Shown: positions 1-64,000 of the stretch, piece by piece
How the letters are laid out: each line of letters begins with the position of its first letter
Position numbering within the stretch: the stretch's first letter is position 1
Source: an uncultured delta proteobacterium
GTDB taxonomy: Bacteria; Desulfobacterota; Binatia; Binatales; Binataceae
Length of the DNA: 64,000 nt
Direction of reading: 5' to 3'
NCBI GenBank assembly: GCA_963794325.1
Contig: CAWCDG010000004.1
Coordinates: forward strand, 960,001 to 1,024,000
The notes under the pieces: generated by a model
Database searches by the model: none
Told to the model about the DNA's origin: nothing
What the model saw: only the letters and a program-made list of their open reading frames with translations
Program-made: the position numbers and the translations under genes

Positions 1-2
1 AT

Positions 3-236
3 ATCATCGAGGCGGTCGAGGGACCGATCACGCTCAACGTATGCACCGACGGCAGCAGCTCGTGCGCCTTGCAGCCGACCTGCCGCATGTATCGCGTGTG
101 GGAGAAGGGCCAGCGCGTCCTGCTCGAAGTGTTCTCCGATACCTCGCTCGCCGAGATAGCAGCTTCCCGTCCTGCGCCGCCCCTCTGTCCTCCCGACGCA
201 CCCTCGATATCGCCCGCCAAGTCCCAGCCCGCGTAA
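3..236 (+). CDS. Rrf2 family transcriptional regulator, C-terminal part (5' truncated by window edge)
   Basis: Manual frame-3 translation IIEAVEGPITLNVCTDGSSSCALQPTCRMYRVWEKGQRVLLEVFSDTSLAEI..., with the typical Rrf2 three-Cys C-terminus; TAA at 234-236. Not in the ORF track. Confidence 0.85.
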   Translation: MIEAVEGPITLNVCTDGSSSCALQPTCRMYRVWEKGQRVLLEVFSDTSLAEIAASRPAPPLCPPDAPSISPAKSQPA

Positions 237-267
237 CCGAATTGAAAACGTTCTCCGCGCTCCACAC

Positions 268-312
268 GCGATTATTCCCCTTCCCTCAAGGGAAGGGGTC
301 AGGGGTTAGGTT
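268..312. repeat. REP-like palindrome, family A (CCCCTTCCCT..AGGGAAGGGG..AGGGGTTAGGTT)
   Basis: Near-identical copy at 12030-12074; related inverted copy at 3837-3873. Confidence 0.85.
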
Positions 313-345
313 GCCCGGATTCCTCTCTTCTCCGGTCTTCTTCCC

Positions 346-1527
346 GTGACCAACATCGCACCCATCAACCTCGGCGACTTCAGCGACAAACCGCGACGCG
401 GCGCCCCGGTCTTCACCGAGAAAACTTTCTACCTCGAGGAATTCTACGGCAAGAGTCTGCTCTTCGCGCTGATTCCTCCCGCTGGACAGCGCATCTCCGA
501 TTTCGATTCTCTGGTCCTGACGCTCCGCGAATTACGCCGCAATCAAACGCGATGCGTCGTGATCGTCTCGCCGAGCGCGCTCCCAAAGCTGATGAGGCGG
601 CTGGGTAAGCTCGCGCCGAAGGAAGCGCCGCCCGTTTTCAATCCATCCGAAGGATTGCGCTCGCGGCCCTATCCACCCGATTCGGCCGTCGCCGAGATCT
701 GGGCGAGGCTTCGCGCCGGTTCGATCGTGGTCGCGTCGATGAGCCGTGACGACGCCGATGATCTCACCGTTTTCGCGCGCGAGCTCGCCAGTCGCCTTCG
801 CGTCTTCAAGCTTCTGATGCTCGATCGCCGTGGCGGCTTGCTCGACAAAGACGGCAACCGGCTCTCATTCGTCGAGGAACGTCGCATCGACCGCACGATG
901 CGCAATATCCGCTCGCGCCCTCGCAGAGCCATCGTGCGCGCCGCACTCGACGCACTCGAAGACGGCGTCGGCTCCGTCAATCTGGTCGCACCGAGCGACG
1001 TTTACGAAGAGCTCTTCAGTTTCATCGGCGCCGGCACACTGTTCACCGAGATGCAATACGGCTTTGTCCGGCCCGTCTCGATCGACGACTTCGAGGAAGT
1101 CGAGGCACTGATTGTGCGCGGTCAGAATGAAGGTCTCCTGCTGCCGCGCACTCCCGAACAGATCGCGCAGATCCTGCCCTCCTGCTACGGCTACCGAATC
1201 GGCGACGAACATCTCGCTGGAATCTGCTCGCTGCTGACCGAGCCCTACCGCCGCGACCGCGCCGGCGAGATCACCGCGATGTACACTTTGACGCGTTTTC
1301 AGGGTGAGGGCGTCGCCGCCGTGCTGGTCCGCGAGATCCTGAAGGAAGCCGAAGCGCGCCGCCTCAAATACGTGTTCGCATGCACCAGTGACGATCGGGT
1401 GGCCGGGCTCTTCTCGCGCCTCGGCTTCAATCGCGCAAGTGCTCGCGATGTCTCGCAAGCGAAGTGGCGCGGCTACGATTCCTCACGCATCGAGAGCCTG
1501 AGCATATTGCGTACCGACCTCGACTGA
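346..1527 (+). CDS. ArgA-like protein (amino-acid-kinase-like domain + GNAT), putative N-acetylglutamate synthase
   Basis: ELFSFIGAGTLF linker followed by a GNAT domain (LLLPRT..., FQGEGVA motif A), which is the ArgA architecture; the N-terminal domain is divergent. Confidence 0.65.
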   Translation: MTNIAPINLGDFSDKPRRGAPVFTEKTFYLEEFYGKSLLFALIPPAGQRISDFDSLVLTLRELRRNQTRCVVIVSPSALPKLMRRLGKLAPKEAPPVFNPSEGLRSRPYPPDSAVAEIWARLRAGSIVVASMSRDDADDLTVFARELASRLRVFKLLMLDRRGGLLDKDGNRLSFVEERRIDRTMRNIRSRPRRAIVRAALDALEDGVGSVNLVAPSDVYEELFSFIGAGTLFTEMQYGFVRPVSIDDFEEVEALIVRGQNEGLLLPRTPEQIAQILPSCYGYRIGDEHLAGICSLLTEPYRRDRAGEITAMYTLTRFQGEGVAAVLVREILKEAEARRLKYVFACTSDDRVAGLFSRLGFNRASARDVSQAKWRGYDSSRIESLSILRTDLD

Positions 1528-1545
1528 CTATTCGACTGAGTATCG

Positions 1546-3177
1546 ATGCCTGCCAAACTCCCACCGGCCGCGGCCATCCTGGCGATCACTCTTGTCATCG
1601 CTGTCCTGACTCTTCATCGACTCGGCGCAGGCGACGTATGCACGGGCAACGAGGCCGTCGAAGGAGTTTTCGTCCAGCAGATGGTCGAGCATGGCCATCT
1701 ATTGTTCCCGGTCGAGAACGGCAATGTCCCGATGTTCAAGCCGCCGCTGTTCCACTGGACCGCGGTCGCGATCGATCGCCTCGCCGGATTCCGCAAGGTG
1801 ACCGCCGCAAATCTTCGTCTGCCCTCCGCTCTCTACGCAATCGCCGGCGCTCTTCTCACGATGGTCTTCGCGTACGAGATTCTCGGCTTCGACGTTGCGG
1901 TCCTCGCTGGACTTAGTCTCGCAGCGTCCTACCAGTACATCAGTCAAGGCCGTTTCGGCCGCGTCGATATGGCGCTGTGCTTCTTCGAGTCCCTCTCGCT
2001 GTTCGCTTTTCTGTGGTGGCTGCCCCGCGATGCGTCTGTGTCCGGTCGCGACGCGCGTTTCGAATCCAAGCTATCCGCGCTCTATCTCATGGCTGTCGCA
2101 CTCGGATTGGGCGTGTTAGCCAAGGGTCCAGTCGGCGCAATTCTTCCGGGCCTATCGATCCTCATTTTCATGTTCGTCGAGCGTCGTGGACGTCAAATTC
2201 TCGCGATGCTCGATCCCGGCGCGATCATCCTCGGCGCCGCGATCGCTTCGAGCTGGTATATTGCCTGCTACTTCGGCGGACGGTTCGCATTCCTGAATCG
2301 TCAGCTCGACACCGAAAACGTCGGCCGCTTCTTCGGCTCGCTGGGCGCGATGGCGCCGTGGTACTACCTGAAACCCGTCCTGCTCAACTCCGCCCCACTG
2401 AGCCTGCTCGTACCAGTCGCCGCCACTTACGCATTACTCAGTCCATTACTCAGTAGTCAATCCGGTGCTTCTGCATCCAATCCTACCTCTCCCCAAGGGG
2501 GAGGTCGCGTCGCCGAAAGCGACGCGGGAGGGGTCGCCAGCACCACCGCAAGGTCCGATTCCTCACGCACCCGCTCAGCCGTCCGCCTCTTCGCGATCCT
2601 CTACTTCGCGACCGTCATCTTCTTCAGCATCGCCGCCTATAAACGCCGCTCGTATCTGCTCCCCGTATGGCCCGCCGCCGCCGTGATTCTCGCGTGGTGG
2701 ATCGTCACCGTCCCCCGACCCGACTACCGCCGCGCCGCGAGCTGGACATTCGCCGCACTATGCGCCGGACTCGTCATTTTCAACTTCATCTATATACCGC
2801 GCGCGGAGATCCGCTCGTGCCGCGATGACTCATTCCGGCCCGCCGCCGAAGAGATCGCGCGCGTCGTCGCGCCCACCGACCCCCTCTATCTTTACGGATT
2901 TCACGAAGAGGTCGCGCCGCTCCTCTTCTATCTCGATCGAGACGCGCCCGTTATCGACGGCCGCCTGGGCGACGCGCCCCCCGGCTTCATCATCCTGCCT
3001 GCCCAAGTCTGGAAATCGCATCAGAACGAGGCGCTCGACTTCGAGCCCGTCCTCACCTCCGACCACGGCAGCCGCCACCTCGTGCTGATCAAGCGCGGCA
3101 AATCTTATGCGTCATTTCCGCTTCATTTCTTTGCCGGCCGCATGACCATCTTGTACCTTTCGCAATCAACCAGGTGA
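1546..3177 (+). CDS. ArnT/PMT-family (GT83/GT39-like) membrane glycosyltransferase
   Basis: KPPLFHW, RLPSAL, RVDMAL, LAKGPVG and KRRSYLLP motifs; many TM segments. Confidence 0.85.
   Translation: MPAKLPPAAAILAITLVIAVLTLHRLGAGDVCTGNEAVEGVFVQQMVEHGHLLFPVENGNVPMFKPPLFHWTAVAIDRLAGFRKVTAANLRLPSALYAIAGALLTMVFAYEILGFDVAVLAGLSLAASYQYISQGRFGRVDMALCFFESLSLFAFLWWLPRDASVSGRDARFESKLSALYLMAVALGLGVLAKGPVGAILPGLSILIFMFVERRGRQILAMLDPGAIILGAAIASSWYIACYFGGRFAFLNRQLDTENVGRFFGSLGAMAPWYYLKPVLLNSAPLSLLVPVAATYALLSPLLSSQSGASASNPTSPQGGGRVAESDAGGVASTTARSDSSRTRSAVRLFAILYFATVIFFSIAAYKRRSYLLPVWPAAAVILAWWIVTVPRPDYRRAASWTFAALCAGLVIFNFIYIPRAEIRSCRDDSFRPAAEEIARVVAPTDPLYLYGFHEEVAPLLFYLDRDAPVIDGRLGDAPPGFIILPAQVWKSHQNEALDFEPVLTSDHGSRHLVLIKRGKSYASFPLHFFAGRMTILYLSQSTR
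2485..2535. repeat. Double-hairpin palindromic element lying in frame inside the glycosyltransferase gene
   Basis: ACCTCTCCCCAAGGGGGAGGT plus CGCGTCGC-CGAAA-GCGACGCG plus GGAGGGGT; same architecture as intergenic elements at 62230-62295 and 3725-3777. Confidence 0.7.
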
Positions 3178-3692
3178 TCGTTCACCATCCCGGTTGCCTG
3201 CATCATCGCGTAGCAGATTGTCGAACCCACGAACTTGAATCCGCGCCCGATCAATTCCTTGCTCATCGCATCCGACTCGATAGTGTGCGCGGGCACCTGC
3301 TTGAGCGCGCGCCATTTGTTGATCCGCGGCCGTCCATCGACGACTCGCCAGATGTATTCGTCGAAGGTGCGGAATTCTTTCTGCACGGCGAGGAAGGCTT
3401 TCGCATTACTGATAGTGGAATTGATCTTGAGTCGATTGCGAACGATCCCTTCGTTTGCCAGCAGTCGCGTAACGTCGCGATCTCCGAACTTCGCAACTCG
3501 CGCGGGATCGAATTCCTTGAAAGCCGTCCGATACGCGTGCCGCTTGCGCAAAATAGTGTCCCAGCTCAGCCCCGCCTGCGCTCCTTCGAGCGTGATGAAC
3601 TCGAACCACAGCCGATCGTCATGCACCGGCACGCCCCACTCTTCATCGTGGTAGCGAATCGCGAGTTCATTGCGGGCCCACGCACAACGCAT
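3123..3692 (-). CDS. tag: DNA-3-methyladenine glycosylase I
   Basis: RCAWA, YHDEEWG, LEGAQAGLSW and NDHLVDC motifs; start reassigned to MRCAW. Confidence 0.93.
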   Translation of the reverse strand: MRCAWARNELAIRYHDEEWGVPVHDDRLWFEFITLEGAQAGLSWDTILRKRHAYRTAFKEFDPARVAKFGDRDVTRLLANEGIVRNRLKINSTISNAKAFLAVQKEFRTFDEYIWRVVDGRPRINKWRALKQVPAHTIESDAMSKELIGRGFKFVGSTICYAMMQATGMVNDHLVDCERYKMVMRPAKK

Positions 3693-3724
3693 AGATGAAA
3701 CCTCAAGAGTGAGCTCCTGAATTG

Positions 3725-3873
3725 CCTCGCCCTTCGTGGGGAGCGGCCGACGCGAGACCTTGAGCGGCGGGTGAGGGACCGAATTTTCCGAGGTTCCGAA
3801 CGTGCGGCGCAACAGACAATCGCGCCGCACAGATGTCCCTCACCCTAACCCTCTCCCCTCGTGGGGCGAGGGA
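3725..3873. repeat. Pair of related palindromic REP-like elements in inverted orientation (3725-3777 and 3837-3873)
   Basis: CCTCGCCC..GGGGAG...GGGTGAGGG and CCCTCACCCTAACCCTCTCCCC..GGGGCGAGGG. Confidence 0.7.
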
Positions 3874-3878
3874 ACAGA

Positions 3879-5423
3879 CTACGCGCCTGCGGCGCTGCGC
3901 TGCACCGGCTCCTGCTCGGCTTTCTCCGCGGACTTCTCCGCGCATCGACGCTTCATCTCGGCAAACGCGTCGTCGACGAAGGCCTTCATCAGCGCAACAT
4001 CGGGCATCACGCGCGGATCAGCCATCATTCCGAAGTATAGATTCTTATAGTAACTGAGTATTGCGACTGCATACCCCATCGTCGCGCCGAGCGGCACCAG
4101 CGGTACCATGTCCAGGCACAGATGACCGTTGATGTACTGCGGCACTTGCACGCCGGGCACGTTGGTCGCGATAAAGTTTATTCCGAATGCGGGCAGCCCG
4201 AAGCCGTCGGGCCGCGGCTTCCAGTCGGTCCACTTCGCCATCCGTCCTGCGACGTCCATCATCGTGGTCGCCGCGCGTGCTGCCGGTCCGATCATGCTCG
4301 GCGGAATCGCGTCGCCTAACCCCATCAAGGATTCCAGAGCCTGCGCCGAGCCCGCAGCCTTAATTCGCTCGGTTTCCTCATGGATCAGTTTCAGCCGCTC
4401 GATAATATCCATCGGCGCCGCCGGCGCGGTCGGGAACATCATCGACACGCGATTTCCCAGCGAACTCTTTTCGCTCTTGTGCCGCACATTGACCGGGCAT
4501 CCGATGCACAGTTGCTGTCCCTCGACTTCGTACCCATGATGCTGCAAATAGCGCGCGGCGCCTTCGGTCAACATTGCCAGTACGACGTCGTTCACCGAAC
4601 CGCCGAACGCAGATCTGATAGCGCGGAAATCCGAAAAGGACTGACGCGTCCATGCCACGATGCGATCCTGGGTAACCGGCGTCGAGTTCCACGGCGTCGC
4701 GACGATTCGCCGCGTCGCGAGCTCGGTCATCACCCGCGATGCTTCCGCGAGCTGGCGCGCGCGCTCGGTCACTGACGCCGGATCCTCGATCGCTTCGACC
4801 ACCGTGTTGATCGTCGAGTTTACCGTGCTTTGAATCTGATCGCGCAACGCCTCCCCAAATCGCCGTATCAGGCTCGATGGGCGCGCTGCCACCCAAGGCG
4901 TGGGCGGCTGCGGGACATCGTCGGGCTCGGCGCGGAAGTCGTACATCACCTTAAGCAGCTCGACTCCCGACACGCCGTCGACCAGGCAGTGATGCACCTT
5001 CCACATCAGCGCAGTCCGATTTCCGTCCAGGTTGTGGAACGTATGCAGCTCCCACAGAGGGCGTTTTCGGTCGAGCGGCGTCTGGTAAACGCGCATCATT
5101 TCGGCCAGCGCGTCGCCTTCGCTCATCGAGTCGGGCAGCTCGTGGCGAAACACATGGTTGTCGACCGCAAATTCCGGGTCGTCCTCCATCACGGCGTGCG
5201 CGAGGTTAAGCGGAACTTCAGTGAGGCGCTGCCGATAGCGCGGGACCAGATGCATCCGCTCTTCGAAATGCCCGAGCAGCCCGTTGAAATCGACGCTGCC
5301 CTCGAACACTCCGATCGAACCAATATGCAGCGGACCGGTTTGCGATTCGCCGTAGATAAAAGTTGCGTCCTGCGTCGACAGCCGATAGCTGTCGGCCGAT
5401 GGAAATGTTGAATTGTCGGCCAT
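3879..5423 (-). CDS. Wax ester synthase/diacylglycerol acyltransferase (WS/DGAT)
   Basis: HHCLVDG catalytic motif, PLDRKRPLWE, TNVPG. Confidence 0.93.
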   Translation of the reverse strand: MADNSTFPSADSYRLSTQDATFIYGESQTGPLHIGSIGVFEGSVDFNGLLGHFEERMHLVPRYRQRLTEVPLNLAHAVMEDDPEFAVDNHVFRHELPDSMSEGDALAEMMRVYQTPLDRKRPLWELHTFHNLDGNRTALMWKVHHCLVDGVSGVELLKVMYDFRAEPDDVPQPPTPWVAARPSSLIRRFGEALRDQIQSTVNSTINTVVEAIEDPASVTERARQLAEASRVMTELATRRIVATPWNSTPVTQDRIVAWTRQSFSDFRAIRSAFGGSVNDVVLAMLTEGAARYLQHHGYEVEGQQLCIGCPVNVRHKSEKSSLGNRVSMMFPTAPAAPMDIIERLKLIHEETERIKAAGSAQALESLMGLGDAIPPSMIGPAARAATTMMDVAGRMAKWTDWKPRPDGFGLPAFGINFIATNVPGVQVPQYINGHLCLDMVPLVPLGATMGYAVAILSYYKNLYFGMMADPRVMPDVALMKAFVDDAFAEMKRRCAEKSAEKAEQEPVQRSAAGA

Positions 5424-5692
5424 TCGAACTCACCTCCTGGCCGGATTTCCCTCTGGCTTGGGCCACGGCTTGGTGCCCCGTCCAAGCCGAGAAAATCCTG
5501 GAAATGACAAGTGCCGCAGACTCGGAAAGTTTGGCAGGCATGGTCGCCGAAGTGCAAGCTGATTTTTTGTCTTCTGCGGCGCTTGCTGAACCGCCCGCGC
5601 TGATCAAGGATAGCGCTCGCGCGAGGTTAAGTGCGCCTTACGAGTTTTCTCGACGGCAGCGCTTGCCCCTAGGAGTTTCGCCGGAGGTTTCA

Positions 5693-6274
5693 ATGACCGA
5701 GCAGATCAAGACTAATCGCCCTTATCCAATTCAGCTCAAATTGCACGACGGCCGCAGCGCCACGATTCGCGTGATGGAGCCCCGCGACCTCGACAAGATT
5801 GTTGATTTCGCCAAGGACCTGCCCTCCGACGACCTGCTCTTCCTCCGCACCGACATCACCGACCGCAACCAGGTCAAGACCTGGATTGAAAACATCAAGG
5901 CCGGTCACACCATCACGCTACTCGCCGAAATCGATGGCGAGCTGGCCGCCTACGCCAGCGTCCACCTCGATCAGGCACGATGGACACGGCGGGTCGGCGA
6001 AATACGGGTAATGACCTCGTCGCGCTATCGCGGCGCGGGACTCGGCCGGCGCCTCGTAGCTGAAGTATTCGATCTCGCGCGATCGCTCGGCCTCAAAAAG
6101 ATCACAGCGCAGATGACCACCGAACAGGCGGCCGCGCGCGCCGCATTCGAGCGCCTTGGTTTTCAAGTGGAAGCGATGCTCTCGGACTGGGTCGAGGACC
6201 GCCACGGCCGCTCCCGCGACCTGCTGATAATGACTTACGACGTAGCCGGCTTCTCCGACCACGTCGTCGCCTGA
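5693..6274 (+). CDS. GNAT family N-acetyltransferase
   Basis: YRGAGLGRRL motif A; GGAGG SD upstream of the ATG at 5693. Confidence 0.85.
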   Translation: MTEQIKTNRPYPIQLKLHDGRSATIRVMEPRDLDKIVDFAKDLPSDDLLFLRTDITDRNQVKTWIENIKAGHTITLLAEIDGELAAYASVHLDQARWTRRVGEIRVMTSSRYRGAGLGRRLVAEVFDLARSLGLKKITAQMTTEQAAARAAFERLGFQVEAMLSDWVEDRHGRSRDLLIMTYDVAGFSDHVVA

Positions 6275-6275
6275 T

Positions 6276-7331
6276 TTAGATTCCGGGCGCGAGCGCCTGC
6301 GTCACCACCAATATCCTGAACGTCCCCGCAACCGGCACCGGGCGCGGATGCTCCGCGTTCGACCCCGGCGGAAACGTCAAGTCCGCCGTCGGCAGATAAA
6401 TCAGCGTGCCAGTCGGATCGAGCGCCATCGTCCGCGCACCCAGTTGCGTTTGCACCACCTGCGCGAGTTCGTACTTGTCCATAGACACCTCGCGAATGAT
6501 CGTCAACGTCCCGTCGCCGCAACTCGCGAACACCAGGCCGTCGCGGAATGCGGTCGCGTCGACGAATGCGCCGATGGGAAAATCGGCCACGATCTTTCCA
6601 TCGTCGGCGTTCATCACCATCAGCTTCTTATTTCGACATCCGATGAACAGCCGCCGCGTCGCGCGATCCATCGACATCCCGGTCGGCCTGCTGCCCGGCG
6701 CCGTCGGCCATCGCGCGATGACCTTCATCTGCTTCGTATCGACGACCGCGACCTCGTCCTTGTCCGCGATATTGACGTAGACCTTGCCCTGCTCGTCAGC
6801 GACCGCGAATTCCGGTGACCCGCCCAAATCCACCGTCGCTGCCGGCTTGCCGCCGTTCGGATTCACTTCGGGCGCAATCGCGACCAGCTGATGGGCATCG
6901 CCGCACATCACCAGCACGCGATTGCTGGAGCGGTCATAGATGATACCGTCGGCGTCATCGGCCGCCGGCACCTTGCCGAGCACCGCGTGAGTTTTCAGAT
7001 CGAAGATCAGCACCGAGCCGCTGCCGCCATCGCTGATAAATCCGCGCCCCACGTCCGGCACAATCGCCACGCCGTGAGATCTTTTCTGTCCGCCGATATC
7101 GGCGACGACCTTTCCGGTCGACGCCTCGATTATCATCGTATGAGTCACACGGGTTACGTATAGGTCTCCCGAATGGAGCGTCGCGTAGTCCCATCCACCG
7201 TCGCCGCCAACCTTGAAGGTCGCGGTCAATTTGTAGTTGGGCGTTCCCGACTCCGCCAGCGCATATCCGGATGCGCTCAAAGCAAGGACCAAAATCGAGA
7301 AACCAAAGAGCCAGGTAAAATAATTCTTCAT
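6276..7331 (-). CDS. Secreted YncE/YVTN-type beta-propeller protein
   Basis: Signal peptide; GGWDY, HGVAI and GARTMALD blade motifs. Confidence 0.85.
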   Translation of the reverse strand: MKNYFTWLFGFSILVLALSASGYALAESGTPNYKLTATFKVGGDGGWDYATLHSGDLYVTRVTHTMIIEASTGKVVADIGGQKRSHGVAIVPDVGRGFISDGGSGSVLIFDLKTHAVLGKVPAADDADGIIYDRSSNRVLVMCGDAHQLVAIAPEVNPNGGKPAATVDLGGSPEFAVADEQGKVYVNIADKDEVAVVDTKQMKVIARWPTAPGSRPTGMSMDRATRRLFIGCRNKKLMVMNADDGKIVADFPIGAFVDATAFRDGLVFASCGDGTLTIIREVSMDKYELAQVVQTQLGARTMALDPTGTLIYLPTADLTFPPGSNAEHPRPVPVAGTFRILVVTQALAPGI

Positions 7332-7699
7332 ATTTTTTTCTTAATGCCGGGTGCAGGGATCACCCGAGCAAACGATCCATCAACCTCGCACGGCAACTCG
7401 ATCACCTGCACCACCGCATCGACGTTCAATTCCCCGTACAGATGAGGAAACAACTCACCACTCGATTCGCCATGGTTCATTTTGGGCGCCTCATACCTCA
7501 ATTCCGCCGTCAACCGCGATTCATCGACACATAGCACGACCAGGTCATCTTGCCCGCGATAGAACCTGTTAGCAGTACCGATCAGCTGCGCGCTAGTTGA
7601 GCAATGAATAAATCCCTCATCCCTCAGACTGGCCGGCGCATAGGTCCCGTGCGCGACCGCGAGCATCCATTCACTGCGCTTGACGATATGGCAGATCAC
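7328..7699 (-). CDS. DUF952 domain protein
   Basis: EGFIHCS and FPHLYGELN motifs. Confidence 0.88.
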   Translation of the reverse strand: MICHIVKRSEWMLAVAHGTYAPASLRDEGFIHCSTSAQLIGTANRFYRGQDDLVVLCVDESRLTAELRYEAPKMNHGESSGELFPHLYGELNVDAVVQVIELPCEVDGSFARVIPAPGIKKKI

Positions 7700-7756
7700 G
7701 TCTTGGTCGGCGCGTGCTGGTGCACCTGGTATTAGGACGTCGGCTCGTTTCTGAAG

Positions 7757-8455
7757 TTACGCCAGATCGAAGAACAGCACTTCGGCGGGGGCGTCAGCGA
7801 CGATCGTCAGTTTCTCTTCGTCGCTGATTGCGGCGCCGTCGCCTTCTGCGAGGGCAGTGCCGTTAACGGTGACCGCGCCGCGCGCGACTTGCACCCATCC
7901 GTGACGGCCCTTCTTGAGATTCGTCGCGACGGTCTGTCCGCGCTCGAGCTTTGCGACCGACAGCGCCGCGTCCTGATGAATTTTCACAGACTGATCGCGG
8001 CCGTCGGTAGTTCCTACCGGCGCGAAGCCGCCGTGCGCTTTCTTGTCGTCGATAGTTTTCTGCTCATAACCGGGCGCGATGCCGGCCGCGGCAGGGACGA
8101 TCCAGATTTGCAGAAAATGAACCGGCTCGGTTTTCGAATGATTGAATTCGCTGTGCGTGATTCCGGTGCCGGCGCTCATCCGCTGCGCTTCGCCGGGACG
8201 AATCACCGATCCAGTGCCGAGGCTGTCCTTATGCTCGAGCGCGCCTTCCAGAATGTAGGTGATGATCTCCATGTCGCGATGCGGATGCGTGGGGAAACCC
8301 GCTCCCGGGCGAACGCGATCCTCGTTGATGACGCGCAGCGTGCGAAATCCCATCTCGGCCGGATCGTAGTAGTCGCCGAACGAGAACGAGTGGCGGCTGT
8401 CGAGCCAGTCGATTTTCGTGCGTCCACGGTCAGCCGACTTGCGTGGAGTAATCAT
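7757..8455 (-). CDS. Pirin family protein (YhhW-like)
   Basis: HSFSF, GFPTHPHRDMEI and HSEFN motifs. Confidence 0.93.
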   Translation of the reverse strand: MITPRKSADRGRTKIDWLDSRHSFSFGDYYDPAEMGFRTLRVINEDRVRPGAGFPTHPHRDMEIITYILEGALEHKDSLGTGSVIRPGEAQRMSAGTGITHSEFNHSKTEPVHFLQIWIVPAAAGIAPGYEQKTIDDKKAHGGFAPVGTTDGRDQSVKIHQDAALSVAKLERGQTVATNLKKGRHGWVQVARGAVTVNGTALAEGDGAAISDEEKLTIVADAPAEVLFFDLA

Positions 8456-8465
8456 GGTAGCCTCC

Positions 8466-9725
8466 TCAGGCTGCTTTGGCGGCCGGCTTCATCTTGAGGC
8501 GAATCGGCATGTGCTTGATCCCTCCGACGAAGCTCGAGCGCAGCCGCTCCACCGGACCCGCAGACTCGACGTGATCGAGACGCTTGGCCAGCTCACTGAA
8601 AATTATCTTCAGCTCCAGCCGCGCCAGGTTCGCGCCGAGGCAGAAATGCTCGCCGATGCCGAATGCGATATGCGGATTCGGATCGCGGCTGATGTCGAAC
8701 TTGAAAGGATCGTTGAAAACTTCTTCGTCGCGATTCCCCGACGGGTAGAACAGGCATACCGATTCGCCGGCTTTGATCTTCTGCCCGCGAACGACGGTAT
8801 CTTCGGTCGCGGTCCGCGCGAACTGGATGACCGGCGTCGTCCATCGCACGATCTCTTCGACTGCCGAGTCAATCAACTCGGGATGCCGTTTCAGCTTCTG
8901 CCATTCGCCCGGATTGTCGATGAAAGCCTGCAAGCCGCCGGTAGTTGCGTTACGGGTCGTCTCATTGCCCGCTACCACCAGCAAAAAGTAGTACGACAGC
9001 ATCTCGAACTGCGGGATCGGCTGGCCGTTCACCTTGCCGTTGGCGACGATACTGGTGATGTCGTTGGTCGGATGCTTCATCCGCTCGGCCACCATCTCGC
9101 TGAAATACTGGAACAGGCCGAGCCGCGAGCGATCCATCGTCTCCTGCGCGCTGGTACCCGCCTGAAACTCGGGGTCGCCGCCGCCGATCGTCTCGTTGGT
9201 CCATCGGAAGAGCTGCTCCCAATCCTTGTGCGGGACGCCGAGCAGTTCCGCGATGACGGCGAGCGGAATCTTCGACGACACGTCGGTCACGAAATCGCAT
9301 ACGTCGCGGCCGGTCACGTCGTCGAGCACCTCGCGCGTGATGTTCTCGATTTCGGGCCCGAGCGGACTTACTCCGCGCGGCGTGAAGTGGCGATTGACGA
9401 CGTTGCGATATTCACCGTGGTCGGGCGGATCCATGTCGAGCAGATGGCGGAACGGCGGCGTCGGACTCTCCTGGAACCCTTCTTCCTGGACGAAGATGAG
9501 CAGGCGGGGACCGTTGAGGAACAGCCGCGGCTGCTTCGAGATCGCGATAATGTCGGCGTGCTTGGTGATCGCCCAGAATGGATCGGTCTTAGGATGCTCG
9601 CACCAGAAAACCGGTTTGTGCTCGCGCAAGTAGGTCCACTCGCGATGCGGGTAGCCGCTTTTCATGTAGTGGTCGGGACCGATGATGTTTAACGACTCGA
9701 GTGAAAGGGCCTGTTCAGATTCCAT
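8466..9725 (-). CDS. Cytochrome P450 (CYP125/124-like)
   Basis: AGNETTR, EEIVR and FGIGEHFCLG heme-binding motif. Confidence 0.95.
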   Translation of the reverse strand: MESEQALSLESLNIIGPDHYMKSGYPHREWTYLREHKPVFWCEHPKTDPFWAITKHADIIAISKQPRLFLNGPRLLIFVQEEGFQESPTPPFRHLLDMDPPDHGEYRNVVNRHFTPRGVSPLGPEIENITREVLDDVTGRDVCDFVTDVSSKIPLAVIAELLGVPHKDWEQLFRWTNETIGGGDPEFQAGTSAQETMDRSRLGLFQYFSEMVAERMKHPTNDITSIVANGKVNGQPIPQFEMLSYYFLLVVAGNETTRNATTGGLQAFIDNPGEWQKLKRHPELIDSAVEEIVRWTTPVIQFARTATEDTVVRGQKIKAGESVCLFYPSGNRDEEVFNDPFKFDISRDPNPHIAFGIGEHFCLGANLARLELKIIFSELAKRLDHVESAGPVERLRSSFVGGIKHMPIRLKMKPAAKAA

Positions 9726-9798
9726 TGAAAGTGTCTCCGCGAGTTCGCGAGTTCTGTTTCGACTTCGCAATTCTGACCTTTCGCGCGCAATGAGTCAT

Positions 9799-9993
9799 CT
9801 AGTCATCGGTGACCGTGATGGCCTGGCGGGGGCATAGGCGCGCGGCCAGCTTGAGCTTGTCGCGCATGCGTTCGGGCGGATTGTCGATCAGCAGGTGGCT
9901 CTTGTCGTCGTCGCGCACCTCGAAAACTTCCGGCGCGGCCTCCTGGCATTTCATATTTCCCTCGCACAGCTTCTGATCGACAACAACCTTCAT
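9799..9993 (-). CDS. Ferredoxin ([3Fe-4S] type), probable P450 partner
   Basis: CEGNMKC...CPRQAI (CxxNxxC...CP); adjacent to the P450. Confidence 0.9.
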   Translation of the reverse strand: MKVVVDQKLCEGNMKCQEAAPEVFEVRDDDKSHLLIDNPPERMRDKLKLAARLCPRQAITVTDD

Positions 9994-10317
9994 CTGACTA
10001 ATCTCCTCTTCCTTTCGCCGCGCAAAAATGCGGCCCGAAAAAAGCGATCATATAAGAGGATAGTTCTTGCGACTAGAAGCGCGAATCCGCCCTGAAAGTA
10101 ATCCGGGATGCACCGGCGACAGAGGTGCTAGGGACGGACATCTTGATATCATTTTGTGTGGTGAAGATGACTGAAAGATAGCAAAATAAGGAATTAGCTG
10201 CCCTCATTGTGCTTTAGGGAACGTTGGTTATAACCCGAATACTTGCGCAGTGACAGTCTTTCCTGCGATACCGAACGGTATGTTGGTTCGCTCGAATCGC
10301 AGCCCGGAGGATCAGCC

Positions 10318-11994
10318 ATGTCATACGATCTGATTATCAAAAATGGAACGGTGATCGACGGTACCGGCGCCTTTCGACGACGCGCCGATGTCGCCGTCAA
10401 GGACGGAAAGGTCGCGGAAATCGGCAAAGTCACCGACGGCGCCGCCGAAACGATCGATGCGTCCGACCTGATCGTCTCGCCCGGCTTCGTCGATCCACAT
10501 ACTCACTACGATGCGCAGATCTGTTGGGATCCTCTAGTCAGTTGCACCTCGTGGCACGGCGTTACGACCGTCGTCATGGGAAATTGCGGAGTGGGTATTG
10601 CTCCTTGCAAGCCCGCGGCGCGCGAAGTGGCGGCGTGGGACCTCGTCAACGTCGAGGCGATCCCGTTCGAGGCGCTGTCGAAAGGAATCTCGTGGGAATG
10701 GGAAAGCTTTCCGGAATTTCTCGGGGCGGCGGAGCGGCGCGGCGCGGGAATCAATCTCGCGTTCCTGGCGCCGCTGACTCCGTTTCGGCACTACGTGCTC
10801 GGCGATGAGTCGATGGAGCGGGAGGCGACCCCCGATGAGACGGTGCGGGTCGCCGGGCTTTTGCGCGAGGCTGTCGATGCGGGTGCGTTCGGATTTTCCA
10901 CCACCACGCTGCCGCAGCATATCGGCTACCAGGGACGTCCGCTCGCTTGCCGCCTCGCGTCAACTGACGAGCTGAAGGCCTATGCCAACGTGCTGCGCGA
11001 CGCCGGTCGCGGCGCGATCGAAGTGGCGCTCACCCGGCGCGCGGGCCGTATGTCCGAGGACGAAGAAGGACTCCTGGAATTTCTTCTCGACGAGAGCATG
11101 CGCCCGGTCACTTGGCTCGCGATGGCGAGCCGCCCCGACAAGCCCGAGGCCAGTGCCGACACTCTCAGAAGGCTCGAGCCGCTAATCAAACGCGGCGGCG
11201 TCCCGCAGGTGCTGTGCAAGCCGTTCGTGGTGCAGATGGATCTGCGCAATCCGTTCTCCTTCGCCGACATGGAGCTGTGGGGACCAGTCTTCAATCAGCC
11301 GCTCGAGAAGCAGAAACAGTTCTACCGCGACACGGCGTTTCGTGGCGCGTTTCGCGAGGAGCTCAAGCGGCCACATCTGTTCCAGGGCAAATGGAATCGG
11401 GTCGAGGTGCTCGAGGTCGCGAGTCACGCACTGAAACAGTACGAGCGCAAGTCGGTTGGCGAAATCGCCGAGATGCGCCACGAGGATCCGCTCGACACGT
11501 TCTTCAATCTCGCACTCGAAGACGATCTGAACATCCAGTACACGATGCAGCAGTATCACGAGGAAGGAATTCAGCGGCTGATTGCGGACCCGCGCACTAT
11601 GATCGGGCTGTCCGACGGCGGCGCGCACGTGAATATGCTGTGCGACGCGGGCTACTGCACGTACCTGCTCGGCACGTGGGTGCGCGAGCGCCAGGCGATG
11701 ACCCTGGAGAATGCAATCAAGCGAATCACGTCGGAGCCCGCCGATTTCTTCGGAATCAAGGATCGCGGACGGCTCAAGGTCGGGATGCCGGCTGACGTCG
11801 CAATCTTCGACGAACGCAAAATCGGCTCAGCCAAGCGCGCGCGCATGCAAAACGACCTGCCCGGCGGCGGCCGCAGACTCGTGATGCCGGCGGAGGGCGT
11901 CGAATACACAATCGTAAACGGCGACGTCCTCTACGAACACGGTCACCATTCCGGCTACCTCCCAGGCCAGGTGCTGAGATCCGGTGCGCAGTAG
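10318..11994 (+). CDS. N-acyl-D-amino-acid deacylase family amidohydrolase
   Basis: [15 protein letters not shown] and SDGGAH motifs; GGAGG SD. Confidence 0.9.
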
Positions 11995-12029
11995 TCCGGC
12001 CAGTCAACAAGGGGCGGCGTCCCACTCTT

Positions 12030-12074
12030 GCGATTGTTCCCCTTCCCTCGAGGGAAGGGGTTAGGGGTTAGGTT
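12030..12074. repeat. REP-like palindrome, family A
   Basis: GCGATTGTTCCCCTTCCCTCGAGGGAAGGGGTTAGGGGTTAGGTT, near-identical to 268-312. Confidence 0.85.
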
Positions 12075-12153
12075 ATCTTGAATAGCCTGAATCTCGGACC
12101 ACGAAGTACGTGCATCGTTCCCTCCCTTATTTTTTCTGTCATGCTCATGATCG

Positions 12154-14126
12154 ATGTTCCGATTCTCACTGATCATTGCGGTCCTCATTATGACCTCGAC
12201 AATTCCAGCACCGCCCACTCTCGCCCAACTCCCGCCGCTGATTCCGCGCGATACGCTGCTCGGGAATCCTGAGCGCGCCAATCCGCACATTGCGCCCGAC
12301 GGCAAACGGCTCGCGTGGCTGGCGCCCGATGATCACGACGTCCTGCAAGTGTGGGTGCAGACGATTGGCCGGCACGATACGCGCGTCGTCACCGCTGACA
12401 AGAGCCGCGGAATCCATACCTACGGATGGGCCTTCGATTCGAACACGATCCTCTACTCGCAGGACGCCGCCGGCGACGAAAACTTTCACGTGTTCGCCGT
12501 CGATCTCGACTCAAACAACGTTCGCGATTTGACGCCTTGGCAAGGTGTGCGCGCCGAGACCGTCGCGTCCAGCCCGAAATTTCCGGAGCGGATACTGGTC
12601 GCGCTTAATCTGCGTGATCGCAAGTTGATGGATGTCTATCGAATCGATCTGCTGACCGGCGCCGTCGCGCTCGACACAAAAAATCCTGGCGACGTCGGCG
12701 GATGGCTGGCCGACGACGACCTGCTAGTGCGCGCGGCCACCATCACCACACCGGACGGCGGCACCGAAATCCGGATTCGCGACGGCGCGGACGGCCCTTG
12801 GCGCACGTTGATGAAGGCCTCGATGGAGGACAACCTGGTCGCGCTGGATCTCACCAAGGACGGGCAAATCGCTCATTCTAAGCACCTCGATCGGCACCGA
12901 CACCGCGCGGCTGGTGCGCCACGAAATTGCTTCCGGCAAGGAAACCGTCATCGCGCGCAGTGACGATGCGGACTTGAGCGACGCGGTCATTCAACCGACC
13001 AGCCACGTCGTGCAAGCTGCGGCGTTCGACCCCGGCCGCAAGCATTGGACGGTCGTCGATCCCTCGATTCAGGCCGACTTCGACGCGATCGCGAAAATCT
13101 CGGACGGAGATTTCAGCGTCGTTGACCGTGACCTCGCGGATAAGACGTGGCTCGTTTCATTCGACAGCGACCGCGCGCCGACCCGCTACTATTCCTGGGA
13201 TCGCGCATCGAGGAAAGCGACGTTGCTGTTCAGCGTCCAGCCCAAACTCGACGACGCGCCGCTCGCTCCGATGAAGCCCGTGGAATTCACCGCGCGCGAC
13301 GGAATGAAACTCAACGGTTATCTCACGCTGCCGGTCGGCGTGCCCGCGAAAAATCTCCCGATGGTGCTCGCGGTGCATGGCGGCCCGTGGGCCCGCGACA
13401 ATTGGGGCTTCGCTCCCTACACCCAACTACTCGCGAACCGCGGCTATGCCGTACTGCAGGTTAATTTTCGCGGCTCGACCGGATTCGGAAAGAAATATCT
13501 GCATGCCGGCGACCGCGAATGGGGCCTGACGATGCAGAGCGACCTCACCGACGGCGTGAAGTGGGCCGTCGCTCAGAACATCGCCGATCCGGCGCGTGTC
13601 GCAATATTCGGCGGTTCGTACGGCGGCTACGCAGCGCTCGCCGGCGCGGCATTCACCCCGGATGTCTATCGATGCGCGGTGGACGAATGCGGCCCGTCGA
13701 ATCTGTTCACCCTGCTGGCCTCGATACCGCCTTATTGGGCAGTCATGCGCTCGATTTTCGATACCAGGGTTGGTAATCCCGAACGATCCCAAAGACAAGG
13801 AACTGCTGAGGACCGCGTCGCCGCTGTTCTCTGCCGACAAGATAAAAATCCCGATGCTGATCGGACAGGGCGCAAACGATCCGCGAGTAAAGCAGGCCGA
13901 GGCCGAGCAGATTGTCGACGCTATCGCGAAGCATCGCGGGAGCGCGGTGTACGCCTTGTATCCCGACGAAGGGCACGGTTTCGTCCGGCCCGAGAACCGG
14001 CTCGATTTCACCGCGCGCATGGAAAAATTCCTCGCCGATAATCTCGGCGGCCGCTACGAGCCGATGAAAGGCGATCGGATTCCCGGCTCGACTGCGAAGA
14101 TCCGTGTCGTTGGCGCATCACGCTAG
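12154..14126 (+). CDS. S9 family (acylaminoacyl/dipeptidyl) peptidase with two apparent +1 frameshifts
   Basis: Three consecutive ORFs join after removing one G at 12862-12864 and one C at 13778-13780; HGGPW, GGSYGG, DPRV and DEGHG catalytic motifs are all intact. Confidence 0.85.
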
Positions 14127-14223
14127 ATTCGCGCAGACACTTCAGCGATCAGTTGTGCTATGAAAAAATCGAGGGTGCGCTGACGACGCGCTGTTGAGAT
14201 CCACCTAACCAGGAGAAATCGCC

Positions 14224-15066
14224 ATGGCCGAATTCGGAATCTCGATGTTCCCGACTGACTACGCAATCCAGCCGATCGAACTCGCGCTCGCGGCGGAAGA
14301 ACGCGGCTTCGAGTCGATGTTCTTCCCCGAGCACACGCACATCCCCGCGTCGCGCAAGACCCCGTGGCCCGGCGGCGCCGATCTGCCCAAGGAGTACTGG
14401 CATACGCACGATCCGTTCGTCGCGCTCGGCGCGGCGGCGGCGGTCACCAAAAAACTCAAACTCGCCACCGGAGTATGCCTGGTGATCGAGCGCGATCCGA
14501 TAACGCTCGCGAAGGAAGTCGCGTCGCTCGACATGATTTCCGGCGGCCGCGTGATCTTCGGAATCGGCGCCGGCTGGAACGTCGAGGAGATGGGGAATCA
14601 CGGCGCGGATTTCAAACGGCGCTGGAAAATCGTCAGAGAAAAAATTCTCGCGATACGCCAGATCTGGACCAAAGAGGCGGCCGAGTTTCACGGCGAGTTC
14701 GTGAACTTCGATCCCATCTGGTCGTTTCCCAAGCCGGTGCAACCCGGCGGACCGCCGATTCTCCTCGGCTCGCAATCGCCCAAAACCTTCGATCGGGTCG
14801 CCGAGTATTGCGACGGATGGATGCCGATAAATTTCCCGCGCTACGATCTCGCCGCCGGCCTGAAGGCGCTGGCCGAAGCGGGCAAAAAAGCGGGCCGCGG
14901 CAAACTTCCGGTCTCGATGTTCGGCGTCGGCCCGAACGAGGAACACATCAAAAAGTTCCTCGACCTCGGCCTCGACCGGCTAATCTTCGCGTTGCCCCCC
15001 GCGCCGCGCGACAGTGTACTGCCGTTGCTCGACAAGTACGCAGACCTGAAGTCCAAGGCGCGCTGA
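14224..15066 (+). CDS. LLM class F420-dependent oxidoreductase (Rv2161c-like)
   Basis: PEHTHIP, DPFVAL, AKEVASLD and PKPVQ motifs. Confidence 0.88.
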   Translation: MAEFGISMFPTDYAIQPIELALAAEERGFESMFFPEHTHIPASRKTPWPGGADLPKEYWHTHDPFVALGAAAAVTKKLKLATGVCLVIERDPITLAKEVASLDMISGGRVIFGIGAGWNVEEMGNHGADFKRRWKIVREKILAIRQIWTKEAAEFHGEFVNFDPIWSFPKPVQPGGPPILLGSQSPKTFDRVAEYCDGWMPINFPRYDLAAGLKALAEAGKKAGRGKLPVSMFGVGPNEEHIKKFLDLGLDRLIFALPPAPRDSVLPLLDKYADLKSKAR

Positions 15067-15119
15067 AACGCGAGGAATTTCCTCTCTAGCGCGGGCCGCT
15101 TATTTCTAGTCGCTAGCCC

Positions 15120-15167
15120 TTGACTGACTTGGTCGAGATCTTTAGTCTAGCCACCCTATCGACTAAA
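15120..15167 (+). promoter_or_regulatory. Sigma70-like promoter (TTGACT-17-TAGTCT) overlapped by a palindromic operator
   Basis: -35 at 15120-15125, -10 at 15143-15148; inverted repeat TTTAGTCTAG-N7-ATCGACTAAA at 15141-15167 abuts the Rrf2 ATG. Confidence 0.7.
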
Positions 15168-15626
15168 ATGCTTTCGAAGAAGTCGAAATACGCCCTCAAG
15201 GCGATGCTGGTTCTGGCCAAAGAATACGGCCAGGGGCCGGTGCTGATATCCGATATGGCGCAGCGCGAGGGTATCCCGCGCAAGTTCCTCGAGCTCATAC
15301 TGCTCGAACTCAAGAACCAGGGGCTCCTGCAGAGCAAGAAGGGGAAGGGCGGCGGGTATTTCCTCGGACGCGAGCCCCGCGCGATTAGCGTCGGGCACAT
15401 TGTACGCGTCCTGGACGGGCCAATCGCACCTTTGCCTTGCGTCAGCAAAACCGCTTACATGCGATGCCGCGAGTGCCGCGACGAGCGCAGTTGCGGAATC
15501 CGGATCGTGATGAAGGAAGTGCGCGACGCGACCGCGAAGATAATGGACTCGACTTCGCTCGAGGACATGCTAAAGCGCGTCGAGGCTGTGGTCACTGGCA
15601 ACGAATCATTGAGCTTCGCGATTTGA
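15168..15626 (+). CDS. Rrf2 family regulator (CymR/IscR-like) heading the sulfate operon
   Basis: KYALKAM, SKKGKGGGY, DGPIAPLPC...CREC...C. Confidence 0.92.
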   Translation: MLSKKSKYALKAMLVLAKEYGQGPVLISDMAQREGIPRKFLELILLELKNQGLLQSKKGKGGGYFLGREPRAISVGHIVRVLDGPIAPLPCVSKTAYMRCRECRDERSCGIRIVMKEVRDATAKIMDSTSLEDMLKRVEAVVTGNESLSFAI

Positions 15627-15651
15627 AGTAAGGTGAACTCTTTTTTTGAAG

Positions 15652-15678
15652 ACTAGTCTAGTCATCTAATAGGATAGA
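15652..15678 (+). promoter_or_regulatory. Second putative Rrf2 operator, upstream of yezD
   Basis: ACTAGTCTAG-N7-ATAGGATAGA aligns with the 15141-15167 site at the same 10-7-10 spacing. Confidence 0.6.
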
Positions 15679-15680
15679 TT

Positions 15681-15884
15681 ATGAAACCAGATTCTACTCT
15701 GACTAGCCGGCGCGATGTTCAATCTGAGCAAGACTCGGGCAACGAAAACGAGATTCTCCGGCGTATCGCCATCGCGATCAGCGGCGTGCGCTTCGGCTCG
15801 GTTGAGGTCGTGATCCAGGACTCGCGCGTCGTGCAGATCGAGCGCAAAGAAAAATTTCGCTTTGACAAGAACGGTCGTGGATAG
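15681..15884 (+). CDS. yezD: YezD family small protein (DUF2292)
   Basis: VRFGSVEVVIQDSRVVQIERKEKFR signature. Confidence 0.88.
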   Translation: MKPDSTLTSRRDVQSEQDSGNENEILRRIAIAISGVRFGSVEVVIQDSRVVQIERKEKFRFDKNGRG

Positions 15885-16011
15885 CTCATTCGGATCGAAC
15901 TGTTAGCCCGGACCAGGGAAGGATCCGTGGCCGCTATGACAGAGCCGTTAATCAACCACCGCGAGCTGACCGGACATCCGGAAGTTCCCCAAACGATGAG
16001 GGGCTTCCGAG

Positions 16012-17475
16012 ATGAGAAAATGCACTTTGCCGATCCTGCCGGTCCTGCTGGCGGTGGTAATTACCGAGATGATTTTCGCCGCCGGGCCGGCGCGTGCGCA
16101 GTCGAGCGTCGCGGCCGATCCGAAGGATCAGGAAATCCAATTGCTCAAGACAGAAATCAACCAGCTCGAGCACCGGGTCGACACGTTGGAAGGACTTGAC
16201 CAGAGAGTGAAAGTGATCGACCGCAAGCTCGAGGTGCAGGCGGAAACCGAGCACCAAAAGTCGCTCGAAGCGCCGATCGTAAAGGTCGGCGCCGAAGGAT
16301 TCTCCCTGTCGTCGCCGAACCACGATTACAACATCGGTTTCGGTGGAATCATCCAGGGCGACGGCCGCTTCTTCTCCAGTGGCAGCGACAAGAACGTCGG
16401 CAGCACATTCTTCCTCAACCGGGTGCGCCCGATTCTGACCGGCTCGGTGGCCAAGTACTACAACTTCAACATCACGCCCGACTTCGGCCAGGGCAGGGTC
16501 ACGCTGCAAGACGCCTACCTGAATATCACCTATTGGGATTATGCGAGTCTCAGGTCCGGCAAGTTCAAAGCACCGCTCGACCTCGAGCGCTTGCAGTCGG
16601 ACCGCGATCTCATGTTCAGCGAGCGTTCGGAGATCCAGAATCTGGTCCCGAACCGTGACACTGGCGCCGACCTTCACGGCAAGCTTCTGGATGGCCGCAT
16701 CTACTATGACGCCGCGCTGATGAACGGAGTGCCGAACAACACCGCCGCAGACACCACAGATCTCGACACCAATGACGGCAAGGATTTCGTCGGCCGTATC
16801 TTCGCGACACCTTTCGAACTCAGCGAGAACCAATGGCTCAAAGGTCTCGGCTTTGGCTTCGCCGGCTCTTACGGCGACGAGCGCGGCAGCACGACGTCGG
16901 TCTACAGGACCTACGGCATGAGCACCTGGTTCTCGTACAGCAAGGGCGTGACCGCGTCCGGACTGCGCGCCCGTATCGAGCCCCAGCTCTACTACTACGC
17001 GCGCGGTTTCGGCTTGATGGCCGAATATGCGCAGGATGAGCACTCGCTGAATCGGTTCACCACGGTCGGCAAGCCAGCGAGGCTCATCAACCGAACCGAC
17101 ACGTTCACGGACACCGGCTACTTCGCGCAGGCGTCCTACCTGCTGACCGGCGAAGACGCGAGCTACGGCTGGGTCAGGCCATACAATCCGTTCGACCCGC
17201 GCAACGGACATTGGGGCGCATGGGAGTTGGCGGCCCGAATCAGCAACGTTGCCACGCAGAGCCGCCAGTTCCAGCTCGGCTTCGCCAATCCGAGCGTATC
17301 CGCGAAAGATGCAACTGAGTTTGCGTTCGGCGTCAACTGGTACCTGAACTCAAACGTCAAGTGGCAGTGGGACTACGCCAATACCTTCTTCAACGGCGGC
17401 GCGGGTACCACCGCCGAGCCGAAAGATCGGCCGAACGAAAGCGTGTTCGAGTCGCAACTGCAGATCACGTTCTGA
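16012..17475 (+). CDS. OprO/OprP-family anion-selective porin
   Basis: Signal peptide, coiled-coil, [29 protein letters not shown] and a terminal Phe. Confidence 0.88.
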
Positions 17476-17482
17476 GGTCACG

Positions 17483-18514
17483 ATGTCAGGTCGCAAATTG
17501 AAATTTACCTACGCGCTCGCCGCCATCGCGATTGCGGCGAGCGTTACTTTCGGCGCTCGCGCCGCGCGCGCAGCTCAAATCACACTGCTTAACGTATCGT
17601 ACGATCCGACTCGCGAACTCTACGAAGCTGTCAACGCGCAGTTCGCCAAGGATTGGAAAGCGAAGACCGGCGACGACGTCACCATCGACCAATCGCACGG
17701 CGGCTCGGGCAAGCAGGCCCGCGCCGTGATCGACGGCCTCGAGGCCGACGTCGTGACGCTCGGCCTCGCGGGCGACATCGATGCGATCGTCGAGAAGGCC
17801 GACTTGCTGCCGCCAAGCTGGCAATCGCGCCTGCCCGACAACAGTTGCCCCTACACTTCGACCATCGTGCTGCTGGTGCGCAAGGGAAATCCGAAGAACA
17901 TCAAAGATTGGGATGACCTGGTGAAGCCGGGCATTTCGGTAATCACGCCGAATCCGAAGACCTCAGGCGGCGCGCGATGGAATTTTCTCGCCGCGTGGGG
18001 ATACGCGCTGAAGAAGAACGCTGGCGATGAGGCCAAGGCGGCGGCGTTCGTCGGCGCGCTCTACAAAAGCGTGCCAGTGCTCGATTCCGGCGCGCGCGGC
18101 TCGACCACTACTTTCGTCGAGCGCGAAATCGGCGACGTGCTGATCGCGTGGGAGAACGAGGCGCGGATGGCGATCAAGCAATTCGGCCCCGACAAGTACG
18201 AGGTCATCTATCCGTCGATTAGCGTCCTGGCCGAACCTCCGGTCGCATGGATAGACAAGGTGGACCGCCGTCACGGCACGGCCGCTATCTCGAAGGCATA
18301 CCTGGAATTTCTGTACACGCCGGCGGGACAGGAAATAATCGCGCAGAATTTCTTCCGTCCACGCGACAAGACCGTCGCCGCGAAATATGCAAGCCAATTC
18401 CCGAGCTTGCCGATGCTCACGATCGATTCCGATTTCGGTGGATGGAAACAGGCGCAGCCGAAGTTCTTCGCCGACGGCGGCGTCTTCGACAAGATCTATC
18501 AGCCGGGAAGTTAA
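17483..18514 (+). CDS. sbp: Sulfate ABC transporter substrate-binding protein
   Basis: [24 protein letters not shown] and [12 protein letters not shown] motifs. Confidence 0.95.
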
Positions 18515-18517
18515 GCG

Positions 18518-19358
18518 ATGGCAGTGAAGGCGAAAACGAAAACGGACCAACGTGCTGCCGGGATTCGGCCTGACGCTGGGCTTCACCCTCGCCTACCTCG
18601 GGATCGTCGTGCTGATTCCGATCTCGACGATCTTCTTCAAGACCTTCACCCTGACCTGGCCTCAGTTCTGGGCCGCCGTCGCAAGTCCGCGCACCATCGC
18701 GGCGTATAAGCTGAGCTTCGGCGCCTCGATCGCGGGCGCGTCGATCAACTCGGTTTTCGGTTTCATCGTCGCGTGGAGCCTGGTGCGCTACGAGTTTCCC
18801 GGCAAGACGCTGATTGACGTGATGGTCGACCTGCCGTTCGCTCTGCCAACTTCGGTGGCGGGAATTACTCTCACCGCAATTTACGCCGGCAACGGATGGA
18901 TCGGGGGCTATCTCGCTCCGATTGGAATCAAAGTCGCTTACACGCCGCTCGGAGTGATCGTCGCGCTTACCTTCGTCGGACTGCCGTTCGTCGTTCGCAC
19001 GATCCAGCCGGTGCTCGAGGACCTCGATCAGGAGTACGAAGAAGCGGCGGCGACGCTGGGCGCGAGCCGCCTGCAGACGTTCATTCTGGTGATCGCCCCC
19101 GCGCTGATTCCCGCGTTGCTGACCGGATTCGCACTCGCGTTCGCGCGCGCTCTGGGTGAATACGGCTCGGTGGTTTTTATCTCGGGCAACATGCCGATGC
19201 ATACCGAAGTGGTGCCGCTGTTGATCATGAGCAAGCTCGAGCAGTTCGACTACGCCGGCGCAACCGCGATCGCGGTGGTCATGCTGACGGCGTCGTTCGC
19301 GATCCTGCTCGGTATCAACGTGCTGCAAAGGTGGAGCAGCCGCCGCCTGGCGGCCTGA
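18518..19358 (+). CDS. cysT: Sulfate ABC transporter permease CysT (apparent +1 frameshift near the start; alternative GTG start at 18552)
   Basis: VLPGFGLTLG, DLPFALPTSVAG and EEAAATLGA motifs; removing one A at 18533-18536 gives MAVKAKRKRTNVLPGFG. Confidence 0.9.
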
Positions 19359-19367
19359 CGGTCCTCA

Positions 19368-20243
19368 ATGGCCAGCGAGTCGCCTAAGAAACCCGGAACT
19401 GCGGATCCGCCCGCGGTCAGAATCGCGTTGATCACGATCGCCGTGGTGTTCGTCGCGCTTTTCATTTTCATCCCGGTCATCGCCGTCTTTACCGAGGCGC
19501 TAAAGAAGGGGCTCGGCGCATACTTCGCCGCGATTACGGATCCCGAAGCACGCGCCGCGATTCGCCTTACGCTGATGACCGCGGCAGTCGCGGTACCGCT
19601 CAACGTCACGTTCGGAATCGCCGCATCATGGGCGATCGCGCGCTTCGATTTTCCCGGCAAGCAAATCATCCTGACGCTGATCGATATTCCGTTCTCGGTC
19701 TCGCCGGTCATCGCAGGCATGCTGTTCGTGCTGCTGCTCGGCGTGCGCGCGCCGCTTGGCGGATGGCTCGCGGATCACAATATAAGGATCATCTTCGCTG
19801 AGCCGGGAATCGTGCTCGCGACGATCTTCGTCACGTTCCCGCTCGCGGCGCGCGAACTGATTCCCATCATGCAGGCGGTCGGCAGCGAGGAAGAGGAAGC
19901 CGCGATCGTATTGGGCGCCGGCGGATGGCAGATGTTCTTCCGCGTGACGATCCCCAATGTCAAATGGGGCCTGCTGTACGGGATGGTGCTGTGCAACGCG
20001 CGTGCGATGGGCGAGTTCGGCGCGGTCTCGGTAGTGTCAGGGCATATCCGCGGGCATACCAACACGATGCCGCTGTACATCGAGATTCTGTACAATGACT
20101 ACCAATTCGCCGCCGCGTTTGCGGTTTCATCGCTGCTAACCCTGCTCGCAATCGCGACGCTCGTCGCCAAGTATTACCTGGCGCGCCGCGTAATCCCGGC
20201 GAAGCAGGAACCCGACGACCTGGCGGTTAAAGTCGCTGCATGA
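19368..20243 (+). CDS. cysW: Sulfate ABC transporter permease CysW
   Basis: [12 protein letters not shown] and [19 protein letters not shown] motifs. Confidence 0.95.
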
Positions 20244-21310
20244 GTATCGAGCTCAGAAACATCAGCAAGAAGTTCGGCGACTTTGTTGCGGTTGACAATA
20301 TCAACCTGCACATCGAAACCGGCGAGCTGGTTGCGCTGCTCGGGCTGTCGGGCTCGGGCAAGACCACGCTGCTGAGAATAATCGCGGGCCTCGAGACGCC
20401 GGACAGCGGCGAGGTGCTGTTCCATGGCGAGGATGCCAGCGCGGTCAGCGTTCGCAAGCGCAAAGTCGGTTTCGTCTTTCAGCATTACGCGCTGTTCCGC
20501 CACATGACGGTGTTCGAGAACGTCGCCTTCGGAATGCGCGTGCTGCCGCGGCGCGAACGTCCCGCCGAGGCCGAAGTCGCGCGACGCGTGCACGAGCTGT
20601 TGAAACTCGTGCAGCTCGACTTCCTGGCCGACCGCTATCCCTCGCAGCTCTCCGGCGGACAGCGCCAGCGCGTCGCACTCGCACGCACGCTCGCCGTCGA
20701 GCCGAAAGTGTTGCTGCTGGACGAGCCGTTCGGCGCGCTCGATGCCAAGGTGCGGCAGGAACTGCGTCGATGGCTGCGGCGGCTTCACGACGAGATCAAA
20801 ATCACCAGCGTCTTCGTCACTCACGATCAGGAAGAAGCGCTCGAGCTCGCCAACCGAATCGTTGTGATGAACCAGGGGCATATCGAGCAAATCGGCTCGG
20901 CCGAGGAAGTCTATCACCATCCCGCCAACGCGTTCGTGTACAACTTTCTCGGCAACGTGAATCTGTTCCACGGCCGAATCGAAAACGGCCGCGTGTTCAT
21001 CGGCGACACCGCCGTCGAGCTCGAGAACACCCACGTGCATGCGCATCCCGAAACCGGCAAGGCGGTTCTCTACGTGCGGCCGCATCTGCTGGAAATCGTG
21101 CTGCGGCCGAACGGCAAGCAAACCTTCCCCGCGACCGTGAAATCGATTAATCCGGCGGGGCCGCAAGTCAAAGTCGAGCTGGTCGCCGAATGGGGCGACC
21201 TGGTGCAAGTCGAAATCAGCCACGAGCGCTACGAGACCCTGCACCTGCAGACCGGCGCAAACGTGTTCCTGAGACCCAAAGAACAGAAGCTGTTCGTGTA
21301 TCAGATTTAG
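20240..21310 (+). CDS. cysA: Sulfate ABC transporter ATPase CysA
   Basis: [30 protein letters not shown] and a TOBE-like C-terminus. Confidence 0.95.
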
Positions 21311-21347
21311 CCGCCCCTCTCTTTCTGCCGGACATGTTGCGTCTCGA

Positions 21348-21384
21348 TTGACATTTTGTCGCATAGGATGCTACAGTTCAAGCA
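21348..21384 (+). promoter_or_regulatory. Sigma70 promoter of higBA (TTGACA-18-TACAGT, extended TG), probably giving a leaderless mRNA
   Basis: -35 at 21348-21353, -10 at 21372-21377; the ATG follows after a 7-nt gap with no SD. Confidence 0.65.
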
Positions 21385-21660
21385 ATGATCAAGAGCTTCC
21401 GGCATAAGGGGCTCAAAGATCTGTTCGAAACCGGACGCAGCGCACTGCTCCCGCCTCAATTGCGGAAACGATGCGCTAACTTACTCGAAGTCCTCGATGA
21501 AGCAGAGAATTTGAATGACTTGTCGGGGCCAGGATTTGGAACCCACCCGCTGCATACAAAGCCGCCTCGATACGCGATGTCAGTGAATGGACCGTGGCGG
21601 ATTACTTTTCAATTTGAGTACGGCAACGCGCTGCTGGTCGACCTGGAGCAGTACCACTGA
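21385..21660 (+). CDS. higB: HigB (RelE/ParE family) toxin
   Basis: MIKSFRHKGLK...SVNGPWRITF...YH; toxin-first gene order. Confidence 0.9.
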   Translation: MIKSFRHKGLKDLFETGRSALLPPQLRKRCANLLEVLDEAENLNDLSGPGFGTHPLHTKPPRYAMSVNGPWRITFQFEYGNALLVDLEQYH

Positions 21661-21679
21661 GAAGAAAGGAGTCTGGTAG

Positions 21680-22006
21680 ATGAAGCGGGAGTATGCCGTT
21701 GATCGCGAGAAGGTCGCCGCGCGCAGGCCGATTCATCCCGGTGTTATTTTTGCCGTGGAGGTGATGCCCGAGCTGAGGCGGCATCGGACGATTGGTGAGA
21801 TTGCCACGCTGCTCGGCGTGAGTCGTCAGACTTTGCATCGCGTGATGGTCGGCGACATCGCCATCAGCTCCGAGATGGCCGTTCGGCTGGGCAAGCTATG
21901 CGGCAACGGGCCGGGAATCTGGATCAGGCTGCAGGGGCGTTACGATACCTGGGAGGCTGCGCGCCGGCTTGGCCGTCGGCTCGAGAAGATACCGACCCTG
22001 GCCTGA
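21680..22006 (+). CDS. higA: HigA antitoxin (HTH XRE)
   Basis: PIHPG, LGVSRQTL, EMAVRLGK and WIRLQGRYD motifs. Confidence 0.92.
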   Translation: MKREYAVDREKVAARRPIHPGVIFAVEVMPELRRHRTIGEIATLLGVSRQTLHRVMVGDIAISSEMAVRLGKLCGNGPGIWIRLQGRYDTWEAARRLGRRLEKIPTLA

Positions 22007-22065
22007 CTGAGAAGGCCGCAGCGATTGGGAACCGCGCGGGCTTCGAAGCTGTTTTCTAATATGCG

Positions 22066-22728
22066 ATGATCAAGACAAAGGATCGAAAGTTGGCCGAAAC
22101 TGCTGGTAATTCGAATAGTCAGAGCACGCGCATCATCGGGCGGCGGGCGTTCGTCGCCGCAATCGCGGCGATACCCGCGATCATCGCATTCGGTTACGCT
22201 GAAACCGCTCGCACCTCGGATGCATCTCATGATTCGCCGGATTCGGGCGCCTCGGGTATAGTCAAAGTATCGATCGTTGAGTTCACCGATGCCGGCAAGA
22301 GAAAGGGACTCATCATGGAAGATAAAGTCGTCAAGACTGACGAGGAATGGCGCAAGGAGCTGAGCCCGGAGCAGTTCGAGGTCACGCGCAAAAAAGGCAC
22401 CGAGCGGCCGTTCCAGAACCTGTACGCCGAAAACCACGACAAGGGTCTCTATCGATGCATCTGCTGCGGCAACGCGCTGTTCAGCTCCGACACCAAGTTC
22501 GAGTCGGGTACCGGATGGCCGAGCTTCTACCAGCCGATCGCCCCTGAGAACGTCGAGACCAAAACCGACCGGTCATTTTTCATGAAGCGGACCGAGGTGA
22601 TGTGCGCGAAATGCGACGCACATCTCGGCCACGTGTTTGAAGATGGTCCGCGCCCAACCGGACTGCGTTACTGCATGAATTCCGCGTCGCTAAAGTTCAT
22701 CAAGTCTGACGAGCCGGAGAAGACCTGA
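22066..22728 (+). CDS. msrB: Peptide-methionine (R)-S-oxide reductase with a Tat-like leader
   Basis: GTERPF, two CxxC, GTGWPSF, HLGHVF and RYCMNS; N-terminal RRAF followed by a hydrophobic stretch. Confidence 0.93.
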
Positions 22729-22780
22729 TAAAACGTGTCTGATGATTCAGCCCGGTATGCGCTTTCATCTTCCCGAAGTC

Positions 22781-24646
22781 TCAGTGATACCATAGGTATG
22801 GGATGCCGGCGTCCATCAACGCGCCGGTCTCCACGTAGTTGAAGGAATGTACCCACACGTTCCCTGAGTGGTCCACCGCCATGGTGCCATAACCCGGCAC
22901 CGTCAGAGTTCTAGATTTGCGATAATTCATCTCGCGCGCGAACTCTATAACTTCAGCCTTCGGTTCCGCAGCGACGGCCGTCCAGACATTTCCTTTGCTA
23001 TCGACTGCAACGCCATAAGGGCGACCGTCGACTGGATACGAGATCTCTTTCGTGTAGGCCTCGGATTTCAATAGCTGCACGACTCGATTCTGAGGGCAAC
23101 CTGCAGCCGCTGCCCAAAGGTTCGCCGACGAATCAAACGCGAGCGCAAAAGGACTACCTTTGATTGTGTAGGACCGGCTGACATCGTAGTTGGATCGAAC
23201 CGAAAACTCGATCAGATTGGATTCAGAATGATCAAAGTCGGTAACCCAGAGATTATTCGATGGATCAAAGGCGATACCCAACGCCCGTCCGAAGGTACGC
23301 AACTTACGCGCAACTGAGTAGCCTTTCTCTCGTGCAAGCTGGACTACGTCGTATCCCGAAAAGCTACCCGTCAGCCACAGGTTACCATAGGAATCAATCG
23401 CTATTCCGTACGGTCTCCCAGGTACGCTGAAAGTCCGCTTTGTGTCGCCCGACGGAAGAATCTCCAGTACATTGTCAGTATCCGGCTTTCCGTTGGCTAT
23501 CCACAAATTTCCAGAGTTGTCGATGGTGACTCCGTAGGGCCGTCCCGTAACGACCAAAGCTTGTAGCTGCGAATAGGCAGATGAGGCAACCAGCTTCGTT
23601 ACATCCTCCGGCCTGAAAGTAGCCGCGTATCCGAAACCGCCCATCGAGTAGGGGACGTTCTTGAAGGGGCTGGTGGTCCATACGTTATCGTCTCGATCAA
23701 CAGCTATACCAAAGACACGCCGTGGGATCGTGAAGGTCTTCCGTTGCGAAAATTTTGAGTCCTTGGTCAGCTCGATGACACGATTCTGGGCGAACCACAA
23801 ATCTGGCGCGGCCTGTGTCAGGACCCAGAGATTGTCATCGAAATCCAACGTGATCGTCGCAATATCGGGCTGGGCAGCCAGGATATTGGGGCACAACAGG
23901 CCCCGAGCGGTTTTCGTCAATTCAACCAATGAATTTTTCTGGTCGGTTGACGCCAGTAGAATGCCAGTACGACTTATGACGAGTTGTCGTACTGCGCAAG
24001 CCACCGAAAGTGTCTCCGCGTGGGCGTAATTTTCTCTTCTGGACAGCTTCAGTACTTCCCGCTCAAGATCATTTGTAAAGTTGAACAGACTTGGTATCCA
24101 GATGTCGCCCGAGCCATCCAAGGTTAGATCGAGAGGAACACTGCCGCTCGTAACTGTGAAATCAATTTCCTTCTCATAGGACGTTGCTCTAACTAGTTCT
24201 CTTACCCGCTTGGTAGCCCAAGGAGAATTTAAGGCTCCCGACAGTGCGAAAAGATTCCCTTGGTCGTCGAAAGCGAAACCGCCCGGGCGCTCTGAAGGCA
24301 TAAACCGTCTGAATTGACGGTAGCTCTTGGAGGCGAGTGCTTGCACCAGTCCCGCTCCTACCCCAGAGCTCCCTCCGCTGATCCAAAGATTGTTCTCAGG
24401 ATCGAATTTGATTTTCTCGACAGAGGTTATATCCGGAGGCAAAGAGATTTCCCGACAATTCGAATACACCGTCGATGCCAGAAATTCGACCTCGCTCGTC
24501 CCCGGCCAATACGCCATGTAAGAAGTAGAAGCTGCGTCACCGCGTACGTTCCCGACCAATAAGCAAAGTATCAACGGCAGCAAAACTGTGCGGATTGCCG
24601 CCGGGGCGGTGAAGCTCCCGCGATGACAAATGGTCAGCTTTCCCAT
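22781..24646 (-). CDS. Secreted NHL/Vgb-like multi-repeat beta-propeller protein
   Basis: Roughly 12-13 repeats of PyGiA.D..gNlW; putative signal peptide; visibly more AT-rich than its flanks. Confidence 0.75.
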   Translation of the reverse strand: MGKLTICHRGSFTAPAAIRTVLLPLILCLLVGNVRGDAASTSYMAYWPGTSEVEFLASTVYSNCREISLPPDITSVEKIKFDPENNLWISGGSSGVGAGLVQALASKSYRQFRRFMPSERPGGFAFDDQGNLFALSGALNSPWATKRVRELVRATSYEKEIDFTVTSGSVPLDLTLDGSGDIWIPSLFNFTNDLEREVLKLSRRENYAHAETLSVACAVRQLVISRTGILLASTDQKNSLVELTKTARGLLCPNILAAQPDIATITLDFDDNLWVLTQAAPDLWFAQNRVIELTKDSKFSQRKTFTIPRRVFGIAVDRDDNVWTTSPFKNVPYSMGGFGYAATFRPEDVTKLVASSAYSQLQALVVTGRPYGVTIDNSGNLWIANGKPDTDNVLEILPSGDTKRTFSVPGRPYGIAIDSYGNLWLTGSFSGYDVVQLAREKGYSVARKLRTFGRALGIAFDPSNNLWVTDFDHSESNLIEFSVRSNYDVSRSYTIKGSPFALAFDSSANLWAAAAGCPQNRVVQLLKSEAYTKEISYPVDGRPYGVAVDSKGNVWTAVAAEPKAEVIEFAREMNYRKSRTLTVPGYGTMAVDHSGNVWVHSFNYVETGALMDAGIPYLWYH

Positions 24647-24662
24647 ACTGACGTGTCTACCG

Positions 24663-25124
24663 TCAGCGACTCGCTAGCTTCCACTGAATCAGAGTGAAGC
24701 CTTCTGGGTGGTCCTCGAAGACGGCCTCCACCGGGGCGTCGAATTCGATTTCGCGTAGCGGGTCGCCTAGGAGGTTACCGACCATTCTTATGTTGCCGGC
24801 GTCGGGGAGTTCTACCACTACTACTATGTAGGGGCAGGCGGATTTTAGCGCGGGATGCGCCGGGTGCCAGACGCGCTCCCAGCTGTAGATGCGACCGCGG
24901 CCGGAGACGCGATGCCATCCGAGGTCGAGGGTGTGGCACTTGTGGCAAATCCATTCGGGGCCGAATTGAAACGTGCCGCATGAATTGCATTTCTGCACGA
25001 CCAGCTCGTGACGCTTCGCGGCTTCCCAGAATTCGCGATCCAATCCGTCGCGCGTCGGCTCGGGCGCGGGCATTCCGGCGGGCAGGTAGGTTTTGATTTG
25101 CTCGTCGTTCGGCATCGCGATCAC
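24663..25124 (-). CDS. Zn-ribbon/OB-fold protein (DUF35, ChsH2-like)
   Basis: FWEAA, CNSC...CHKC and SGRGRIYSW; overlaps the thiolase stop. Confidence 0.9.
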   Translation of the reverse strand: MIAMPNDEQIKTYLPAGMPAPEPTRDGLDREFWEAAKRHELVVQKCNSCGTFQFGPEWICHKCHTLDLGWHRVSGRGRIYSWERVWHPAHPALKSACPYIVVVVELPDAGNIRMVGNLLGDPLREIEFDAPVEAVFEDHPEGFTLIQWKLASR

Positions 25125-26290
25125 CTGCGCAGGATCAGATCGCTCACCGGCGCGACCATCGGGCCCGACACCACCATCGAAATCTCAGCGTCCTTGACCT
25201 GGCACGTCGACGTTCCCCGGACTTGCCGCGCCGCTTCGATGATCAGTTCGAGGCCGTGCATGTAGCATTCGGCGAGGTTCCCGCCGCTGGTGTTGATTGG
25301 CAACTTGCCGTTGGGCGCGGTCAGATTTTCGAAGGTGCAGAAATCCATCACCTCGTCGGGATGACAGAAGCCGTGCTCGACGATACTGGTCATCACGGCG
25401 CCGGTGAAATTTTCGTACACCTGCGCGACATCGACGTCGCGCGGTTCGATTCCCGCCATCGCGTACAAGCGCGGCGCGAGCGTCTTGAAGTTGGAGGTCG
25501 CGTAGTCGGGTCCATTCTCAGCCGCCGCGCCCTGGCGGTAGTCGGAGCCCTGCGCCGACGCCATCACGTATGCCGGGCGCTGCTTGAGATCTCGCGCGCG
25601 CTCGGCGCTGGTAACGATCACGGCCGCTGCGCCGTCGTTCTCGAGACAGCAATCATAAAGATGAAACGGCTCGACGATCCATCGCGACTCGTCGTATGCC
25701 TGGCGCGTGAGCGGACGGCCGTACATTATCGCGCGCGGATTGGATTGCGCATGGTGATAGCAGGCCATCGCGATCGCGGCGAGCGGGTCCTGCGTGATGT
25801 GGTGATCGTGCATGAAGCGGCGCGTGCGCAGCGCGATCCATTGCGCGGGCGTGGACATCCCGTACGGCCAGGTGTACGCGATGGGGCCGGAAATCGCGCG
25901 CATCGGCGGTGTCGCACCGAAGCGGCCGAACTGGCCCTGCGCCAGCGCTCGATATACGACCACGCACGTCGCGAATCCGGCGACGATCGCAGCGGCGGCG
26001 TTGCCGATCGCGCCTGATCCTCCACCACCGCCGCCGCCCCAGAACATGTTGGTGAAGCGCAACTCGGGCAGTCCGAGCGCGGTCGCGACGCGAACCGAAT
26101 CGTTGCGGTCGTTGCTGTACGATGCGATACCGTCGATCGCGGTGACGGGCAGCCCACAGTCATCGGCCGCGCGCTGAATCGCTTCGAGCGCGAGGCGAAA
26201 CTCGCTGACGGGAGCGCCGCCCCGCTTGTAGTAGGTGGTCTCGCCGACGCCGGCGATCGCAGTCTTGTCCTTGATTGTGAATTCGCTCAT
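25121..26290 (-). CDS. SCP-x/Ltp2-type thiolase-like protein (probable aldolase partner of DUF35)
   Basis: AIAGVGET, YDCCLENDGA, YENFT and NTSGGNLAECYMHG; Gly run in place of the nucleophilic Cys. Confidence 0.88.
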   Translation of the reverse strand: MSEFTIKDKTAIAGVGETTYYKRGGAPVSEFRLALEAIQRAADDCGLPVTAIDGIASYSNDRNDSVRVATALGLPELRFTNMFWGGGGGGGSGAIGNAAAAIVAGFATCVVVYRALAQGQFGRFGATPPMRAISGPIAYTWPYGMSTPAQWIALRTRRFMHDHHITQDPLAAIAMACYHHAQSNPRAIMYGRPLTRQAYDESRWIVEPFHLYDCCLENDGAAAVIVTSAERARDLKQRPAYVMASAQGSDYRQGAAAENGPDYATSNFKTLAPRLYAMAGIEPRDVDVAQVYENFTGAVMTSIVEHGFCHPDEVMDFCTFENLTAPNGKLPINTSGGNLAECYMHGLELIIEAARQVRGTSTCQVKDAEISMVVSGPMVAPVSDLILRR

Positions 26291-26367
26291 CGTGCGCCGC
26301 TGGTGATCGGCTTAGCGAAACGCGCGCAAGATTCCAAGCGGAATCGACGCTATACTCGACGGCCGGT

Positions 26368-26931
26368 ATGGAAAATAGCGACATGCTGATCGACGCACGG
26401 AACTATTGCGTCGATGCGACGATGCTCGACGGCGCTTCAATCCGCATTCGGGCGATTCGGCCTGACGATCAGGAGCGCCTCCACGAGCACTTCAGAGGGC
26501 TTAGCGAGAAGTCTAGCTATTTTCGATTTATGGGCATCAGGCGCGATCTGTCGCCGCAGGATCTAAAGCGTCTTACCGAGCTGGATTTCAAGAATCACGT
26601 CGGGCTGGCCGCGACGCTGACCGAGAATGGTCGCGAGCGGTTTATCGGCGTCGGCCGTTACATTTGCGGCGACGATCCGCATCGCGCCGAGGTCGCGTTC
26701 GCGATTCTTGACGGATACCAGGGCCGAGGTATCGGCACGTTGCTGCTCGATCATCTCAGCCGCATCGCCGATGCGAACGGCGTCACGGAGTTCGAGGCCG
26801 ACGTGCTCGGCGAGAATCGCCAGATGCTCGAGGTATTCGCGCACAGCGGCTTCAAGAGCCATCGCTCTTTGGATTCGGGCGTCGTGCATCTCCGTTCCCC
26901 GACCAGCAAGAAGTTGAAAACACAGGTTTAG
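26368..26931 (+). CDS. GNAT acetyltransferase (stand-alone Pat-like GNAT domain)
   Basis: IRAIRPDD, YFRF, AEVAF and YQGRGIGTLL motifs. Confidence 0.85.
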   Translation: MENSDMLIDARNYCVDATMLDGASIRIRAIRPDDQERLHEHFRGLSEKSSYFRFMGIRRDLSPQDLKRLTELDFKNHVGLAATLTENGRERFIGVGRYICGDDPHRAEVAFAILDGYQGRGIGTLLLDHLSRIADANGVTEFEADVLGENRQMLEVFAHSGFKSHRSLDSGVVHLRSPTSKKLKTQV

Positions 26932-26962
26932 GCATTCGCAGATCATCGGCGGAGGTCATTCG

Positions 26963-27727
26963 ATGAGTATCGTCGAGTTCGCAATCGAAAACGAAATCGC
27001 AATCGTCACTATCAACCGGCCTGAGGCGCGCAACGCCGTCGATCAACCGACGGCCGCAGCACTCGCCGACGCCTTCCGCCGCTTCGACGCCGACGACGCA
27101 CTGTCAGTCGCGATCCTCACGGGCGCGGGCGGGACGTTTTGCGCAGGCGCGGATCTGAAGGCGGTCGCGACCAATCGCGGCAATCGCGTGACCGAAGACG
27201 GCGACGGGCCGCTCGGATGCACGCGGATGCTGCTCAGCAAGCCGGTGATCGCGGCGGTCGAAGGATTCGCGGTCGCCGGCGGAATCGAGCTCGCGCTTTG
27301 GTGCGATCTGCGCGTTGCTGCGCGCGATGCGACTTTCGGCGTTTATTGCCGCCGCTTCGGAGTGCCGCTCTGCGATGGAGGCACGATTCGCCTGCCACGC
27401 CTCATCGGGATGAGCCGCGCGATGGACATGATCCTCACAGGCCGCGGCGTCTCAGGCGAAGAAGCGTTCACAATGGGCCTCGCGAATCGCGTCGTCGATC
27501 CGGGCACCGCGCTGGCGCACGCGCGCGAACTCGCCAAACAGATCGCAAGCTTCCCGCAGCGATGCATGCGCGGCGATCGCATGTCCGCCTACGAAGCGTG
27601 GACGCTCCCACTAGATGACGCGCTCAAGAACGAATACCGCTACGGCATCGCAACGGTCAATTCAGGCGAGACGCGCGCGGGCGCGGAGCGGTTCGCATCG
27701 GGGGTCGGAAGGCACGGGAAGTTCTAG
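26963..27727 (+). CDS. Enoyl-CoA hydratase/isomerase family protein
   Basis: FCAGADLK, AVAGGIELALWCD and DGGTIRLPRLIG motifs. Confidence 0.92.
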   Translation: MSIVEFAIENEIAIVTINRPEARNAVDQPTAAALADAFRRFDADDALSVAILTGAGGTFCAGADLKAVATNRGNRVTEDGDGPLGCTRMLLSKPVIAAVEGFAVAGGIELALWCDLRVAARDATFGVYCRRFGVPLCDGGTIRLPRLIGMSRAMDMILTGRGVSGEEAFTMGLANRVVDPGTALAHARELAKQIASFPQRCMRGDRMSAYEAWTLPLDDALKNEYRYGIATVNSGETRAGAERFASGVGRHGKF

Positions 27728-27750
27728 GACGGTGAAGAACTTGATTAAAA

Positions 27751-28051
27751 TGAAACCCACGGTGGGTTTCAAACTTCCTTCGGCAGGGTTAAACCCTGCA
27801 CCTTGGAATTAAGAAAGAAAGATGCGGGACTTCGTCCCTGTTAGAACTTTTTTTGGTGTCATTCTTGAGCGAAGCGAAGAATCCCGGTTCTTGTTTTACG
27901 TCGCCAAGTAAGCGGCTGGCGACTAAGTCGCCACCGCGGGAAAGGTCTCCCAACTAAGTTCGAACAGGGACGAAGTCCCGCATCCTGCTCTTAATACTGG
28001 GTGCAGGGGTCACCCCTGCCGCGGAAGCGTGAAACCCGCGAAGGGTTTCAC
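27751..28051. repeat. Nested composite of inverted repeats (family B arms, 29-bp inner IR, internal REPs)
   Basis: Outer arms 27751-27802 and 28000-28051; inner IR 27821-27849 and 27956-27984 (1 mismatch); internal REP GTCATTCTTGAGCGAAGCGAAGAATCC and a hairpin at 27912-27937. Confidence 0.85.
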
Positions 28052-28244
28052 TACAATCAAGTTCCTCCCGCCCGCTGTGGGGGCCATTGTGTCGCTTCGC
28101 TGATTCGTGTAACCTCCGGCCAAGTCAATCGTGACTTTATGCGCGCGTCGGATTCCGTGACGCCACCCTCTCAACTCATCAGACCCATAAGTTCGGCATT
28201 TTCTTCTGAACTGGAATCCGGGGTTCTGAACCATAGGATTCTAT

Positions 28245-29462
28245 TTGTCGTTCTCTGAATTTTCCGTATCGCCCGAGATCCATCGTTCAATCAAAGACCG
28301 CGGTCATCATACGGCGACCCCGGTCCAGGCCGGAGCTATCCCGGTTGCGCTCACTGGGCGCGACGTAGTTGCCACGGCTGAAACCGGCAGCGGCAAGACC
28401 GCGGCCTTTCTGATCCCGACTATCGACCGGCTCCATCGCAAGCATACGCGGCATCTCGCGGCGCTGGTGATCATGCCGACCCGCGAGCTCGCTGCGCAGG
28501 CCGCGCGCGAGTTCGATCTGATCGCGCGTCACACTCATATCCGCTGCGCGACTGTGGTTGGCGGCGAGTCCGAGCGTCACCAGATCGACCAGATTCGCAA
28601 GGGCGCGCAGGTGCTGGTCGCGTGTCCCGGACGGCTTATCGACTTCATCGAGCGCGGTATCGTCAAGCTCGACAAAGTTGAAGTCGTGATAATCGACGAA
28701 GCCGACCGGCTGCTCGACATGGGCTTCCTGCCGCAACTGCGGCGGATCATGCGGATGGTGCCGAAGCAGCGCCAGACGATGATGTTCTCGGCGACGATGG
28801 CGTCCGGTCCTGAAATGATCGCGCGCGAGTTTCTGACCTCGCCCGAGCGCGTCACGGTCGGCGGGACCAAAGCCGCGCCGCCGTCGCAGATTCGCCAGTC
28901 GATTTACCCGGTCACGCTCGAGAACAAAGGGCCGGTGCTGCTCGAGATTCTCAAGCGTCCCGAAGTCGAGAGCGCGATCGTGTTCACGCGCACCAAGAGC
29001 CGCGCGGACCGCGTCGCCAAGCTGCTGATCCGCGCCAACATCAAGGCGGTGCAGATTCACGGCGATCGCTCGCAGAGCCAGCGCAATGCGGCTCTGGCGG
29101 GATTCCGCTCGCACAAGTTCCGCGTGATGGTCGCGACCGACGTGGCCGCGCGCGGACTCGACATCCCGGACGTTTCGCACGTGATTAATTTCGATCTGCC
29201 CGACGAGACCGAGGGGTATATCCATCGCATCGGCCGCACGGCCCGGATGGGCAAGGCGGGCGAGGCGATCAGCTTGGTGACGCAGGAAGAACGCGTCAAC
29301 CTGGCGCGGCTCGAGCGCACGCTCGGCAACGCGCTCGATCGCGAGCATGTCGAGGGTTTCGAGAAAATCGAAATTCATGCGCCCAAGCCGGTGACCGTGT
29401 TCCGTTCGTCGGGCGCGCGAAATCGCTCGACGCGCAACCGTCCACGGTCGCGCTGGGCGTAA
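28245..29462 (+). CDS. DEAD-box RNA helicase (RhlE-like)
   Basis: AETGSGKT, PTRELA, DEAD, SAT, ARGLD and HRIGRTAR motifs; TTG start with AGGA SD. Confidence 0.95.
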   Translation: MSFSEFSVSPEIHRSIKDRGHHTATPVQAGAIPVALTGRDVVATAETGSGKTAAFLIPTIDRLHRKHTRHLAALVIMPTRELAAQAAREFDLIARHTHIRCATVVGGESERHQIDQIRKGAQVLVACPGRLIDFIERGIVKLDKVEVVIIDEADRLLDMGFLPQLRRIMRMVPKQRQTMMFSATMASGPEMIAREFLTSPERVTVGGTKAAPPSQIRQSIYPVTLENKGPVLLEILKRPEVESAIVFTRTKSRADRVAKLLIRANIKAVQIHGDRSQSQRNAALAGFRSHKFRVMVATDVAARGLDIPDVSHVINFDLPDETEGYIHRIGRTARMGKAGEAISLVTQEERVNLARLERTLGNALDREHVEGFEKIEIHAPKPVTVFRSSGARNRSTRNRPRSRWA

Positions 29463-29480
29463 CCGCAATCTCCCAAACTG

Positions 29481-29527
29481 AATTCCACCGCCGAGCCGAT
29501 CGCAGCCGCGATCGGCTCGGTGGAATT
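29481..29527 (+). terminator. Long hairpin downstream of the helicase
   Basis: AATTCCA(CCG)CCGAGCCGATCGC-AGCC-GCGATCGGCTCGG-TGGAATT; no strong U-tract. Confidence 0.55.
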
Positions 29528-29594
29528 GCACAAGCTTCCTACTCGGCGTTCGACCTTTTGTCGAAACACGTCCTGAGTTAGAGTTTCAGTATCA

Positions 29595-31343
29595 ATGCGC
29601 CCTAATCCTGTCTCACTCCTCCTCCGCTGCGCGCTGGTTTCAACTTGCGTCGCATTGTCCATTCTGACTTCGTGCAGCACGGCTAAATTCATCTTGCACG
29701 GCGGCGAACGCGCCAAAACGCATATCAGGCCGGAGCAGCCGGGTCCGTACGTTTTAATCTTCGCCTTTGACGGCGCCGGCTACGACCAGTTGATGGAAGC
29801 GATCAACTCGGGCAAGGCGCCTGCGATGGCCGGGATGCTGGGCAAGCCCGAAGGCGGCGGATTGTACGAGCACGCCTACTCGGTGCCCAACGCCGTCACC
29901 ATCCTGCCCTCGACTACCATCGCCGCATGGTCGGCGATCTTCACCGGCGCGCCGACGGCCTGGAACGGCGTCTCGGGCAACGAATGGTTCGTGCGTGAGG
30001 ATATGAAATTCTACGCGCCAGTGCCCGTGTCGGTTAGCGAGATGGACGACAACCGCGCGATGATCATCGAGGATCTGGTCGGCAAGGCGCTCAAGACGCC
30101 GACGCTATTCGAGCAGGCCGGAGTGAAGTCGTCGGTCTCGTTGAATCCGATTTATCGGCGCGCGGACTATTTCACCGTCGTCGATCCGATCTCGATGGTC
30201 GCGCTGTACACGGAATTCATCGCGCGGGGCGGCGGTGAGAATTCGCCCGAGGAGATGGAGATCTACGAAGACCTCGACAAGAAATCCGTGCCCAAGTTGC
30301 TCGACGGTATCGAGGATCATGGCATTTCGAAAATCCAGGTCGTGTATTTCCCGGGAATCGATCTGTACACCCATCTGGCCAGCGATCCGCTCCCGATGGA
30401 GGTGGACTACCTCGAGCGGATAACCGATCCGCTGGTCGGCCAGGTGCTGGCCTACTACCAGAAGCTCGGCATCCTCGATCAGACCTTCGTGATGATAATC
30501 GCCGACCACGGGCATACTCCGGTGTTGCGCGACCCCAAGCATGCCCTCGGCGCCAACACCAACGACGGTCCGGACGCCGCCTTGAAGGCTGCCGGATTCC
30601 GGCCGAGGAAACTCGTGCTGAATCCCGGCCCGAACGAACAGGACTACCAGTCTGCCATCGCGTACCAGGGCGCGATCGCTTACGTCTATCTGGCCGATCG
30701 TTCGACCTGCCCGAATCCCGGCACGACTTGCGACTGGAAGCGTCCGCCTCGGTGGCGGCAGGACGTGCTGCCGGCTGTGCGCGCATTTTACAACTCGAAT
30801 AAAACCGGCAAGCCAATTCCGCAGATGAAGGGCACGCTCGACTTGATCTTCGCGCGGGTGCCGACGCCGGCGGGACAACCGACGATGGAGTTCCAAATCT
30901 TCGACGGCCATCGGCTGGTGCCTATACCGGAATACCTGAAAGAGCATCCGCGGCCCGACCTGATCCAGCTCGATCGGCGGATGCAATGGCTGAGCGCGGG
31001 GCCGTACGGCAATCGCGCCGGCGACATTCTGCTGCTCACCAAGTCGGGTCTCGAGCGTCCGATCCAGAAGCGATACTACTTCTCCGGCCCGTATCACTCG
31101 TGGCACGGCAGCGCGTCGTGGCAGGACAGCCACATACCGCTGATCGTTGCGCGACAGAACTACCCGGCCGACAAGCTCAAACAAATCGTGGACGAGGTCG
31201 CGGGCCCGAATCCATCGCATTTGTCGCTGGTGCCGATCGTGCTTTCGCTGCTCGCGACCGACCTGACGCCTCCAGCATCCGTCGCGCCGCCGGCTAGCCC
31301 GGGAGCGGCCCCGTCAGCGACGCCCGCTGCGAAATCTCAATAA
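29595..31343 (+). CDS. Alkaline phosphatase superfamily (nucleotide pyrophosphatase/phosphodiesterase) lipoprotein
   Basis: LTSC lipobox-like; FAFDG, PSTT, DLYTH, ADHG and WHG motifs. Confidence 0.85.
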   Translation: MRPNPVSLLLRCALVSTCVALSILTSCSTAKFILHGGERAKTHIRPEQPGPYVLIFAFDGAGYDQLMEAINSGKAPAMAGMLGKPEGGGLYEHAYSVPNAVTILPSTTIAAWSAIFTGAPTAWNGVSGNEWFVREDMKFYAPVPVSVSEMDDNRAMIIEDLVGKALKTPTLFEQAGVKSSVSLNPIYRRADYFTVVDPISMVALYTEFIARGGGENSPEEMEIYEDLDKKSVPKLLDGIEDHGISKIQVVYFPGIDLYTHLASDPLPMEVDYLERITDPLVGQVLAYYQKLGILDQTFVMIIADHGHTPVLRDPKHALGANTNDGPDAALKAAGFRPRKLVLNPGPNEQDYQSAIAYQGAIAYVYLADRSTCPNPGTTCDWKRPPRWRQDVLPAVRAFYNSNKTGKPIPQMKGTLDLIFARVPTPAGQPTMEFQIFDGHRLVPIPEYLKEHPRPDLIQLDRRMQWLSAGPYGNRAGDILLLTKSGLERPIQKRYYFSGPYHSWHGSASWQDSHIPLIVARQNYPADKLKQIVDEVAGPNPSHLSLVPIVLSLLATDLTPPASVAPPASPGAAPSATPAAKSQ

Positions 31344-32014
31344 AGTTGCCGTCGGGATCGCGGATGAATGAAATCCGCGCGACTGCGCCGAGCGATACCG
31401 GCGCCGCGCCTTCCCACACGCCCATCGACATGAAGCGTCGATGCTCCGTGTCGACGTCGCGCACCTGCACCGTGATGTAACGCATCCCGACCGCGCGCAT
31501 CGACGCGACAACGTCCGCCGCGCTGGCTGACAGTGAAGGATTTCTCCGCGCGCACGGCCGCTGGGTCTTTGCGGCAGCTGATAATCGTTTCGCCCAGCTT
31601 GAATCGGCCCGCGCCGAGTCGTTCGGCTTGTAATGCGCCGGCGTAGAATTTCTCGAAGTCGGCTTCGTCGGTGACTCCGATATGGATTTCGATCTGATTC
31701 ACGCCGCGTTGGCCGCCAGGAATCAGCTCGATATCGTTGCCGTCGGGATCCTGCGTCGGGATCGGCATCGGGGTTCGCGGATCGGAAATCGAAATTTTAT
31801 GGTATCCGCCGGCGATCCGCGGCGGGAGCTGATCGCGCGAGTGATTTATTTTCAGCACTGAGCCGAGCAGTCCGTAGCGATATTGCCGCACGCCGCCGCC
31901 GACTGGCAGTAGCTCTTCATAAGGCAGCCGGATTCGCTCGCCGTAAAACGCACGCATCTCGTCGAGCCGGTTGGTGAAAATTCCCACGTCGATGAATCGC
32001 TTCGCCAGTTCCAT
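31294..32014 (-). CDS. VOC/glyoxalase family protein (two domains), apparent +1 frameshift near 31537-31540
   Basis: DPDGNDIEL and RDPDGNFIEIS lie in two ORFs that join after removing one base. Confidence 0.8.
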
Positions 32015-32016
32015 TT

Positions 32017-33513
32017 CTACTGCCTCAACCAATCGACGCTCTGCTCGTACGCATACGCGATCTTCAGGGGCGTCGCGTCCTGGAAATGCCGGCCGACGAT
32101 CATCAATCCGACCGGAAGTCCGTTCGATTTCGCGCACGGCACACTGATCGCCGGATGCCCGGTGATATCGAATGGAGCGGTGTTGGTAATCATCGAGTAG
32201 GGCGCCTGCGAGTCGAGGCGATGCGCCTTCATCGGCGTCGCGGGCATCACGAGCGCGTCGTACTCGGCGAGCGCAGCGTTGTATTTCGCGGTCAGCACAC
32301 GCCGATAGCTCTGCACCTTCGCATAATATTTTCCGTGATAGCGCTCGCGCATCAGCTGCCCGAAGACCAGCATGAACTTGACGGTGATCGCGAGATCGTT
32401 CGCTCTTTCGGGAAAGTGCTCACCGAAATGCGCAGCGAGTTCAGGCATGTACGCACCGGTGTGATGCGTCCCGTGCAGGTTGCTGTGTGCCAGCATCGCC
32501 ATTCCTTCGGGCACGATCGCATAGATTAAATCGGACGCATCGCGATGCGCGGGAATTGAAATCTCGGTCGCGCGCGCGCCAAGTTTGCCGAGCGCCGCGA
32601 CTGCGCGATTCACCGCCGCGTTTACGTCGGCTTCGGCGCCCGCATGCGTAAAGCCCTCGCGCACCACGCCTAGCTTGATGTTCTCGACAGACTTGCCGAG
32701 CGCCTCGCGATACGGCGCAGTCGTCACCTCGCGCTGTCGCGGATCGAGCTCGTCCTTGCCCGCGATCACCTCAAGCAGCAACGCAACGTCGCTCACGCTA
32801 CGAGCCATCGGTCCGACGTGATCGAGCGTCGGGTCGATACTCATCACGCCGGTGTAAGGCACCAGGCCGTAGGTCGGCTTGATTCCGACCACGCCCGACC
32901 ACGATGCGGGAATTCTGATCGAACCGCCCTGGTCGGTGCCGATAGTCAGATCGATATCGTCGTAGTAAAGCGCCGCCGCCGACCCGCATGACGAACCACC
33001 CGCGCAATATTCCGGATTGTGCGGATTGCGCGCCGGTCCGTAAAAGCTGGTGCGGCCGTCGCCGGACAGCGCGAAGTCGTCCATGTTCAGCGTCGCGACA
33101 ATTTCCGCGCCCGCATCGAGCATCCGCGCGACGATCGTCGCGTCGCTCGCGGCCACGTGGCCTTTCAGCACCGACGATCCGCCGCTCGCCGGAATTCCGG
33201 CGACGCACACGCTGTCCTTCACACCGACGCGCTTGCCCTTGAGCGGACCGGACGCCGCGCCCTTGACGCTACATTGCGTGACGATCGCGTTCAGCGGATC
33301 GTCCTTGGGCGCTGGGCGCGTGCCTGCTTTGCGATGGCGATAACGCGTCACTGATTCCTGCGGCGCAGTGGCAATCGCGTCGATCTTCTCGAGGATCGCC
33401 GCCTGCCCCGCCATCATTCCTTGCAGCGCGGTCAGTTCCGCAGCCGTCAGCTCGATGTGATTCGCGCGCGCGATTTTTTTCAATTCTTCAGCGCTGGGTA
33501 TTTCGAATGCCAT
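32017..33513 (-). CDS. Amidase signature family enzyme
   Basis: GVKD, GGSSCGS and GTDQGGSIRIPAS motifs. Confidence 0.93.
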   Translation of the reverse strand: MAFEIPSAEELKKIARANHIELTAAELTALQGMMAGQAAILEKIDAIATAPQESVTRYRHRKAGTRPAPKDDPLNAIVTQCSVKGAASGPLKGKRVGVKDSVCVAGIPASGGSSVLKGHVAASDATIVARMLDAGAEIVATLNMDDFALSGDGRTSFYGPARNPHNPEYCAGGSSCGSAAALYYDDIDLTIGTDQGGSIRIPASWSGVVGIKPTYGLVPYTGVMSIDPTLDHVGPMARSVSDVALLLEVIAGKDELDPRQREVTTAPYREALGKSVENIKLGVVREGFTHAGAEADVNAAVNRAVAALGKLGARATEISIPAHRDASDLIYAIVPEGMAMLAHSNLHGTHHTGAYMPELAAHFGEHFPERANDLAITVKFMLVFGQLMRERYHGKYYAKVQSYRRVLTAKYNAALAEYDALVMPATPMKAHRLDSQAPYSMITNTAPFDITGHPAISVPCAKSNGLPVGLMIVGRHFQDATPLKIAYAYEQSVDWLRQ

Positions 33514-33528
33514 CGTCGGAACCCTCTC

Positions 33529-34542
33529 TCAGGTGAAATATGGCAAAAGGTGCCGATGCGCGTCGTCCATTGTTTGCTGCGGAGGCACGCCCGGCACTTC
33601 GAAAAGCACCGGCGCCGTCACCCCGGCCTCGATCAGGCGCGACAGGTTCTCGCGGCATCGCGCGGGGCTGCCGGCAATCGTGAACGTATCGAGCATCTCG
33701 TCGGTCACCATATCAGTAGGTACTTTTCCGCGCGCGAAACTCTCACCAAATTTGAGGATCGTTTCGGGCGGTAAGCCAGCCGCCGCGAATATCGGCGTGT
33801 TCGGCTGCGGCGCCATCAGCGAGATCATAATCGCGACGATCGGGCGCAAACGATCGCGCGCTGCGCGCTCATCTTCCGAAATCGACGAAAAGATATACGC
33901 ACCGACGCTGAATGAGCGCTCGTCGCGGCCCGACTTCGCAAGTCCGCGCCGGACATGCTCCATCGCGAATTTCACATAGGCCGGCGACGACATCACGCTG
34001 AGCAGCAGACCGTCGGCGACTTCGCCCGCCATCTCGCAATTCTTCGGCCCGAGCACGCCGAGATGAATCGGAATCTCGGCACGCACCGGCTTGAAGCTCA
34101 ATTTGATTCGCTCGGTCTGAAACACTTTCCCCGCGTTGGTGACTTCTTCACCGTGAAAGAATCGCCGGATGATATCGATCGTCTCGCGCATGGCTAAGGT
34201 CGGCTTGCGGTATGGAATTTTCAGGCGCCCTTCGATCCAGTCTTTCAATCCAGCGCCGATTCCGAGAATCGCCCGGCCGTCCGATACTTCGTCGAGCGCG
34301 GCGAATTCCATCGCGGTCAACGCCGGATGTCGCAGATAGGGATTCACGATGCCGAGGCCAATCTTGATCTTCGACGTACCGCACGCGACTGCCGACGCCA
34401 CCGTGAATGCGCCGCGGTAGAATGGATCCTCGGGAATCCAAAACGTCCCGATGCCCAGTTCCTCGGCGTGCCTGGCGTGCGCGGCGAACTCGCGCGTGTG
34501 CAGATTTTCGAAACCGACTCCGAACTCGCGAACTTTGGCCAT
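33529..34542 (-). CDS. LLM class flavin/F420-dependent oxidoreductase (Mer-like)
   Basis: GIVNPYLRHPA, LDEVSDGRAILGIGAG and GEVADG motifs. Confidence 0.87.
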   Translation of the reverse strand: MAKVREFGVGFENLHTREFAAHARHAEELGIGTFWIPEDPFYRGAFTVASAVACGTSKIKIGLGIVNPYLRHPALTAMEFAALDEVSDGRAILGIGAGLKDWIEGRLKIPYRKPTLAMRETIDIIRRFFHGEEVTNAGKVFQTERIKLSFKPVRAEIPIHLGVLGPKNCEMAGEVADGLLLSVMSSPAYVKFAMEHVRRGLAKSGRDERSFSVGAYIFSSISEDERAARDRLRPIVAIMISLMAPQPNTPIFAAAGLPPETILKFGESFARGKVPTDMVTDEMLDTFTIAGSPARCRENLSRLIEAGVTAPVLFEVPGVPPQQTMDDAHRHLLPYFT

Positions 34543-34546
34543 CGTC

Positions 34547-35014
34547 TTAAGCCTCGTTCTCGAACGCCATTCGCGGGCCCTGCGCGCACCACGAAAAATG
34601 GCAATGCCACATCTTCCAGACCGGCTTGCCGTGTTCGTCCTCGCGCACGTACACCTCGGTGCTGCGGAACTTGCCGCTGCCCGGCAGCGGCTGGCCGTCG
34701 GCGAGCGTGATAGTGAACGGCGCGTTGCACGAGAGCCATCCCATTTCGCCGCGGACTCGCACGCGCAGGTCTTCGTCCTCGCCGAGCGTCGCTTTCGCTT
34801 TGAACCTGGCGAGCCACTCCCACAGCGTCGCCCACTCTTCGATTCCGTCGTACGAAAAGCCGTTGAGGTTCCATCCGAAGAACCTGTCGCCGCCTACGAA
34901 CGCATCGCGCATCATCGGGATACTGCCCGTGCGATTCGCCTTCACCCAAATATTGTGCAGCCGCACGATCTCGTCGATATCCTTCTGCGGGCCTTCTCCG
35001 CGAATCTCCGTCAT
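34547..35014 (-). CDS. NTF2/SnoaL-like protein
   Basis: RSTEVY...WKMWHCHFS C-terminal pattern. Confidence 0.75.
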   Translation of the reverse strand: MTEIRGEGPQKDIDEIVRLHNIWVKANRTGSIPMMRDAFVGGDRFFGWNLNGFSYDGIEEWATLWEWLARFKAKATLGEDEDLRVRVRGEMGWLSCNAPFTITLADGQPLPGSGKFRSTEVYVREDEHGKPVWKMWHCHFSWCAQGPRMAFENEA

Positions 35015-35147
35015 CGCGATTCCTCCGTTGCGCTCGTTCGTACGCGACTAGCTATAGCCCAGTTCGCGCCAAATGTTCATGCTTGGCGAATTTCAGAAAA
35101 TCGGACTAAGTTGGCATCGAGAAGGACAAGGACAGGAGGATCGAGCT

Positions 35148-36008
35148 ATGAACCAGTTCAACGTCGGCGACGTCAAGATAACCCGGATTATCGAGAGCGA
35201 GTCGCCATGGCCCGGCACCTTCATCATGCCCGACGCCATTCCCGAGAACGTCAAGAAGGAAGCGGACTGGCTCTATCCGATTTTCTCAGACGAGAAGGGC
35301 AAGCTCCGCATGAGCATCCACGCACTGGTGATCGAATCGAAGGGCAAGCGCATCATCGTCGATACCTGCATCGGCAACGACAAGGTCCGCTCGAATCCGG
35401 TGTGGAGCAATCTCAAGCTGCCGTTCCTCAGCGATCTGGAAAAAGCGGGACACAGTGCCGACCAGATCGATCGCGTCGTCTGCACTCATCTGCACGTCGA
35501 TCACGTTGGATGGAACACCACGCTCAAAAACGGCAAGTGGGTGCCGACGTTCCCCAACGCGCGCTATCTGATTGGCGGCACCGAATGGGATTTCTGGTCG
35601 ACCTTCGACGGCAAGGACATGCGCGATCCGGTCGAGGATTCGGTGCGGCCGGTGGTCGAGGCGGGCGTTGCCGACCTGATCGATTCGAACTTTCGCATCA
35701 CCGACGAAGTATGGCTCGAGCCGTCGCCCGGACACACCCCGGGGCATCACAGCGTGCGGATTTCGTCGAAGGGACAGGACGCGGTCATCACCGGCGACCT
35801 GATGCATCATCCGATTCAGTGCAAATACCCGGAATGGGACGACGGTTTCGATTCCGACGGCGCGATGGCGAAGAAGACGCGGCGCGCGTTCTGCGAGAAA
35901 TACGCCGACACCAACGTCGTCGTGTTCGGGACGCATTTCGCGACGCCGTCGGCGGGAAATATTTCGAAGAAGGGCGACTCCTTCACGTTCACGGCGGTCA
36001 AACAATAA
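35148..36008 (+). CDS. MBL-fold metallo-hydrolase
   Basis: THLHVDHVGWN, PGHTPGH and GDLMHH motifs; AGGAGG SD. Confidence 0.92.
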   Translation: MNQFNVGDVKITRIIESESPWPGTFIMPDAIPENVKKEADWLYPIFSDEKGKLRMSIHALVIESKGKRIIVDTCIGNDKVRSNPVWSNLKLPFLSDLEKAGHSADQIDRVVCTHLHVDHVGWNTTLKNGKWVPTFPNARYLIGGTEWDFWSTFDGKDMRDPVEDSVRPVVEAGVADLIDSNFRITDEVWLEPSPGHTPGHHSVRISSKGQDAVITGDLMHHPIQCKYPEWDDGFDSDGAMAKKTRRAFCEKYADTNVVVFGTHFATPSAGNISKKGDSFTFTAVKQ

Positions 36009-36014
36009 AGCGTC

Positions 36015-36683
36015 ATGGGCGACGTCGCGCTTTCATTCGACAACGGGCCCGATCCGGCGGTGACGCCGATTGTGCTCGACGTGCTCGCGCGTCGCGGGGT
36101 AAAAGCGTCGTTCTTCGTCGTTGGCAAGAATCTCGCGTCACCTGATCGGATGAAGCTGGCGCAGCGTGCGGCCGCCGAGGGGCATCGAATCGGCAATCAC
36201 TCGTACACGCATCGCATCCCGCTCGGCGACGATCGGAACCCTGATGCGGCCGATTCGGAAATCGCAAAGACCGAACAGTTGATCGGCGCGCTGGCTGAAA
36301 CACCTAAACTGTTTCGGCCGTTCGGCGGCGGCGGAAAGATCGGACCGCATCTGCTGAGCCGCGCCGCCGTCGATCACCTGGTCGCCAACCGCTACACCTG
36401 CGTGTTGTGGAATTGCGTGCCGGAGGATTGGATTGATCAGGATGCGTGGGTTGATCGCGCGCTTCAAACTGCCTCGACGCAGCCGCACACGCTGGTCGTC
36501 ATGCACGACATCCTCCCGCGCGCGATGAGCCATCTCGATCGCTTCATCGGCGCGCTGGTGGACGCGGGACATCGCATGACCAACGAGTTCCCCGCCGAAT
36601 GTATTCCGATCGAGCAGGGCGACATCATCCGCGACATCTCCGGCTTCGTGTCGTCGCCTCGCGCGTCCGCCGAGGAAGGGTAA
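36015..36683 (+). CDS. Polysaccharide deacetylase (NodB-like)
   Basis: LSFDNGP, GNHSYTH, FRPFGG and MHD motifs. Confidence 0.88.
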   Translation: MGDVALSFDNGPDPAVTPIVLDVLARRGVKASFFVVGKNLASPDRMKLAQRAAAEGHRIGNHSYTHRIPLGDDRNPDAADSEIAKTEQLIGALAETPKLFRPFGGGGKIGPHLLSRAAVDHLVANRYTCVLWNCVPEDWIDQDAWVDRALQTASTQPHTLVVMHDILPRAMSHLDRFIGALVDAGHRMTNEFPAECIPIEQGDIIRDISGFVSSPRASAEEG

Positions 36684-36692
36684 ATCACTTTA

Positions 36693-36797
36693 TTTAATGT
36701 GAAACCCTCCGCGGGTTTCACGCTTCCGCGGCAGGGGTGACCCCTGCCCCCAGTGAGAAGCACGAAATGTTGAGGACAACCTTTCGCTCTCAGGTTC
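36693..36797. repeat. Family B modular repeat (inverted copy of 60484-60595)
   Basis: TGAAACCC..GGGTTTCA, GGCAGGGGTGACCCCTGCC and a GAAATGTTGAGGACAACCTTTCGCTCTCAGGTTC module. Confidence 0.88.
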
Positions 36798-36805
36798 TGG
36801 GTTTT

Positions 36806-36882
36806 GGTGGCACAGGCTTTAGCCTGTGATTTTCTGTTCCGCGCAAATCCAGGAAAGAATCACAGGCTTAAGCCTGTGCCAC
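36806..36882. repeat. REP doublet (REPIN-like), family C
   Basis: GTGGCACAGGCTTTAGCCTGTG...CACAGGCTTAAGCCTGTGCCAC; near-identical copy at 57808-57884. Confidence 0.9.
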
Positions 36883-36984
36883 TAAGAATCCCGACTACTG
36901 AGTACTCGTAGGGTCCCTGCTAGAACTTGGTAGCAGAAATAATTTGTCTTTGCGCGCGTTAATCTGTTTGGTACGCTTGTAGAT

Positions 36985-37476
36985 ATGAGTATGCATCTCC
37001 GCGCGCGCCGCTCGGTGGTTTCCGCGATTCTCAGTGCGATTGTTTTGTCGGTCACTGCGTCCGCCTTCGCGTTCGACATCGGGTCCCTGCTCAACAACAA
37101 GCCCAAAGAGCCGGATAAGTTCGCGATCATCCGGGTCGACAACCTTGCTTCGCTGATGAACGATCCGAACTCGCACGTAAATATCTATGACGCGAACGGA
37201 TGGGGCCTGCGTTCGACGGCCGGCGTGATTCCCGGCGCACACCTTCTCACCAGCGACGACAAGTACGACGTCGCAAAAGAGTTGCCCGCCGAAAAAAACG
37301 CCAAGCTCGTCTTCTACTGCGCCGATTTGCATTGAACGGCGTCGCATGAAGCCGCCCGGCGGGCGGAAGCAGCAGGTTACACCGACGTGAGCGTGATGAG
37401 CGACGGTATCGAAGGCTGGAAGCAAGCCGGCAAGCCAGTGGACTACCCGAAGCTCGAAGAATCGAAGAGCAGCTAG
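36985..37476 (+). CDS. Exported rhodanese-domain selenoprotein (UGA=Sec at 37333-37335, CxxxxU)
   Basis: Signal peptide (ASAFA), IPGA and LVFYCADLH-UGA-TASHEAARRAEAAGYTDVSVMSDGIEGWKQAGKPV; the rhodanese C-terminus continues in frame after the UGA up to TAG at 37474-37476. Confidence 0.8.
37352..37366 (+). promoter_or_regulatory. Candidate bacterial SECIS hairpin
   Basis: CCGCCC-GGC-GGGCGG; G-first apical loop starts 23 nt after the UGA. Confidence 0.6.
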
Positions 37477-37557
37477 AGTCTCCGCGAAATGCTGGCCCGT
37501 TTGTTCCGGGGCGGTTTGTAACATCTTGATCGGTAAGCAGGCATTGGAGATACGGCA

Positions 37558-38664
37558 ATGCCAACTGACGCGACCCCATCGACGGAAAATCAACCAGCTC
37601 CCCTGAGCGCATCCAGCACACTGGCGCGATTGGCGGGCGTCGGCGCTATCCTCCTGGCTGTCGTCGCCGGTTTTCTCTATTTGGGAGGCTGGTTCAATCC
37701 GCATGAACTAACACCTGCGCGGTTCGTCGACGGTTTTGAAGAGGTTTTCGGAATCCATTCCGGTTTCCGCCGCAATCATGCCAAAGGCCTGTGCGTCGGA
37801 GGTTTTTTCGATAGCAATGGCAATGGAACGCGCCTCTCGAAGGCCGCTCTGTTCCCGACCGGCCGCGTGCCGGTCATCGGCCGCTTCTCGCTCGGCGGCG
37901 GCAATCCCGATGTTGGCGATACTCCCGACGCGATCCGTGGCTTCGGACTTCTTTTTCGCCTGGACGACGGCGAACAGTGGCGGACGGCGATGATCAATCG
38001 TCCGGTATTTCCGTTCAACACCCCGCAGGCCTTTTACGGCAACTTGATTGCTTCGAAACCCGACCCCAACACGCATAAACCTGATCCCGAAAAAATGGCG
38101 GCGTTCGCGGCCAGCAATCCCGAATTTGTGCAGGCGGTAAAAATCATTCAAAGCCATCCGGCGTCGTCCGGTTTCGACAACAGCACTTTCAACGGCCTCA
38201 ATGCGTTCCATTTCATCAACGCGGCCGACGTCTCGACGCCGGTTCGATGGTCGATGGTGCCGATGGATGCGTTTAAGCCTGAAGACCCGGCTCAATCCGC
38301 CAATCCCAACAAGAATTATCTCTTCGACGATTTCATCGCACGGATTCATAGTGGGCCCGTGCAGTGGCGGCTAGTCCTCACGGTTGGGCAACCCGGCGAC
38401 CCTACCGACGATGCGACGATCCCATGGCCGGAAGATCGGCTGCAGGTCGACGCCGGTACGCTGACCCTCGACCAGGTTGAGCCCGAGGCGCCTGGAAACT
38501 GTCGCGACATCAACTTCGATCCATTGGTGTTGCCGGTCGGCATTGCACCGTCCGACGATCCTTTGCTCAGCGCTAGATCTGCAGTTTATTCGCAATCGTT
38601 TACCAGACGCGCGGGCGAGACCAAGGAGCCGAGCGCGATCACGCCTTCGGACGTGCAAAAGTGA
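37558..38664 (+). CDS. SrpA-type catalase-related peroxidase with N-terminal membrane anchor
   Basis: RRNHAKG, GRFS, FDPLVLP and ARSAVYSQS (heme Tyr) motifs. Confidence 0.9.
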   Translation: MPTDATPSTENQPAPLSASSTLARLAGVGAILLAVVAGFLYLGGWFNPHELTPARFVDGFEEVFGIHSGFRRNHAKGLCVGGFFDSNGNGTRLSKAALFPTGRVPVIGRFSLGGGNPDVGDTPDAIRGFGLLFRLDDGEQWRTAMINRPVFPFNTPQAFYGNLIASKPDPNTHKPDPEKMAAFAASNPEFVQAVKIIQSHPASSGFDNSTFNGLNAFHFINAADVSTPVRWSMVPMDAFKPEDPAQSANPNKNYLFDDFIARIHSGPVQWRLVLTVGQPGDPTDDATIPWPEDRLQVDAGTLTLDQVEPEAPGNCRDINFDPLVLPVGIAPSDDPLLSARSAVYSQSFTRRAGETKEPSAITPSDVQK

Positions 38665-39218
38665 GCGTCAGGATGACGACGAACCCGCAGCAATTCCCGG
38701 TTTCCATGCGGATTCTTCACTGGCTGATGGCGGCGATGGTGCTGATCATGCTCGGCATCGGTGTAGCCATGGTGGCGTCACTCGCCGATTACCATCGGCT
38801 GGTAGCAATCCATCGCCCGGTGGGGATCCTGATCCTGATTTTAGTGATGATCCGGTTCGTGAACCGGCGCTTCAGCACCCTGCCCCCTTTTCCTGCGTCG
38901 ATGTCATCTCAGGAGCGCTTCATTGCACACGCGTCGGAAATATTGCTGTACACATTGCTGTTGGTGCAGCCTCTGGTCGGCTGGGGGATGTTATCCGCGG
39001 CGCGCTTTCCGATCGTCCTGTATGGGCCGCTGCATCTTTTCCCCATCCTTCCGCATAGCGTGATGTTGTACGCGGTATTGCGGAAGGCGCACACGATTCT
39101 CGCCTACCTCTTATTCCTCACGTTCATCGCCCATTTTGGAGCTGTACTGTTTCACACGCTGGTCTTGCGGGATCGGTTGTTCAGCCGCATGGCGCCTTAT
39201 AGGGTCCCCGCGCGCTAG
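38661..39218 (+). CDS. Cytochrome b561 (YceJ-like)
   Basis: RILHWLMA and conserved His residues in 4 TM helices; overlaps the catalase stop. Confidence 0.88.
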   Translation: MSVRMTTNPQQFPVSMRILHWLMAAMVLIMLGIGVAMVASLADYHRLVAIHRPVGILILILVMIRFVNRRFSTLPPFPASMSSQERFIAHASEILLYTLLLVQPLVGWGMLSAARFPIVLYGPLHLFPILPHSVMLYAVLRKAHTILAYLLFLTFIAHFGAVLFHTLVLRDRLFSRMAPYRVPAR

Positions 39219-39384
39219 CGAGTTTCTGCAATACGGCACTCTACTCACTGTCGATGGCAACCGCGCATCAAAGCTTTGCGGGACTAATACTCTCCTTCAA
39301 GGTTCGAATCTCGGCAAATAGAATTGAGTCGCCCGCTTCGGGACTCCTCGCGCCGGCCGCAGCTTGATGCCATATAGTGTCGGC

Positions 39385-41172
39385 GTGCCGCGCGATACTG
39401 CTATCTCAGAATCCAATCCAACTCTGCGCGAGCTGACGCCGCGGAGTATCGCGCTCGGCATCGCGCTCGCGCTGATTCTCGGCGCGGCGAATGCTTACCT
39501 CGGCCTGTATGCGGGCCTGACCGTGTCCGCAAGCATCCCGGCCGCTGTTATCTCGATGGCGATACTGCGGATTCTCGGCGGCTCGACCATCCTCGAGAAC
39601 AACGTCGTGCAGACAATTGCGTCGGCAGGCGAGGCGGTCGCAGCGGGCGCGATTTTCACGTTCCCGGCGCTGCTGATTCTTGGCGGCGTCCGGACGCTGC
39701 CGTACGTCGAAGTGACGGCGCTGTGCGTCGTCGGCGCGACGATGGGCTCGTTGCTCGTCGTGTTCCTGCGCCGCGCGTATATCGTCGAGGAACGGCTGCC
39801 GTTTCCCGAAGGCGTCGCCTGCGCCGAGGTCCTTCGCGCCGGCGATGCACAAGCGAATGTTCGTCCGCTGGTAGTCGGCGGATTAATTTCGGCGGCTCTC
39901 AAAGCGCTTCAGGACGTCGCGGGAATTATTCCCGGTGCGGTGTCAGGCGCGCGATGGATCGGCAGCGCGGCGGTCGCGGGGTCGCTCGACATTTCGGCGG
40001 CGCTGCTCGGCGTCGGCTACATAATAGGAATCAGGATCGCGGCGCTGGTATTCGCCGGCGGCGCATTCGCGTGGCTGGTCGCGATTCCTGCGCTCACCGC
40101 ATTTCACGTTGGCGGAACGGGCGACGCCGCGACGACTGCGCAGCAACTTTGGAGCGGGCAGGTGCGGTATCTCGGCGTCGGCGCGATGCTGACCGGCGGA
40201 GTCGTGACGCTATGGAAGTTGCGCACGCGCATCGCGTCGGCGATCGCCGACAGCGTGCGCATCGTGCGCTCGACCCAGACCGTCGCAACCGCGCGCGAGG
40301 ACACCGACCTTTCGGCCCGAGCGGTGCTGACCGCGGTCGCGCTTTGCGTGCCGGTAATCTTCGCCATCTGCCTGGGGCTCAGCGGGAATGTGGCACTGAG
40401 CGCGGCGCTCGCGATCCTGCTGACGCTGATCTGTTTCTTCGCGACGGCGATCGCCGGGTACCTGACCGGAATAGTCGGCGCGTCGAACAATCCGGTGTCG
40501 GGCGTGACCGTGATCGTATTGCTCGCCGTCGCGCTATTTCTCAAATTGGTCGGCGTATCGCAAAGCGTCGGGCCGCAACTGGCGATTCTCTCCGGCGCGA
40601 TCGTGTGCACGGCGGCTGCGATGGCGGGTGATTCGACGCATGACCTCGCGACCGGATATCACGTCGGGGCGACGCCGCGCTCGCTCGAAATCGGCGTGCT
40701 GATTGGCGCGATCGCGTCGTCATTCGTGATGGCGCCGATTCTGAACCTGCTGATCGCCGGCTACGGAATCGCGGGCACTCCGACCGCGCGGGCCGGCGCG
40801 CTCGCCGCTCCGCAAGCATTCCTGATGGCGAAAGTGACGCAGGGAGTTTTCCACGGCGGATTGCCGCTCGGAACGATCGCAACCGGCGCAGCTCTCGCGG
40901 CGATTCTCGGCTTCATCGATCGCTACCTCGAACAAATCGGAGCGAAGTGGCGCACGCCTATCATGCCCGCCGCGATCGGTCTCTACCTTCCGTTCGGACT
41001 GAGCGTAACGATTTTTATAGGCGCGCTCGCGCATTCGCTGTTCGGACCCGACGAGCACGCCGAGAGCGGACCGGGCATCCTGCTCGCAGCCGGTCTGGTA
41101 GCCGGCGAGGCCCTGATGGGCGTCGCCAGCGGAGCAATGGTCACGGCGGGAATCAAGCTCCCGATTTTCTGA
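39385..41172 (+). CDS. OPT family oligopeptide transporter
   Basis: YLGLYAGLTVSASIPAAV, LPFPEGVAC, NNPVSG and APQAFLM motifs; start uncertain. Confidence 0.9.
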   Translation: MPRDTAISESNPTLRELTPRSIALGIALALILGAANAYLGLYAGLTVSASIPAAVISMAILRILGGSTILENNVVQTIASAGEAVAAGAIFTFPALLILGGVRTLPYVEVTALCVVGATMGSLLVVFLRRAYIVEERLPFPEGVACAEVLRAGDAQANVRPLVVGGLISAALKALQDVAGIIPGAVSGARWIGSAAVAGSLDISAALLGVGYIIGIRIAALVFAGGAFAWLVAIPALTAFHVGGTGDAATTAQQLWSGQVRYLGVGAMLTGGVVTLWKLRTRIASAIADSVRIVRSTQTVATAREDTDLSARAVLTAVALCVPVIFAICLGLSGNVALSAALAILLTLICFFATAIAGYLTGIVGASNNPVSGVTVIVLLAVALFLKLVGVSQSVGPQLAILSGAIVCTAAAMAGDSTHDLATGYHVGATPRSLEIGVLIGAIASSFVMAPILNLLIAGYGIAGTPTARAGALAAPQAFLMAKVTQGVFHGGLPLGTIATGAALAAILGFIDRYLEQIGAKWRTPIMPAAIGLYLPFGLSVTIFIGALAHSLFGPDEHAESGPGILLAAGLVAGEALMGVASGAMVTAGIKLPIF

Positions 41173-41250
41173 TCTGACGTAGTCGCGCGCGAGATTGCGA
41201 ATACGCAATATCCAGGCGCATAGTAACATTTGTCTATCGATCGTTAGGCT

Positions 41251-42570
41251 ATGATCTCCACGATCAGAAAGCGCCTCTGGCTGTTGGCTTTCGCCGTTAT
41301 TTGGTGTCTGGCGATCCCATCCGGCCACGCTCGCGCGCAAGGCCCGCAAAGTAGCTCGCTCGTCGATTCCAGCACTCTCAAAGGCAAGCTGATCATGGGC
41401 TACCAGGGCTGGTTCAACTGCCCGGGCGACGGGACCACCGTCGGCTGGTGGCACTGGTTTACCGGACCCGATCCGACGGTCGACAATCTGCCGAATGCCG
41501 CCGACTATCCAGCGGCGCAGCAGTGCGTCACTACCATGCTCGACGCCGGCGGAAATCCCGTGAACCTTTTCAGCGATGCGAATCCGGCGACGGTCGAAAC
41601 GCAATTCGCCTGGATGAAGCAATACGGGCTGGACGGCGTCGCGCTGCAAAGATTCGCGGTGGACCTGTTCGATCCGGCGACCCTTGCGGCGCGCAACATC
41701 GTGCTGGCCAATGTTCGCCAGGCGGCGGAGGACAACGGCCGCGTGTTCTTCGTCATGTACGACCTCACCGGACTGACCCGCGCGAATCTGATGAGCGTCG
41801 CGCAGGACTGGAAAAATCTGGAGCAGGGTGGAGTCACAAAAAGTCCGGCCTATCTACGCCATCGCGGACATCCGCTGCTCGCGCTCTGGGGGCTCGGCTT
41901 CGCGGGCCGGCCGATAGCACCGTCCGATGCGCTGTCCTTGCTCGGCGCGCTCAACAAGGCCAGCAAGCCTCATGGCGGCGTGACGATAATGGGCGGCGTG
42001 CCGTCCTATTGGCGGACGGGCCGGCTCGACGCCTCTTCCGACCCGAAGTGGCAGAAGGTCTATCGCAAGTTGGCGGTGCTGAGTCCGTGGTCGGTCGGCC
42101 GTTTCTACAGCGACGTTTCCGCGGACATCTATGACACAACAGTCTGGGAGCCGGATCTAAGGGCCACGCGGAAGTTCGGCATCGATTACATGCCGGTGCT
42201 GTTCCCCGGCTATTCCTTCGCCAACACCAATCGCGCCCTGGGCCAGCCACCTACGCCGAGTAACCAGATTCCGCGCGATTGTGGCCGCTTCTACTGGCGG
42301 CAGGTGTATGATGCGCTGGGCGCGGGGGCGACGATGCTCTACGGCGCGATGTTCGACGAGGTCAACGAAGGCACTGCGATGTTCAAGATGCTGCCCGACG
42401 CCGCGGGCGCGCCGGTAACCGGAATCCCATCGGGATATTCGTTCGTCACGCTGGATGCGGACGGATGCGCACTGCCAAGCGACTGGTATTTGAACCTCGC
42501 CGGCGCCGCCACAGCCGCAGTGCACTCCGGCACTACGCCTTCGCCAAGCTTACCGCTGCCGTTACCATAA
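41251..42570 (+). CDS. Secreted GH99/GH71-like glycoside hydrolase
   Basis: MGYQGWF, WMKQYGLDGV, SPWSVGR and AMFDEVNEGTA motifs. Confidence 0.8.
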   Translation: MISTIRKRLWLLAFAVIWCLAIPSGHARAQGPQSSSLVDSSTLKGKLIMGYQGWFNCPGDGTTVGWWHWFTGPDPTVDNLPNAADYPAAQQCVTTMLDAGGNPVNLFSDANPATVETQFAWMKQYGLDGVALQRFAVDLFDPATLAARNIVLANVRQAAEDNGRVFFVMYDLTGLTRANLMSVAQDWKNLEQGGVTKSPAYLRHRGHPLLALWGLGFAGRPIAPSDALSLLGALNKASKPHGGVTIMGGVPSYWRTGRLDASSDPKWQKVYRKLAVLSPWSVGRFYSDVSADIYDTTVWEPDLRATRKFGIDYMPVLFPGYSFANTNRALGQPPTPSNQIPRDCGRFYWRQVYDALGAGATMLYGAMFDEVNEGTAMFKMLPDAAGAPVTGIPSGYSFVTLDADGCALPSDWYLNLAGAATAAVHSGTTPSPSLPLPLP

Positions 42571-42575
42571 GACTC

Positions 42576-43178
42576 ATGAGACGCACGGCATATCTCGTAA
42601 GCTTCGTGCTGGTGTTCTGCGCCGCATCCGCGCATGCGCAGGTGCCGGTCAGTCCGTTGATCGTGTCGCAGACCAGCGTGATACGGTTCACGCCGGCCGT
42701 ACCGAGCGGCGACGTGCGCGAAGGTTCGTGCTGGACGGAATCGATCGCCGTCGGCCGAAGTGGCGCGTGGCGATGCACCGTGGGCAACAGCATCAGCGAT
42801 CCATGTTTCACGATTTCCGCAAATCATAACGAACTCGTGTGCGATGCCAATCCCGCGCTGAAAAGGGACGGCTTCGTTTTGAAGCTGATGAAGCCGCTGC
42901 CCAAATCCTCGCGGCCAGATCAGAAAACGGAGCCGTGGGTTTTTCGGCTCGCTGACAATTCGATTTGCCAAGCGATGACCGGCACGCTGTCGCCGGTGAA
43001 CGGCGCGCCGGCGCGATGGTCATGCGCGATTCACATTCGCGATCAGGTCAGGCCGTCGGGATTGGTGACGAAACTTACGCCAGGAAAAATCTGGATGGCC
43101 GACAAATTTCCGGAAAGCGCGCGCGGCCAGAACGGGATCGAACCAATGCAGGTGCCGGTGAAGATGCTCTGGGAATGA
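42576..43178 (+). CDS. Hypothetical secreted Cys-rich protein
   Basis: Signal peptide (AHA); GSCW, AWRC, DPCF and further Cys residues. Confidence 0.6.
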   Translation: MRRTAYLVSFVLVFCAASAHAQVPVSPLIVSQTSVIRFTPAVPSGDVREGSCWTESIAVGRSGAWRCTVGNSISDPCFTISANHNELVCDANPALKRDGFVLKLMKPLPKSSRPDQKTEPWVFRLADNSICQAMTGTLSPVNGAPARWSCAIHIRDQVRPSGLVTKLTPGKIWMADKFPESARGQNGIEPMQVPVKMLWE

Positions 43179-43183
43179 GCGCG

Positions 43184-43687
43184 CTACTGCTTGCGCATCG
43201 CGCGCAATTGGCGGTGGGTTAGCATCCAGCGCAGCTGGCCACCGCCGCGCTCGAAGCGGGGGGGCAAGTCGATCGCGATACATCCACCGGTCTTCAATTT
43301 CAGATGAACCACATCGCTGGCGCCGGTCAGCAGAATCGACCCGACCGCGCTGAGTTGCGGCTCGTGCCCGACGATCATCACGTCCTCATGCTTTGAAAAT
43401 GCACGCAACGCATTCACCGCGTCGGTCGCCGCCACGCCGGTCGCGAGCGCGGGCAAAACCTGCGGCGGCGGATTGTTCTCGTAAGCAGCTGACACTATCT
43501 CGGCGGTTTCGGCTGCACGCGCGAGTGGACTCGTCAGGATCACATTGAACTTGAGACCCATCGCGCGCAGTCCCGCCGCCGCGTTGCGCATTTTTTCCTT
43601 CGATCGTTCAGTCAGTTTGCGCGCACCGTCGTCGCCGCTCGAGGCGGCCTCTTCGGCGGTCGCGTGACGCAGAATATAGAGCATCAT
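43184..43687 (-). CDS. sixA: SixA-type phosphohistidine phosphatase (in frame with the upstream CHAD ORF)
   Basis: LYILRHA, TSPLARAAETA and IVGHEP motifs. Confidence 0.85.
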   Translation of the reverse strand: MMLYILRHATAEEAASSGDDGARKLTERSKEKMRNAAAGLRAMGLKFNVILTSPLARAAETAEIVSAAYENNPPPQVLPALATGVAATDAVNALRAFSKHEDVMIVGHEPQLSAVGSILLTGASDVVHLKLKTGGCIAIDLPPRFERGGGQLRWMLTHRQLRAMRKQ

Positions 43688-44713
43688 GGGATTGATTCCG
43701 TGGCAGAATGCGAGTTCATCGAGTTGTGATTGGAGCGCGGTGGATCTTCTAAGTCTGGGTGCATGACTGGCGATCTGACTAATCGGATCTTTTTCGCCCG
43801 CATCTGCAACCGCCGAGGACAAACTCACCGGCTTGAGCGCCAATCTCCCGGCGCGGCGAATCTCCTCGAGCGTGTCATGCATCGCGTCGGATCGCTCGAA
43901 CTGCCGCCACGCCCGCATGCATTGCCGACGCAATTTATTTTCGCGACTGCCAAGCGACTGAATCAAGGCGCCGGCCGCGAGCATTGTTTTCGGCGGCGCC
44001 GCCGACGTTTCCGCATACGACAGCAGCCAGGCGGACGCGACCGCGATGTCGTGATAACTGCCGAGCAGTTCCTGCAGCTCTTCCAGCCGCCTTACGGTTT
44101 TCCGGTGGCGCTTGGCGCCCAGCGGCGCAATCATCTCGAGCTCGTAGCGCAGCCGCTTGATGCGAACGCGCAGCTTATGGAAAACCGGCACTGGAGCGTC
44201 GGTGGCGAGCTTTCCACCAAGGCGAGCTGCACCGCGCGAAGCCGGGCGGACCAACTGTGCGGCGACGATGCCCAGCCTGCGATCGGCGCCAACCTTTTTA
44301 ATCGCCGGATGCGCCAGCTTGGCCAGCAGATTTCGGTAACGCTTCGATTCGAACAGCTCGTGCAGCCTGGCTTGCTCGGACTTTCGCCCTTGTTCGAGCG
44401 CGGCCAGCATCGGCGCGAGCGCGTCTTTCAGACCGGGATCGATTTTAGTGGCGCGAGCGGCTATCAAGGCGGCGGTCACGTCGCATTCCCGGGCGCCGCC
44501 GGCCAGACTGCCAATCCAGGGAAGGTCGCGCCGAAAGATTTTGAGCTGCGCGGCGTAGATGACGCTCGAGAACAATTCGATTGTCGCGCGGAGCCGACGC
44601 GTCGCCACACGCAGTTGATGCAGCGGCTCCGCTTCGCCGAACTCCGCGGAACTCTGATGCCGCACCAACGATTCAACGCCGGACGCGATCGCTTTGCGCG
44701 CCGCGTCCGCCAC
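43688..44713 (-). CDS. CHAD domain polyphosphate-binding protein (reads into sixA without a stop)
   Basis: LHQLRVATRRLRA, ARECDV, FHKLRVRIKRLRY and LQELLGSYHD motifs. Confidence 0.85.
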
Positions 44714-44780
44714 CGTTTCCCCGGGGAAAGCGTTACCCTGCGCGGCGGCGCATTGAAGCGCGACTCATCTACCACCGTTG

Positions 44781-45539
44781 CTATTCCTTGCGTGTCGATG
44801 TCCCGTTCTCGGTGGAATCGGGATGAGGCTTGCCATTCGAGCGCGACAAATATTCGGCGATGTGCTTTCTGAGTTCGCCCTGGACTTCCTCGACCGGCAA
44901 GCGCGCATCGACCGACACGAACCCGAACTCGCTGGACAAGCGCCGGTACTCGTCGATCAGGCGGGTCTGGTAGCGCTCGAACGAATCGAACAGGTCGGTG
45001 CCGAGCGCAAGATGCATCCCGGATTCCCAGTAGTCCATCCCCTTGCCCATGATGACGCGCGGAATAAGCGATTCGACGTCGATGTCGAGGTAGAGGACGA
45101 GATCAGGGACGAGCGCCATGCCGAAAACCTCGCGCGTCCAATCAGGGTCGGCCCCCATCACCGAGTTGCGGGCGAACGCCGTGTACATGTAACGATCGGC
45201 GATCACGATGAAGCCCGCCTGCAGCGCCGGCAGGATTTCATGCTCGAGGCGATCGGCAAAATCCGCGGCATAGAGCAGCGAGAACGTCGTGACGGTGAGC
45301 TGATGGCCGGCCTTGGCCTCGTTGATGGTCTCGGAGAGCAGCGGCGATCGCGTCCATCCGGTGTTGCTGACGGCGTAGCCTTCCAGCTCGAGCCATGGGC
45401 GGAGCAACTCGATTTGTGCGGAGCGGCCGACGCCGTCGGTGCCTTCAATCGCGATCAAATGGCCGGGCAGCCGCTTTTTCGCGACGTACGGCAGGCCGTG
45501 CCCGTACCAGGTTTTAGCGTGGCTGCGATGTGGCGCCAT
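44781..45539 (-). CDS. Thymidylate-kinase-like protein 2 (degenerate P-loop), putative PPK3 subunit
   Basis: IEGTDGVGRSAQ, FSLLYAADFADR and ADRY motifs; start uncertain (45539 or 45572). Confidence 0.8.
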   Translation of the reverse strand: MAPHRSHAKTWYGHGLPYVAKKRLPGHLIAIEGTDGVGRSAQIELLRPWLELEGYAVSNTGWTRSPLLSETINEAKAGHQLTVTTFSLLYAADFADRLEHEILPALQAGFIVIADRYMYTAFARNSVMGADPDWTREVFGMALVPDLVLYLDIDVESLIPRVIMGKGMDYWESGMHLALGTDLFDSFERYQTRLIDEYRRLSSEFGFVSVDARLPVEEVQGELRKHIAEYLSRSNGKPHPDSTENGTSTRKE

Positions 45540-46380
45540 TTTTTCCGGTAGCTCGCTTGAGGTCGTAGTCACGCAGAATTTCCTGGACCATGGTACGCAC
45601 GACCTTCTGTTGATTGGGAATTTCGGCGGCCGCGTCGATCGGACGCATCCCGAACTCCTCCGTCAGTTGATCGTAAATTTCCAGCACGCGGCTCTGGAAC
45701 ATCCGGAAACTCTCCACCGGATCCGCGGAGAGGCCTACGTCCATTCCAGCCTCGTGGTACTTGAGCTTGGCGCGTCCCGACAGCAGTCGCTCGAGCGAAA
45801 TATCAATCGGCACGCGGAAGTAGAGCGTCAAGTCGGGCCGCAACGCCGGACTATAAACCGCACGGACCCAATCGGGATGCACACCGCGCGCGACGTCGCG
45901 CGCAAACGCGGTGTACACGTAGCGATCGGCGAGCACAATCATTCCAGCCTTCAGCGGCGGCAGTATCTGGTAGGTCAATCGATCGGCGAAATCGACCGCA
46001 TGCAGCAACGAGAACGTCGTTGGCGTCAGCAGATTCTTTTTCTTGCCGCGTTGCATCGAACGCCGCACCAGCCGCGACGAATTCCACTCCGTGAAATGGA
46101 CCGGGTAGCCGCGCGCCCGCAGCCATCGTTCGAGCAGCAGCAGTTGCGTCGATTTGCCCGAGCCGTCGATCCCCTCGACGCAGATCAAGCGCCCCTTATA
46201 AGGATGCGGAGTTTCGAGCAGAGTCTTGGGCGCGGTGCGGGTTGAGTACTTGGGCGGCGTCGAGGATGGAGTAACGTGGCCGTTAGACGAAGCAACGGCG
46301 GCGGGCAGCTCTAACGCTGCAGCACCACCTGGCGATCCAGCAGTCTCGATAACAGGTCCGTTCTTCTCTCGCATGTCCAC
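45514..46380 (-). CDS. Thymidylate-kinase-like protein 1, putative PPK3 subunit
   Basis: VEGIDGSGKSTQ, TEWNSS, FSLLHAVDFADR, ADRY and YHEAGMD motifs; start uncertain. Confidence 0.8.
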   Translation of the reverse strand: MDMREKNGPVIETAGSPGGAAALELPAAVASSNGHVTPSSTPPKYSTRTAPKTLLETPHPYKGRLICVEGIDGSGKSTQLLLLERWLRARGYPVHFTEWNSSRLVRRSMQRGKKKNLLTPTTFSLLHAVDFADRLTYQILPPLKAGMIVLADRYVYTAFARDVARGVHPDWVRAVYSPALRPDLTLYFRVPIDISLERLLSGRAKLKYHEAGMDVGLSADPVESFRMFQSRVLEIYDQLTEEFGMRPIDAAAEIPNQQKVVRTMVQEILRDYDLKRATGKNGATSQPR

Positions 46381-47825
46381 AGTTCGAGGTCGGCCTTCTC
46401 GCGCTTCGAATCGACTCCGACGATCACACGTCCCGGTGAATACCTGACCTCGATATTCTTAACCACACCGAAGTGGCTTCGATCCAGCGCGTCGGCGACA
46501 CGCAAAATCGCGGCGAGGCCCCTGATCACACGGCGCTTGGCGGGGCTGAGCGATTTCAAATCCGGCGAATCGAGTTTCGGGGCCTGCTTGCGATGCCCGC
46601 GAGCCGCCTGCGCGATGACCTCGATTTCGTCAGTGTCGAAGCCGAACAGCTCCGCATTCTTAATCAGGTAGTAAGAATGGCGATTGTGCCGGTCATGATC
46701 AATCGCGTGGCCTATATCATGCAATAAAGCCCCGAATTCAAGCAGTTCTCGCGAGGACTTGGGCAAGCCCAAAACCGGCGCCGTCGCATCGAACAGCTTC
46801 AGCGCGAGCTTCGCCACCTGTTTGCCATGCTCGTTGCTTCCGGTGAATCGAGTCGCCAAGGCGTTGACCGAACGGCGCCGCGCGTCAGCCGCCGATCGCG
46901 AATCAATCTTGCGCGCGAGCCCGAGCAGGACGCCCTCGCGCAGCGCCCAGGTGCATGCGACCAGATCCGGCGCACCGGATTTCTTCAGGATAAAATTCAC
47001 GAGCGTCGCCGCCGCGGGCATCAGGTCGACCCGCTTGGCGTCCATCCCGGGGAGATCGACGCGCAGCGCCGCGTTGGCTTCGACCAGGTCGCGCGTGAGA
47101 TCTGAAATTTCGCCGGCCGACGCGCTCGCGCCATGTAGCCGGCCAAGCTCCTCGCCGCGCGACGATCGCGCCATCGCGACCAGCGTGTTGATCGTCCCCG
47201 ACGTTCCGATCGCGCGGACCACACCCGCGCGCTTCACCTTGCGCATCAACGGGCCAATCACGCGCTCGAGATGCGCCTCGAGCTTGCTCAACTGCGTGCG
47301 CGTCGGCGGATCGTCGAGGAGGAATCTCTCCGCCAGCCGCGCCGCGCCGAGCTTCACGCTCCGCATCCACAGCGGTTTGCCGTCGCGCACCAGCACCAGC
47401 TCGACGCTGCCACCGCCGACATCAACCAGCAGATGAGGCCCGCCGTCGAGACCGAGGGCATGACGCGCCGCCTGGAAAATCAGCCGCGCCTCGTCGAGGC
47501 CGGAGATCACTTCGACCGTCAGGCCCGTCTCGCGCTTGATGCGCCGGATGAACTCCGTGCGATTGCGCGCCTCGCGCACCGCGCTGGTCGCGACCGCGCG
47601 CAACTTCTCGACCCTGCGCACTCGCAGCAGTTTTTTGAAATTGACCAGCGCGCGCACCGCGAGGTCCATCGACTCCGCCGTCAGGCGTCCCGTAGTGAAC
47701 GAGCGCCGCCCCAGCCGCACCATCTCTTTGACCCGATCGACGACCTCGAGATGGCCCTCTCGGCTCACGTCCGCCACGATCATATGCACGGAGTTGGATC
47801 CGACATCGATCGCTCCCAGCCGCAT
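46311..47825 (-). CDS. ppx: Exopolyphosphatase Ppx/GppA with HD domain
   Basis: IDVGSNS, ATSAVREA, DVGGGSVE, ALREG and LLHDIG motifs. Confidence 0.93.
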   Translation of the reverse strand: MRLGAIDVGSNSVHMIVADVSREGHLEVVDRVKEMVRLGRRSFTTGRLTAESMDLAVRALVNFKKLLRVRRVEKLRAVATSAVREARNRTEFIRRIKRETGLTVEVISGLDEARLIFQAARHALGLDGGPHLLVDVGGGSVELVLVRDGKPLWMRSVKLGAARLAERFLLDDPPTRTQLSKLEAHLERVIGPLMRKVKRAGVVRAIGTSGTINTLVAMARSSRGEELGRLHGASASAGEISDLTRDLVEANAALRVDLPGMDAKRVDLMPAAATLVNFILKKSGAPDLVACTWALREGVLLGLARKIDSRSAADARRRSVNALATRFTGSNEHGKQVAKLALKLFDATAPVLGLPKSSRELLEFGALLHDIGHAIDHDRHNRHSYYLIKNAELFGFDTDEIEVIAQAARGHRKQAPKLDSPDLKSLSPAKRRVIRGLAAILRVADALDRSHFGVVKNIEVRYSPGRVIVGVDSKREKADLELWTCERRTDLLSRLLDRQVVLQR

Positions 47826-48037
47826 GGATAGAAGGTAGCCTTCCACGCGCTCGCTGTCATCCACGCTGCCCGAGCCCCGCACCGGCGCGCCAAAATATTC
47901 GCGCAATCATCCGGTGTTGATTAGAAGCGATGCGCGTTACGCCGCGATGAACGCCGAATGTCGAATTTGTTTTTCGCAGTATCCTCGCCGACCCTGTGGG
48001 TTTAATCTGTTGTCAGCACGCCTTACGGACGATTCTG

Positions 48038-49642
48038 TTGGCAGCCGCAGCCTCATCCACGATTGGAACCGACTTCCCCGAGTACGGATCCTCCAGCCAC
48101 AAGTGGCTGATCGCGCTGGCCGTGATGCTCGGCACGACGCTCGAAGTCCTCGACACCTCGATCGTCAACGTCGCGCTGCCGCACATGCAGGGCAGCTTTT
48201 CCGCGAGCGTCGACGAGATCGCATGGGTGCTCACCAGCTACCTCGTCGCCAACGGGATCATGATTCCCATGACGGGATGGATCTCGTCGCGCTTCGGCCG
48301 CAAGCGCTACTTCCTGATGTCGGTCGCAGTGTTCGTCGCCGCGTCGGGTCTGTGCGGCGCGGCTCAATCGCTCGATCAGATGGTCGTATTCCGATTGATA
48401 CAGGGCGCCGCCGGCGCCGCGATGGTCCCGTCGTCCCAGGCGATCCTGATGGAAACGTTCCCGCCCAACGAGCAGCAGCTCGCGATGGCGACGTGGGGGA
48501 TGGGCCTGATGGTCGCGCCGATCATGGGCCCGACGCTCGGCGGATGGATCACCGACAACTGGAACTGGCGCTGGAATTTTTTCATCAACCTGCCGATCGG
48601 CGCCGCCGCATTCCTGATGGTCTGGACTTTCGTGCACGACCCCGCATACCTGCGCACGAGGCGCGCAAAGGGCGGCAAGACCGACTACACCGGCATCATC
48701 CTGCTCGTCGTCGGCCTCGGCCTGGCGCAGCTCGTTCTCGATCGCGGCCAGCGCGCCGACTGGTTCAGCTCGCCGTGGGTCGTCTGGTGCACAATTTTAG
48801 CCGCGATCTGCATCATCGGACTGACCATCAACGAATTGCGCACGCCGGAACCGATTCTCGATCTTTCAATCCTCGGCATTCCGGTCTTCTCGATGTCCGT
48901 GATGCTGATGGTCGCGATGAGTTTCGCGCTGTTCGGCACCGGACTGTTGAATCCGATTTTTCTGCAGGAGCTGATGGGCTACAGCGCGTGGAAAGCGGGT
49001 CTGGTGCTCGCGCCACGAGGACTCGGCACGATGGCTGCGATGCTGATCGTCGGGCAACTCGCGCGTTACCGCTACGACACGCGTCCGCTGATCGGCGTCG
49101 GCTTCGTCATCATGGCAATCGCGCTGTGGCAGATGGCGGGATGGAACACCGACGTCAGCACCTGGACGGTCACGTGGCCCAGCCTCGTCATGGGAGTCGG
49201 GATGGGTATGATATTCCCGACGCTGTCCGCCATCACGCTTTCATGCGTCAGCCGCGAGCGCGTCGGCTACGCCGCGAGCCTCTACAACATGATGCGCAAC
49301 ACCGGCGCGGCGATCGGCATCTCGTACATGACGACCGTGCTCGTCGATCACGAGCAGACGCATCAGTCGTACCTGGTCGCACATTTCACCGTCTTCGATG
49401 CGTGGAAAATGAGCAACGCGGCGCGCCTCACTCCCGGCGCGCGCAGCTTTGACTATATGCCGCAGATGCTCACTGGCCAGAAGCAGGGACTAGGAATGGT
49501 GTACGGCATGATTCAGCGCCAGGCGATGATGCTGTCCTTCAACGACATCTACCGCACACTGGCTATTGTAATGATGATACTGATTCCAACCTTCTTACTA
49601 TTGCGTCGCGGGCAACCCGTCAGTGGCATGGCCGCTCACTAG
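48038..49642 (+). CDS. DHA2 (EmrB/QacA) MFS efflux permease
   Basis: LDTSIVNVALP, WVLTSYL and WRWNFFINLPIG motifs; start uncertain. Confidence 0.92.
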   Translation: MAAAASSTIGTDFPEYGSSSHKWLIALAVMLGTTLEVLDTSIVNVALPHMQGSFSASVDEIAWVLTSYLVANGIMIPMTGWISSRFGRKRYFLMSVAVFVAASGLCGAAQSLDQMVVFRLIQGAAGAAMVPSSQAILMETFPPNEQQLAMATWGMGLMVAPIMGPTLGGWITDNWNWRWNFFINLPIGAAAFLMVWTFVHDPAYLRTRRAKGGKTDYTGIILLVVGLGLAQLVLDRGQRADWFSSPWVVWCTILAAICIIGLTINELRTPEPILDLSILGIPVFSMSVMLMVAMSFALFGTGLLNPIFLQELMGYSAWKAGLVLAPRGLGTMAAMLIVGQLARYRYDTRPLIGVGFVIMAIALWQMAGWNTDVSTWTVTWPSLVMGVGMGMIFPTLSAITLSCVSRERVGYAASLYNMMRNTGAAIGISYMTTVLVDHEQTHQSYLVAHFTVFDAWKMSNAARLTPGARSFDYMPQMLTGQKQGLGMVYGMIQRQAMMLSFNDIYRTLAIVMMILIPTFLLLRRGQPVSGMAAH

Positions 49643-50170
49643 CTATTGCATTTCCGCGAGCGCGCGCTCGAAAACCTCCAACGACTGGCGATCGAACAGC
49701 ACGAACTCCACCCGCTCCAGCGTCGTCGGGCTGCCGAGATGCGCGCGCACTTCCTCGAGCATCACCTCGGCGCATCGCTCAATTGGAAAACCCGCGATGC
49801 CCGTGCCGATCGCGGGAAATGCGATCGTCTTGAGTGAGTTCTCATTGGCGCGCATCAGCGAGTTGCGAGTCGCCGCGCGCAGATTCGCCTCCGACGTGGG
49901 TTCTCCCAGACGCATGCTCGCCGCATGAATCACATGGCGCGCCCGCAACTTTCCCGCGCCGGTGATCGCCGCTTCGCCCAGCGCAATCGTGCCGATCTTG
50001 TCGCACTCCTGCTGAATGCGCGGCCCACCCTTGACCCGAATCGCGCCCGCAACGCCGCCGCCCAGCATCAGATCGTTGTTCGCAGCATTCACGATCGCAT
50101 CCACATCCGCTTCCGTCAGGTCGCCCTGCCGAAACCCGATCTTCGCTCGCCAATCTTTGTTCATCGCCAT
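49643..50170 (-). CDS. Macro domain protein (ADP-ribose hydrolase)
   Basis: GDLT, IVNAAN, GGGVAGAI and FPAIGTGIAG motifs. Confidence 0.92.
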   Translation of the reverse strand: MAMNKDWRAKIGFRQGDLTEADVDAIVNAANNDLMLGGGVAGAIRVKGGPRIQQECDKIGTIALGEAAITGAGKLRARHVIHAASMRLGEPTSEANLRAATRNSLMRANENSLKTIAFPAIGTGIAGFPIERCAEVMLEEVRAHLGSPTTLERVEFVLFDRQSLEVFERALAEMQ

Positions 50171-50188
50171 GTTATTATCACGCCAACC

Positions 50189-51746
50189 GTGCGCCCGAGG
50201 AAAACAAACGTTCTGCGGCTCGCCGCAGCACTCTTGACGCTCGCTGGATGCAGCCATTATCGCGTCGAGAGTCCGCCGGGGACGATTCAGGTCGATATCG
50301 AAACCTCGCCGACCTCGACCGACCCGCGCTTTGGCACCGACGCAATGTCGTCACGGATCAACGAACTCATTTTCGATTCCCTCGCCAAGGCCGATCGCGA
50401 CGGCAATTTCGCCGGCCGTCTTGCCGAGAGCATCGAGCGTCCGTCGCCAACCGAGATCGTGTTTCACCTCAGGCACGGCGTGCGCTTCAGCGACGGTCGC
50501 GAACTTACCGCGCGCGACGTGGTATTCACCTACAATTCGATCATCGCCCCGGAATCGATGTCGCCAAAACGCGCCAGCCTCGAGGAGTTGAAATCAATCG
50601 AAGCGGTCGACGATTACACAGTCGTCATGACCATTGCGCATCAGTACTCGCCGGCGCTCGAGATGGCGACTGAAGGCATCGTGCCCGCCGGCACTACGCT
50701 GCCCGCGCAAGGAAGCGGCGCCGCGCCGGTGGGTAGTGGACCCTTTAAGATGGTCGCCTACTCGCGCGATGAATTCTTGCGGCTTGAAAGCAATACGTAC
50801 TATGCGCGTCAGCCCGGCACCGCTCAGTCGATTTTTTTCAAGATCGTGCCGGACCCGACAGTACGCGCGCTCGAACTCGCAGAAGGCGTTTGCGACTTCT
50901 CGCCGAACAATATTCAGCTCGACGTGCTGCCGTGGCTCGCCGCACACCAGTCGCTCGAGATCAGCAACACCCCGGGCACCACCTATCGCTACCTGTCTTT
51001 CAATTTTCGCAATCCACAGCTGCGCGATATTCGCGTGCGCCGCGCCATCGCCTATGCAATCGATCGCGACACAATAGTCAGTACGGTTTTGCGAGGTACT
51101 GGCCGAATAGCCACTGGCATGCTCTCGCCCGAAAACTGGGCATACGACGGTAACGTGACTAGCTATTCGTACAATCCAGAAAAAGCGCGTCAGCTTCTCG
51201 ATCAGGCTGGCTACCCCGCGGGCAAAAATGGTCTGCGCGGGCTTCGCTTCGAATTCAAAACTACTTCCGAAGGCGCGCGCATCGGCGAAATCTTTCAGGC
51301 GATGCTTCGGCGGGTGGGTATTGAACTGAGTATTCGTTCCCTCGAATTCGCCGCCTATTACGCCGACATCCAGACCGGCAACTTCGACCTGACCTCGTTG
51401 CAGTGGATCGGAATCAACGATCCGAATCAATACTACATGGTGTTCGATTCGAAGAAGACGCCGCCCCATGGCGAGAATCGCGGCTACTATTCAAATCCTG
51501 AAATGGACCGGCTGGTCGAAGCAGGAAAAAGCTTTCGTCGATCGCGACGCACGGAAACAAATCTACGCGCAGGTTCAGCAACTCGCTGCCGACGATCTGC
51601 CCTACGTGTCGATGTGGTGGGTCGACAACGTTGCCGTGATGAATCGACGACTGGCGGGCTTCGAGCCCTACCCGAACGGCAGCTTCCGCTCACTCGCGAC
51701 GCTCACCCTCGTCGGCCCCGGCGGCGCCGGAGAGCCGTCTGAATGA
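50189..51746 (+). CDS. Peptide/nickel ABC substrate-binding lipoprotein (family 5), apparent +1 frameshift near 51526-51535
   Basis: LAGC lipobox, VRFSDG, PVGSGPF and VRRAIAYAID; the C-terminus (RKQIYAQVQQ) lies in the next frame. Confidence 0.85.
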
Positions 51747-52663
51747 GGTCCTATGCGCTCCGGCGCCTGCTCGCGCTTGTTCCCGTCGCGCTCGGCGTAG
51801 CGACTCTGACCTTCGCGATCATCCACCTCGTGCCCGGCGATCCGGTGATCGCGATGCTGGGTGAGACCGCCGCGCCCGCCGACATTGTCGGCATGCGCCA
51901 TCAGCTCGGCCTCGATCGTCCGCTCCTGGAGCAGTACGCGACCTATCTCGGTGGACTTGCCGTCGGCGATCTCGGCGAGTCGATTTCATATCGCAAGCCG
52001 GTCACGCGCCTCATTGCCGATCGCTTCCCTGCAACCATCGAACTCGCCGCCGCAGGGATGCTCGTCGCTCTGCTCCTGGCATTTCCGCTCGGACTAATTG
52101 CGGGTTCGAATCCCGGCGGCGCTGGCGATCTCGGTGCGATGGGATTCGCAATCGTCGGCATCTCGGTCCCGCATATCTATCTCGGTCCGCTGCTCATGAT
52201 TCTGTTCTCACTGGACCTGCGCTGGTTGCCGCTCACCGGTCGCGGGGGTATCGGTCACCTCGTTTTGCCCGCCTTCACAATCGGAACCGCACTCGCCGCG
52301 ATCCTCGCACGGATGCTGCGTCAGAGCCTGATTCGTGTGCGCGAGAGCGACTACATGCGCACTGCGCTCAGCAAGGGTCTGGGCCCGCGCGCCGCACTTT
52401 TCCGCCACGGCCTCAGGAATGCGCTCACCTCTGTCGTAACCATCATCGGACTTCAAATGGGCGCGTTGCTGAGCGGCACGCTTATCACGGAAATAATTTT
52501 TTCCTGGCCGGGCATCGGACGCCTGCTGATTACTGCGATCGGCGCGCGCGATTATCCCGTCGTCGAAGGATGCGTCCTCACCTTTGCGATGACCTACGTC
52601 GTCGTCAACATGGCGACCGATTTCGTCTATGCAATCATCGACCCGCGAGTGAGAATCTCGTGA
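51743..52663 (+). CDS. Peptide/nickel ABC permease (DppB/NikB-like)
   Basis: PGDP, LGLDRP, DYMRTALSKGL and DPRVR motifs. Confidence 0.92.
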   Translation: MRSYALRRLLALVPVALGVATLTFAIIHLVPGDPVIAMLGETAAPADIVGMRHQLGLDRPLLEQYATYLGGLAVGDLGESISYRKPVTRLIADRFPATIELAAAGMLVALLLAFPLGLIAGSNPGGAGDLGAMGFAIVGISVPHIYLGPLLMILFSLDLRWLPLTGRGGIGHLVLPAFTIGTALAAILARMLRQSLIRVRESDYMRTALSKGLGPRAALFRHGLRNALTSVVTIIGLQMGALLSGTLITEIIFSWPGIGRLLITAIGARDYPVVEGCVLTFAMTYVVVNMATDFVYAIIDPRVRIS

Positions 52664-53472
52664 TCGCCCGCATCCGCAATCCTTCACTGGCTATTGGAGT
52701 GACTATTGTTGTTACTATCGTTCTCCTCGCGATTGCGGGGCCGATAGTGTTCCGCACCGATCCCCTGTCGATCGATCTTGCAAACATTCTCGCCGGCCCC
52801 AGCCGAGCGCATCCATTTGGCTGCGACGCGCTCGGCCGCGACATTCTGGCCCGCATCCTGTGGGGCGCGCGGCTTTCGCTCTCGATTTCAACCGTCGTCG
52901 TCGCGATCTCTCTCATTGTCGGCAGCCTGATTGGCGCGACCGCCGCGCTGTCGGGTGGCCGAATCGACAACCTCATAATGCGCGGCGTGGACATCGTCCT
53001 CGCGTTCCCCGGAATCCTGCTCGCGATCGCCCTTGCCGCGATTCTCGGACCCGGCCTCATCGATCTCGTCATCGCCCTGACCGCCATGGGATGGACCGGC
53101 TACGCACGCATCGTGCGCGGCGAAGTGCTGACCTTGCGCGAGCGCGAGTACGTCCTCGCTGCCAACACCCTCGGCGCCAGGCCGTCGCGGCTGCTGATGC
53201 GCCATCTGCTGCCGGGTGTCGTCGGACCGCTTGCCGTACAAGCGACGTTTGGAATCGGCGGAATCATCGGCGCCGAAGCCGCGCTGTCATTCCTCGGCCT
53301 GGGCGCGATGCCTCCGACGCCCAGTTGGGGCAACATGCTCGACGCGGGCCGCGCGTTCCTGCTGGTAGCCCCACATCTTACGACCGCGCCGGGACTTGCG
53401 ATCGGATTTTCGATTCTCGGCTTCAACCTCCTCGGCGACGGGATCGCGCAGAAGGTAGGCCATCGCGCTTGA
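52660..53472 (+). CDS. Peptide/nickel ABC permease (DppC-like)
   Basis: HPFGCDALGRD, EAALSFLGLG and PSWGNML motifs. Confidence 0.92.
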   Translation: MIARIRNPSLAIGVTIVVTIVLLAIAGPIVFRTDPLSIDLANILAGPSRAHPFGCDALGRDILARILWGARLSLSISTVVVAISLIVGSLIGATAALSGGRIDNLIMRGVDIVLAFPGILLAIALAAILGPGLIDLVIALTAMGWTGYARIVRGEVLTLREREYVLAANTLGARPSRLLMRHLLPGVVGPLAVQATFGIGGIIGAEAALSFLGLGAMPPTPSWGNMLDAGRAFLLVAPHLTTAPGLAIGFSILGFNLLGDGIAQKVGHRA

Positions 53473-53532
53473 GCTTATGTATGCGAACCTCTGAAATTTC
53501 GTGATACTCATTGAGATTCGGACTGAATACCT

Positions 53533-54555
53533 GTGATGGAGAAAATCGAACCCAGCGAAATGGTCAGCCGCCTGACCGCCTTCATCCGGATCGCGGGCAG
53601 TTTCGACGGCGTCGCGATCGATAACTTTCGCAAGATGCCCGGCGGCGCGTCGCGCGAGATCTGGTCGTTCGATTGCACGATGAGGCAGGGCGGCGAAACG
53701 ACTCGGCGCGCGATGGTCCTGCGGCGCGACCCCGGCGCTCACAATATATCGACCAATCGCCGTCACGAGTTCATGGTGATTCGCGCCGCTTTCGAAGAAC
53801 GCATCCCGGTTCCCGAGGTGTTTTGGGTTTCGGAGGATCCCAGTGTCCTCGGTTCCGCTTTCTTCATCATGGAGCGCGTCGACGGCGAAACCCTGGCGCG
53901 TCGTCTCCTCCGCGATGACGCATATGCTCGCGCGCGTGAAGTAATGCTCGCGCAACTCGCCGAGATTCTGGCGAACATTCATCGAATCGATCCCGCCAAC
54001 CACCAGCTCGACTTCCTGACCGAGCCCGGCGACAACGCAGCGCTCACCGAAGTCAAACGTTACGAGGAAAACTTTCGTCGCCTCGCTCTCGAGCCGCATC
54101 CCGCGTTCGAATTGGCCTTTCGATGGCTCCTGAAGCGGGTGCCGAGGACGCCGCGCAAAACGCTCGTTCACGGCGACTACCGAATCGGCAACGTCATTTT
54201 CGGTCCCGAAGGCGTGCGCTCGATCCTCGATTGGGAACTGGCCCATCTCGGCGATCCGATGGAGGACGTCGGCTGGATGTGCGTGCGCGCCTGGCGTTTC
54301 GGCAATGATCAGAAGCCGGTCGGCGGCCTCGGCACCCGCGAAGATTTCTTCCGCGCGTACGAACAAGCCAGCGGCACCCCGGTCGATCCCGATGCGGCGC
54401 GCTTCTGGGAGGTCTTCGGCAATCTGCGCTGGGGCATAATCACCATCAGCCAGGCCCGCACTCACATCGACGGGTTCGTAAAGAGCGTCGAACTGGCTAG
54501 TATCGGCCGGCGGACTGCCGAAACTGAACTCGAACTGCTGAATCTCATCGAATAG
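53533..54555 (+). CDS. APH-family phosphotransferase (LvaA/ACAD10-kinase-like)
   Basis: GGASRE, HGDYRIGN and LDWELAHLGDPMED motifs. Confidence 0.88.
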   Translation: MMEKIEPSEMVSRLTAFIRIAGSFDGVAIDNFRKMPGGASREIWSFDCTMRQGGETTRRAMVLRRDPGAHNISTNRRHEFMVIRAAFEERIPVPEVFWVSEDPSVLGSAFFIMERVDGETLARRLLRDDAYARAREVMLAQLAEILANIHRIDPANHQLDFLTEPGDNAALTEVKRYEENFRRLALEPHPAFELAFRWLLKRVPRTPRKTLVHGDYRIGNVIFGPEGVRSILDWELAHLGDPMEDVGWMCVRAWRFGNDQKPVGGLGTREDFFRAYEQASGTPVDPDAARFWEVFGNLRWGIITISQARTHIDGFVKSVELASIGRRTAETELELLNLIE

Positions 54556-54583
54556 CAACATGATAATCAAGTGAGTAATCGAC

Positions 54584-55009
54584 ATGCAGGATCGACCGAC
54601 CTCAATTGAATTGCTCGAAGCGGCCGCCGACTTCGTCGATCGTGAACTCGTGCCGACAATCGAGGGCGCTCGCCAGTTTCAGACACGAGTCGTCGCCAAC
54701 GTGATGCGAATCGTGGCGCGCGAAATAAAGATGGAAGATCCGCTTGTGCGTAGCGAAGTAAAAGCGCTGGCACGATTGCTCGGACACGATGCGCCGCATC
54801 TGCACAGCCTCGACGATCTGCGCAAGGCCGCCGCCGGGATGGGCGAAGAATTAACCGCGAAGATTCGCGCCGGCGAGGCTGACGACGGCGACTGGCGCCG
54901 CGAAGTGCTCGCGGTCGTGCGCCAAAGCGTCGAAGACAAACTGCGTATCGCGAATCCGCGCTACCTCGAAAGTGATATAGCTATTCGCAATGCAAGGAGA
55001 TCTGACTAA
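54584..55009 (+). CDS. DUF6285-like protein (LvaB-like)
   Basis: MQDRPTSIELLEA...RVVAN...KLRIANPRY pattern directly after the APH kinase. Confidence 0.75.
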   Translation: MQDRPTSIELLEAAADFVDRELVPTIEGARQFQTRVVANVMRIVAREIKMEDPLVRSEVKALARLLGHDAPHLHSLDDLRKAAAGMGEELTAKIRAGEADDGDWRREVLAVVRQSVEDKLRIANPRYLESDIAIRNARRSD

Positions 55010-56028
55010 TGCCTGAAACCAAAGTAGTATTGCTCGAACAAGACGACCTGATGCATACCAACACCGGCGAGTCCAATTTCAACGAAAGCGCCTATTACAA
55101 CTTTTACGATCGGAGCCAGCGCCTCGGTGGCTTCATCCGACTGGGTAATCGCGCGAACGAAGGTTACGCTGAGATGACGGCGTGCCTTTACCTTCCTGAC
55201 GGCACTGTCGGCTTCATGTTCCAGCGCCCCGAGATCAAAAATAATGACGCACACAACGCGGGCGGCGCAAGGTTCGAGGTCCTGAAACCGTTCGAGCGCC
55301 ATCACGTCGGTTATCACGGCAAACTATGCATTCTGAAAAATCCGCTCGAGATGGCCGACCCTGCCAAGGCGTTCAAAACCAATCCCTACTCGAAAGCCGC
55401 GCTCGAAATTGACTACGTCGCCACCTCTCCCGGATGGGGCGGCGAGTTGCGCGAAAAAATCGGAGATCAATGGGTCGCGCCGAAACCGTCCGGAAACCCC
55501 GAGGCCCAATTCGCCAAGGGTCACCTCGAGCAGCTCGGCCACGCAACCGGAAAATTGGCGCTCACGACCGATGGCAAGGACCGCGAGTTCAAAATCGACG
55601 GGCTAGGCCTGCGCGATCACAGCTGGGGACCGCGCTACTGGCAGGCGCCGAAGTTCTATCGATGGCTAACGATGAACTTCGACCAGGATCTCGGCGGGAT
55701 GGCCACCATTACGGTGAATCGCGACGGCAGCGAGCGTCCCGGCGGATTCATCGCGCGCAAGGGGCAGCCCTTTCTACATATCGTAAAGGTCGACGTGCAA
55801 ACCGAATTCGCCGGCGATCAACAGCTGCACGACAAGATCAGGGCAACCTGTCAGACCACGGATGGCGGATCGCCAATAGTCATTACCGGAAAAGTGCTAT
55901 CGATGATTCCGCTCCGCAACCGCCGCGCCGGAATAGTCACTCGAATCGCCGAAGGCATGACCGAGTGGAACTGGGACGGCAAGATTGGCTATGGGCTTTC
56001 CGAGTATCTCGATCACTTCGACGAATAG
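55009..56028 (+). CDS. Hypothetical protein (tocopherol-cyclase/AttH-like beta fold)
   Basis: FNESAYYNF, RDHSWGPR and GLSEY motifs. Confidence 0.6.
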   Translation: MPETKVVLLEQDDLMHTNTGESNFNESAYYNFYDRSQRLGGFIRLGNRANEGYAEMTACLYLPDGTVGFMFQRPEIKNNDAHNAGGARFEVLKPFERHHVGYHGKLCILKNPLEMADPAKAFKTNPYSKAALEIDYVATSPGWGGELREKIGDQWVAPKPSGNPEAQFAKGHLEQLGHATGKLALTTDGKDREFKIDGLGLRDHSWGPRYWQAPKFYRWLTMNFDQDLGGMATITVNRDGSERPGGFIARKGQPFLHIVKVDVQTEFAGDQQLHDKIRATCQTTDGGSPIVITGKVLSMIPLRNRRAGIVTRIAEGMTEWNWDGKIGYGLSEYLDHFDE

Positions 56029-56036
56029 TCAGTCGC

Positions 56037-57071
56037 TCATCTTTTATTCTTGAGCGCCCGCAAACTTTGCTCGTACGGCGGATACGCGACACCCTTTTCG
56101 GTGATGATCGCACTAACTAATTCCGCCGGCGTCACGTCGAATGCGGGATTGAATGTGCTAACGCCCTTCGGCGTTAACTGTTTACCGCCATACTCAGTGA
56201 GCTCGCGGCCCGATCGTTCTTCGATCGGAATCGCCGCTCCGTCGGGACAGTCCAGATCAATCGAAGACAGCGGCGCGGCAACGTAAAACGGTACGCCGTG
56301 ACGCCGCGCCATCACGGCCAGCGGGTAGGTCCCGATTTTGTTCGCAACGTCGCCGTTCGCGGCCGTTCGATCGGTACCCACCACCACGCAACTGATCTTG
56401 TTTTGCGCGAGCACCGTCGCCGCCATGTTATCGGCAATCACCGTTACCGGTATCCGATCTTTATGCAGTTCCCACGCGGTCAGCCGCGAGCCCTGTAGAA
56501 ACGGCCGCGTCTCGTCGGCGTACACCTGGATCTTTTTTCCCGCATCGCGTGCCGCACGTACCACCCCGAGCGCCGTGCCATATCCCGCCGTCGCGAGCGC
56601 GCCGGCATTGCAATGCGTCAACACCACCGCCGGGTCGCCAATAAGTTCGGCGCCGAATTTTCCCATCGCACGATTCGCCGAAATGTCTTCCGTGTATACC
56701 GCGATCGCTTCGGCGCGCATGCGCGCAAATAGTCCGGCGGCGTCAAGCGAGATGTTCTCGTCGAGCACTCGTCCCATCCGATCCACCGCCCATGCCAGGT
56801 TCACCGCAGTCGGCCGAGTGGCTTTCAGAGCCTTCGCGACGACCTCGAAGCGTTTTTTCGCCTTCGCGTTCGCGGTGCCCTTAATTCCGAGTGCGACGCC
56901 CATCGCGGCCGCTACGCCGATCGCCGGCGCTCCGCGAATCACCATCGTGCGGATCGCCTCCGCCACGCCCCGATAGTCGCGATAGGTTCTAATTACTTCG
57001 CGTGCGGGCAGCAGGCGCTGATCGATCATCCGGACGGTGTCCGCCCGCCATTCAATAGTCATCACTGCCAT
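56037..57071 (-). CDS. mtnA: S-methyl-5-thioribose-1-phosphate isomerase
   Basis: IRGAPAIG, RPTAVNL, THCNAG, ETRP, NKIGTY and NPAFDVTP motifs. Confidence 0.95.
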   Translation of the reverse strand: MAVMTIEWRADTVRMIDQRLLPAREVIRTYRDYRGVAEAIRTMVIRGAPAIGVAAAMGVALGIKGTANAKAKKRFEVVAKALKATRPTAVNLAWAVDRMGRVLDENISLDAAGLFARMRAEAIAVYTEDISANRAMGKFGAELIGDPAVVLTHCNAGALATAGYGTALGVVRAARDAGKKIQVYADETRPFLQGSRLTAWELHKDRIPVTVIADNMAATVLAQNKISCVVVGTDRTAANGDVANKIGTYPLAVMARRHGVPFYVAAPLSSIDLDCPDGAAIPIEERSGRELTEYGGKQLTPKGVSTFNPAFDVTPAELVSAIITEKGVAYPPYEQSLRALKNKR

Positions 57072-57229
57072 CTGGTCTGACTCTTACAAATGCGACTGAG
57101 TTTTCAAATCTGTGCTGCAAATCTGTGCTGAACGCGCAATAGAAAGCGGCGCTGCAGATGATACGCGGCGCCGCTCAACTACCCCGGATCGCACGATACC
57201 GCATTGCGCCGGTACGCGCGAATCTCGAC

Positions 57230-57613
57230 TTAAACTCTTTCGTATACTCCGCGCGCTTTTCGTTTTGCAGCACCGGCATCGATCCATCGCGTGATCGCCG
57301 CAAAGATCTCCGACGGCCGCTTTCCCTTGAGTCCCCGCACGTCGCGCACGTCGGACGCCTTGAACTGTTTGGGAAGTGCGGAGAGCACGGCACGCCAATT
57401 GACCCGGCCGCTCGGCCCGCTGCTGACCGCTTTCGACGCGCGCGATCCGCCACCAATCAACGATCCCAGTCGCGCTTCCTCCTGCTTCAATTTACTCAGT
57501 GCCGATTCCTTCACGCGGATCTCTTTGCGGAGATTGAGTAGTAAATTGCGCGCCTGGCGCTGTACTTGTTCGAATGCCGACGCGGCTCCGCGAGAGGTAT
57601 TCTTACGAGGCAT
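57230..57613 (-). CDS. Basic coiled-coil + winged-helix protein (putative nucleoid-associated/Rok-like)
   Basis: Heptad-rich N-terminus, Gly/Ser linker and C-terminal KRKARGVY; AAGGAG SD upstream. Confidence 0.6.
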   Translation of the reverse strand: MPRKNTSRGAASAFEQVQRQARNLLLNLRKEIRVKESALSKLKQEEARLGSLIGGGSRASKAVSSGPSGRVNWRAVLSALPKQFKASDVRDVRGLKGKRPSEIFAAITRWIDAGAAKRKARGVYERV

Positions 57614-57807
57614 GTAGCTATCTCCTTCCCCGGGAATTGGTCAGTACAAATCGACTTTGAACATACACAATCAGTACCACGCCTACAAGTATGAAAAGGT
57701 CATTCAGGATCGACAACTGCATATAGCCGATAGTGTTTTGATTGACGCAACCAGATAGTCACACACGGAAAAGTTATCTCAGTCGCCGACGCATTACATT
57801 GCCGGCA

Positions 57808-57884
57808 GGTGGCACAGGCTTTAGCCTGTGATTTTCTGGTCCCTGCAAATCCGGGAAAGAATCACAGGCTGAAGCCTGTGCCAC
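57808..57884. repeat. REP doublet, family C
   Basis: Near-identical to 36806-36882, including the spacer. Confidence 0.9.
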
Positions 57885-58223
57885 GTTTGTTAGAACAGCC
57901 CAGCCGGCTCATCAGCAGAAGTTGAAATCGCCACCACTGCCGCGTACGGCAAAACGATTTTAAAACTATCCAGGAACCATAGTGGTACAAATATCGCGCA
58001 TAAGCATCCGTACTAGTTCAATAACTACTGGCAGTGATTTTCCTGACTGATAGCCGTTGGCTATTGGGCGAAAATCGCGAAGAAGTCCGTGCAAAGAGTA
58101 CTATGTTTGAGTCTGCCGCGATGCTATAAGCATCTCGGAATTTTGACCAGATGCGCGCTCTTGGTATTGCTACAAACGCCTGACGCCACGAAGGACTCGG
58201 GGCAGCGCGCAAGGAGAGGGGTA

Positions 58224-58538
58224 ATGGGCCGCAGACTGTATGTTGGGAATCTGGCTTGGACTGTGACCGACCAGGATCTGCTCGACGTATTTTCCGAAGC
58301 AGGAAAGGTGGACAGCTCGCAAGTCATCATCGACCGCGCCACCAACCGCTCGCGAGGATTCGGTTTCGTCGAGATGGGTACCGATGAGGCGGCCGAAGGC
58401 GCAATCAAGACACTGAACGGCCGCGACATCAAAGGCCGTCCGATTCGCGTCAACGAAGCGCAGGCGCGCAGCGGCGGAGGTGGTGGCGGGGGCGGCGGTG
58501 GTGGCGGCGAACGCCGCGGCGGGGGACGCGACCACTAG
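58224..58538 (+). CDS. RRM (RNP-1) RNA-binding protein with glycine-rich tail
   Basis: LYVGNL (RNP2), RGFGFVEM (RNP1) and poly-Gly; AAGGAG SD. Confidence 0.93.
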   Translation: MGRRLYVGNLAWTVTDQDLLDVFSEAGKVDSSQVIIDRATNRSRGFGFVEMGTDEAAEGAIKTLNGRDIKGRPIRVNEAQARSGGGGGGGGGGGGERRGGGRDH

Positions 58539-58562
58539 TCAGTTCCGGCATTTCTGACTAGT
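58534..58562 (+). terminator. Hairpin at the end of the RRM gene
   Basis: ACTAGTCAG...CTGACTAGT inverted repeat; no clear U-tract. Confidence 0.45.
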
Positions 58563-58682
58563 CACGCGATTGTAGTTTCGCCCTCGCGTCGCGCCTCAAA
58601 ATATACTTGACCGACTGCAAGGAACGCCCGATTCTTAAGGCGCAACCTTGCGACTCATCGTCCCTCGTGCTCAGCTTTCATC

Positions 58683-59621
58683 GTGGAACTCATCACGCTC
58701 GAAGCTCAGAGCGAGCGCGCCGTCATCGTGCCCGCCGCCGGATGCCAATGCCTTAGCTACCGGATCGGTGCGCTCGAGGTTCTCGCGGGTCCTGACAGTC
58801 CCGACGTATGGCGCGATCATCCGCATCGCGGCGGCATTCCGATTCTTTTTCCATGGCCTGGCCGCGTTGCCGGCGGGCGCTTCACTTTCGAGGGACGCGA
58901 ATATCGGCTTCCGCTGAACGAGCCCGCGCGCGGCAACGCGATTCACGGTTTCGCATGCGAGCGCGCATTTCGGGTCACGCGGCGCGGACCGTACTTTGTC
59001 ACCGCGCTTCTCGATTCTTCTGACTATTCGGATCTCGACGCGATCTGGCCATGGCCGTTCGCGCTCGAAATAGATTACGAAGTGGGTAATGGGCTGAGAT
59101 TGAAGGCGCGCATCACCAACACCGGCGACTCGTTAATGCCGTTCGGATTCGGAGCGCATCCATATTTTCACGCGCCGCTCAATCCCAAGGGCGTTCGCGA
59201 TGCGCTCGAGATTCAGCTCGACGCCGACGCTCGATGGACGCTGGATGCGAGCATGATTCCCACCGGCGCCACCGAGCCGCTCGCCGGTAAGTTCGATTTT
59301 CGCGCGCCGCGTTCACTTGGCGCCAATATCTACGACGACGCATTTCATATGGCGCCAATCTCGATCGACGATGCGTCAACGCCGCGGGCGCGGCTTATCG
59401 ATCCGTCGCTGAAAATTGCAGTAGAGGTCCGCGCCGACGCCGCATTCGGCGACTTCGTCGTGTTTGCGCCCCCGAACAATCCGGTAGTCGCGCTCGAGCC
59501 CTACACCTGCGCCCCCGACGCCTTCAATCTCGCCGAGCGCGGCGTCGCGGCCGGCATGCGCAAGCTTGCTCCCGGTCAGACCTTCGAAGCTGGCTTCGAG
59601 ATTCGCGTCAACGTCCCTTGA
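58683..59621 (+). CDS. Aldose 1-epimerase family protein
   Basis: LFPWPGR, NAIHG, GAHPYF, YDDAF and ALEPYT motifs. Confidence 0.88.
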   Translation: MELITLEAQSERAVIVPAAGCQCLSYRIGALEVLAGPDSPDVWRDHPHRGGIPILFPWPGRVAGGRFTFEGREYRLPLNEPARGNAIHGFACERAFRVTRRGPYFVTALLDSSDYSDLDAIWPWPFALEIDYEVGNGLRLKARITNTGDSLMPFGFGAHPYFHAPLNPKGVRDALEIQLDADARWTLDASMIPTGATEPLAGKFDFRAPRSLGANIYDDAFHMAPISIDDASTPRARLIDPSLKIAVEVRADAAFGDFVVFAPPNNPVVALEPYTCAPDAFNLAERGVAAGMRKLAPGQTFEAGFEIRVNVP

Positions 59622-60417
59622 AGCGCGGCTCGCGCCGCTGCGCCAGCGCCGACGCGCCCTCGCGAAAATCCTCGGTGAGCAGCAGCGAGCTTTGCGCCAG
59701 CACCTCGAGCTCCTGGAATGTCATCTTGTCCAGCCCGTGACCTTTGTCGATGATCCGTTTTGCGAGCCCGACCGCGAGCGGCGCATTCCGCGCCATCTCG
59801 CGCGCCAGTTCTTCGGCCGCCGCGAGATGCGTCCCGTCGGCGACGACGCGATTCACCAGCCCGATCTTTTCGGCGTCCGCCGCCTCGATCATCCGCGCCG
59901 TCATGATCAGTTCCTTCGAGCGCGCATAGCCGACCGTCCGCGTCAGCCGCGTCGTGCCGCCCACGTCGGGCACCAACCCGATGCGCACTTCCGGCATCCC
60001 CAGCCGCGCGCCGGCCGACGCGATTCTCGCATCGCACGCGAGCGCCAACTCGAGCCCGAGTCCGCCGACGAAGCCATGCAACGCGCCGATAACCGGTTTC
60101 TCGATACTCTCGATCCGATTCAACGACGCCTGCGACTCCGCCACGAAGCGCCGGAAGCGTTGCATGTCGGGCCCGCCGCCATGACCGCCTTGCGCGCCGG
60201 TGTCATTGGCGAGCGAAGTGAAATCGATACCCGCCGAGAACGCCTGGCCCTCGCCGTAGATGATGATCGCGCGAACCTCGTTGCGATCGACCTCGTCGAT
60301 CGCCTCCGGAATCGCGCGCAACATCGCCTGGTTAATCGCGTTGCGCTTCTCCGGCCGATTGAGCGCGATATACGCAATCTCACCCTCGATCCGAACGTTG
60401 ATTGGATTTTCCGCCAT
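59608..60417 (-). CDS. Enoyl-CoA hydratase/isomerase family protein
   Basis: FSAGID, GLGLELALACD and PEVRIGLVPDVGG motifs. Confidence 0.92.
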   Translation of the reverse strand: MAENPINVRIEGEIAYIALNRPEKRNAINQAMLRAIPEAIDEVDRNEVRAIIIYGEGQAFSAGIDFTSLANDTGAQGGHGGGPDMQRFRRFVAESQASLNRIESIEKPVIGALHGFVGGLGLELALACDARIASAGARLGMPEVRIGLVPDVGGTTRLTRTVGYARSKELIMTARMIEAADAEKIGLVNRVVADGTHLAAAEELAREMARNAPLAVGLAKRIIDKGHGLDKMTFQELEVLAQSSLLLTEDFREGASALAQRREPRFKGR

Positions 60418-60483
60418 AAGACACCTCGCCAGCTAAGGTATCGCGCACCCGCAACACCGGTGCAACCGTGCTCCTTTTCCCGC

Positions 60484-60595
60484 GAACCTGAGAGCGAAAG
60501 GTTGTCCTCAACATTTCGCGATTAGCATTTTTCACTGGGTGCAGGGGTCACCCCTGCCGCGGAAGCGTGAAACCCGCGCAGGGTTTCACATTAAA
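60484..60595. repeat. Family B modular repeat
   Basis: Reverse complement of 36693-36797; its 3' half matches 27996-28052. Confidence 0.88.
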
Positions 60596-60639
60596 TTGAG
60601 TTCTTCTGCTGACTGTTCGCGTCGCGCGCTCTCGCGATC

Positions 60640-61437
60640 CTACTTCGATGATGCGGCGGGCGCACTCGCGCCGTTCAGATTTGCCGCGAGGAACTTGACG
60701 CTGCGATTCCATGCGTCTTGCGCATCGTCGGCGTTGTACCAGAACGCAAGCTCGGGAAAATTGAAGGCGTGATTTGCGCCTTCGTAGATTTTCATTTCGT
60801 GCGGACGTTTTTCCTTCGTCAGCAAATCGTCGAGCGTGTGGGCCATCACCACCGGCACCAGCACGTCCTTGTCGCCGTGCAGGATCAACGTCGGCGGCAT
60901 CGACTTTGCCCCGGACTCCAGCGCCGGCGGCAGTCCGCCGTAGTACTCGACGATTGCGCCGACTTGCTCCGGATCGACCGCTCCGACTGAAAGTGAAAGA
61001 AACGAACCGAGCGAAAATCCGAGCAGCGCGACTCGATGGGGATCGACTGCCGGATTCTTGTCGAGCGCGTCGAGTCCCGAATGGATCTCCTCGAGCCATA
61101 TCGGGAAGTCTTCTTTCATCTGCTCCGGCTGTCCCGGGCCGACCGCGTCAGTCTGGCTGTAGTACTCGATGAATTCCGTGTAGTAGCCGAGATCGGCGAG
61201 CTCGCCGCACATCTTTTCGTATTCGGGGTTGCCGGAGTCCTTTTGCTGCGACGCGCCATGCAGCATCACAACCGCTGGATGGGGCCCGCTGCCCTTGGGC
61301 GCGCAATGATATTCGTTGACCGGCTTGCCGCCTGAAGTGAACTCGCCCTTGACCCATCCGGCGTGAACGTTCGATGCGGCGAGCAGGAAGACTGCGGATG
61401 TGAGCGCGCCGCTAACGGACCGGAATGAAGAAGCCAC
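60640..61437 (-). CDS. Dienelactone hydrolase family alpha/beta hydrolase (secreted)
   Basis: GFSLG nucleophile elbow, HGDKD and ANHAF motifs. Confidence 0.85.
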   Translation of the reverse strand: MASSFRSVSGALTSAVFLLAASNVHAGWVKGEFTSGGKPVNEYHCAPKGSGPHPAVVMLHGASQQKDSGNPEYEKMCGELADLGYYTEFIEYYSQTDAVGPGQPEQMKEDFPIWLEEIHSGLDALDKNPAVDPHRVALLGFSLGSFLSLSVGAVDPEQVGAIVEYYGGLPPALESGAKSMPPTLILHGDKDVLVPVVMAHTLDDLLTKEKRPHEMKIYEGANHAFNFPELAFWYNADDAQDAWNRSVKFLAANLNGASAPAASSK

Positions 61438-61453
61438 TGTGTACGGAATCGGA

Positions 61454-62014
61454 CTACGACCGCATCAACTCAGCTTCGTCGGCAGCGATGGTGGCGTAGA
61501 CTTCGCGATCGATCTTGCGATATCGGTCGAGCGATTTTTCCGCCTGCTCTTCGTGCCCCTGCTCCTTCGCAATCTCGTGCATCTCTTTTTCGATCCACGA
61601 CAGATGCCACGATTCGTCTTTGGTGACAGACTTGAGCACTTCCATCGTTTCCGCGTCGACATTCGGCAGCGCCATATGCGCGTTGTAGCGGCTCTGCGCG
61701 CGCTCTTCGACTACGACCGTCAGCGCGAGCAGATCGATAATCGTCTTCGGCACTCCGGTCCGCAGCCCGAGCCGGCGCTGATAGCCGTCGTCGATTAGGA
61801 TTGGCGCGCCGCCGAGGTCAGAGATTCGCTTGGTCCACAGATAGGCGTGACGCGTTTCATCCGCCAGATGAGCCGTCATCTTGAGCTGCGACTCGCCGTC
61901 TTTCATGTGCGAGAGGAGGTTGAATAGCAAACGCGCACCGCGCAATTCGGCGTCGCGATAAAAGCTGAAGATAAGAATCTGCTTGTCCGCCGGGGACATT
62001 CCAGTGAAATTCAT
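61454..62014 (-). CDS. Ferritin-like diiron-carboxylate protein
   Basis: E...DETRH and EE...DESWH ligand pattern. Confidence 0.8.
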   Translation of the reverse strand: MNFTGMSPADKQILIFSFYRDAELRGARLLFNLLSHMKDGESQLKMTAHLADETRHAYLWTKRISDLGGAPILIDDGYQRRLGLRTGVPKTIIDLLALTVVVEERAQSRYNAHMALPNVDAETMEVLKSVTKDESWHLSWIEKEMHEIAKEQGHEEQAEKSLDRYRKIDREVYATIAADEAELMRS

Positions 62015-62229
62015 CGTTCCAAGTGATGCGCTCAATACCCAAGTCCTCCCGTCAGCCGCGGGCACACAGCGGCCAATTGGCTAATAGTATCAGATAAGAC
62101 GGTTGCGCCAAACTTATGCGATCCGTTCCGCAGGGTCAATAAAACACCCCCGCCAAGTGCGGCACAACGCCCTGAGCGGAGCAAACAAGTGAGTCGGCTG
62201 GTTTCAGAAAGATCTGGTATTCGATCCTA

Positions 62230-62453
62230 ACCTCTCCTTGTCCGAGGAGAGGTCGGCGTAAGCCGCGAAGCGGTGTCGCCGGGAGTGGTGCAACGTGCGA
62301 CAGCCCACCAACTTCGACTCGTTTAATCTCAACGCAGAGAAACCAATTCCCGCTCGACAGCAGCACAACGGGCGTTGTTGCCACAGCCAGCGTTGCACCC
62401 CACCCGTCGCACTCCTTCGGCGCGCGCCGACCTCCCCTCGGACAAGGGGAGGT
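62230..62453. repeat. MITE/REPIN-like element with ~65-bp imperfect inverted arms
   Basis: 62230-62295 (ACCTCTCCTTGTCCGAGGAGAGGTCGGCG...GGTGCAACG) is the imperfect inverse of 62391-62453. Confidence 0.8.
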
Positions 62454-62615
62454 GATTTCAAAGGTCCCCTTGCAGGGAGAGGAGAAGTACGCCGAGCCAC
62501 AGTACAAGAGCGATCAACAGAGAGTGTGTTCGACCCTATCTTGCAGTCGGCCTGAGACTTCTGATACTCCGCGAGATAGCGCGTGAGAACCGCAGTCTTT
62601 CCTAACGAGGCCTCC

Positions 62616-62777
62616 ATGCAAGAGTACTGGCCCGCATTGTTACCGCTAGTCATCGGATTGCTCGCCTTTGCGGTGGGTATGCTATTCGCCTTACACGAAC
62701 GAAACACTCTGGAATCACGCAAGCTGAACAACCTGCAGCGCGAACAGATACAAAACGATCACCACACGACGGGTTAG
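62616..62777 (+). CDS. Small single-pass membrane protein
   Basis: GAGG SD, a hydrophobic helix (WPALLPLVIGLLAFAVGMLFAL), and a stop overlapping the dprA start. Confidence 0.45.
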   Translation: MQEYWPALLPLVIGLLAFAVGMLFALHERNTLESRKLNNLQREQIQNDHHTTG

Positions 62778-63973
62778 TGCCTTCACCAGACGTTTACTGG
62801 CTCGCACTCAGACGAGTTCACGGAGTCGGTCCACGAACTTGCAAGCTGCTGATCGAAAAGTTCGGCGCCCCGGAAAAAATATTCCAGCTCAGCTCCGACC
62901 AGATCGCCGCCGCCGGCGTGCCTCGCAATACCGCCCGCAGTATCGCCGAGTTCCGCGACTTCGAGCCACTCGAGAAAGAACTCTGCGAGCTGCCGAATAT
63001 CGGCGCACGGCTCGTCAAATGGACCGACGCCGACTATCCTCCGAATCTGCGTCAAATCGCCGACCCGCCGCCGTTTCTGTTCGTGCGCGGCACCGCAGCG
63101 TTGACCGACTCCACTTGTATCGCGATCGTCGGCGCGCGCGCCGCCAGTGACATCGGACGCCGGATGGCGCAACGGCTCGGCCTCGAACTCGCCGCCAAAG
63201 GCTTCACCGTCGTGAGCGGTCTGGCGCGCGGAATCGACGGCGAGGCGCATCAAGGCGCGCTGGACGCCCACGGCAAAACCCTCGCGGTCCTCGGATGCGG
63301 CGTCGACGTCATCTACCCGGCTGAGCATCGCAAGCTGGCCGAGGCGATCATCGCGGGCGGCGGCGCGCTCATCAGCGAGCTCCCGATTGGAATGCAGCCG
63401 CTGGCCGAAAATTTCCCCACTCGCAACCGGATCCTGTCGGGCCTCTGCCTGGGTGTCGTAATCGTCGAGGCTGCCGAAAAGAGCGGCTCGCTGATTACTG
63501 CGCGGATGGCCCTCGAACAGGATCGCCAGGTCTTCGCCGTCCCCGGCAGCCCGCTCAGCGGCAGGACCCGCGGCAGCAATCGCCTTCTAAAGGAGGGCGC
63601 GAAGCTCGTCGAATGTGTCGAGGACGTAATCGAGGAGCTCGCGCCTCAGATGGCCGGCAGACCGCCTGCCGTCGAAAGGCGCCTGCCGATCGCCTCGAAT
63701 GAACCGGTTCCGATGCCGCCAACGTCTAATACACGCGTGATGGCCGAAGTAGCTCCGATGCTGCCGACGCCCGAAGATGCCAAATCTCTCGAAGAGCCTG
63801 TTGACAGCACTACGACAATTCTAAACAATCTAAAAGAATCTGAAAGACTCCACGTCGACTCGATAATCGAGTCGTCCGGGCTCAATGCCCAAACCGTGCT
63901 TAGGTTACTACTGGAACTGGAACTCGAGGGTCGCGTCACTCAGCATCCCGGCAAGCTTTTCTCGCTTGCGTAA
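62777..63973 (+). CDS. dprA: DNA-processing protein DprA
   Basis: AIVGAR, VSGLARGID, NFPTRNRILSG and SGSLITA motifs; C-terminal wHTH. Confidence 0.95.
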   Translation: MPSPDVYWLALRRVHGVGPRTCKLLIEKFGAPEKIFQLSSDQIAAAGVPRNTARSIAEFRDFEPLEKELCELPNIGARLVKWTDADYPPNLRQIADPPPFLFVRGTAALTDSTCIAIVGARAASDIGRRMAQRLGLELAAKGFTVVSGLARGIDGEAHQGALDAHGKTLAVLGCGVDVIYPAEHRKLAEAIIAGGGALISELPIGMQPLAENFPTRNRILSGLCLGVVIVEAAEKSGSLITARMALEQDRQVFAVPGSPLSGRTRGSNRLLKEGAKLVECVEDVIEELAPQMAGRPPAVERRLPIASNEPVPMPPTSNTRVMAEVAPMLPTPEDAKSLEEPVDSTTTILNNLKESERLHVDSIIESSGLNAQTVLRLLLELELEGRVTQHPGKLFSLA

Positions 63974-64000
63974 GTCTGGCAGGGTGTATGCCCTGTAGCG

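Follow-up and report, generated by a model that had tools for sequence, protein, structure and literature searches.

The window, a 64,000-nucleotide stretch of contig CAWCDG010000004.1 from an uncultured member of the Binataceae, contains on its forward strand a small gene that opens with an ATG at 36985 and whose open-reading frame (36985-37335), as conventionally read, ends at an in-frame TGA lying directly after ...LVFYCADLH. Past this TGA, the same frame remains open for 46 codons (TASHEAARRAEAAGYTDVSVMSDGIEGWKQAGKPV...) up to a TAG, giving a product of 116 aa when the frame is ended at the TGA and of 163 aa when it is read through. An earlier sequence-only reading of this DNA had placed the end of the frame five residues past the active-site cysteine, continued it for 46 codons with a rhodanese-like C-terminus, and derived a read-through length of 163 residues, and each of these was reproduced, including the coordinates. 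The Pfam Rhodanese model (PF00581) matched the read-through protein at residues 52-148, covering positions 3-102 of the 102-position profile with 42.4 bits against a gathering threshold of 22.2, and the continuation thereby completes the domain. Given this span, the 116-residue ORF is without the last third of the rhodanese domain. Further along this strand, genes for a catalase-related protein and a cytochrome b561 separate the rhodanese gene from a gene for an OPT-family oligopeptide transporter. The features of the locus are collected in Table 1.

Table 1 Features of the rhodanese locus, with positions in the window
Feature	Position	Strand	Basis
Predicted selenoprotein CDS, 163 codons including U117, plus TAG	36985..37476	+	Frame, Pfam Rhodanese, dN/dS
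Putative signal peptide, residues 1-29 (MSMHLRARRSVVSAILSAIVLSVTASAFA / FD)	36985..37071	+	Predicted from sequence
Catalytic Cys112 codon (TGC), first residue of the active-site loop	37318..37320	+	Aligned with the YgaP Cys; invariant in 90/90 copies
UGA, predicted to be read as Sec (U117), sixth residue of the loop C-A-D-L-H-U	37333..37335	+	TGA/Cys column, Sec machinery
SECIS-like hairpin CCGCCC-GGC-GGGCGG, 6-bp G+C stem 37352-57/37361-66, loop GGC 37358-60	37352..37366	+	Pairing conservation, dS
True stop TAG	37474..37476	+	Sequence
Catalase-related gene (37558-38664) and cytochrome b561 gene (38661-39218), separating the OPT gene from the rhodanese gene	37558..39218	+	Pfam
OPT-family oligopeptide transporter gene	39364..41172	+	TIGR00733, 489.6 bits against a cut-off of 182.5

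The codon at residue 117 was followed across 90 gene copies in 80 public loci, which were kept from 126 relatives found in a GTDB scan using one genome per species. With placement by tblastn, the column was TGA in 64 copies, cysteine in 26, and any other residue in none, and Cys112 was invariant in all 90. A stricter count by regular expression, which took in 79 of the 80 loci, returned 64 TGA, 15 TGC, and 5 TGT codons. A set of 20 fetched loci (21 copies) had TGA at the same column in 18 copies and cysteine in three, for example FYCADPQC-TASHEAA, and copies with TGA were found down to 42-49% protein identity. The sequence-only reading had named the alignment of Cys or TGA at this residue as a check; no third state occurred among the 90 copies, and the recurrence of TGA in 64 of them, with Cys in the other 26, places the arrangement beyond chance. 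A search at the genus level gave matches in 37 of 47 species genomes, so that most of the species sampled in this widespread and uncultured soil genus have the gene, and an in-frame TGA was present in 34 of 39 matches and absent from five (E <= 1e-20). These genus tallies take in two genomes flagged as unpublished (G019 and G024), on which no result hangs, and the genus count and the 80-locus count are not independent, since the loci overlap the genus genomes. The in-frame TGA of the rhodanese gene is almost certainly read as selenocysteine.

Bacterial SECIS elements, under the rules used in bSECISearch, are stem-loops just 3′ of the UGA with a G in the apical loop. In the rhodanese gene, the predicted stem begins 16 nt past the UGA and the first loop base is the 23rd nucleotide after it, exactly where the sequence-only reading had put it, and the loop is GGC, or GUC in some copies. 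By its position and its apical G, the candidate hairpin agrees with the bacterial SECIS description; its fold stability taken alone is not significant, as the 60-nt fold of -20.9 kcal/mol (z = -0.38) was equalled or bettered by 64 of 200 shuffles. Pairing was strongly associated with the state of the UGA column, with all six pairs in register in 60 of 63 TGA copies vs two of 20 Cys copies, one TGA copy having been dropped because a contig end was too near and the 20 Cys copies (of 26) being those caught by the regular expression. Likewise, only 13 distinct 17-mers occurred at the hairpin among the 63 Sec copies vs 19 among the 20 Cys copies. In a 64-row alignment (A2), 95.1% of cells were paired, compared to 30-66% when the 3′ partner was shifted by one, two, or three columns; the observed alignment scores were reached by 10 of 500 shuffles. 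The substitutions seen in the stem were one compensatory change, CG to GC (L102), and four wobble changes, and covariation is minimal because the stem hardly varies.

The hairpin is also constrained at the nucleotide level. In 27 orthologs, dS at the hairpin codons was 0.127 vs 0.63-0.66 elsewhere in the gene, about fivefold lower, with synonymous diversity near zero at codons +4 to +11 and variable four-fold codons on either side. Together with pairing that is kept in Sec copies, this suppression of dS indicates a constraint on the hairpin that is specific to Sec. The run Ala-Ala-Arg-Arg-Ala (AARRA) is prone to GC palindromes in a GC-rich genome regardless of function. Given this tendency, the unremarkable fold energy, and the near-absent covariation, it is the difference between Sec and Cys copies, and not stability, that gives the hairpin its weight as evidence. 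A search against Rfam gave no match at the hairpin. The only Rfam matches were to miRNA precursors, all below threshold, and these fell on an upstream palindrome at about 36786-36903.

An AlphaFold model of the read-through protein, built on a 16-row alignment, had a mean pLDDT of 77.3, with means of 69-94 for ten-residue blocks over residues 41-150. The elements beyond the UGA, a helix (119-129), a strand (134-138), and a second helix (141-147), are integral to the modelled fold, and the best Foldseek matches were single-domain rhodaneses, among them 6mxv, 3mzz, YgaP, and Sud (1qxn). The closest solved relative by sequence was YgaP of E. coli, whose C-Q-A-G-K-R-T loop aligns with C112-A-D-L-H-U117-T, indicating that Cys112 is the catalytic cysteine and that Sec stands sixth in the loop, where YgaP has an arginine. 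As aligned, Sec117 is a second loop residue and not a substitute for the catalytic cysteine. At the N-terminus, a basic stretch is followed by a hydrophobic core and by an A-x-A site (A-F-A) before F30, and similar N-termini occur in the aligned relatives. These features suggest that the protein is exported and active outside the cytoplasm. The N-terminus was modelled as a detached helix of low confidence (residues 6-27, pLDDT about 47-53). The RR pair was not kept in distant members of the alignment of relatives, and a search of the read-through protein with Tat-signal models gave no match at E <= 0.01.

The sequence-only reading had cautioned that rhodaneses containing selenocysteine were already on record, so that the novelty of this one would need checking. 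Table 1 of a 2026 review (PMC13188914) gives five rhodanese selenoprotein forms, with the motifs UxxS, UxxG, CxU (NF041203), UxxG, and UxxxxU (TsoB, NF045694), and the caution was well placed in that such proteins are known, none of the five as tabulated there having CxxxxU. The string 'CxxxxU' was absent from the text of that review and from the literature searched, and an earlier listing of the family in supplements to large selenoprotein surveys, such as deep-Sep 2025, or in Haft & Tolstoy 2025 is possible. By titles and the beginnings of abstracts, literature retrieved with Binat- and selenocysteine contained nothing on a Cys-x4-Sec rhodanese, and a literature search for TsoB as a selenoprotein found the 2026 review alone. 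The Sargasso Sea set also includes a selenoprotein named 'rhodanese-related sulfurtransferase' (PMC1088965 Table). The Cys-x4-Sec rhodanese would be a new variant among the known rhodanese selenoproteins, the nearest forms having been compared partly by the description of their motifs.

TsoB was the best NCBIfam match (45.8 bits, residues 91-160 on profile positions 95-164) and has in common with the present protein a rhodanese domain, two redox-type residues four apart of which the second is Sec, and a location outside the cytoplasm, which for the present protein is predicted. However, the TsoB cut-off of 805 bits was missed by a wide margin. TsoB is a fusion of about 572 aa between a rhodanese and a DsbD-like part, whereas the present protein is a stand-alone 163-aa protein without the DsbD part; TsoB has two Sec residues (UxxxxU) and the present protein has one, with Cys first (CxxxxU); and the present gene is not in a Tso operon. 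A search for true TsoB in 41 related genomes gave nothing above the cut-off, the strong matches being ordinary DsbD proteins. The source paper for TsoB is reportedly Haft & Tolstoy 2025. By analogy, the present protein would work most like a stand-alone TsoB rhodanese domain, and it offers a tractable counterpart to the rhodanese domain of that membrane fusion.

The remaining forms are further removed. The third form in the review (LYCAU, CxU, NF041203; PMC13188914) is likewise a small single-domain rhodanese in which the catalytic Cys is kept and Sec follows shortly after, but its Sec is at +2 rather than +5, and the present protein scored 34.3 bits against a cut-off of 115. Forms 1, 2, and 4 (UxxS and UxxG, PF00581), as given in Table 1 of the same review (PMC13188914), are also Sec-decoded proteins with a rhodanese domain, although in these Sec appears to replace the catalytic Cys, judging from their U-first motifs alone. 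Among curated Cys-type models, the nearest was TIGR03865, a PQQ-associated CXXCW motif protein, at 39.7 bits against a cut-off of 128.05, and it differs in that no W follows the second position here (U-T-A-S). This comparison is one of HMM scores, since no TIGR03865 members for alignment were found in the 41 relatives or the control genomes. Having failed the cut-offs of NF045694, NF041203, and TIGR03865, the protein lies outside every curated family. The solved rhodaneses YgaP (2moi, 5hbl), periplasmic Sud of Wolinella (1qxn), and 6mxv of Francisella have the same fold and the same position of the catalytic Cys, but they are only 13-25% identical to the present protein, and their loops are without a second Cys or Sec, YgaP having Arg at the Sec position.

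A profile search of 1.84 billion cluster representatives returned 4595 proteins at E <= 1e-3 and 152 at E <= 1e-30. The motif [F/V/A][Y/F/H]-C-x4-C was present in 146 of the best 149 representatives fetched, 12 of which carry it twice, and the other three are cut at the motif. By this tally, the Sec proteins branch within a large clade of Cys-x4-Cys rhodaneses that has no name. Clade members are mostly rhodanese-like proteins of about 150 aa with a common FYC-x4-C, A-S-H, A-A-x-R-A signature, and where the present protein has Sec they have a second Cys. Those paralogs of the present gene that carry Cys also fall within the clade. None of 15 clade members tested reached an NCBIfam cut-off. The Sec branch itself is narrow: of 401 genomes sampled across the phylum, only three had a match at E <= 1e-15, all of them within the same family, and the public loci are mostly from metagenome-assembled genomes of Candidatus Binatus or Binataceae. 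In a tree of 84 copies, Sec and Cys states were interleaved, and the well-supported branches require at least 10 changes, which, as the tree is unrooted, may have run in either direction. A tandem pair of one Sec and one Cys copy was present in eight of the 80 loci, and interleaved copies of this kind make a useful natural data set on the exchange of Sec and Cys. Elsewhere in the window's genome, another rhodanese with "2 TGA" (C7:205525) was set aside as no selenoprotein; it is a MoeB-rhodanese fusion with the loop CASGTRS, and its TGA codons lie upstream of the real start.

The transporter gene is a conserved downstream neighbour of the rhodanese gene. In 53 of the 80 loci, it follows in the same orientation at a distance of less than 700 nt, and in four more it lies within 3 kb; it is absent from 19 loci that have room for it, and four loci were too short to judge. 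Adjacency spanned 47-94% identity. The catalase-related and cytochrome b561 pair seen in the window was beside the rhodanese gene in no other locus compared. Loci without the transporter had no second conserved partner, their neighbours being heterogeneous and including CoaBC, luciferase-like oxidoreductases, CoA-transferases, an amidohydrolase, and MoxR. OPT transporters are described as carriers of peptides, glutathione, and metal chelates (PMC3061005, PMC12831333).

From these observations, the best overall explanation, to which we assign a probability of about 0.88, is that the gene encodes a 163-residue single-domain rhodanese in which the UGA at 37333-37335 is decoded as selenocysteine, with probable export of the protein and a function based on the Cys/Sec pair. 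The short G+C hairpin would recruit SelB with Sec-tRNA(Sec), and translation would then run through the last helix-strand-helix to the TAG. The putative N-terminal signal peptide would take the protein outside the cytoplasm. That the catalytic Cys is kept and Sec is second in the loop points to a Cys-Sec redox couple within a sulfurtransferase fold. In such a couple, Cys112 may be the nucleophile towards a sulfur- or disulfide-type substrate, and Sec117, five residues further along the loop, may take the part of resolving or relay residue by forming an intraloop selenenylsulfide, so that the domain would work as a redox-active Cys/Sec pair instead of a plain persulfide carrier. We infer this chemistry from what is generally known of rhodanese loops. 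Electrons for re-reducing the pair could plausibly come from a DsbD/CcdA-type system, since the rhodanese of TsoB is fused to a DsbD-like electron conduit and a homolog of DsbD is encoded in the window's genome (C4:522374-523528, which scored 411 bits against the DsbD portion of the TsoB model). As the OPT gene is usually directly downstream, the enzyme probably handles a thiol- or sulfur-bearing, peptide-like compound, and the OPT permease might then import the processed compound, the least secure step of the scheme.

The strongest competing account accepts Sec at residue 117 and changes its role. The protein would be an ordinary periplasmic thiosulfate or persulfide sulfurtransferase of the PspE/Sud type, in which Sec117 replaces a loop residue that stabilises the persulfide, with no Cys-Sec couple, and the OPT gene would be a coincidence of gene packing. 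The fold and the catalytic Cys are indeed those of single-domain sulfurtransferases such as Sud (1qxn) and YgaP, and U117 aligns with the Arg of the YgaP loop CQAGKRT, a position that faces the active site. However, a position merely lining the active site would have to accommodate the restriction to Cys or Sec in 90/90 copies and the FYC-x4-C motif in 146/149 best relatives, a pattern that redox pairs typically show. The closest match among curated models, moreover, is the UxxxxU domain of TsoB, to which a DsbD-like redox module is fused, and the OPT gene is adjacent in 53/80 loci over 47-94% identity. We consider a plain sulfurtransferase unlikely, though it is the alternative to be taken most seriously.

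Returning to Sec decoding itself, the UGA could instead be read by a near-cognate or suppressor tRNA, for example one for Trp or Cys, outside the Sec pathway, and no analysis here separates Sec chemically from another residue. The genome nevertheless has the full Sec machinery. The sequence-only reading had pointed to the sel genes as a check, and selA (569.7 bits), selB (375.3 bits), and selD (376.9 bits), together with a tRNA-Sec (72.4 bits; called by ARAGORN as tRNA-SeC with anticodon tca), were all present above their curated cut-offs, with selD itself carrying one in-frame TGA. Suppression would also have to contend with the sense codons at the column, which are all Cys (26/26), the classic signature of Sec, and with a hairpin at the SECIS position that is kept specifically in TGA copies. 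Furthermore, TGA is the normal stop of the neighbouring luciferase-like (LLM), catalase-like, and OPT genes, and it is not globally reassigned in this genome. Reading by a suppressor tRNA is very improbable on this evidence.

The same use of TGA by neighbouring genes is what would be expected if the TGA were a true stop, leaving a truncated 116-residue protein or a pseudogene followed by a decaying remnant of the frame. Gene callers agree with such a stop. In 109 of the 120 best database relatives, the entry is a fragment of 114-154 residues that ends exactly four residues past the Cys, and the remaining 11 listed relatives are full-length, all with FYC-x4-C. A stop is contradicted by the selection on the two sides of the codon. 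In 27 close orthologs (351 pairs), dN/dS was 0.093 for codons -70 to -1 and 0.092 for codons +12 to +40, and this equally strong purifying selection before and after the TGA indicates that the downstream region is translated. In addition, the TGA persists in 64 copies to 42-49% identity with Cys as its sole alternative, and a product ended there would be without a third of the rhodanese fold. Termination at this codon is a shade less credible even than suppression. If the TGA is decoded as Sec, the gene is intact. The statement of the sequence-only reading that standard annotation truncates the gene agrees with the 109 shortened entries, and in databases the gene is truncated in this way for many uncultured Binatus-group bacteria from soil. 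With a family model of its own, many database records would be corrected and the soil selenoproteome would gain a family.

A sequencing or assembly error that turned TGC or TGT into TGA, as might be entertained for a draft genome of 10 contigs and 85% completeness, can be dismissed for practical purposes, given the same TGA in dozens of independently assembled genomes and given contigs covering the site, drawn from two DNA runs and two RNA libraries, with no change at 37333-37335 among the 40 differences listed (93 further differences lie outside that listing). The contigs come from two soil DNA runs, belonging to different studies, and from two metatranscriptome libraries, and they were compared over 36900-37600, as the sequence-only reading had suggested doing with reads at the TGA. 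Two RNA-library contigs, X15 record 14 (37246-37368) and X16 record 17 (37257-37419), cross the TGA and extend beyond it by more than 31 letters in both directions. At identities of 85-99%, with many pieces at 85-95%, many of the library contigs are from relatives. The RNA-library contigs may include DNA carry-over, and the contigs taken together support the reading weakly. Sequencing-run shares below 0.2 (X6-X20) were left out as evidence on habitat.

The recurrence of the OPT gene also allows a broader proposal, in which the rhodanese and the transporter would together make up an uptake module that depends on selenium and has so far gone unrecognised in soil Binataceae. In this module, a periplasmic selenoenzyme would reduce an oxidised thiol-peptide, or strip sulfane sulfur or selenium from it, and the OPT transporter would import the product. 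We regard this module as distinctly doubtful; if true, it would be the first defined physiological partner for bacterial OPT transporters. Substrates that can be imagined for it are a glutathione-type disulfide, a persulfide, or a selenotrisulfide. In a subset of loci, a gene for a luciferase-like oxidoreductase lies just upstream of the rhodanese gene.

In RNA-library contigs from divergent relatives, the match to the window begins (at window positions 37331-37333) right at the in-frame TGA of the rhodanese gene, and the codons lying 5′ of the TGA in these contigs read FYCHNT.., FYCANT.. or FYCANSL. This point of onset fits conservation at the nucleotide level from the UGA and the hairpin onward, with divergence of the preceding codons. 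Copies of the rhodanese gene carrying the TGA (Sec copies) adjoin copies with a Cys codon at the residue-117 column (Cys copies) in the related loci L074, L087, L089, L094, L103, L107, L115 and L129, and tandem Sec/Cys pairs are likewise found in the related genomes G023 and G232; loci L111 and L112 each contain two Cys copies. The tandem Sec and Cys copies may represent selenium-replete and selenium-poor isoforms.

The product of selD in the window's own genome is presumably a Sec-containing selenophosphate synthetase. A MoeB/ThiF-rhodanese fusion from this genome was rejected as a selenoprotein because both of its TGAs precede the real start and its loop is an ordinary CASGTRS.

Features near the rhodanese gene, in related loci and elsewhere in the window's own genome
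Feature	Location	Remark
564-aa ORF	window 34451-36145	conserved in related loci
Palindromic element, ~78 nt	window 36807-36884; second occurrence 57813-57880	
Catalase-related gene and overlapping cytochrome b561 gene	window 37558-39218	between rhodanese and OPT (oligopeptide transporter) genes
LLM gene directly 5′ of rhodanese gene	loci L053, L058, L063, L065, L069, L079, L081, L086-L094, L100, L107, L115, L118	
selD (L010)	own genome, contig C4:1158546-1159472	one in-frame TGA
selB	own genome, contig C4:1159677-1161572	adjoins selD
MoeB/ThiF-rhodanese fusion (L046)	own genome, contig C7:205525-205956	flagged "2 TGA" in six-frame search

Downstream of the rhodanese gene, the catalase-related gene, encoding a product of 368 aa that matches PF00199 in part, and the cytochrome b561 gene appear to be a lineage-specific two-gene insertion splitting the conserved rhodanese-OPT pair; neither was seen beside the rhodanese gene in any of the other compared loci. 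On the upstream side, the 564-aa ORF, which has no Pfam or NCBIfam match, is 46-85% identical across many related loci, where it lies 5′ of the deacetylase gene; in the window, two other coding regions overlap it: the polysaccharide deacetylase ORF with its start (36015) and, on the opposite strand, the luciferase-like gene with its 5′ end. In a subset of loci, the rhodanese gene is directly preceded by a same-strand gene for an LLM-class luciferase-like oxidoreductase, an arrangement absent from the window. The palindromic element, located ~100 nt 5′ of the rhodanese start with its second occurrence 21 kb away, consists of two copies of CACAGGCTTNAGCCTGTG, inverted relative to each other. Its comparison with Rfam gave only sub-threshold miRNA-hairpin matches; within the 64-kb window, 8 matches were found versus 0.02 expected, and the element resembles a REP- or MITE-like repeat.

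Follow-up and report, generated by a model that had tools for sequence, protein, structure and literature searches.

A probable polyphosphate operon with a PPK3-type kinase pair in a soil bacterium of the Binataceae

Genes of the locus

The window, i.e., the whole stretch of DNA that was analysed, comprises 64,000 nucleotides of contig CAWCDG010000004.1 (assembly GCA_963794325.1). Close homologues of its genes carry Candidatus Binatus or Binataceae labels, and the public runs used for read contigs are labelled soil metagenome. The minus strand carries the whole set of ppx, two thymidylate kinase-like (Tmk-like) paralogues, CHAD and sixA. The co-oriented, tightly packed layout described in an earlier note on this DNA was found for all five coding regions:

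46311..47825, minus strand: ppx, long-form exopolyphosphatase (Ppx/GppA domain and domain III/HD); the longest ORF extends to 47906
45514..46380, minus strand: Tmk-like 1 (gene 1, win_T1), 288 aa, putative cPPK3
44781..45539, minus strand: Tmk-like 2 (gene 2, win_T2), 252 aa from M12, putative rPPK3; the ORF reaches 45572
43684..44775, minus strand: CHAD gene after correction of two indels (Pfam CHAD, 140 bits)
43184..43687, minus strand: sixA-like histidine phosphatase, 167 aa, starting MMLYILRHA

The ppx product matched Pfam PF02541 (213 bits), PF21447 (107 bits) and HD (45 bits), and scored 272.5 bits against TIGR03706, under the cut-off of 307. Position 2 of the latter profile falls at residue 30, and the start is therefore likely M28, corresponding to 47825. 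The N-terminal part of cPPK3, approximately 60 aa, is a low-complexity extension with a 70 nt overlap with the 3' end of ppx. The two Tmk-like ORFs overlap each other as well (45514..46380 and 44781..45572), and the length of Tmk-like 2, about 252 aa, is that of most homologues. All strings quoted in the earlier note, i.e., GIDGSGKST, GTDGVGRSA, FSLLHAVDFADR/FSLLYAADFADR and YHEAGMD/YWESGMH, were found in the translations, and the two kinases are indeed paralogs, with 44% identity over residues 62-270 (E 2.4e-53). Scans of positions 42800-48300 were uninformative both for promoters (1 promoter-like site, 1.2 expected) and for terminators (6 terminator-like sites, 5.5 expected). The RNA runs X18-X20 contain only 0.05-0.06 of the words.

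The separation of CHAD and sixA into two genes does not hold for the letters of the window, where CHAD (residues 8-230) and SixA (residues 343-497) form a single ORF of 509 aa at 43184..44713. As written, CHAD has two frame breaks, with a G absent behind 44722 and one base too many at approximately 43773-43775, and reads through into sixA. Read contigs from three of the four public runs compared (X1, X2, and X3) carry the extra G behind 44722, and those from two of the four (X1 and X2) have one base fewer at 43773/43775; otherwise they match the window, with 0 other differing letters over 850, 250, and 470 bases. When both changes are applied, CHAD occupies 43684..44775 and sixA 43184..43687, stop and start overlapping in ATGA (CHAD TGA/sixA ATG), so that two genes are obtained as the earlier note had it. 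The five-gene layout is thus right in substance, since the read contigs contradict both indels. One of the two indels sits in a homopolymer, as is typical of assembly errors. A genuine CHAD-SixA fusion protein was considered and rejected: all 120 listed homologues were CHAD-only proteins of about 290-420 aa, the 97% identical P0390 has its start 21 residues further upstream, in a different frame to which it returns at its end, and the read contigs speak against both indels. The SixA part scored 77.5 bits against TIGR00249 (residues 343-497 of the single ORF; cut-off 74.5) and 36.6 bits against Pfam His_Phos_1.

The kinase pair and its relatives

PPK3 is known as SaPPK3 from Sulfolobus acidocaldarius, which consists of the catalytic cPPK3 (Saci_2019) and the regulatory rPPK3 (Saci_2020), hereafter c and r, assembled into an alpha2beta2 heteromer (Hofmann et al., J Biol Chem 2026, PMC12995831). 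In a PDB search, gene 1 matched 2plr/5h70 of Sulfurisphaera tokodaii at 196.7 bits vs. at most 54.7 for true Tmks; gene 2 matched 2plr at 149.6 bits, and true dTMP kinases at no more than 55 bits. Both were recognized by the Pfam Thymidylate_kin profile with 71 and 70 bits, above the cut-off of 27, and both missed the 83.25-bit cut-off of the dTMP-kinase equivalog TIGR00041 (gene 1, 76.8; gene 2, 82.8). Neither matched the PPK2 profile PF03976 at E 0.01 or better. Homologues are named "dTMP kinase" in public sources. The genome has its own canonical tmk elsewhere (C4:1879362-1879943, a 213-aa ORF, PF02223 170 bits), followed by a 359-aa ORF which by eye looks like holB (DNA polymerase III delta'). 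In alignment A3 this tmk reads HEPGG where c reads TEWNSS and r TGWTRS, i.e., EW (c) and GW (r) stand in place of the canonical EP, and a five-residue insert after DRY in the own tmk is absent from both window kinases. The dTMP-binding EP motif is also described as unconserved in PPK3 in PMC12995831.

Phylogeny was inferred from a careful IQ-TREE run with 55 rows and a quick tree with 87 rows; the 32 rows omitted from the former were chosen beforehand and comprised the L076_r/L080_r loci together with further rows that were long or redundant. Canonical Tmk, with the genome's own tmk among its rows, was split from c and r together at 100/99. The c clade (97/86) contained win_T1 and L092_c, which matches the full-length 2plr chain at 467 bits, and the r clade was recovered at 93/59, with 24 of its 25 rows, including win_T2, held together at 100/99. 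Gene 1 is thus placed in the cPPK3 clade and gene 2 in the rPPK3 clade, both apart from canonical Tmk, and the quick tree agrees on the placement of c, r, and Tmk. The r clade, at 93/59, is only moderately supported as monophyletic, and the bootstrap of the careful tree is not fully settled. The Sulfolobales-like r forms make up a very long branch in the careful tree. In the 87-row tree the divergent second genes L076_r and L080_r, from two Vicinamibacterales loci, joined long-branch canonical Tmk.

The arrangement of the genes recurs, as the neighbourhood comparison shows for the best 74 related loci: a c-type gene is followed directly by an r-type gene in 72 of them, and their available flanks hold PPX in 46/74, SixA in 28/74 and CHAD in 26/74. 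The count for CHAD was obtained with iterated profiles, single-sequence phmmer giving 17/74, and both values are minimum counts, as many contigs stop a short way from the pair. None of the six canonical-tmk loci has PPX, SixA, or CHAD (0/6). The best 74 loci belong to 12 named bacterial phyla (62 loci) and four archaeal phyla (8 loci), and the order in Sulfolobales-like loci is sixA-ppx-c-r. With E 1e-30 as the limit, a search of cluster representatives gave 327 clusters. Closer to the window, the kinase pair occurs in five of six further genomes of the same genus, and of the 35 genomes sampled from the class that are PPK3-positive, 34 have two adjacent kinase matches. Fused c-r single-chain forms occur elsewhere (P0243 and others). 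There are also SPX- and MFS-fused relatives, for which a eukaryotic origin was considered.

The P-loop is intact in one kinase and carries a Lys to Arg change in the other, as the earlier note had read from the letters. In the c subunit Walker A reads GIDGSGKST, and DRY, a basic patch KKK and the lid KLKYHEAG are present; in r it reads GTDGVGRSA, DRY is kept, the basic patch is missing, and there is an N-terminal WYGHGLPY motif. Walker-A Lys is present in 100% of c rows, while Arg replaces it in r in 21/21 rows of alignment A2, in 63 of the 64 loci with a recognizable motif, and in 92% of the 38 r rows compared. At K114, K115, and K207, candidate positions for the polyP cleft, 82-92% of 38 c rows have a basic residue vs. 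0-29% of 38 r rows. According to PMC12995831, the catalytic Arg of the DRX motif is lost in the r subunits Saci_2020 and STK_15420, and this is given as the reason for the inactivity of r. No such loss is seen in the window r, which reads ADRY; D115-R116-Y117 is invariant in 21/21 rows of A2. DRY is present in 61 of the 72 r-type genes of related loci, the regular expression having missed or misplaced the DRX motif in 10/72 r-type and 12/74 c-type genes, which is no evidence of loss. The form ADGY, with the DRX Arg lost, was found only in Sulfolobales-like r forms. Judging by these alignments, losing the DRX Arg seems to be peculiar to the Sulfolobales lineage and no property of the PPK3 family, and the mark common to r subunits is the Walker-A change from Lys to Arg. 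The N-terminal motif (F/W/Y)YGxG(L/I)P of the window r is absent from the Sulfolobales-like r forms. The window r also has M139 and H187 at positions where the other rows of both clades have 97% Arg and 97% Asp, respectively, and these two residues are common to Binataceae-type homologues of 76-95% identity.

A complex of two r copies and residues 56-288 of c was modelled. The model gave an ipSAE of 0.67 vs. 0.00 for the best of three controls, which would fit the pairing that the earlier note had suggested, although memory of solved Tmk-fold dimers may explain this pass. The ipSAE mark is reached by 116/157 solved complexes and by 2/215 mismatched pairs. The runs had at least 82% shared contacts and a partner pLDDT of at least 82. 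The predicted interface on c would involve helices 117-136 and 165-178, with only one r copy touching c confidently, and the model places the N-terminal YGxGLP motif of r on the catalytic subunit.

Proposed function and alternatives

Gene content, clade membership, conserved pairing and motif pattern lead us to read the region as a five-gene polyP operon, ppx-cPPK3-rPPK3-CHAD-sixA, in which the kinases are probably orthologues of the two PPK3 subunits; we put the probability of this reading at roughly 0.8. The claim of the earlier note that the two are a PPK3 pair and not dTMP kinases is supported by phylogeny, neighbourhood and the separate tmk, agrees with the multimer model, and may be taken as likely. 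The idea of a bacterial PPK3 operon is not new: bacterial operons with PPX, SixA, and CHAD were already predicted by Hofmann et al. (PMC12995831, section "Origin and evolution of PPK3"), where PPK3 is placed in "a few taxonomically scattered bacteria". In two supplementary files of that article, the presence table among them in truncated form, "Binat" and "Desulfobacterota" have 0 occurrences, so that the lineage may still be part of the data.

That the pair is active and in which direction, that it forms a heteromer, and that r is inactive are what we would expect by homology. cPPK3 would hold ADP/ATP in the P-loop, which is intact, and polyP in a cleft of basic residues, and would transfer the terminal phosphate, polyP(n) + ADP <-> polyP(n-1) + ATP. 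rPPK3, a non-catalytic paralogue on this view, would attach to cPPK3 and stimulate it by oligomerisation. Ppx would hydrolyse polyP to Pi, and CHAD would be located on polyP granules. The sole assayed PPK3 is that of a thermoacidophilic archaeon, its c being 46-49% and its r 22-25% identical to win_T1. The earlier note had also described a "complete synthesis/binding/degradation module". This is overstated, since SaPPK3 strongly prefers the polyP-to-ATP direction (PMC12995831) and the same genome encodes PPK1, the classical polyP synthase, and, away from the operon, two true PPK2s (PF03976, 334 and 254 bits). For the same reasons the operon is most likely a polyP-mobilising branch, which would supply ATP from polyP when the energy charge is low, and Pi via Ppx. 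PPK1 and/or PPK2 were found in 31 of the 35 PPK3-positive genomes of the sampled class (hand tally); PMC12995831 states that most PPK3 genomes are without PPK1 and PPK2.

Another reading keeps the PPK3-type pair, but has r bind a nucleotide or a phosphate chain, as an allosteric sensor (e.g., of ATP/ADP) or a slow catalyst. A site that is conserved strictly is usually in use, and here the Walker-A Arg (63/64 r-type genes with the motif found, 21/21 rows of A2), D115-R116-Y117 and the lid Arg are all kept, while the ADGY forms of Sulfolobales, on their very long branch, may be a derived exception. We nevertheless consider this reading unlikely, as r subunits are without the basic residues conserved in c, and the lineage of the window has lost two near-invariant residues (M139 for Arg, H187 for Asp). 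In P-loop NTPases, a change of this Lys to Arg generally abolishes phosphoryl transfer, which also counts against it. The r subunit of SaPPK3 alone is inactive (PMC12995831). Since that article explains the inactivity by the loss of the DRX Arg, and the window r keeps DRY, the inactivity of rPPK3 is here only inferred. The r subunits of 12 bacterial phyla and of Nitrososphaerota-type archaea retain DRY, the lid Arg and the strictly conserved Walker-A Arg, and have the YGxGLP motif as a conserved N-terminal addition. A tentative idea, with the odds clearly against it, is that bacterial rPPK3 in general acts as a ligand-binding sensor and not as a dead scaffold; it could respond to the ATP/ADP (or polyP) state and so govern how fast or in which direction the kinase works. 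If this were true, the published cause of r inactivity would be limited to Sulfolobales.

Two further explanations appear very improbable to us. The pair could be nucleotide-monophosphate kinases, for dTMP, a modified or another NMP, merely standing beside polyP genes; they retain the Tmk fold and the ATP-site motifs, pass the 27-bit Pfam cut-off with 71 and 70 bits, and have homologues called "dTMP kinase". The canonical tmk beside holB, the split from canonical Tmk at 100/99, the missing EP motif and the missed NCBIfam equivalog cut-off all argue against it, and the characterised members of the clade are without dTMPK activity according to PMC12995831. Alternatively, the module might be decaying in this strain, with the CHAD frameshifts real and r, by its additional losses, a non-functional remnant. 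If real, the two frame breaks in the letters of the window would mean that part of the polyP module is damaged, and r has M139 and H187 at positions with 97% Arg and 97% Asp elsewhere. However, otherwise identical read contigs carry the extra G and two of them drop the extra base, one indel lies in a homopolymer, as assembly errors typically do, the remaining ORFs are unbroken, and 5/6 further genomes of the genus have the pair. M139 and H187 are rather lineage traits under conservation, since Binataceae-type homologues at 76-95% identity have them in common. The polyP operon with orthologues of cPPK3 and rPPK3 is thus the explanation we prefer.

Comparison with known systems

PPK3 has been assayed in only one thermoacidophilic archaeon, while related loci span many bacterial phyla. 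Metabolism of polyP is under-annotated in soil phyla such as Acidobacteriota, Verrucomicrobiota, Chloroflexota, and Binatota, because the genes are still named "dTMP kinase". A soil bacterial pair together with PPK1 and PPK2 makes a convenient case for asking whether PPK3 is a polyP-to-ATP "emergency" enzyme beside a separate synthase, and also what the role of a regulatory subunit with Arg for Lys is.

The locus shares with SaPPK3 the adjacent Tmk-fold paralogues, c then r, near ppx and a SixA-like gene, with the canonical tmk elsewhere; c has the intact P-loop, DRY and a putative counterpart of the basic patch, which r lacks, and both fall into the same c and r clades. It differs in that the pair is bacterial and from soil DNA, in that r keeps the DRX arginine and has the N-terminal (F/W/Y)YGxG(L/I)P motif, and in that a CHAD gene lies inside the operon of a genome which also has PPK1 and two PPK2s. 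STK_15430 of S. tokodaii (PDB 2plr, 4nzy, 4rzx, and 5h70; "probable thymidylate kinase") is a cPPK3 homologue with a solved structure. It was the top PDB match of both window kinases, aligned nearly end to end, and is about 46% identical to the window c; its structure was solved alone, and the PDB search with the window kinases found no heteromer structure. Canonical dTMP kinases (Tmk; TIGR00041, PF02223) have the fold, Walker A, DRY, the lid arginine and the Pfam family in common with the pair, which is set apart by its separate clade (100/99), by lacking both EP and the insert of five residues that follows DRY in the own tmk, and by scores below the equivalog cut-off. The two-domain class II PPK2 of P. 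aeruginosa, PA3455, likewise combines an active P-loop unit with an inactive paralogous oligomerisation unit and has its equilibrium towards polyP-dependent nucleotide phosphorylation (PMC12995831), but it belongs to another family, PF03976, unmatched by the window kinases at E 0.01, and the units in the window are separate genes and not one chain.

Operon layout and identity of the two kinases

All long coding-strand open reading frames (ORFs) within 43184..47906 are carried on the minus strand. The predicted features, with scores from Pfam and NCBIfam profiles, are as follows.

Minus strand: ppx, product with Ppx/GppA (213 bits) and domain III/HD (107 bits)
45514..46380, minus strand: gene 1, Tmk-like protein (Thymidylate_kin, Pfam, 71 bits)
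44781..45539, minus strand: gene 2, Tmk-like protein (Thymidylate_kin, Pfam, 70 bits)
Minus strand: 509-aa ORF as written in the window, with CHAD (140 bits, residues 8-230) and SixA (TIGR00249, 77.5 bits against a cut-off of 74.5, residues 343-497)
Outside the operon: OPT transporter, weak GH99-like protein, unassigned ORF, MFS, Macro and SBP_bac_5

Since the neighbouring genes are unrelated, the operon was regarded as a stand-alone unit. When the operon region was scanned with promoter and terminator consensuses, the hits did not rise above the chance level. Gene 1 begins with a low-complexity extension of about 60 residues (46204-46380), rich in Pro, Ala, Ser and Thr, which shares 70 nt with the 3' end of ppx; it aligned from residue 1 in all five same-genus genomes bearing the pair and in several of the same family, and was unmatched in the more remote members of the class.

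The earlier note had read the two kinases as paralogues belonging to a heteromeric family-3 polyphosphate kinase (PPK3) and not as dTMP kinases. All motifs it quoted were found in the window, and the two proteins are indeed paralogous (44% identical, E 2.4e-53). In the PDB both matched the "probable thymidylate kinase" entries 2plr/4nzy/4rzx/5h70, with 196.7 bits for gene 1 and 149.6 bits for gene 2, while the best true Tmk scored 54.7 and 51.8 bits, respectively. The dTMP-kinase equivalog cut-off of 83.25 bits was reached neither by gene 1 (76.8) nor by gene 2 (82.8). The genome has its own canonical tmk (170 bits, C4:1879362-1879943, on the contig labelled C4), located upstream of a holB-like gene. 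The protein of entry 5h70, from S. tokodaii, is a homologue of cPPK3 (Hofmann et al., J Biol Chem 2026, PMC12995831). According to the available text of that paper, PPK3 of Sulfolobus acidocaldarius (SaPPK3) is an alpha2beta2 heteromer of catalytic cPPK3 and regulatory rPPK3; the reaction is reversible, with a 50-fold higher specific activity for ATP formation from polyP and ADP, and c by itself is one-tenth as active, r by itself inactive.

The phylogeny agreed with the database scores. A tree of 55 rows and 237 columns (IQ-TREE, LG+C20+F+G4 PMSF) set five canonical Tmks, one of them from this genome, apart from the rest (100/99), placed 25 c rows, gene 1 and the Sulfolobales-like L092_c among them, on one side of a 97/86 branch, and 25 r rows on one side of a 93/59 branch, the bootstrap not being fully settled (correlation 0.978). 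All r rows but one, including gene 2 and the Sulfolobales-like r, were joined at 100/99; the outlier, L031_r, is the sole r in the tree with a Walker-A Lys. A quick tree of 87 rows agreed, except that two divergent second genes from Vicinamibacterales grouped with a long-branch Tmk; these two loci, together with other long or redundant rows, were left out of the careful tree by a choice made before the run. The c protein of L092, which links the tree to the archaeal enzyme, aligned with all 213 residues of the 2plr chain (467 bits). The pair as such is confirmed, and its reading as PPK3 is supported at the level of sequence, the type of system being known and published: operons of c and r with PPX, SixA, PhoE, CHAD, NUDIX or Pst genes are already predicted in the text of PMC12995831, so that the PPK3-operon idea of the earlier note was not new.

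Residues separating the subunits and a predicted complex

The two kinases differ at several positions which are conserved among relatives (see table). In addition, the canonical EP (HEPGG in the genome's own tmk) is replaced by EW in c and by GW in r, and a five-residue insert after DRY in the own tmk is absent from both.

Residues distinguishing c from r (38 rows each; position in c / position in r)
Walker A, K76 / R50: Lys in 100% of c rows; Arg in 92% of r rows
E98 / G72: Glu fixed in c; Gly fixed in r
H127 / Y101: His fixed in c; Tyr fixed in r
K207 / D180: Lys in c; Asp in r
Basic K114, K115, K207: 82-92% of c rows; 0-29% of r rows

The intact P-loop of one kinase and the K-to-R change in the other, pointed out earlier, are not peculiar to this genome. 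The change was found in r at 63 of the 64 loci where the motif pattern matched, and is not universal among Sulfolobales-like r, since two Walker-A forms occur there, GIEGSGRTA and GIMSSGKTT/GITNSGKTT (L090 and L092 versus L097 and L099). The inactivity of rPPK3 has been attributed to loss of the DRX arginine (PMC12995831). However, r in the window retains ADRY, and DRY is invariant in a 21-row r alignment and present in 61 of 72 r-type genes, while Sulfolobales-like r have ADGY; loss of this arginine consequently looks like a Sulfolobales trait. What r subunits share widely is the Walker-A Lys-to-Arg change, which is undiscussed in the available text of PMC12995831. Binataceae-type r also have Met (M139) and His (H187) where 97% of r rows have Arg and Asp.

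A complex was modelled from residues 56-288 of c and two copies of r, giving ipSAE values of 0.67, 0.68 and 0.64, with 0.00 for the best of three controls; 116 of 157 solved complexes attain the ipSAE mark used, as do 2 of 215 mismatched pairs. Between runs, at least 82% of contacts were in common, and partner pLDDT was at least 82. The confident part of the predicted interface joins c 104, 117-136 and 165-178 to 14-18, 80-100 and 134-141 of one r copy, and would take in the r-specific N-terminal YGHGLPY and the helix bearing the fixed His/Tyr difference. The model supports c-r binding, though the pass may reflect likeness, as Tmk-fold dimers have already been solved.

CHAD and sixA as separate genes

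As written, the window joins CHAD and SixA in one ORF, where separate genes had been proposed in the earlier note. A fusion protein was rejected on three grounds. All 120 homologues listed for the 509-aa ORF were CHAD-only and covered about 38-70% of it. The nearest, P0390 (97% identical, 363 aa), begins MVDESRF, 21 residues upstream of the ORF start; its equivalent start in the window, 44775, lies in a different frame, and the letters of its end, ATESIP, are encoded in that same other frame. Finally, Logan contigs from four public soil-metagenome runs were aligned to the stretch. Behind 44722, where four G stand in a row in the window, contigs of three runs had one G more and otherwise matched the window letter for letter over 850, 250 and 470 bases; contigs of two runs lacked one base at 43773 or 43775. 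The best-matching run may be the source sample of the window, and the contigs serve as a consensus check rather than as independent biology. We read the single ORF, from these sequence comparisons, as the product of two assembly indels (44719-44726 and 43773-43775), one within a G/C homopolymer. Correction of both restores CHAD at 43684..44775 and sixA at 43184..43687, with an ATGA overlap. More such errors may occur elsewhere in the assembly. The SBP_bac_5 ORF (49925-51742, plus strand) has an Arg-rich, odd C-terminal tail past the end of the Pfam match (residue 507 of 605) and a long N-terminal stretch overlapping the opposite-strand Macro-domain gene; this may point to a further frame error or to a misplaced start.

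Distribution, companion kinases and comparison with known PPK3

Species-representative genomes were scanned with an alignment of diverse relatives, and relatives are encoded at 576 of the 600 pattern matches listed. The locus counts rest on the best 80 loci of that scan, which comprised 74 of PPK3 type and six canonical tmk scoring 71-79 bits against gene 1. Phylum was assigned for 70 of the former: 62 were from 12 named bacterial phyla, led by Acidobacteriota (21), Verrucomicrobiota (11) and Chloroflexota (10), and eight from four archaeal phyla. The gene-1-type ORF was directly followed by a gene-2-type ORF at 72 of the 74. In the flanks, iterated profiles found PPX at no fewer than 46, SixA at 28 or more, CHAD at 26 or more and any of the three at 50 or more of these loci, which are lower bounds as many contigs stop close to the pair, and none of the three at the six canonical tmk loci. 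Among 401 Thermoproteota genomes, 54 matched the Sulfolobales-like relative P0351 at E <= 1e-20, and the ten loci viewed, which scored best within a top group of fourteen, all had the order sixA-ppx-c-r. When 1.84 billion cluster representatives were searched, 9567 matched at E <= 0.001, 1884 at 1e-10 and 327 at 1e-30.

Several database proteins were fused. P0243 (460 aa) has two PPK3-type domains in one chain. P0251, P0264, P0265 and P0309 (621-696 aa) have a C-terminal HD/Ppx-domain-III, with two Tmk stretches by Pfam in the first three and one in P0309. Long proteins with a c-type PPK3 domain (P0298, P0307, P0318, P0321, P0329, P0386, P0301, P0323, P0382 and P0304) showed several architectures: MFS transporter, PPK3-type and DUF2252/APH (771-1276 aa); SPX, PPK3-type and DUF2252 (794 aa); and InPase with PPK3-type, one protein of 2575 aa also having ART-PolyVal. 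None of the literature matches listed treated DUF2252 together with polyphosphate.

The genome of the window (4.45 Mb, 10 contigs, 85% complete) also encodes a single PPK1 (181.5 bits) as well as two PPK2s (334 and 254 bits), the outcome of the ppk1/ppk2 search proposed earlier. Of 121 genomes sampled from the class (including G000, and G490, flagged unpublished and PPK3-negative), 35 had a gene-1 match at E <= 1e-25, with two adjacent matches in 34, and the distribution was patchy by family (for example, 10 of 14 in f1 and 0 of 14 in f7). PPK1 occurred in 74 and PPK2 in 82 of the 121; among the 35 PPK3-positive genomes, by a hand tally of this one sample, PPK1 was over the cut-off in 18, PPK2 in 29 and neither in four. 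It is stated in PMC12995831 that most PPK3 genomes are without PPK1 and PPK2; this fails in the present lineage, since 31 of the 35 have one or both. On the same contig, ppk1 lies 11-27 kb from the pair in four of five further same-genus genomes bearing it (G420, G438, G456 and G506); the distance is about 350 kb in the genome of the window and about 446 kb in G482. As a classical synthase is present and SaPPK3 prefers ATP formation, the operon would be a polyP-mobilising unit beside that separate synthase.

Compared with SaPPK3, r in the window keeps the DRX arginine that Sulfolobales r has lost. To what is known of PPK3 the present analysis makes small additions: the conserved Arg-for-Lys together with the retained DRY in bacterial r, the presence of PPK1 and PPK2 in the same genomes, two indels in CHAD that we attribute to assembly, and the breadth of the system across soil phyla.
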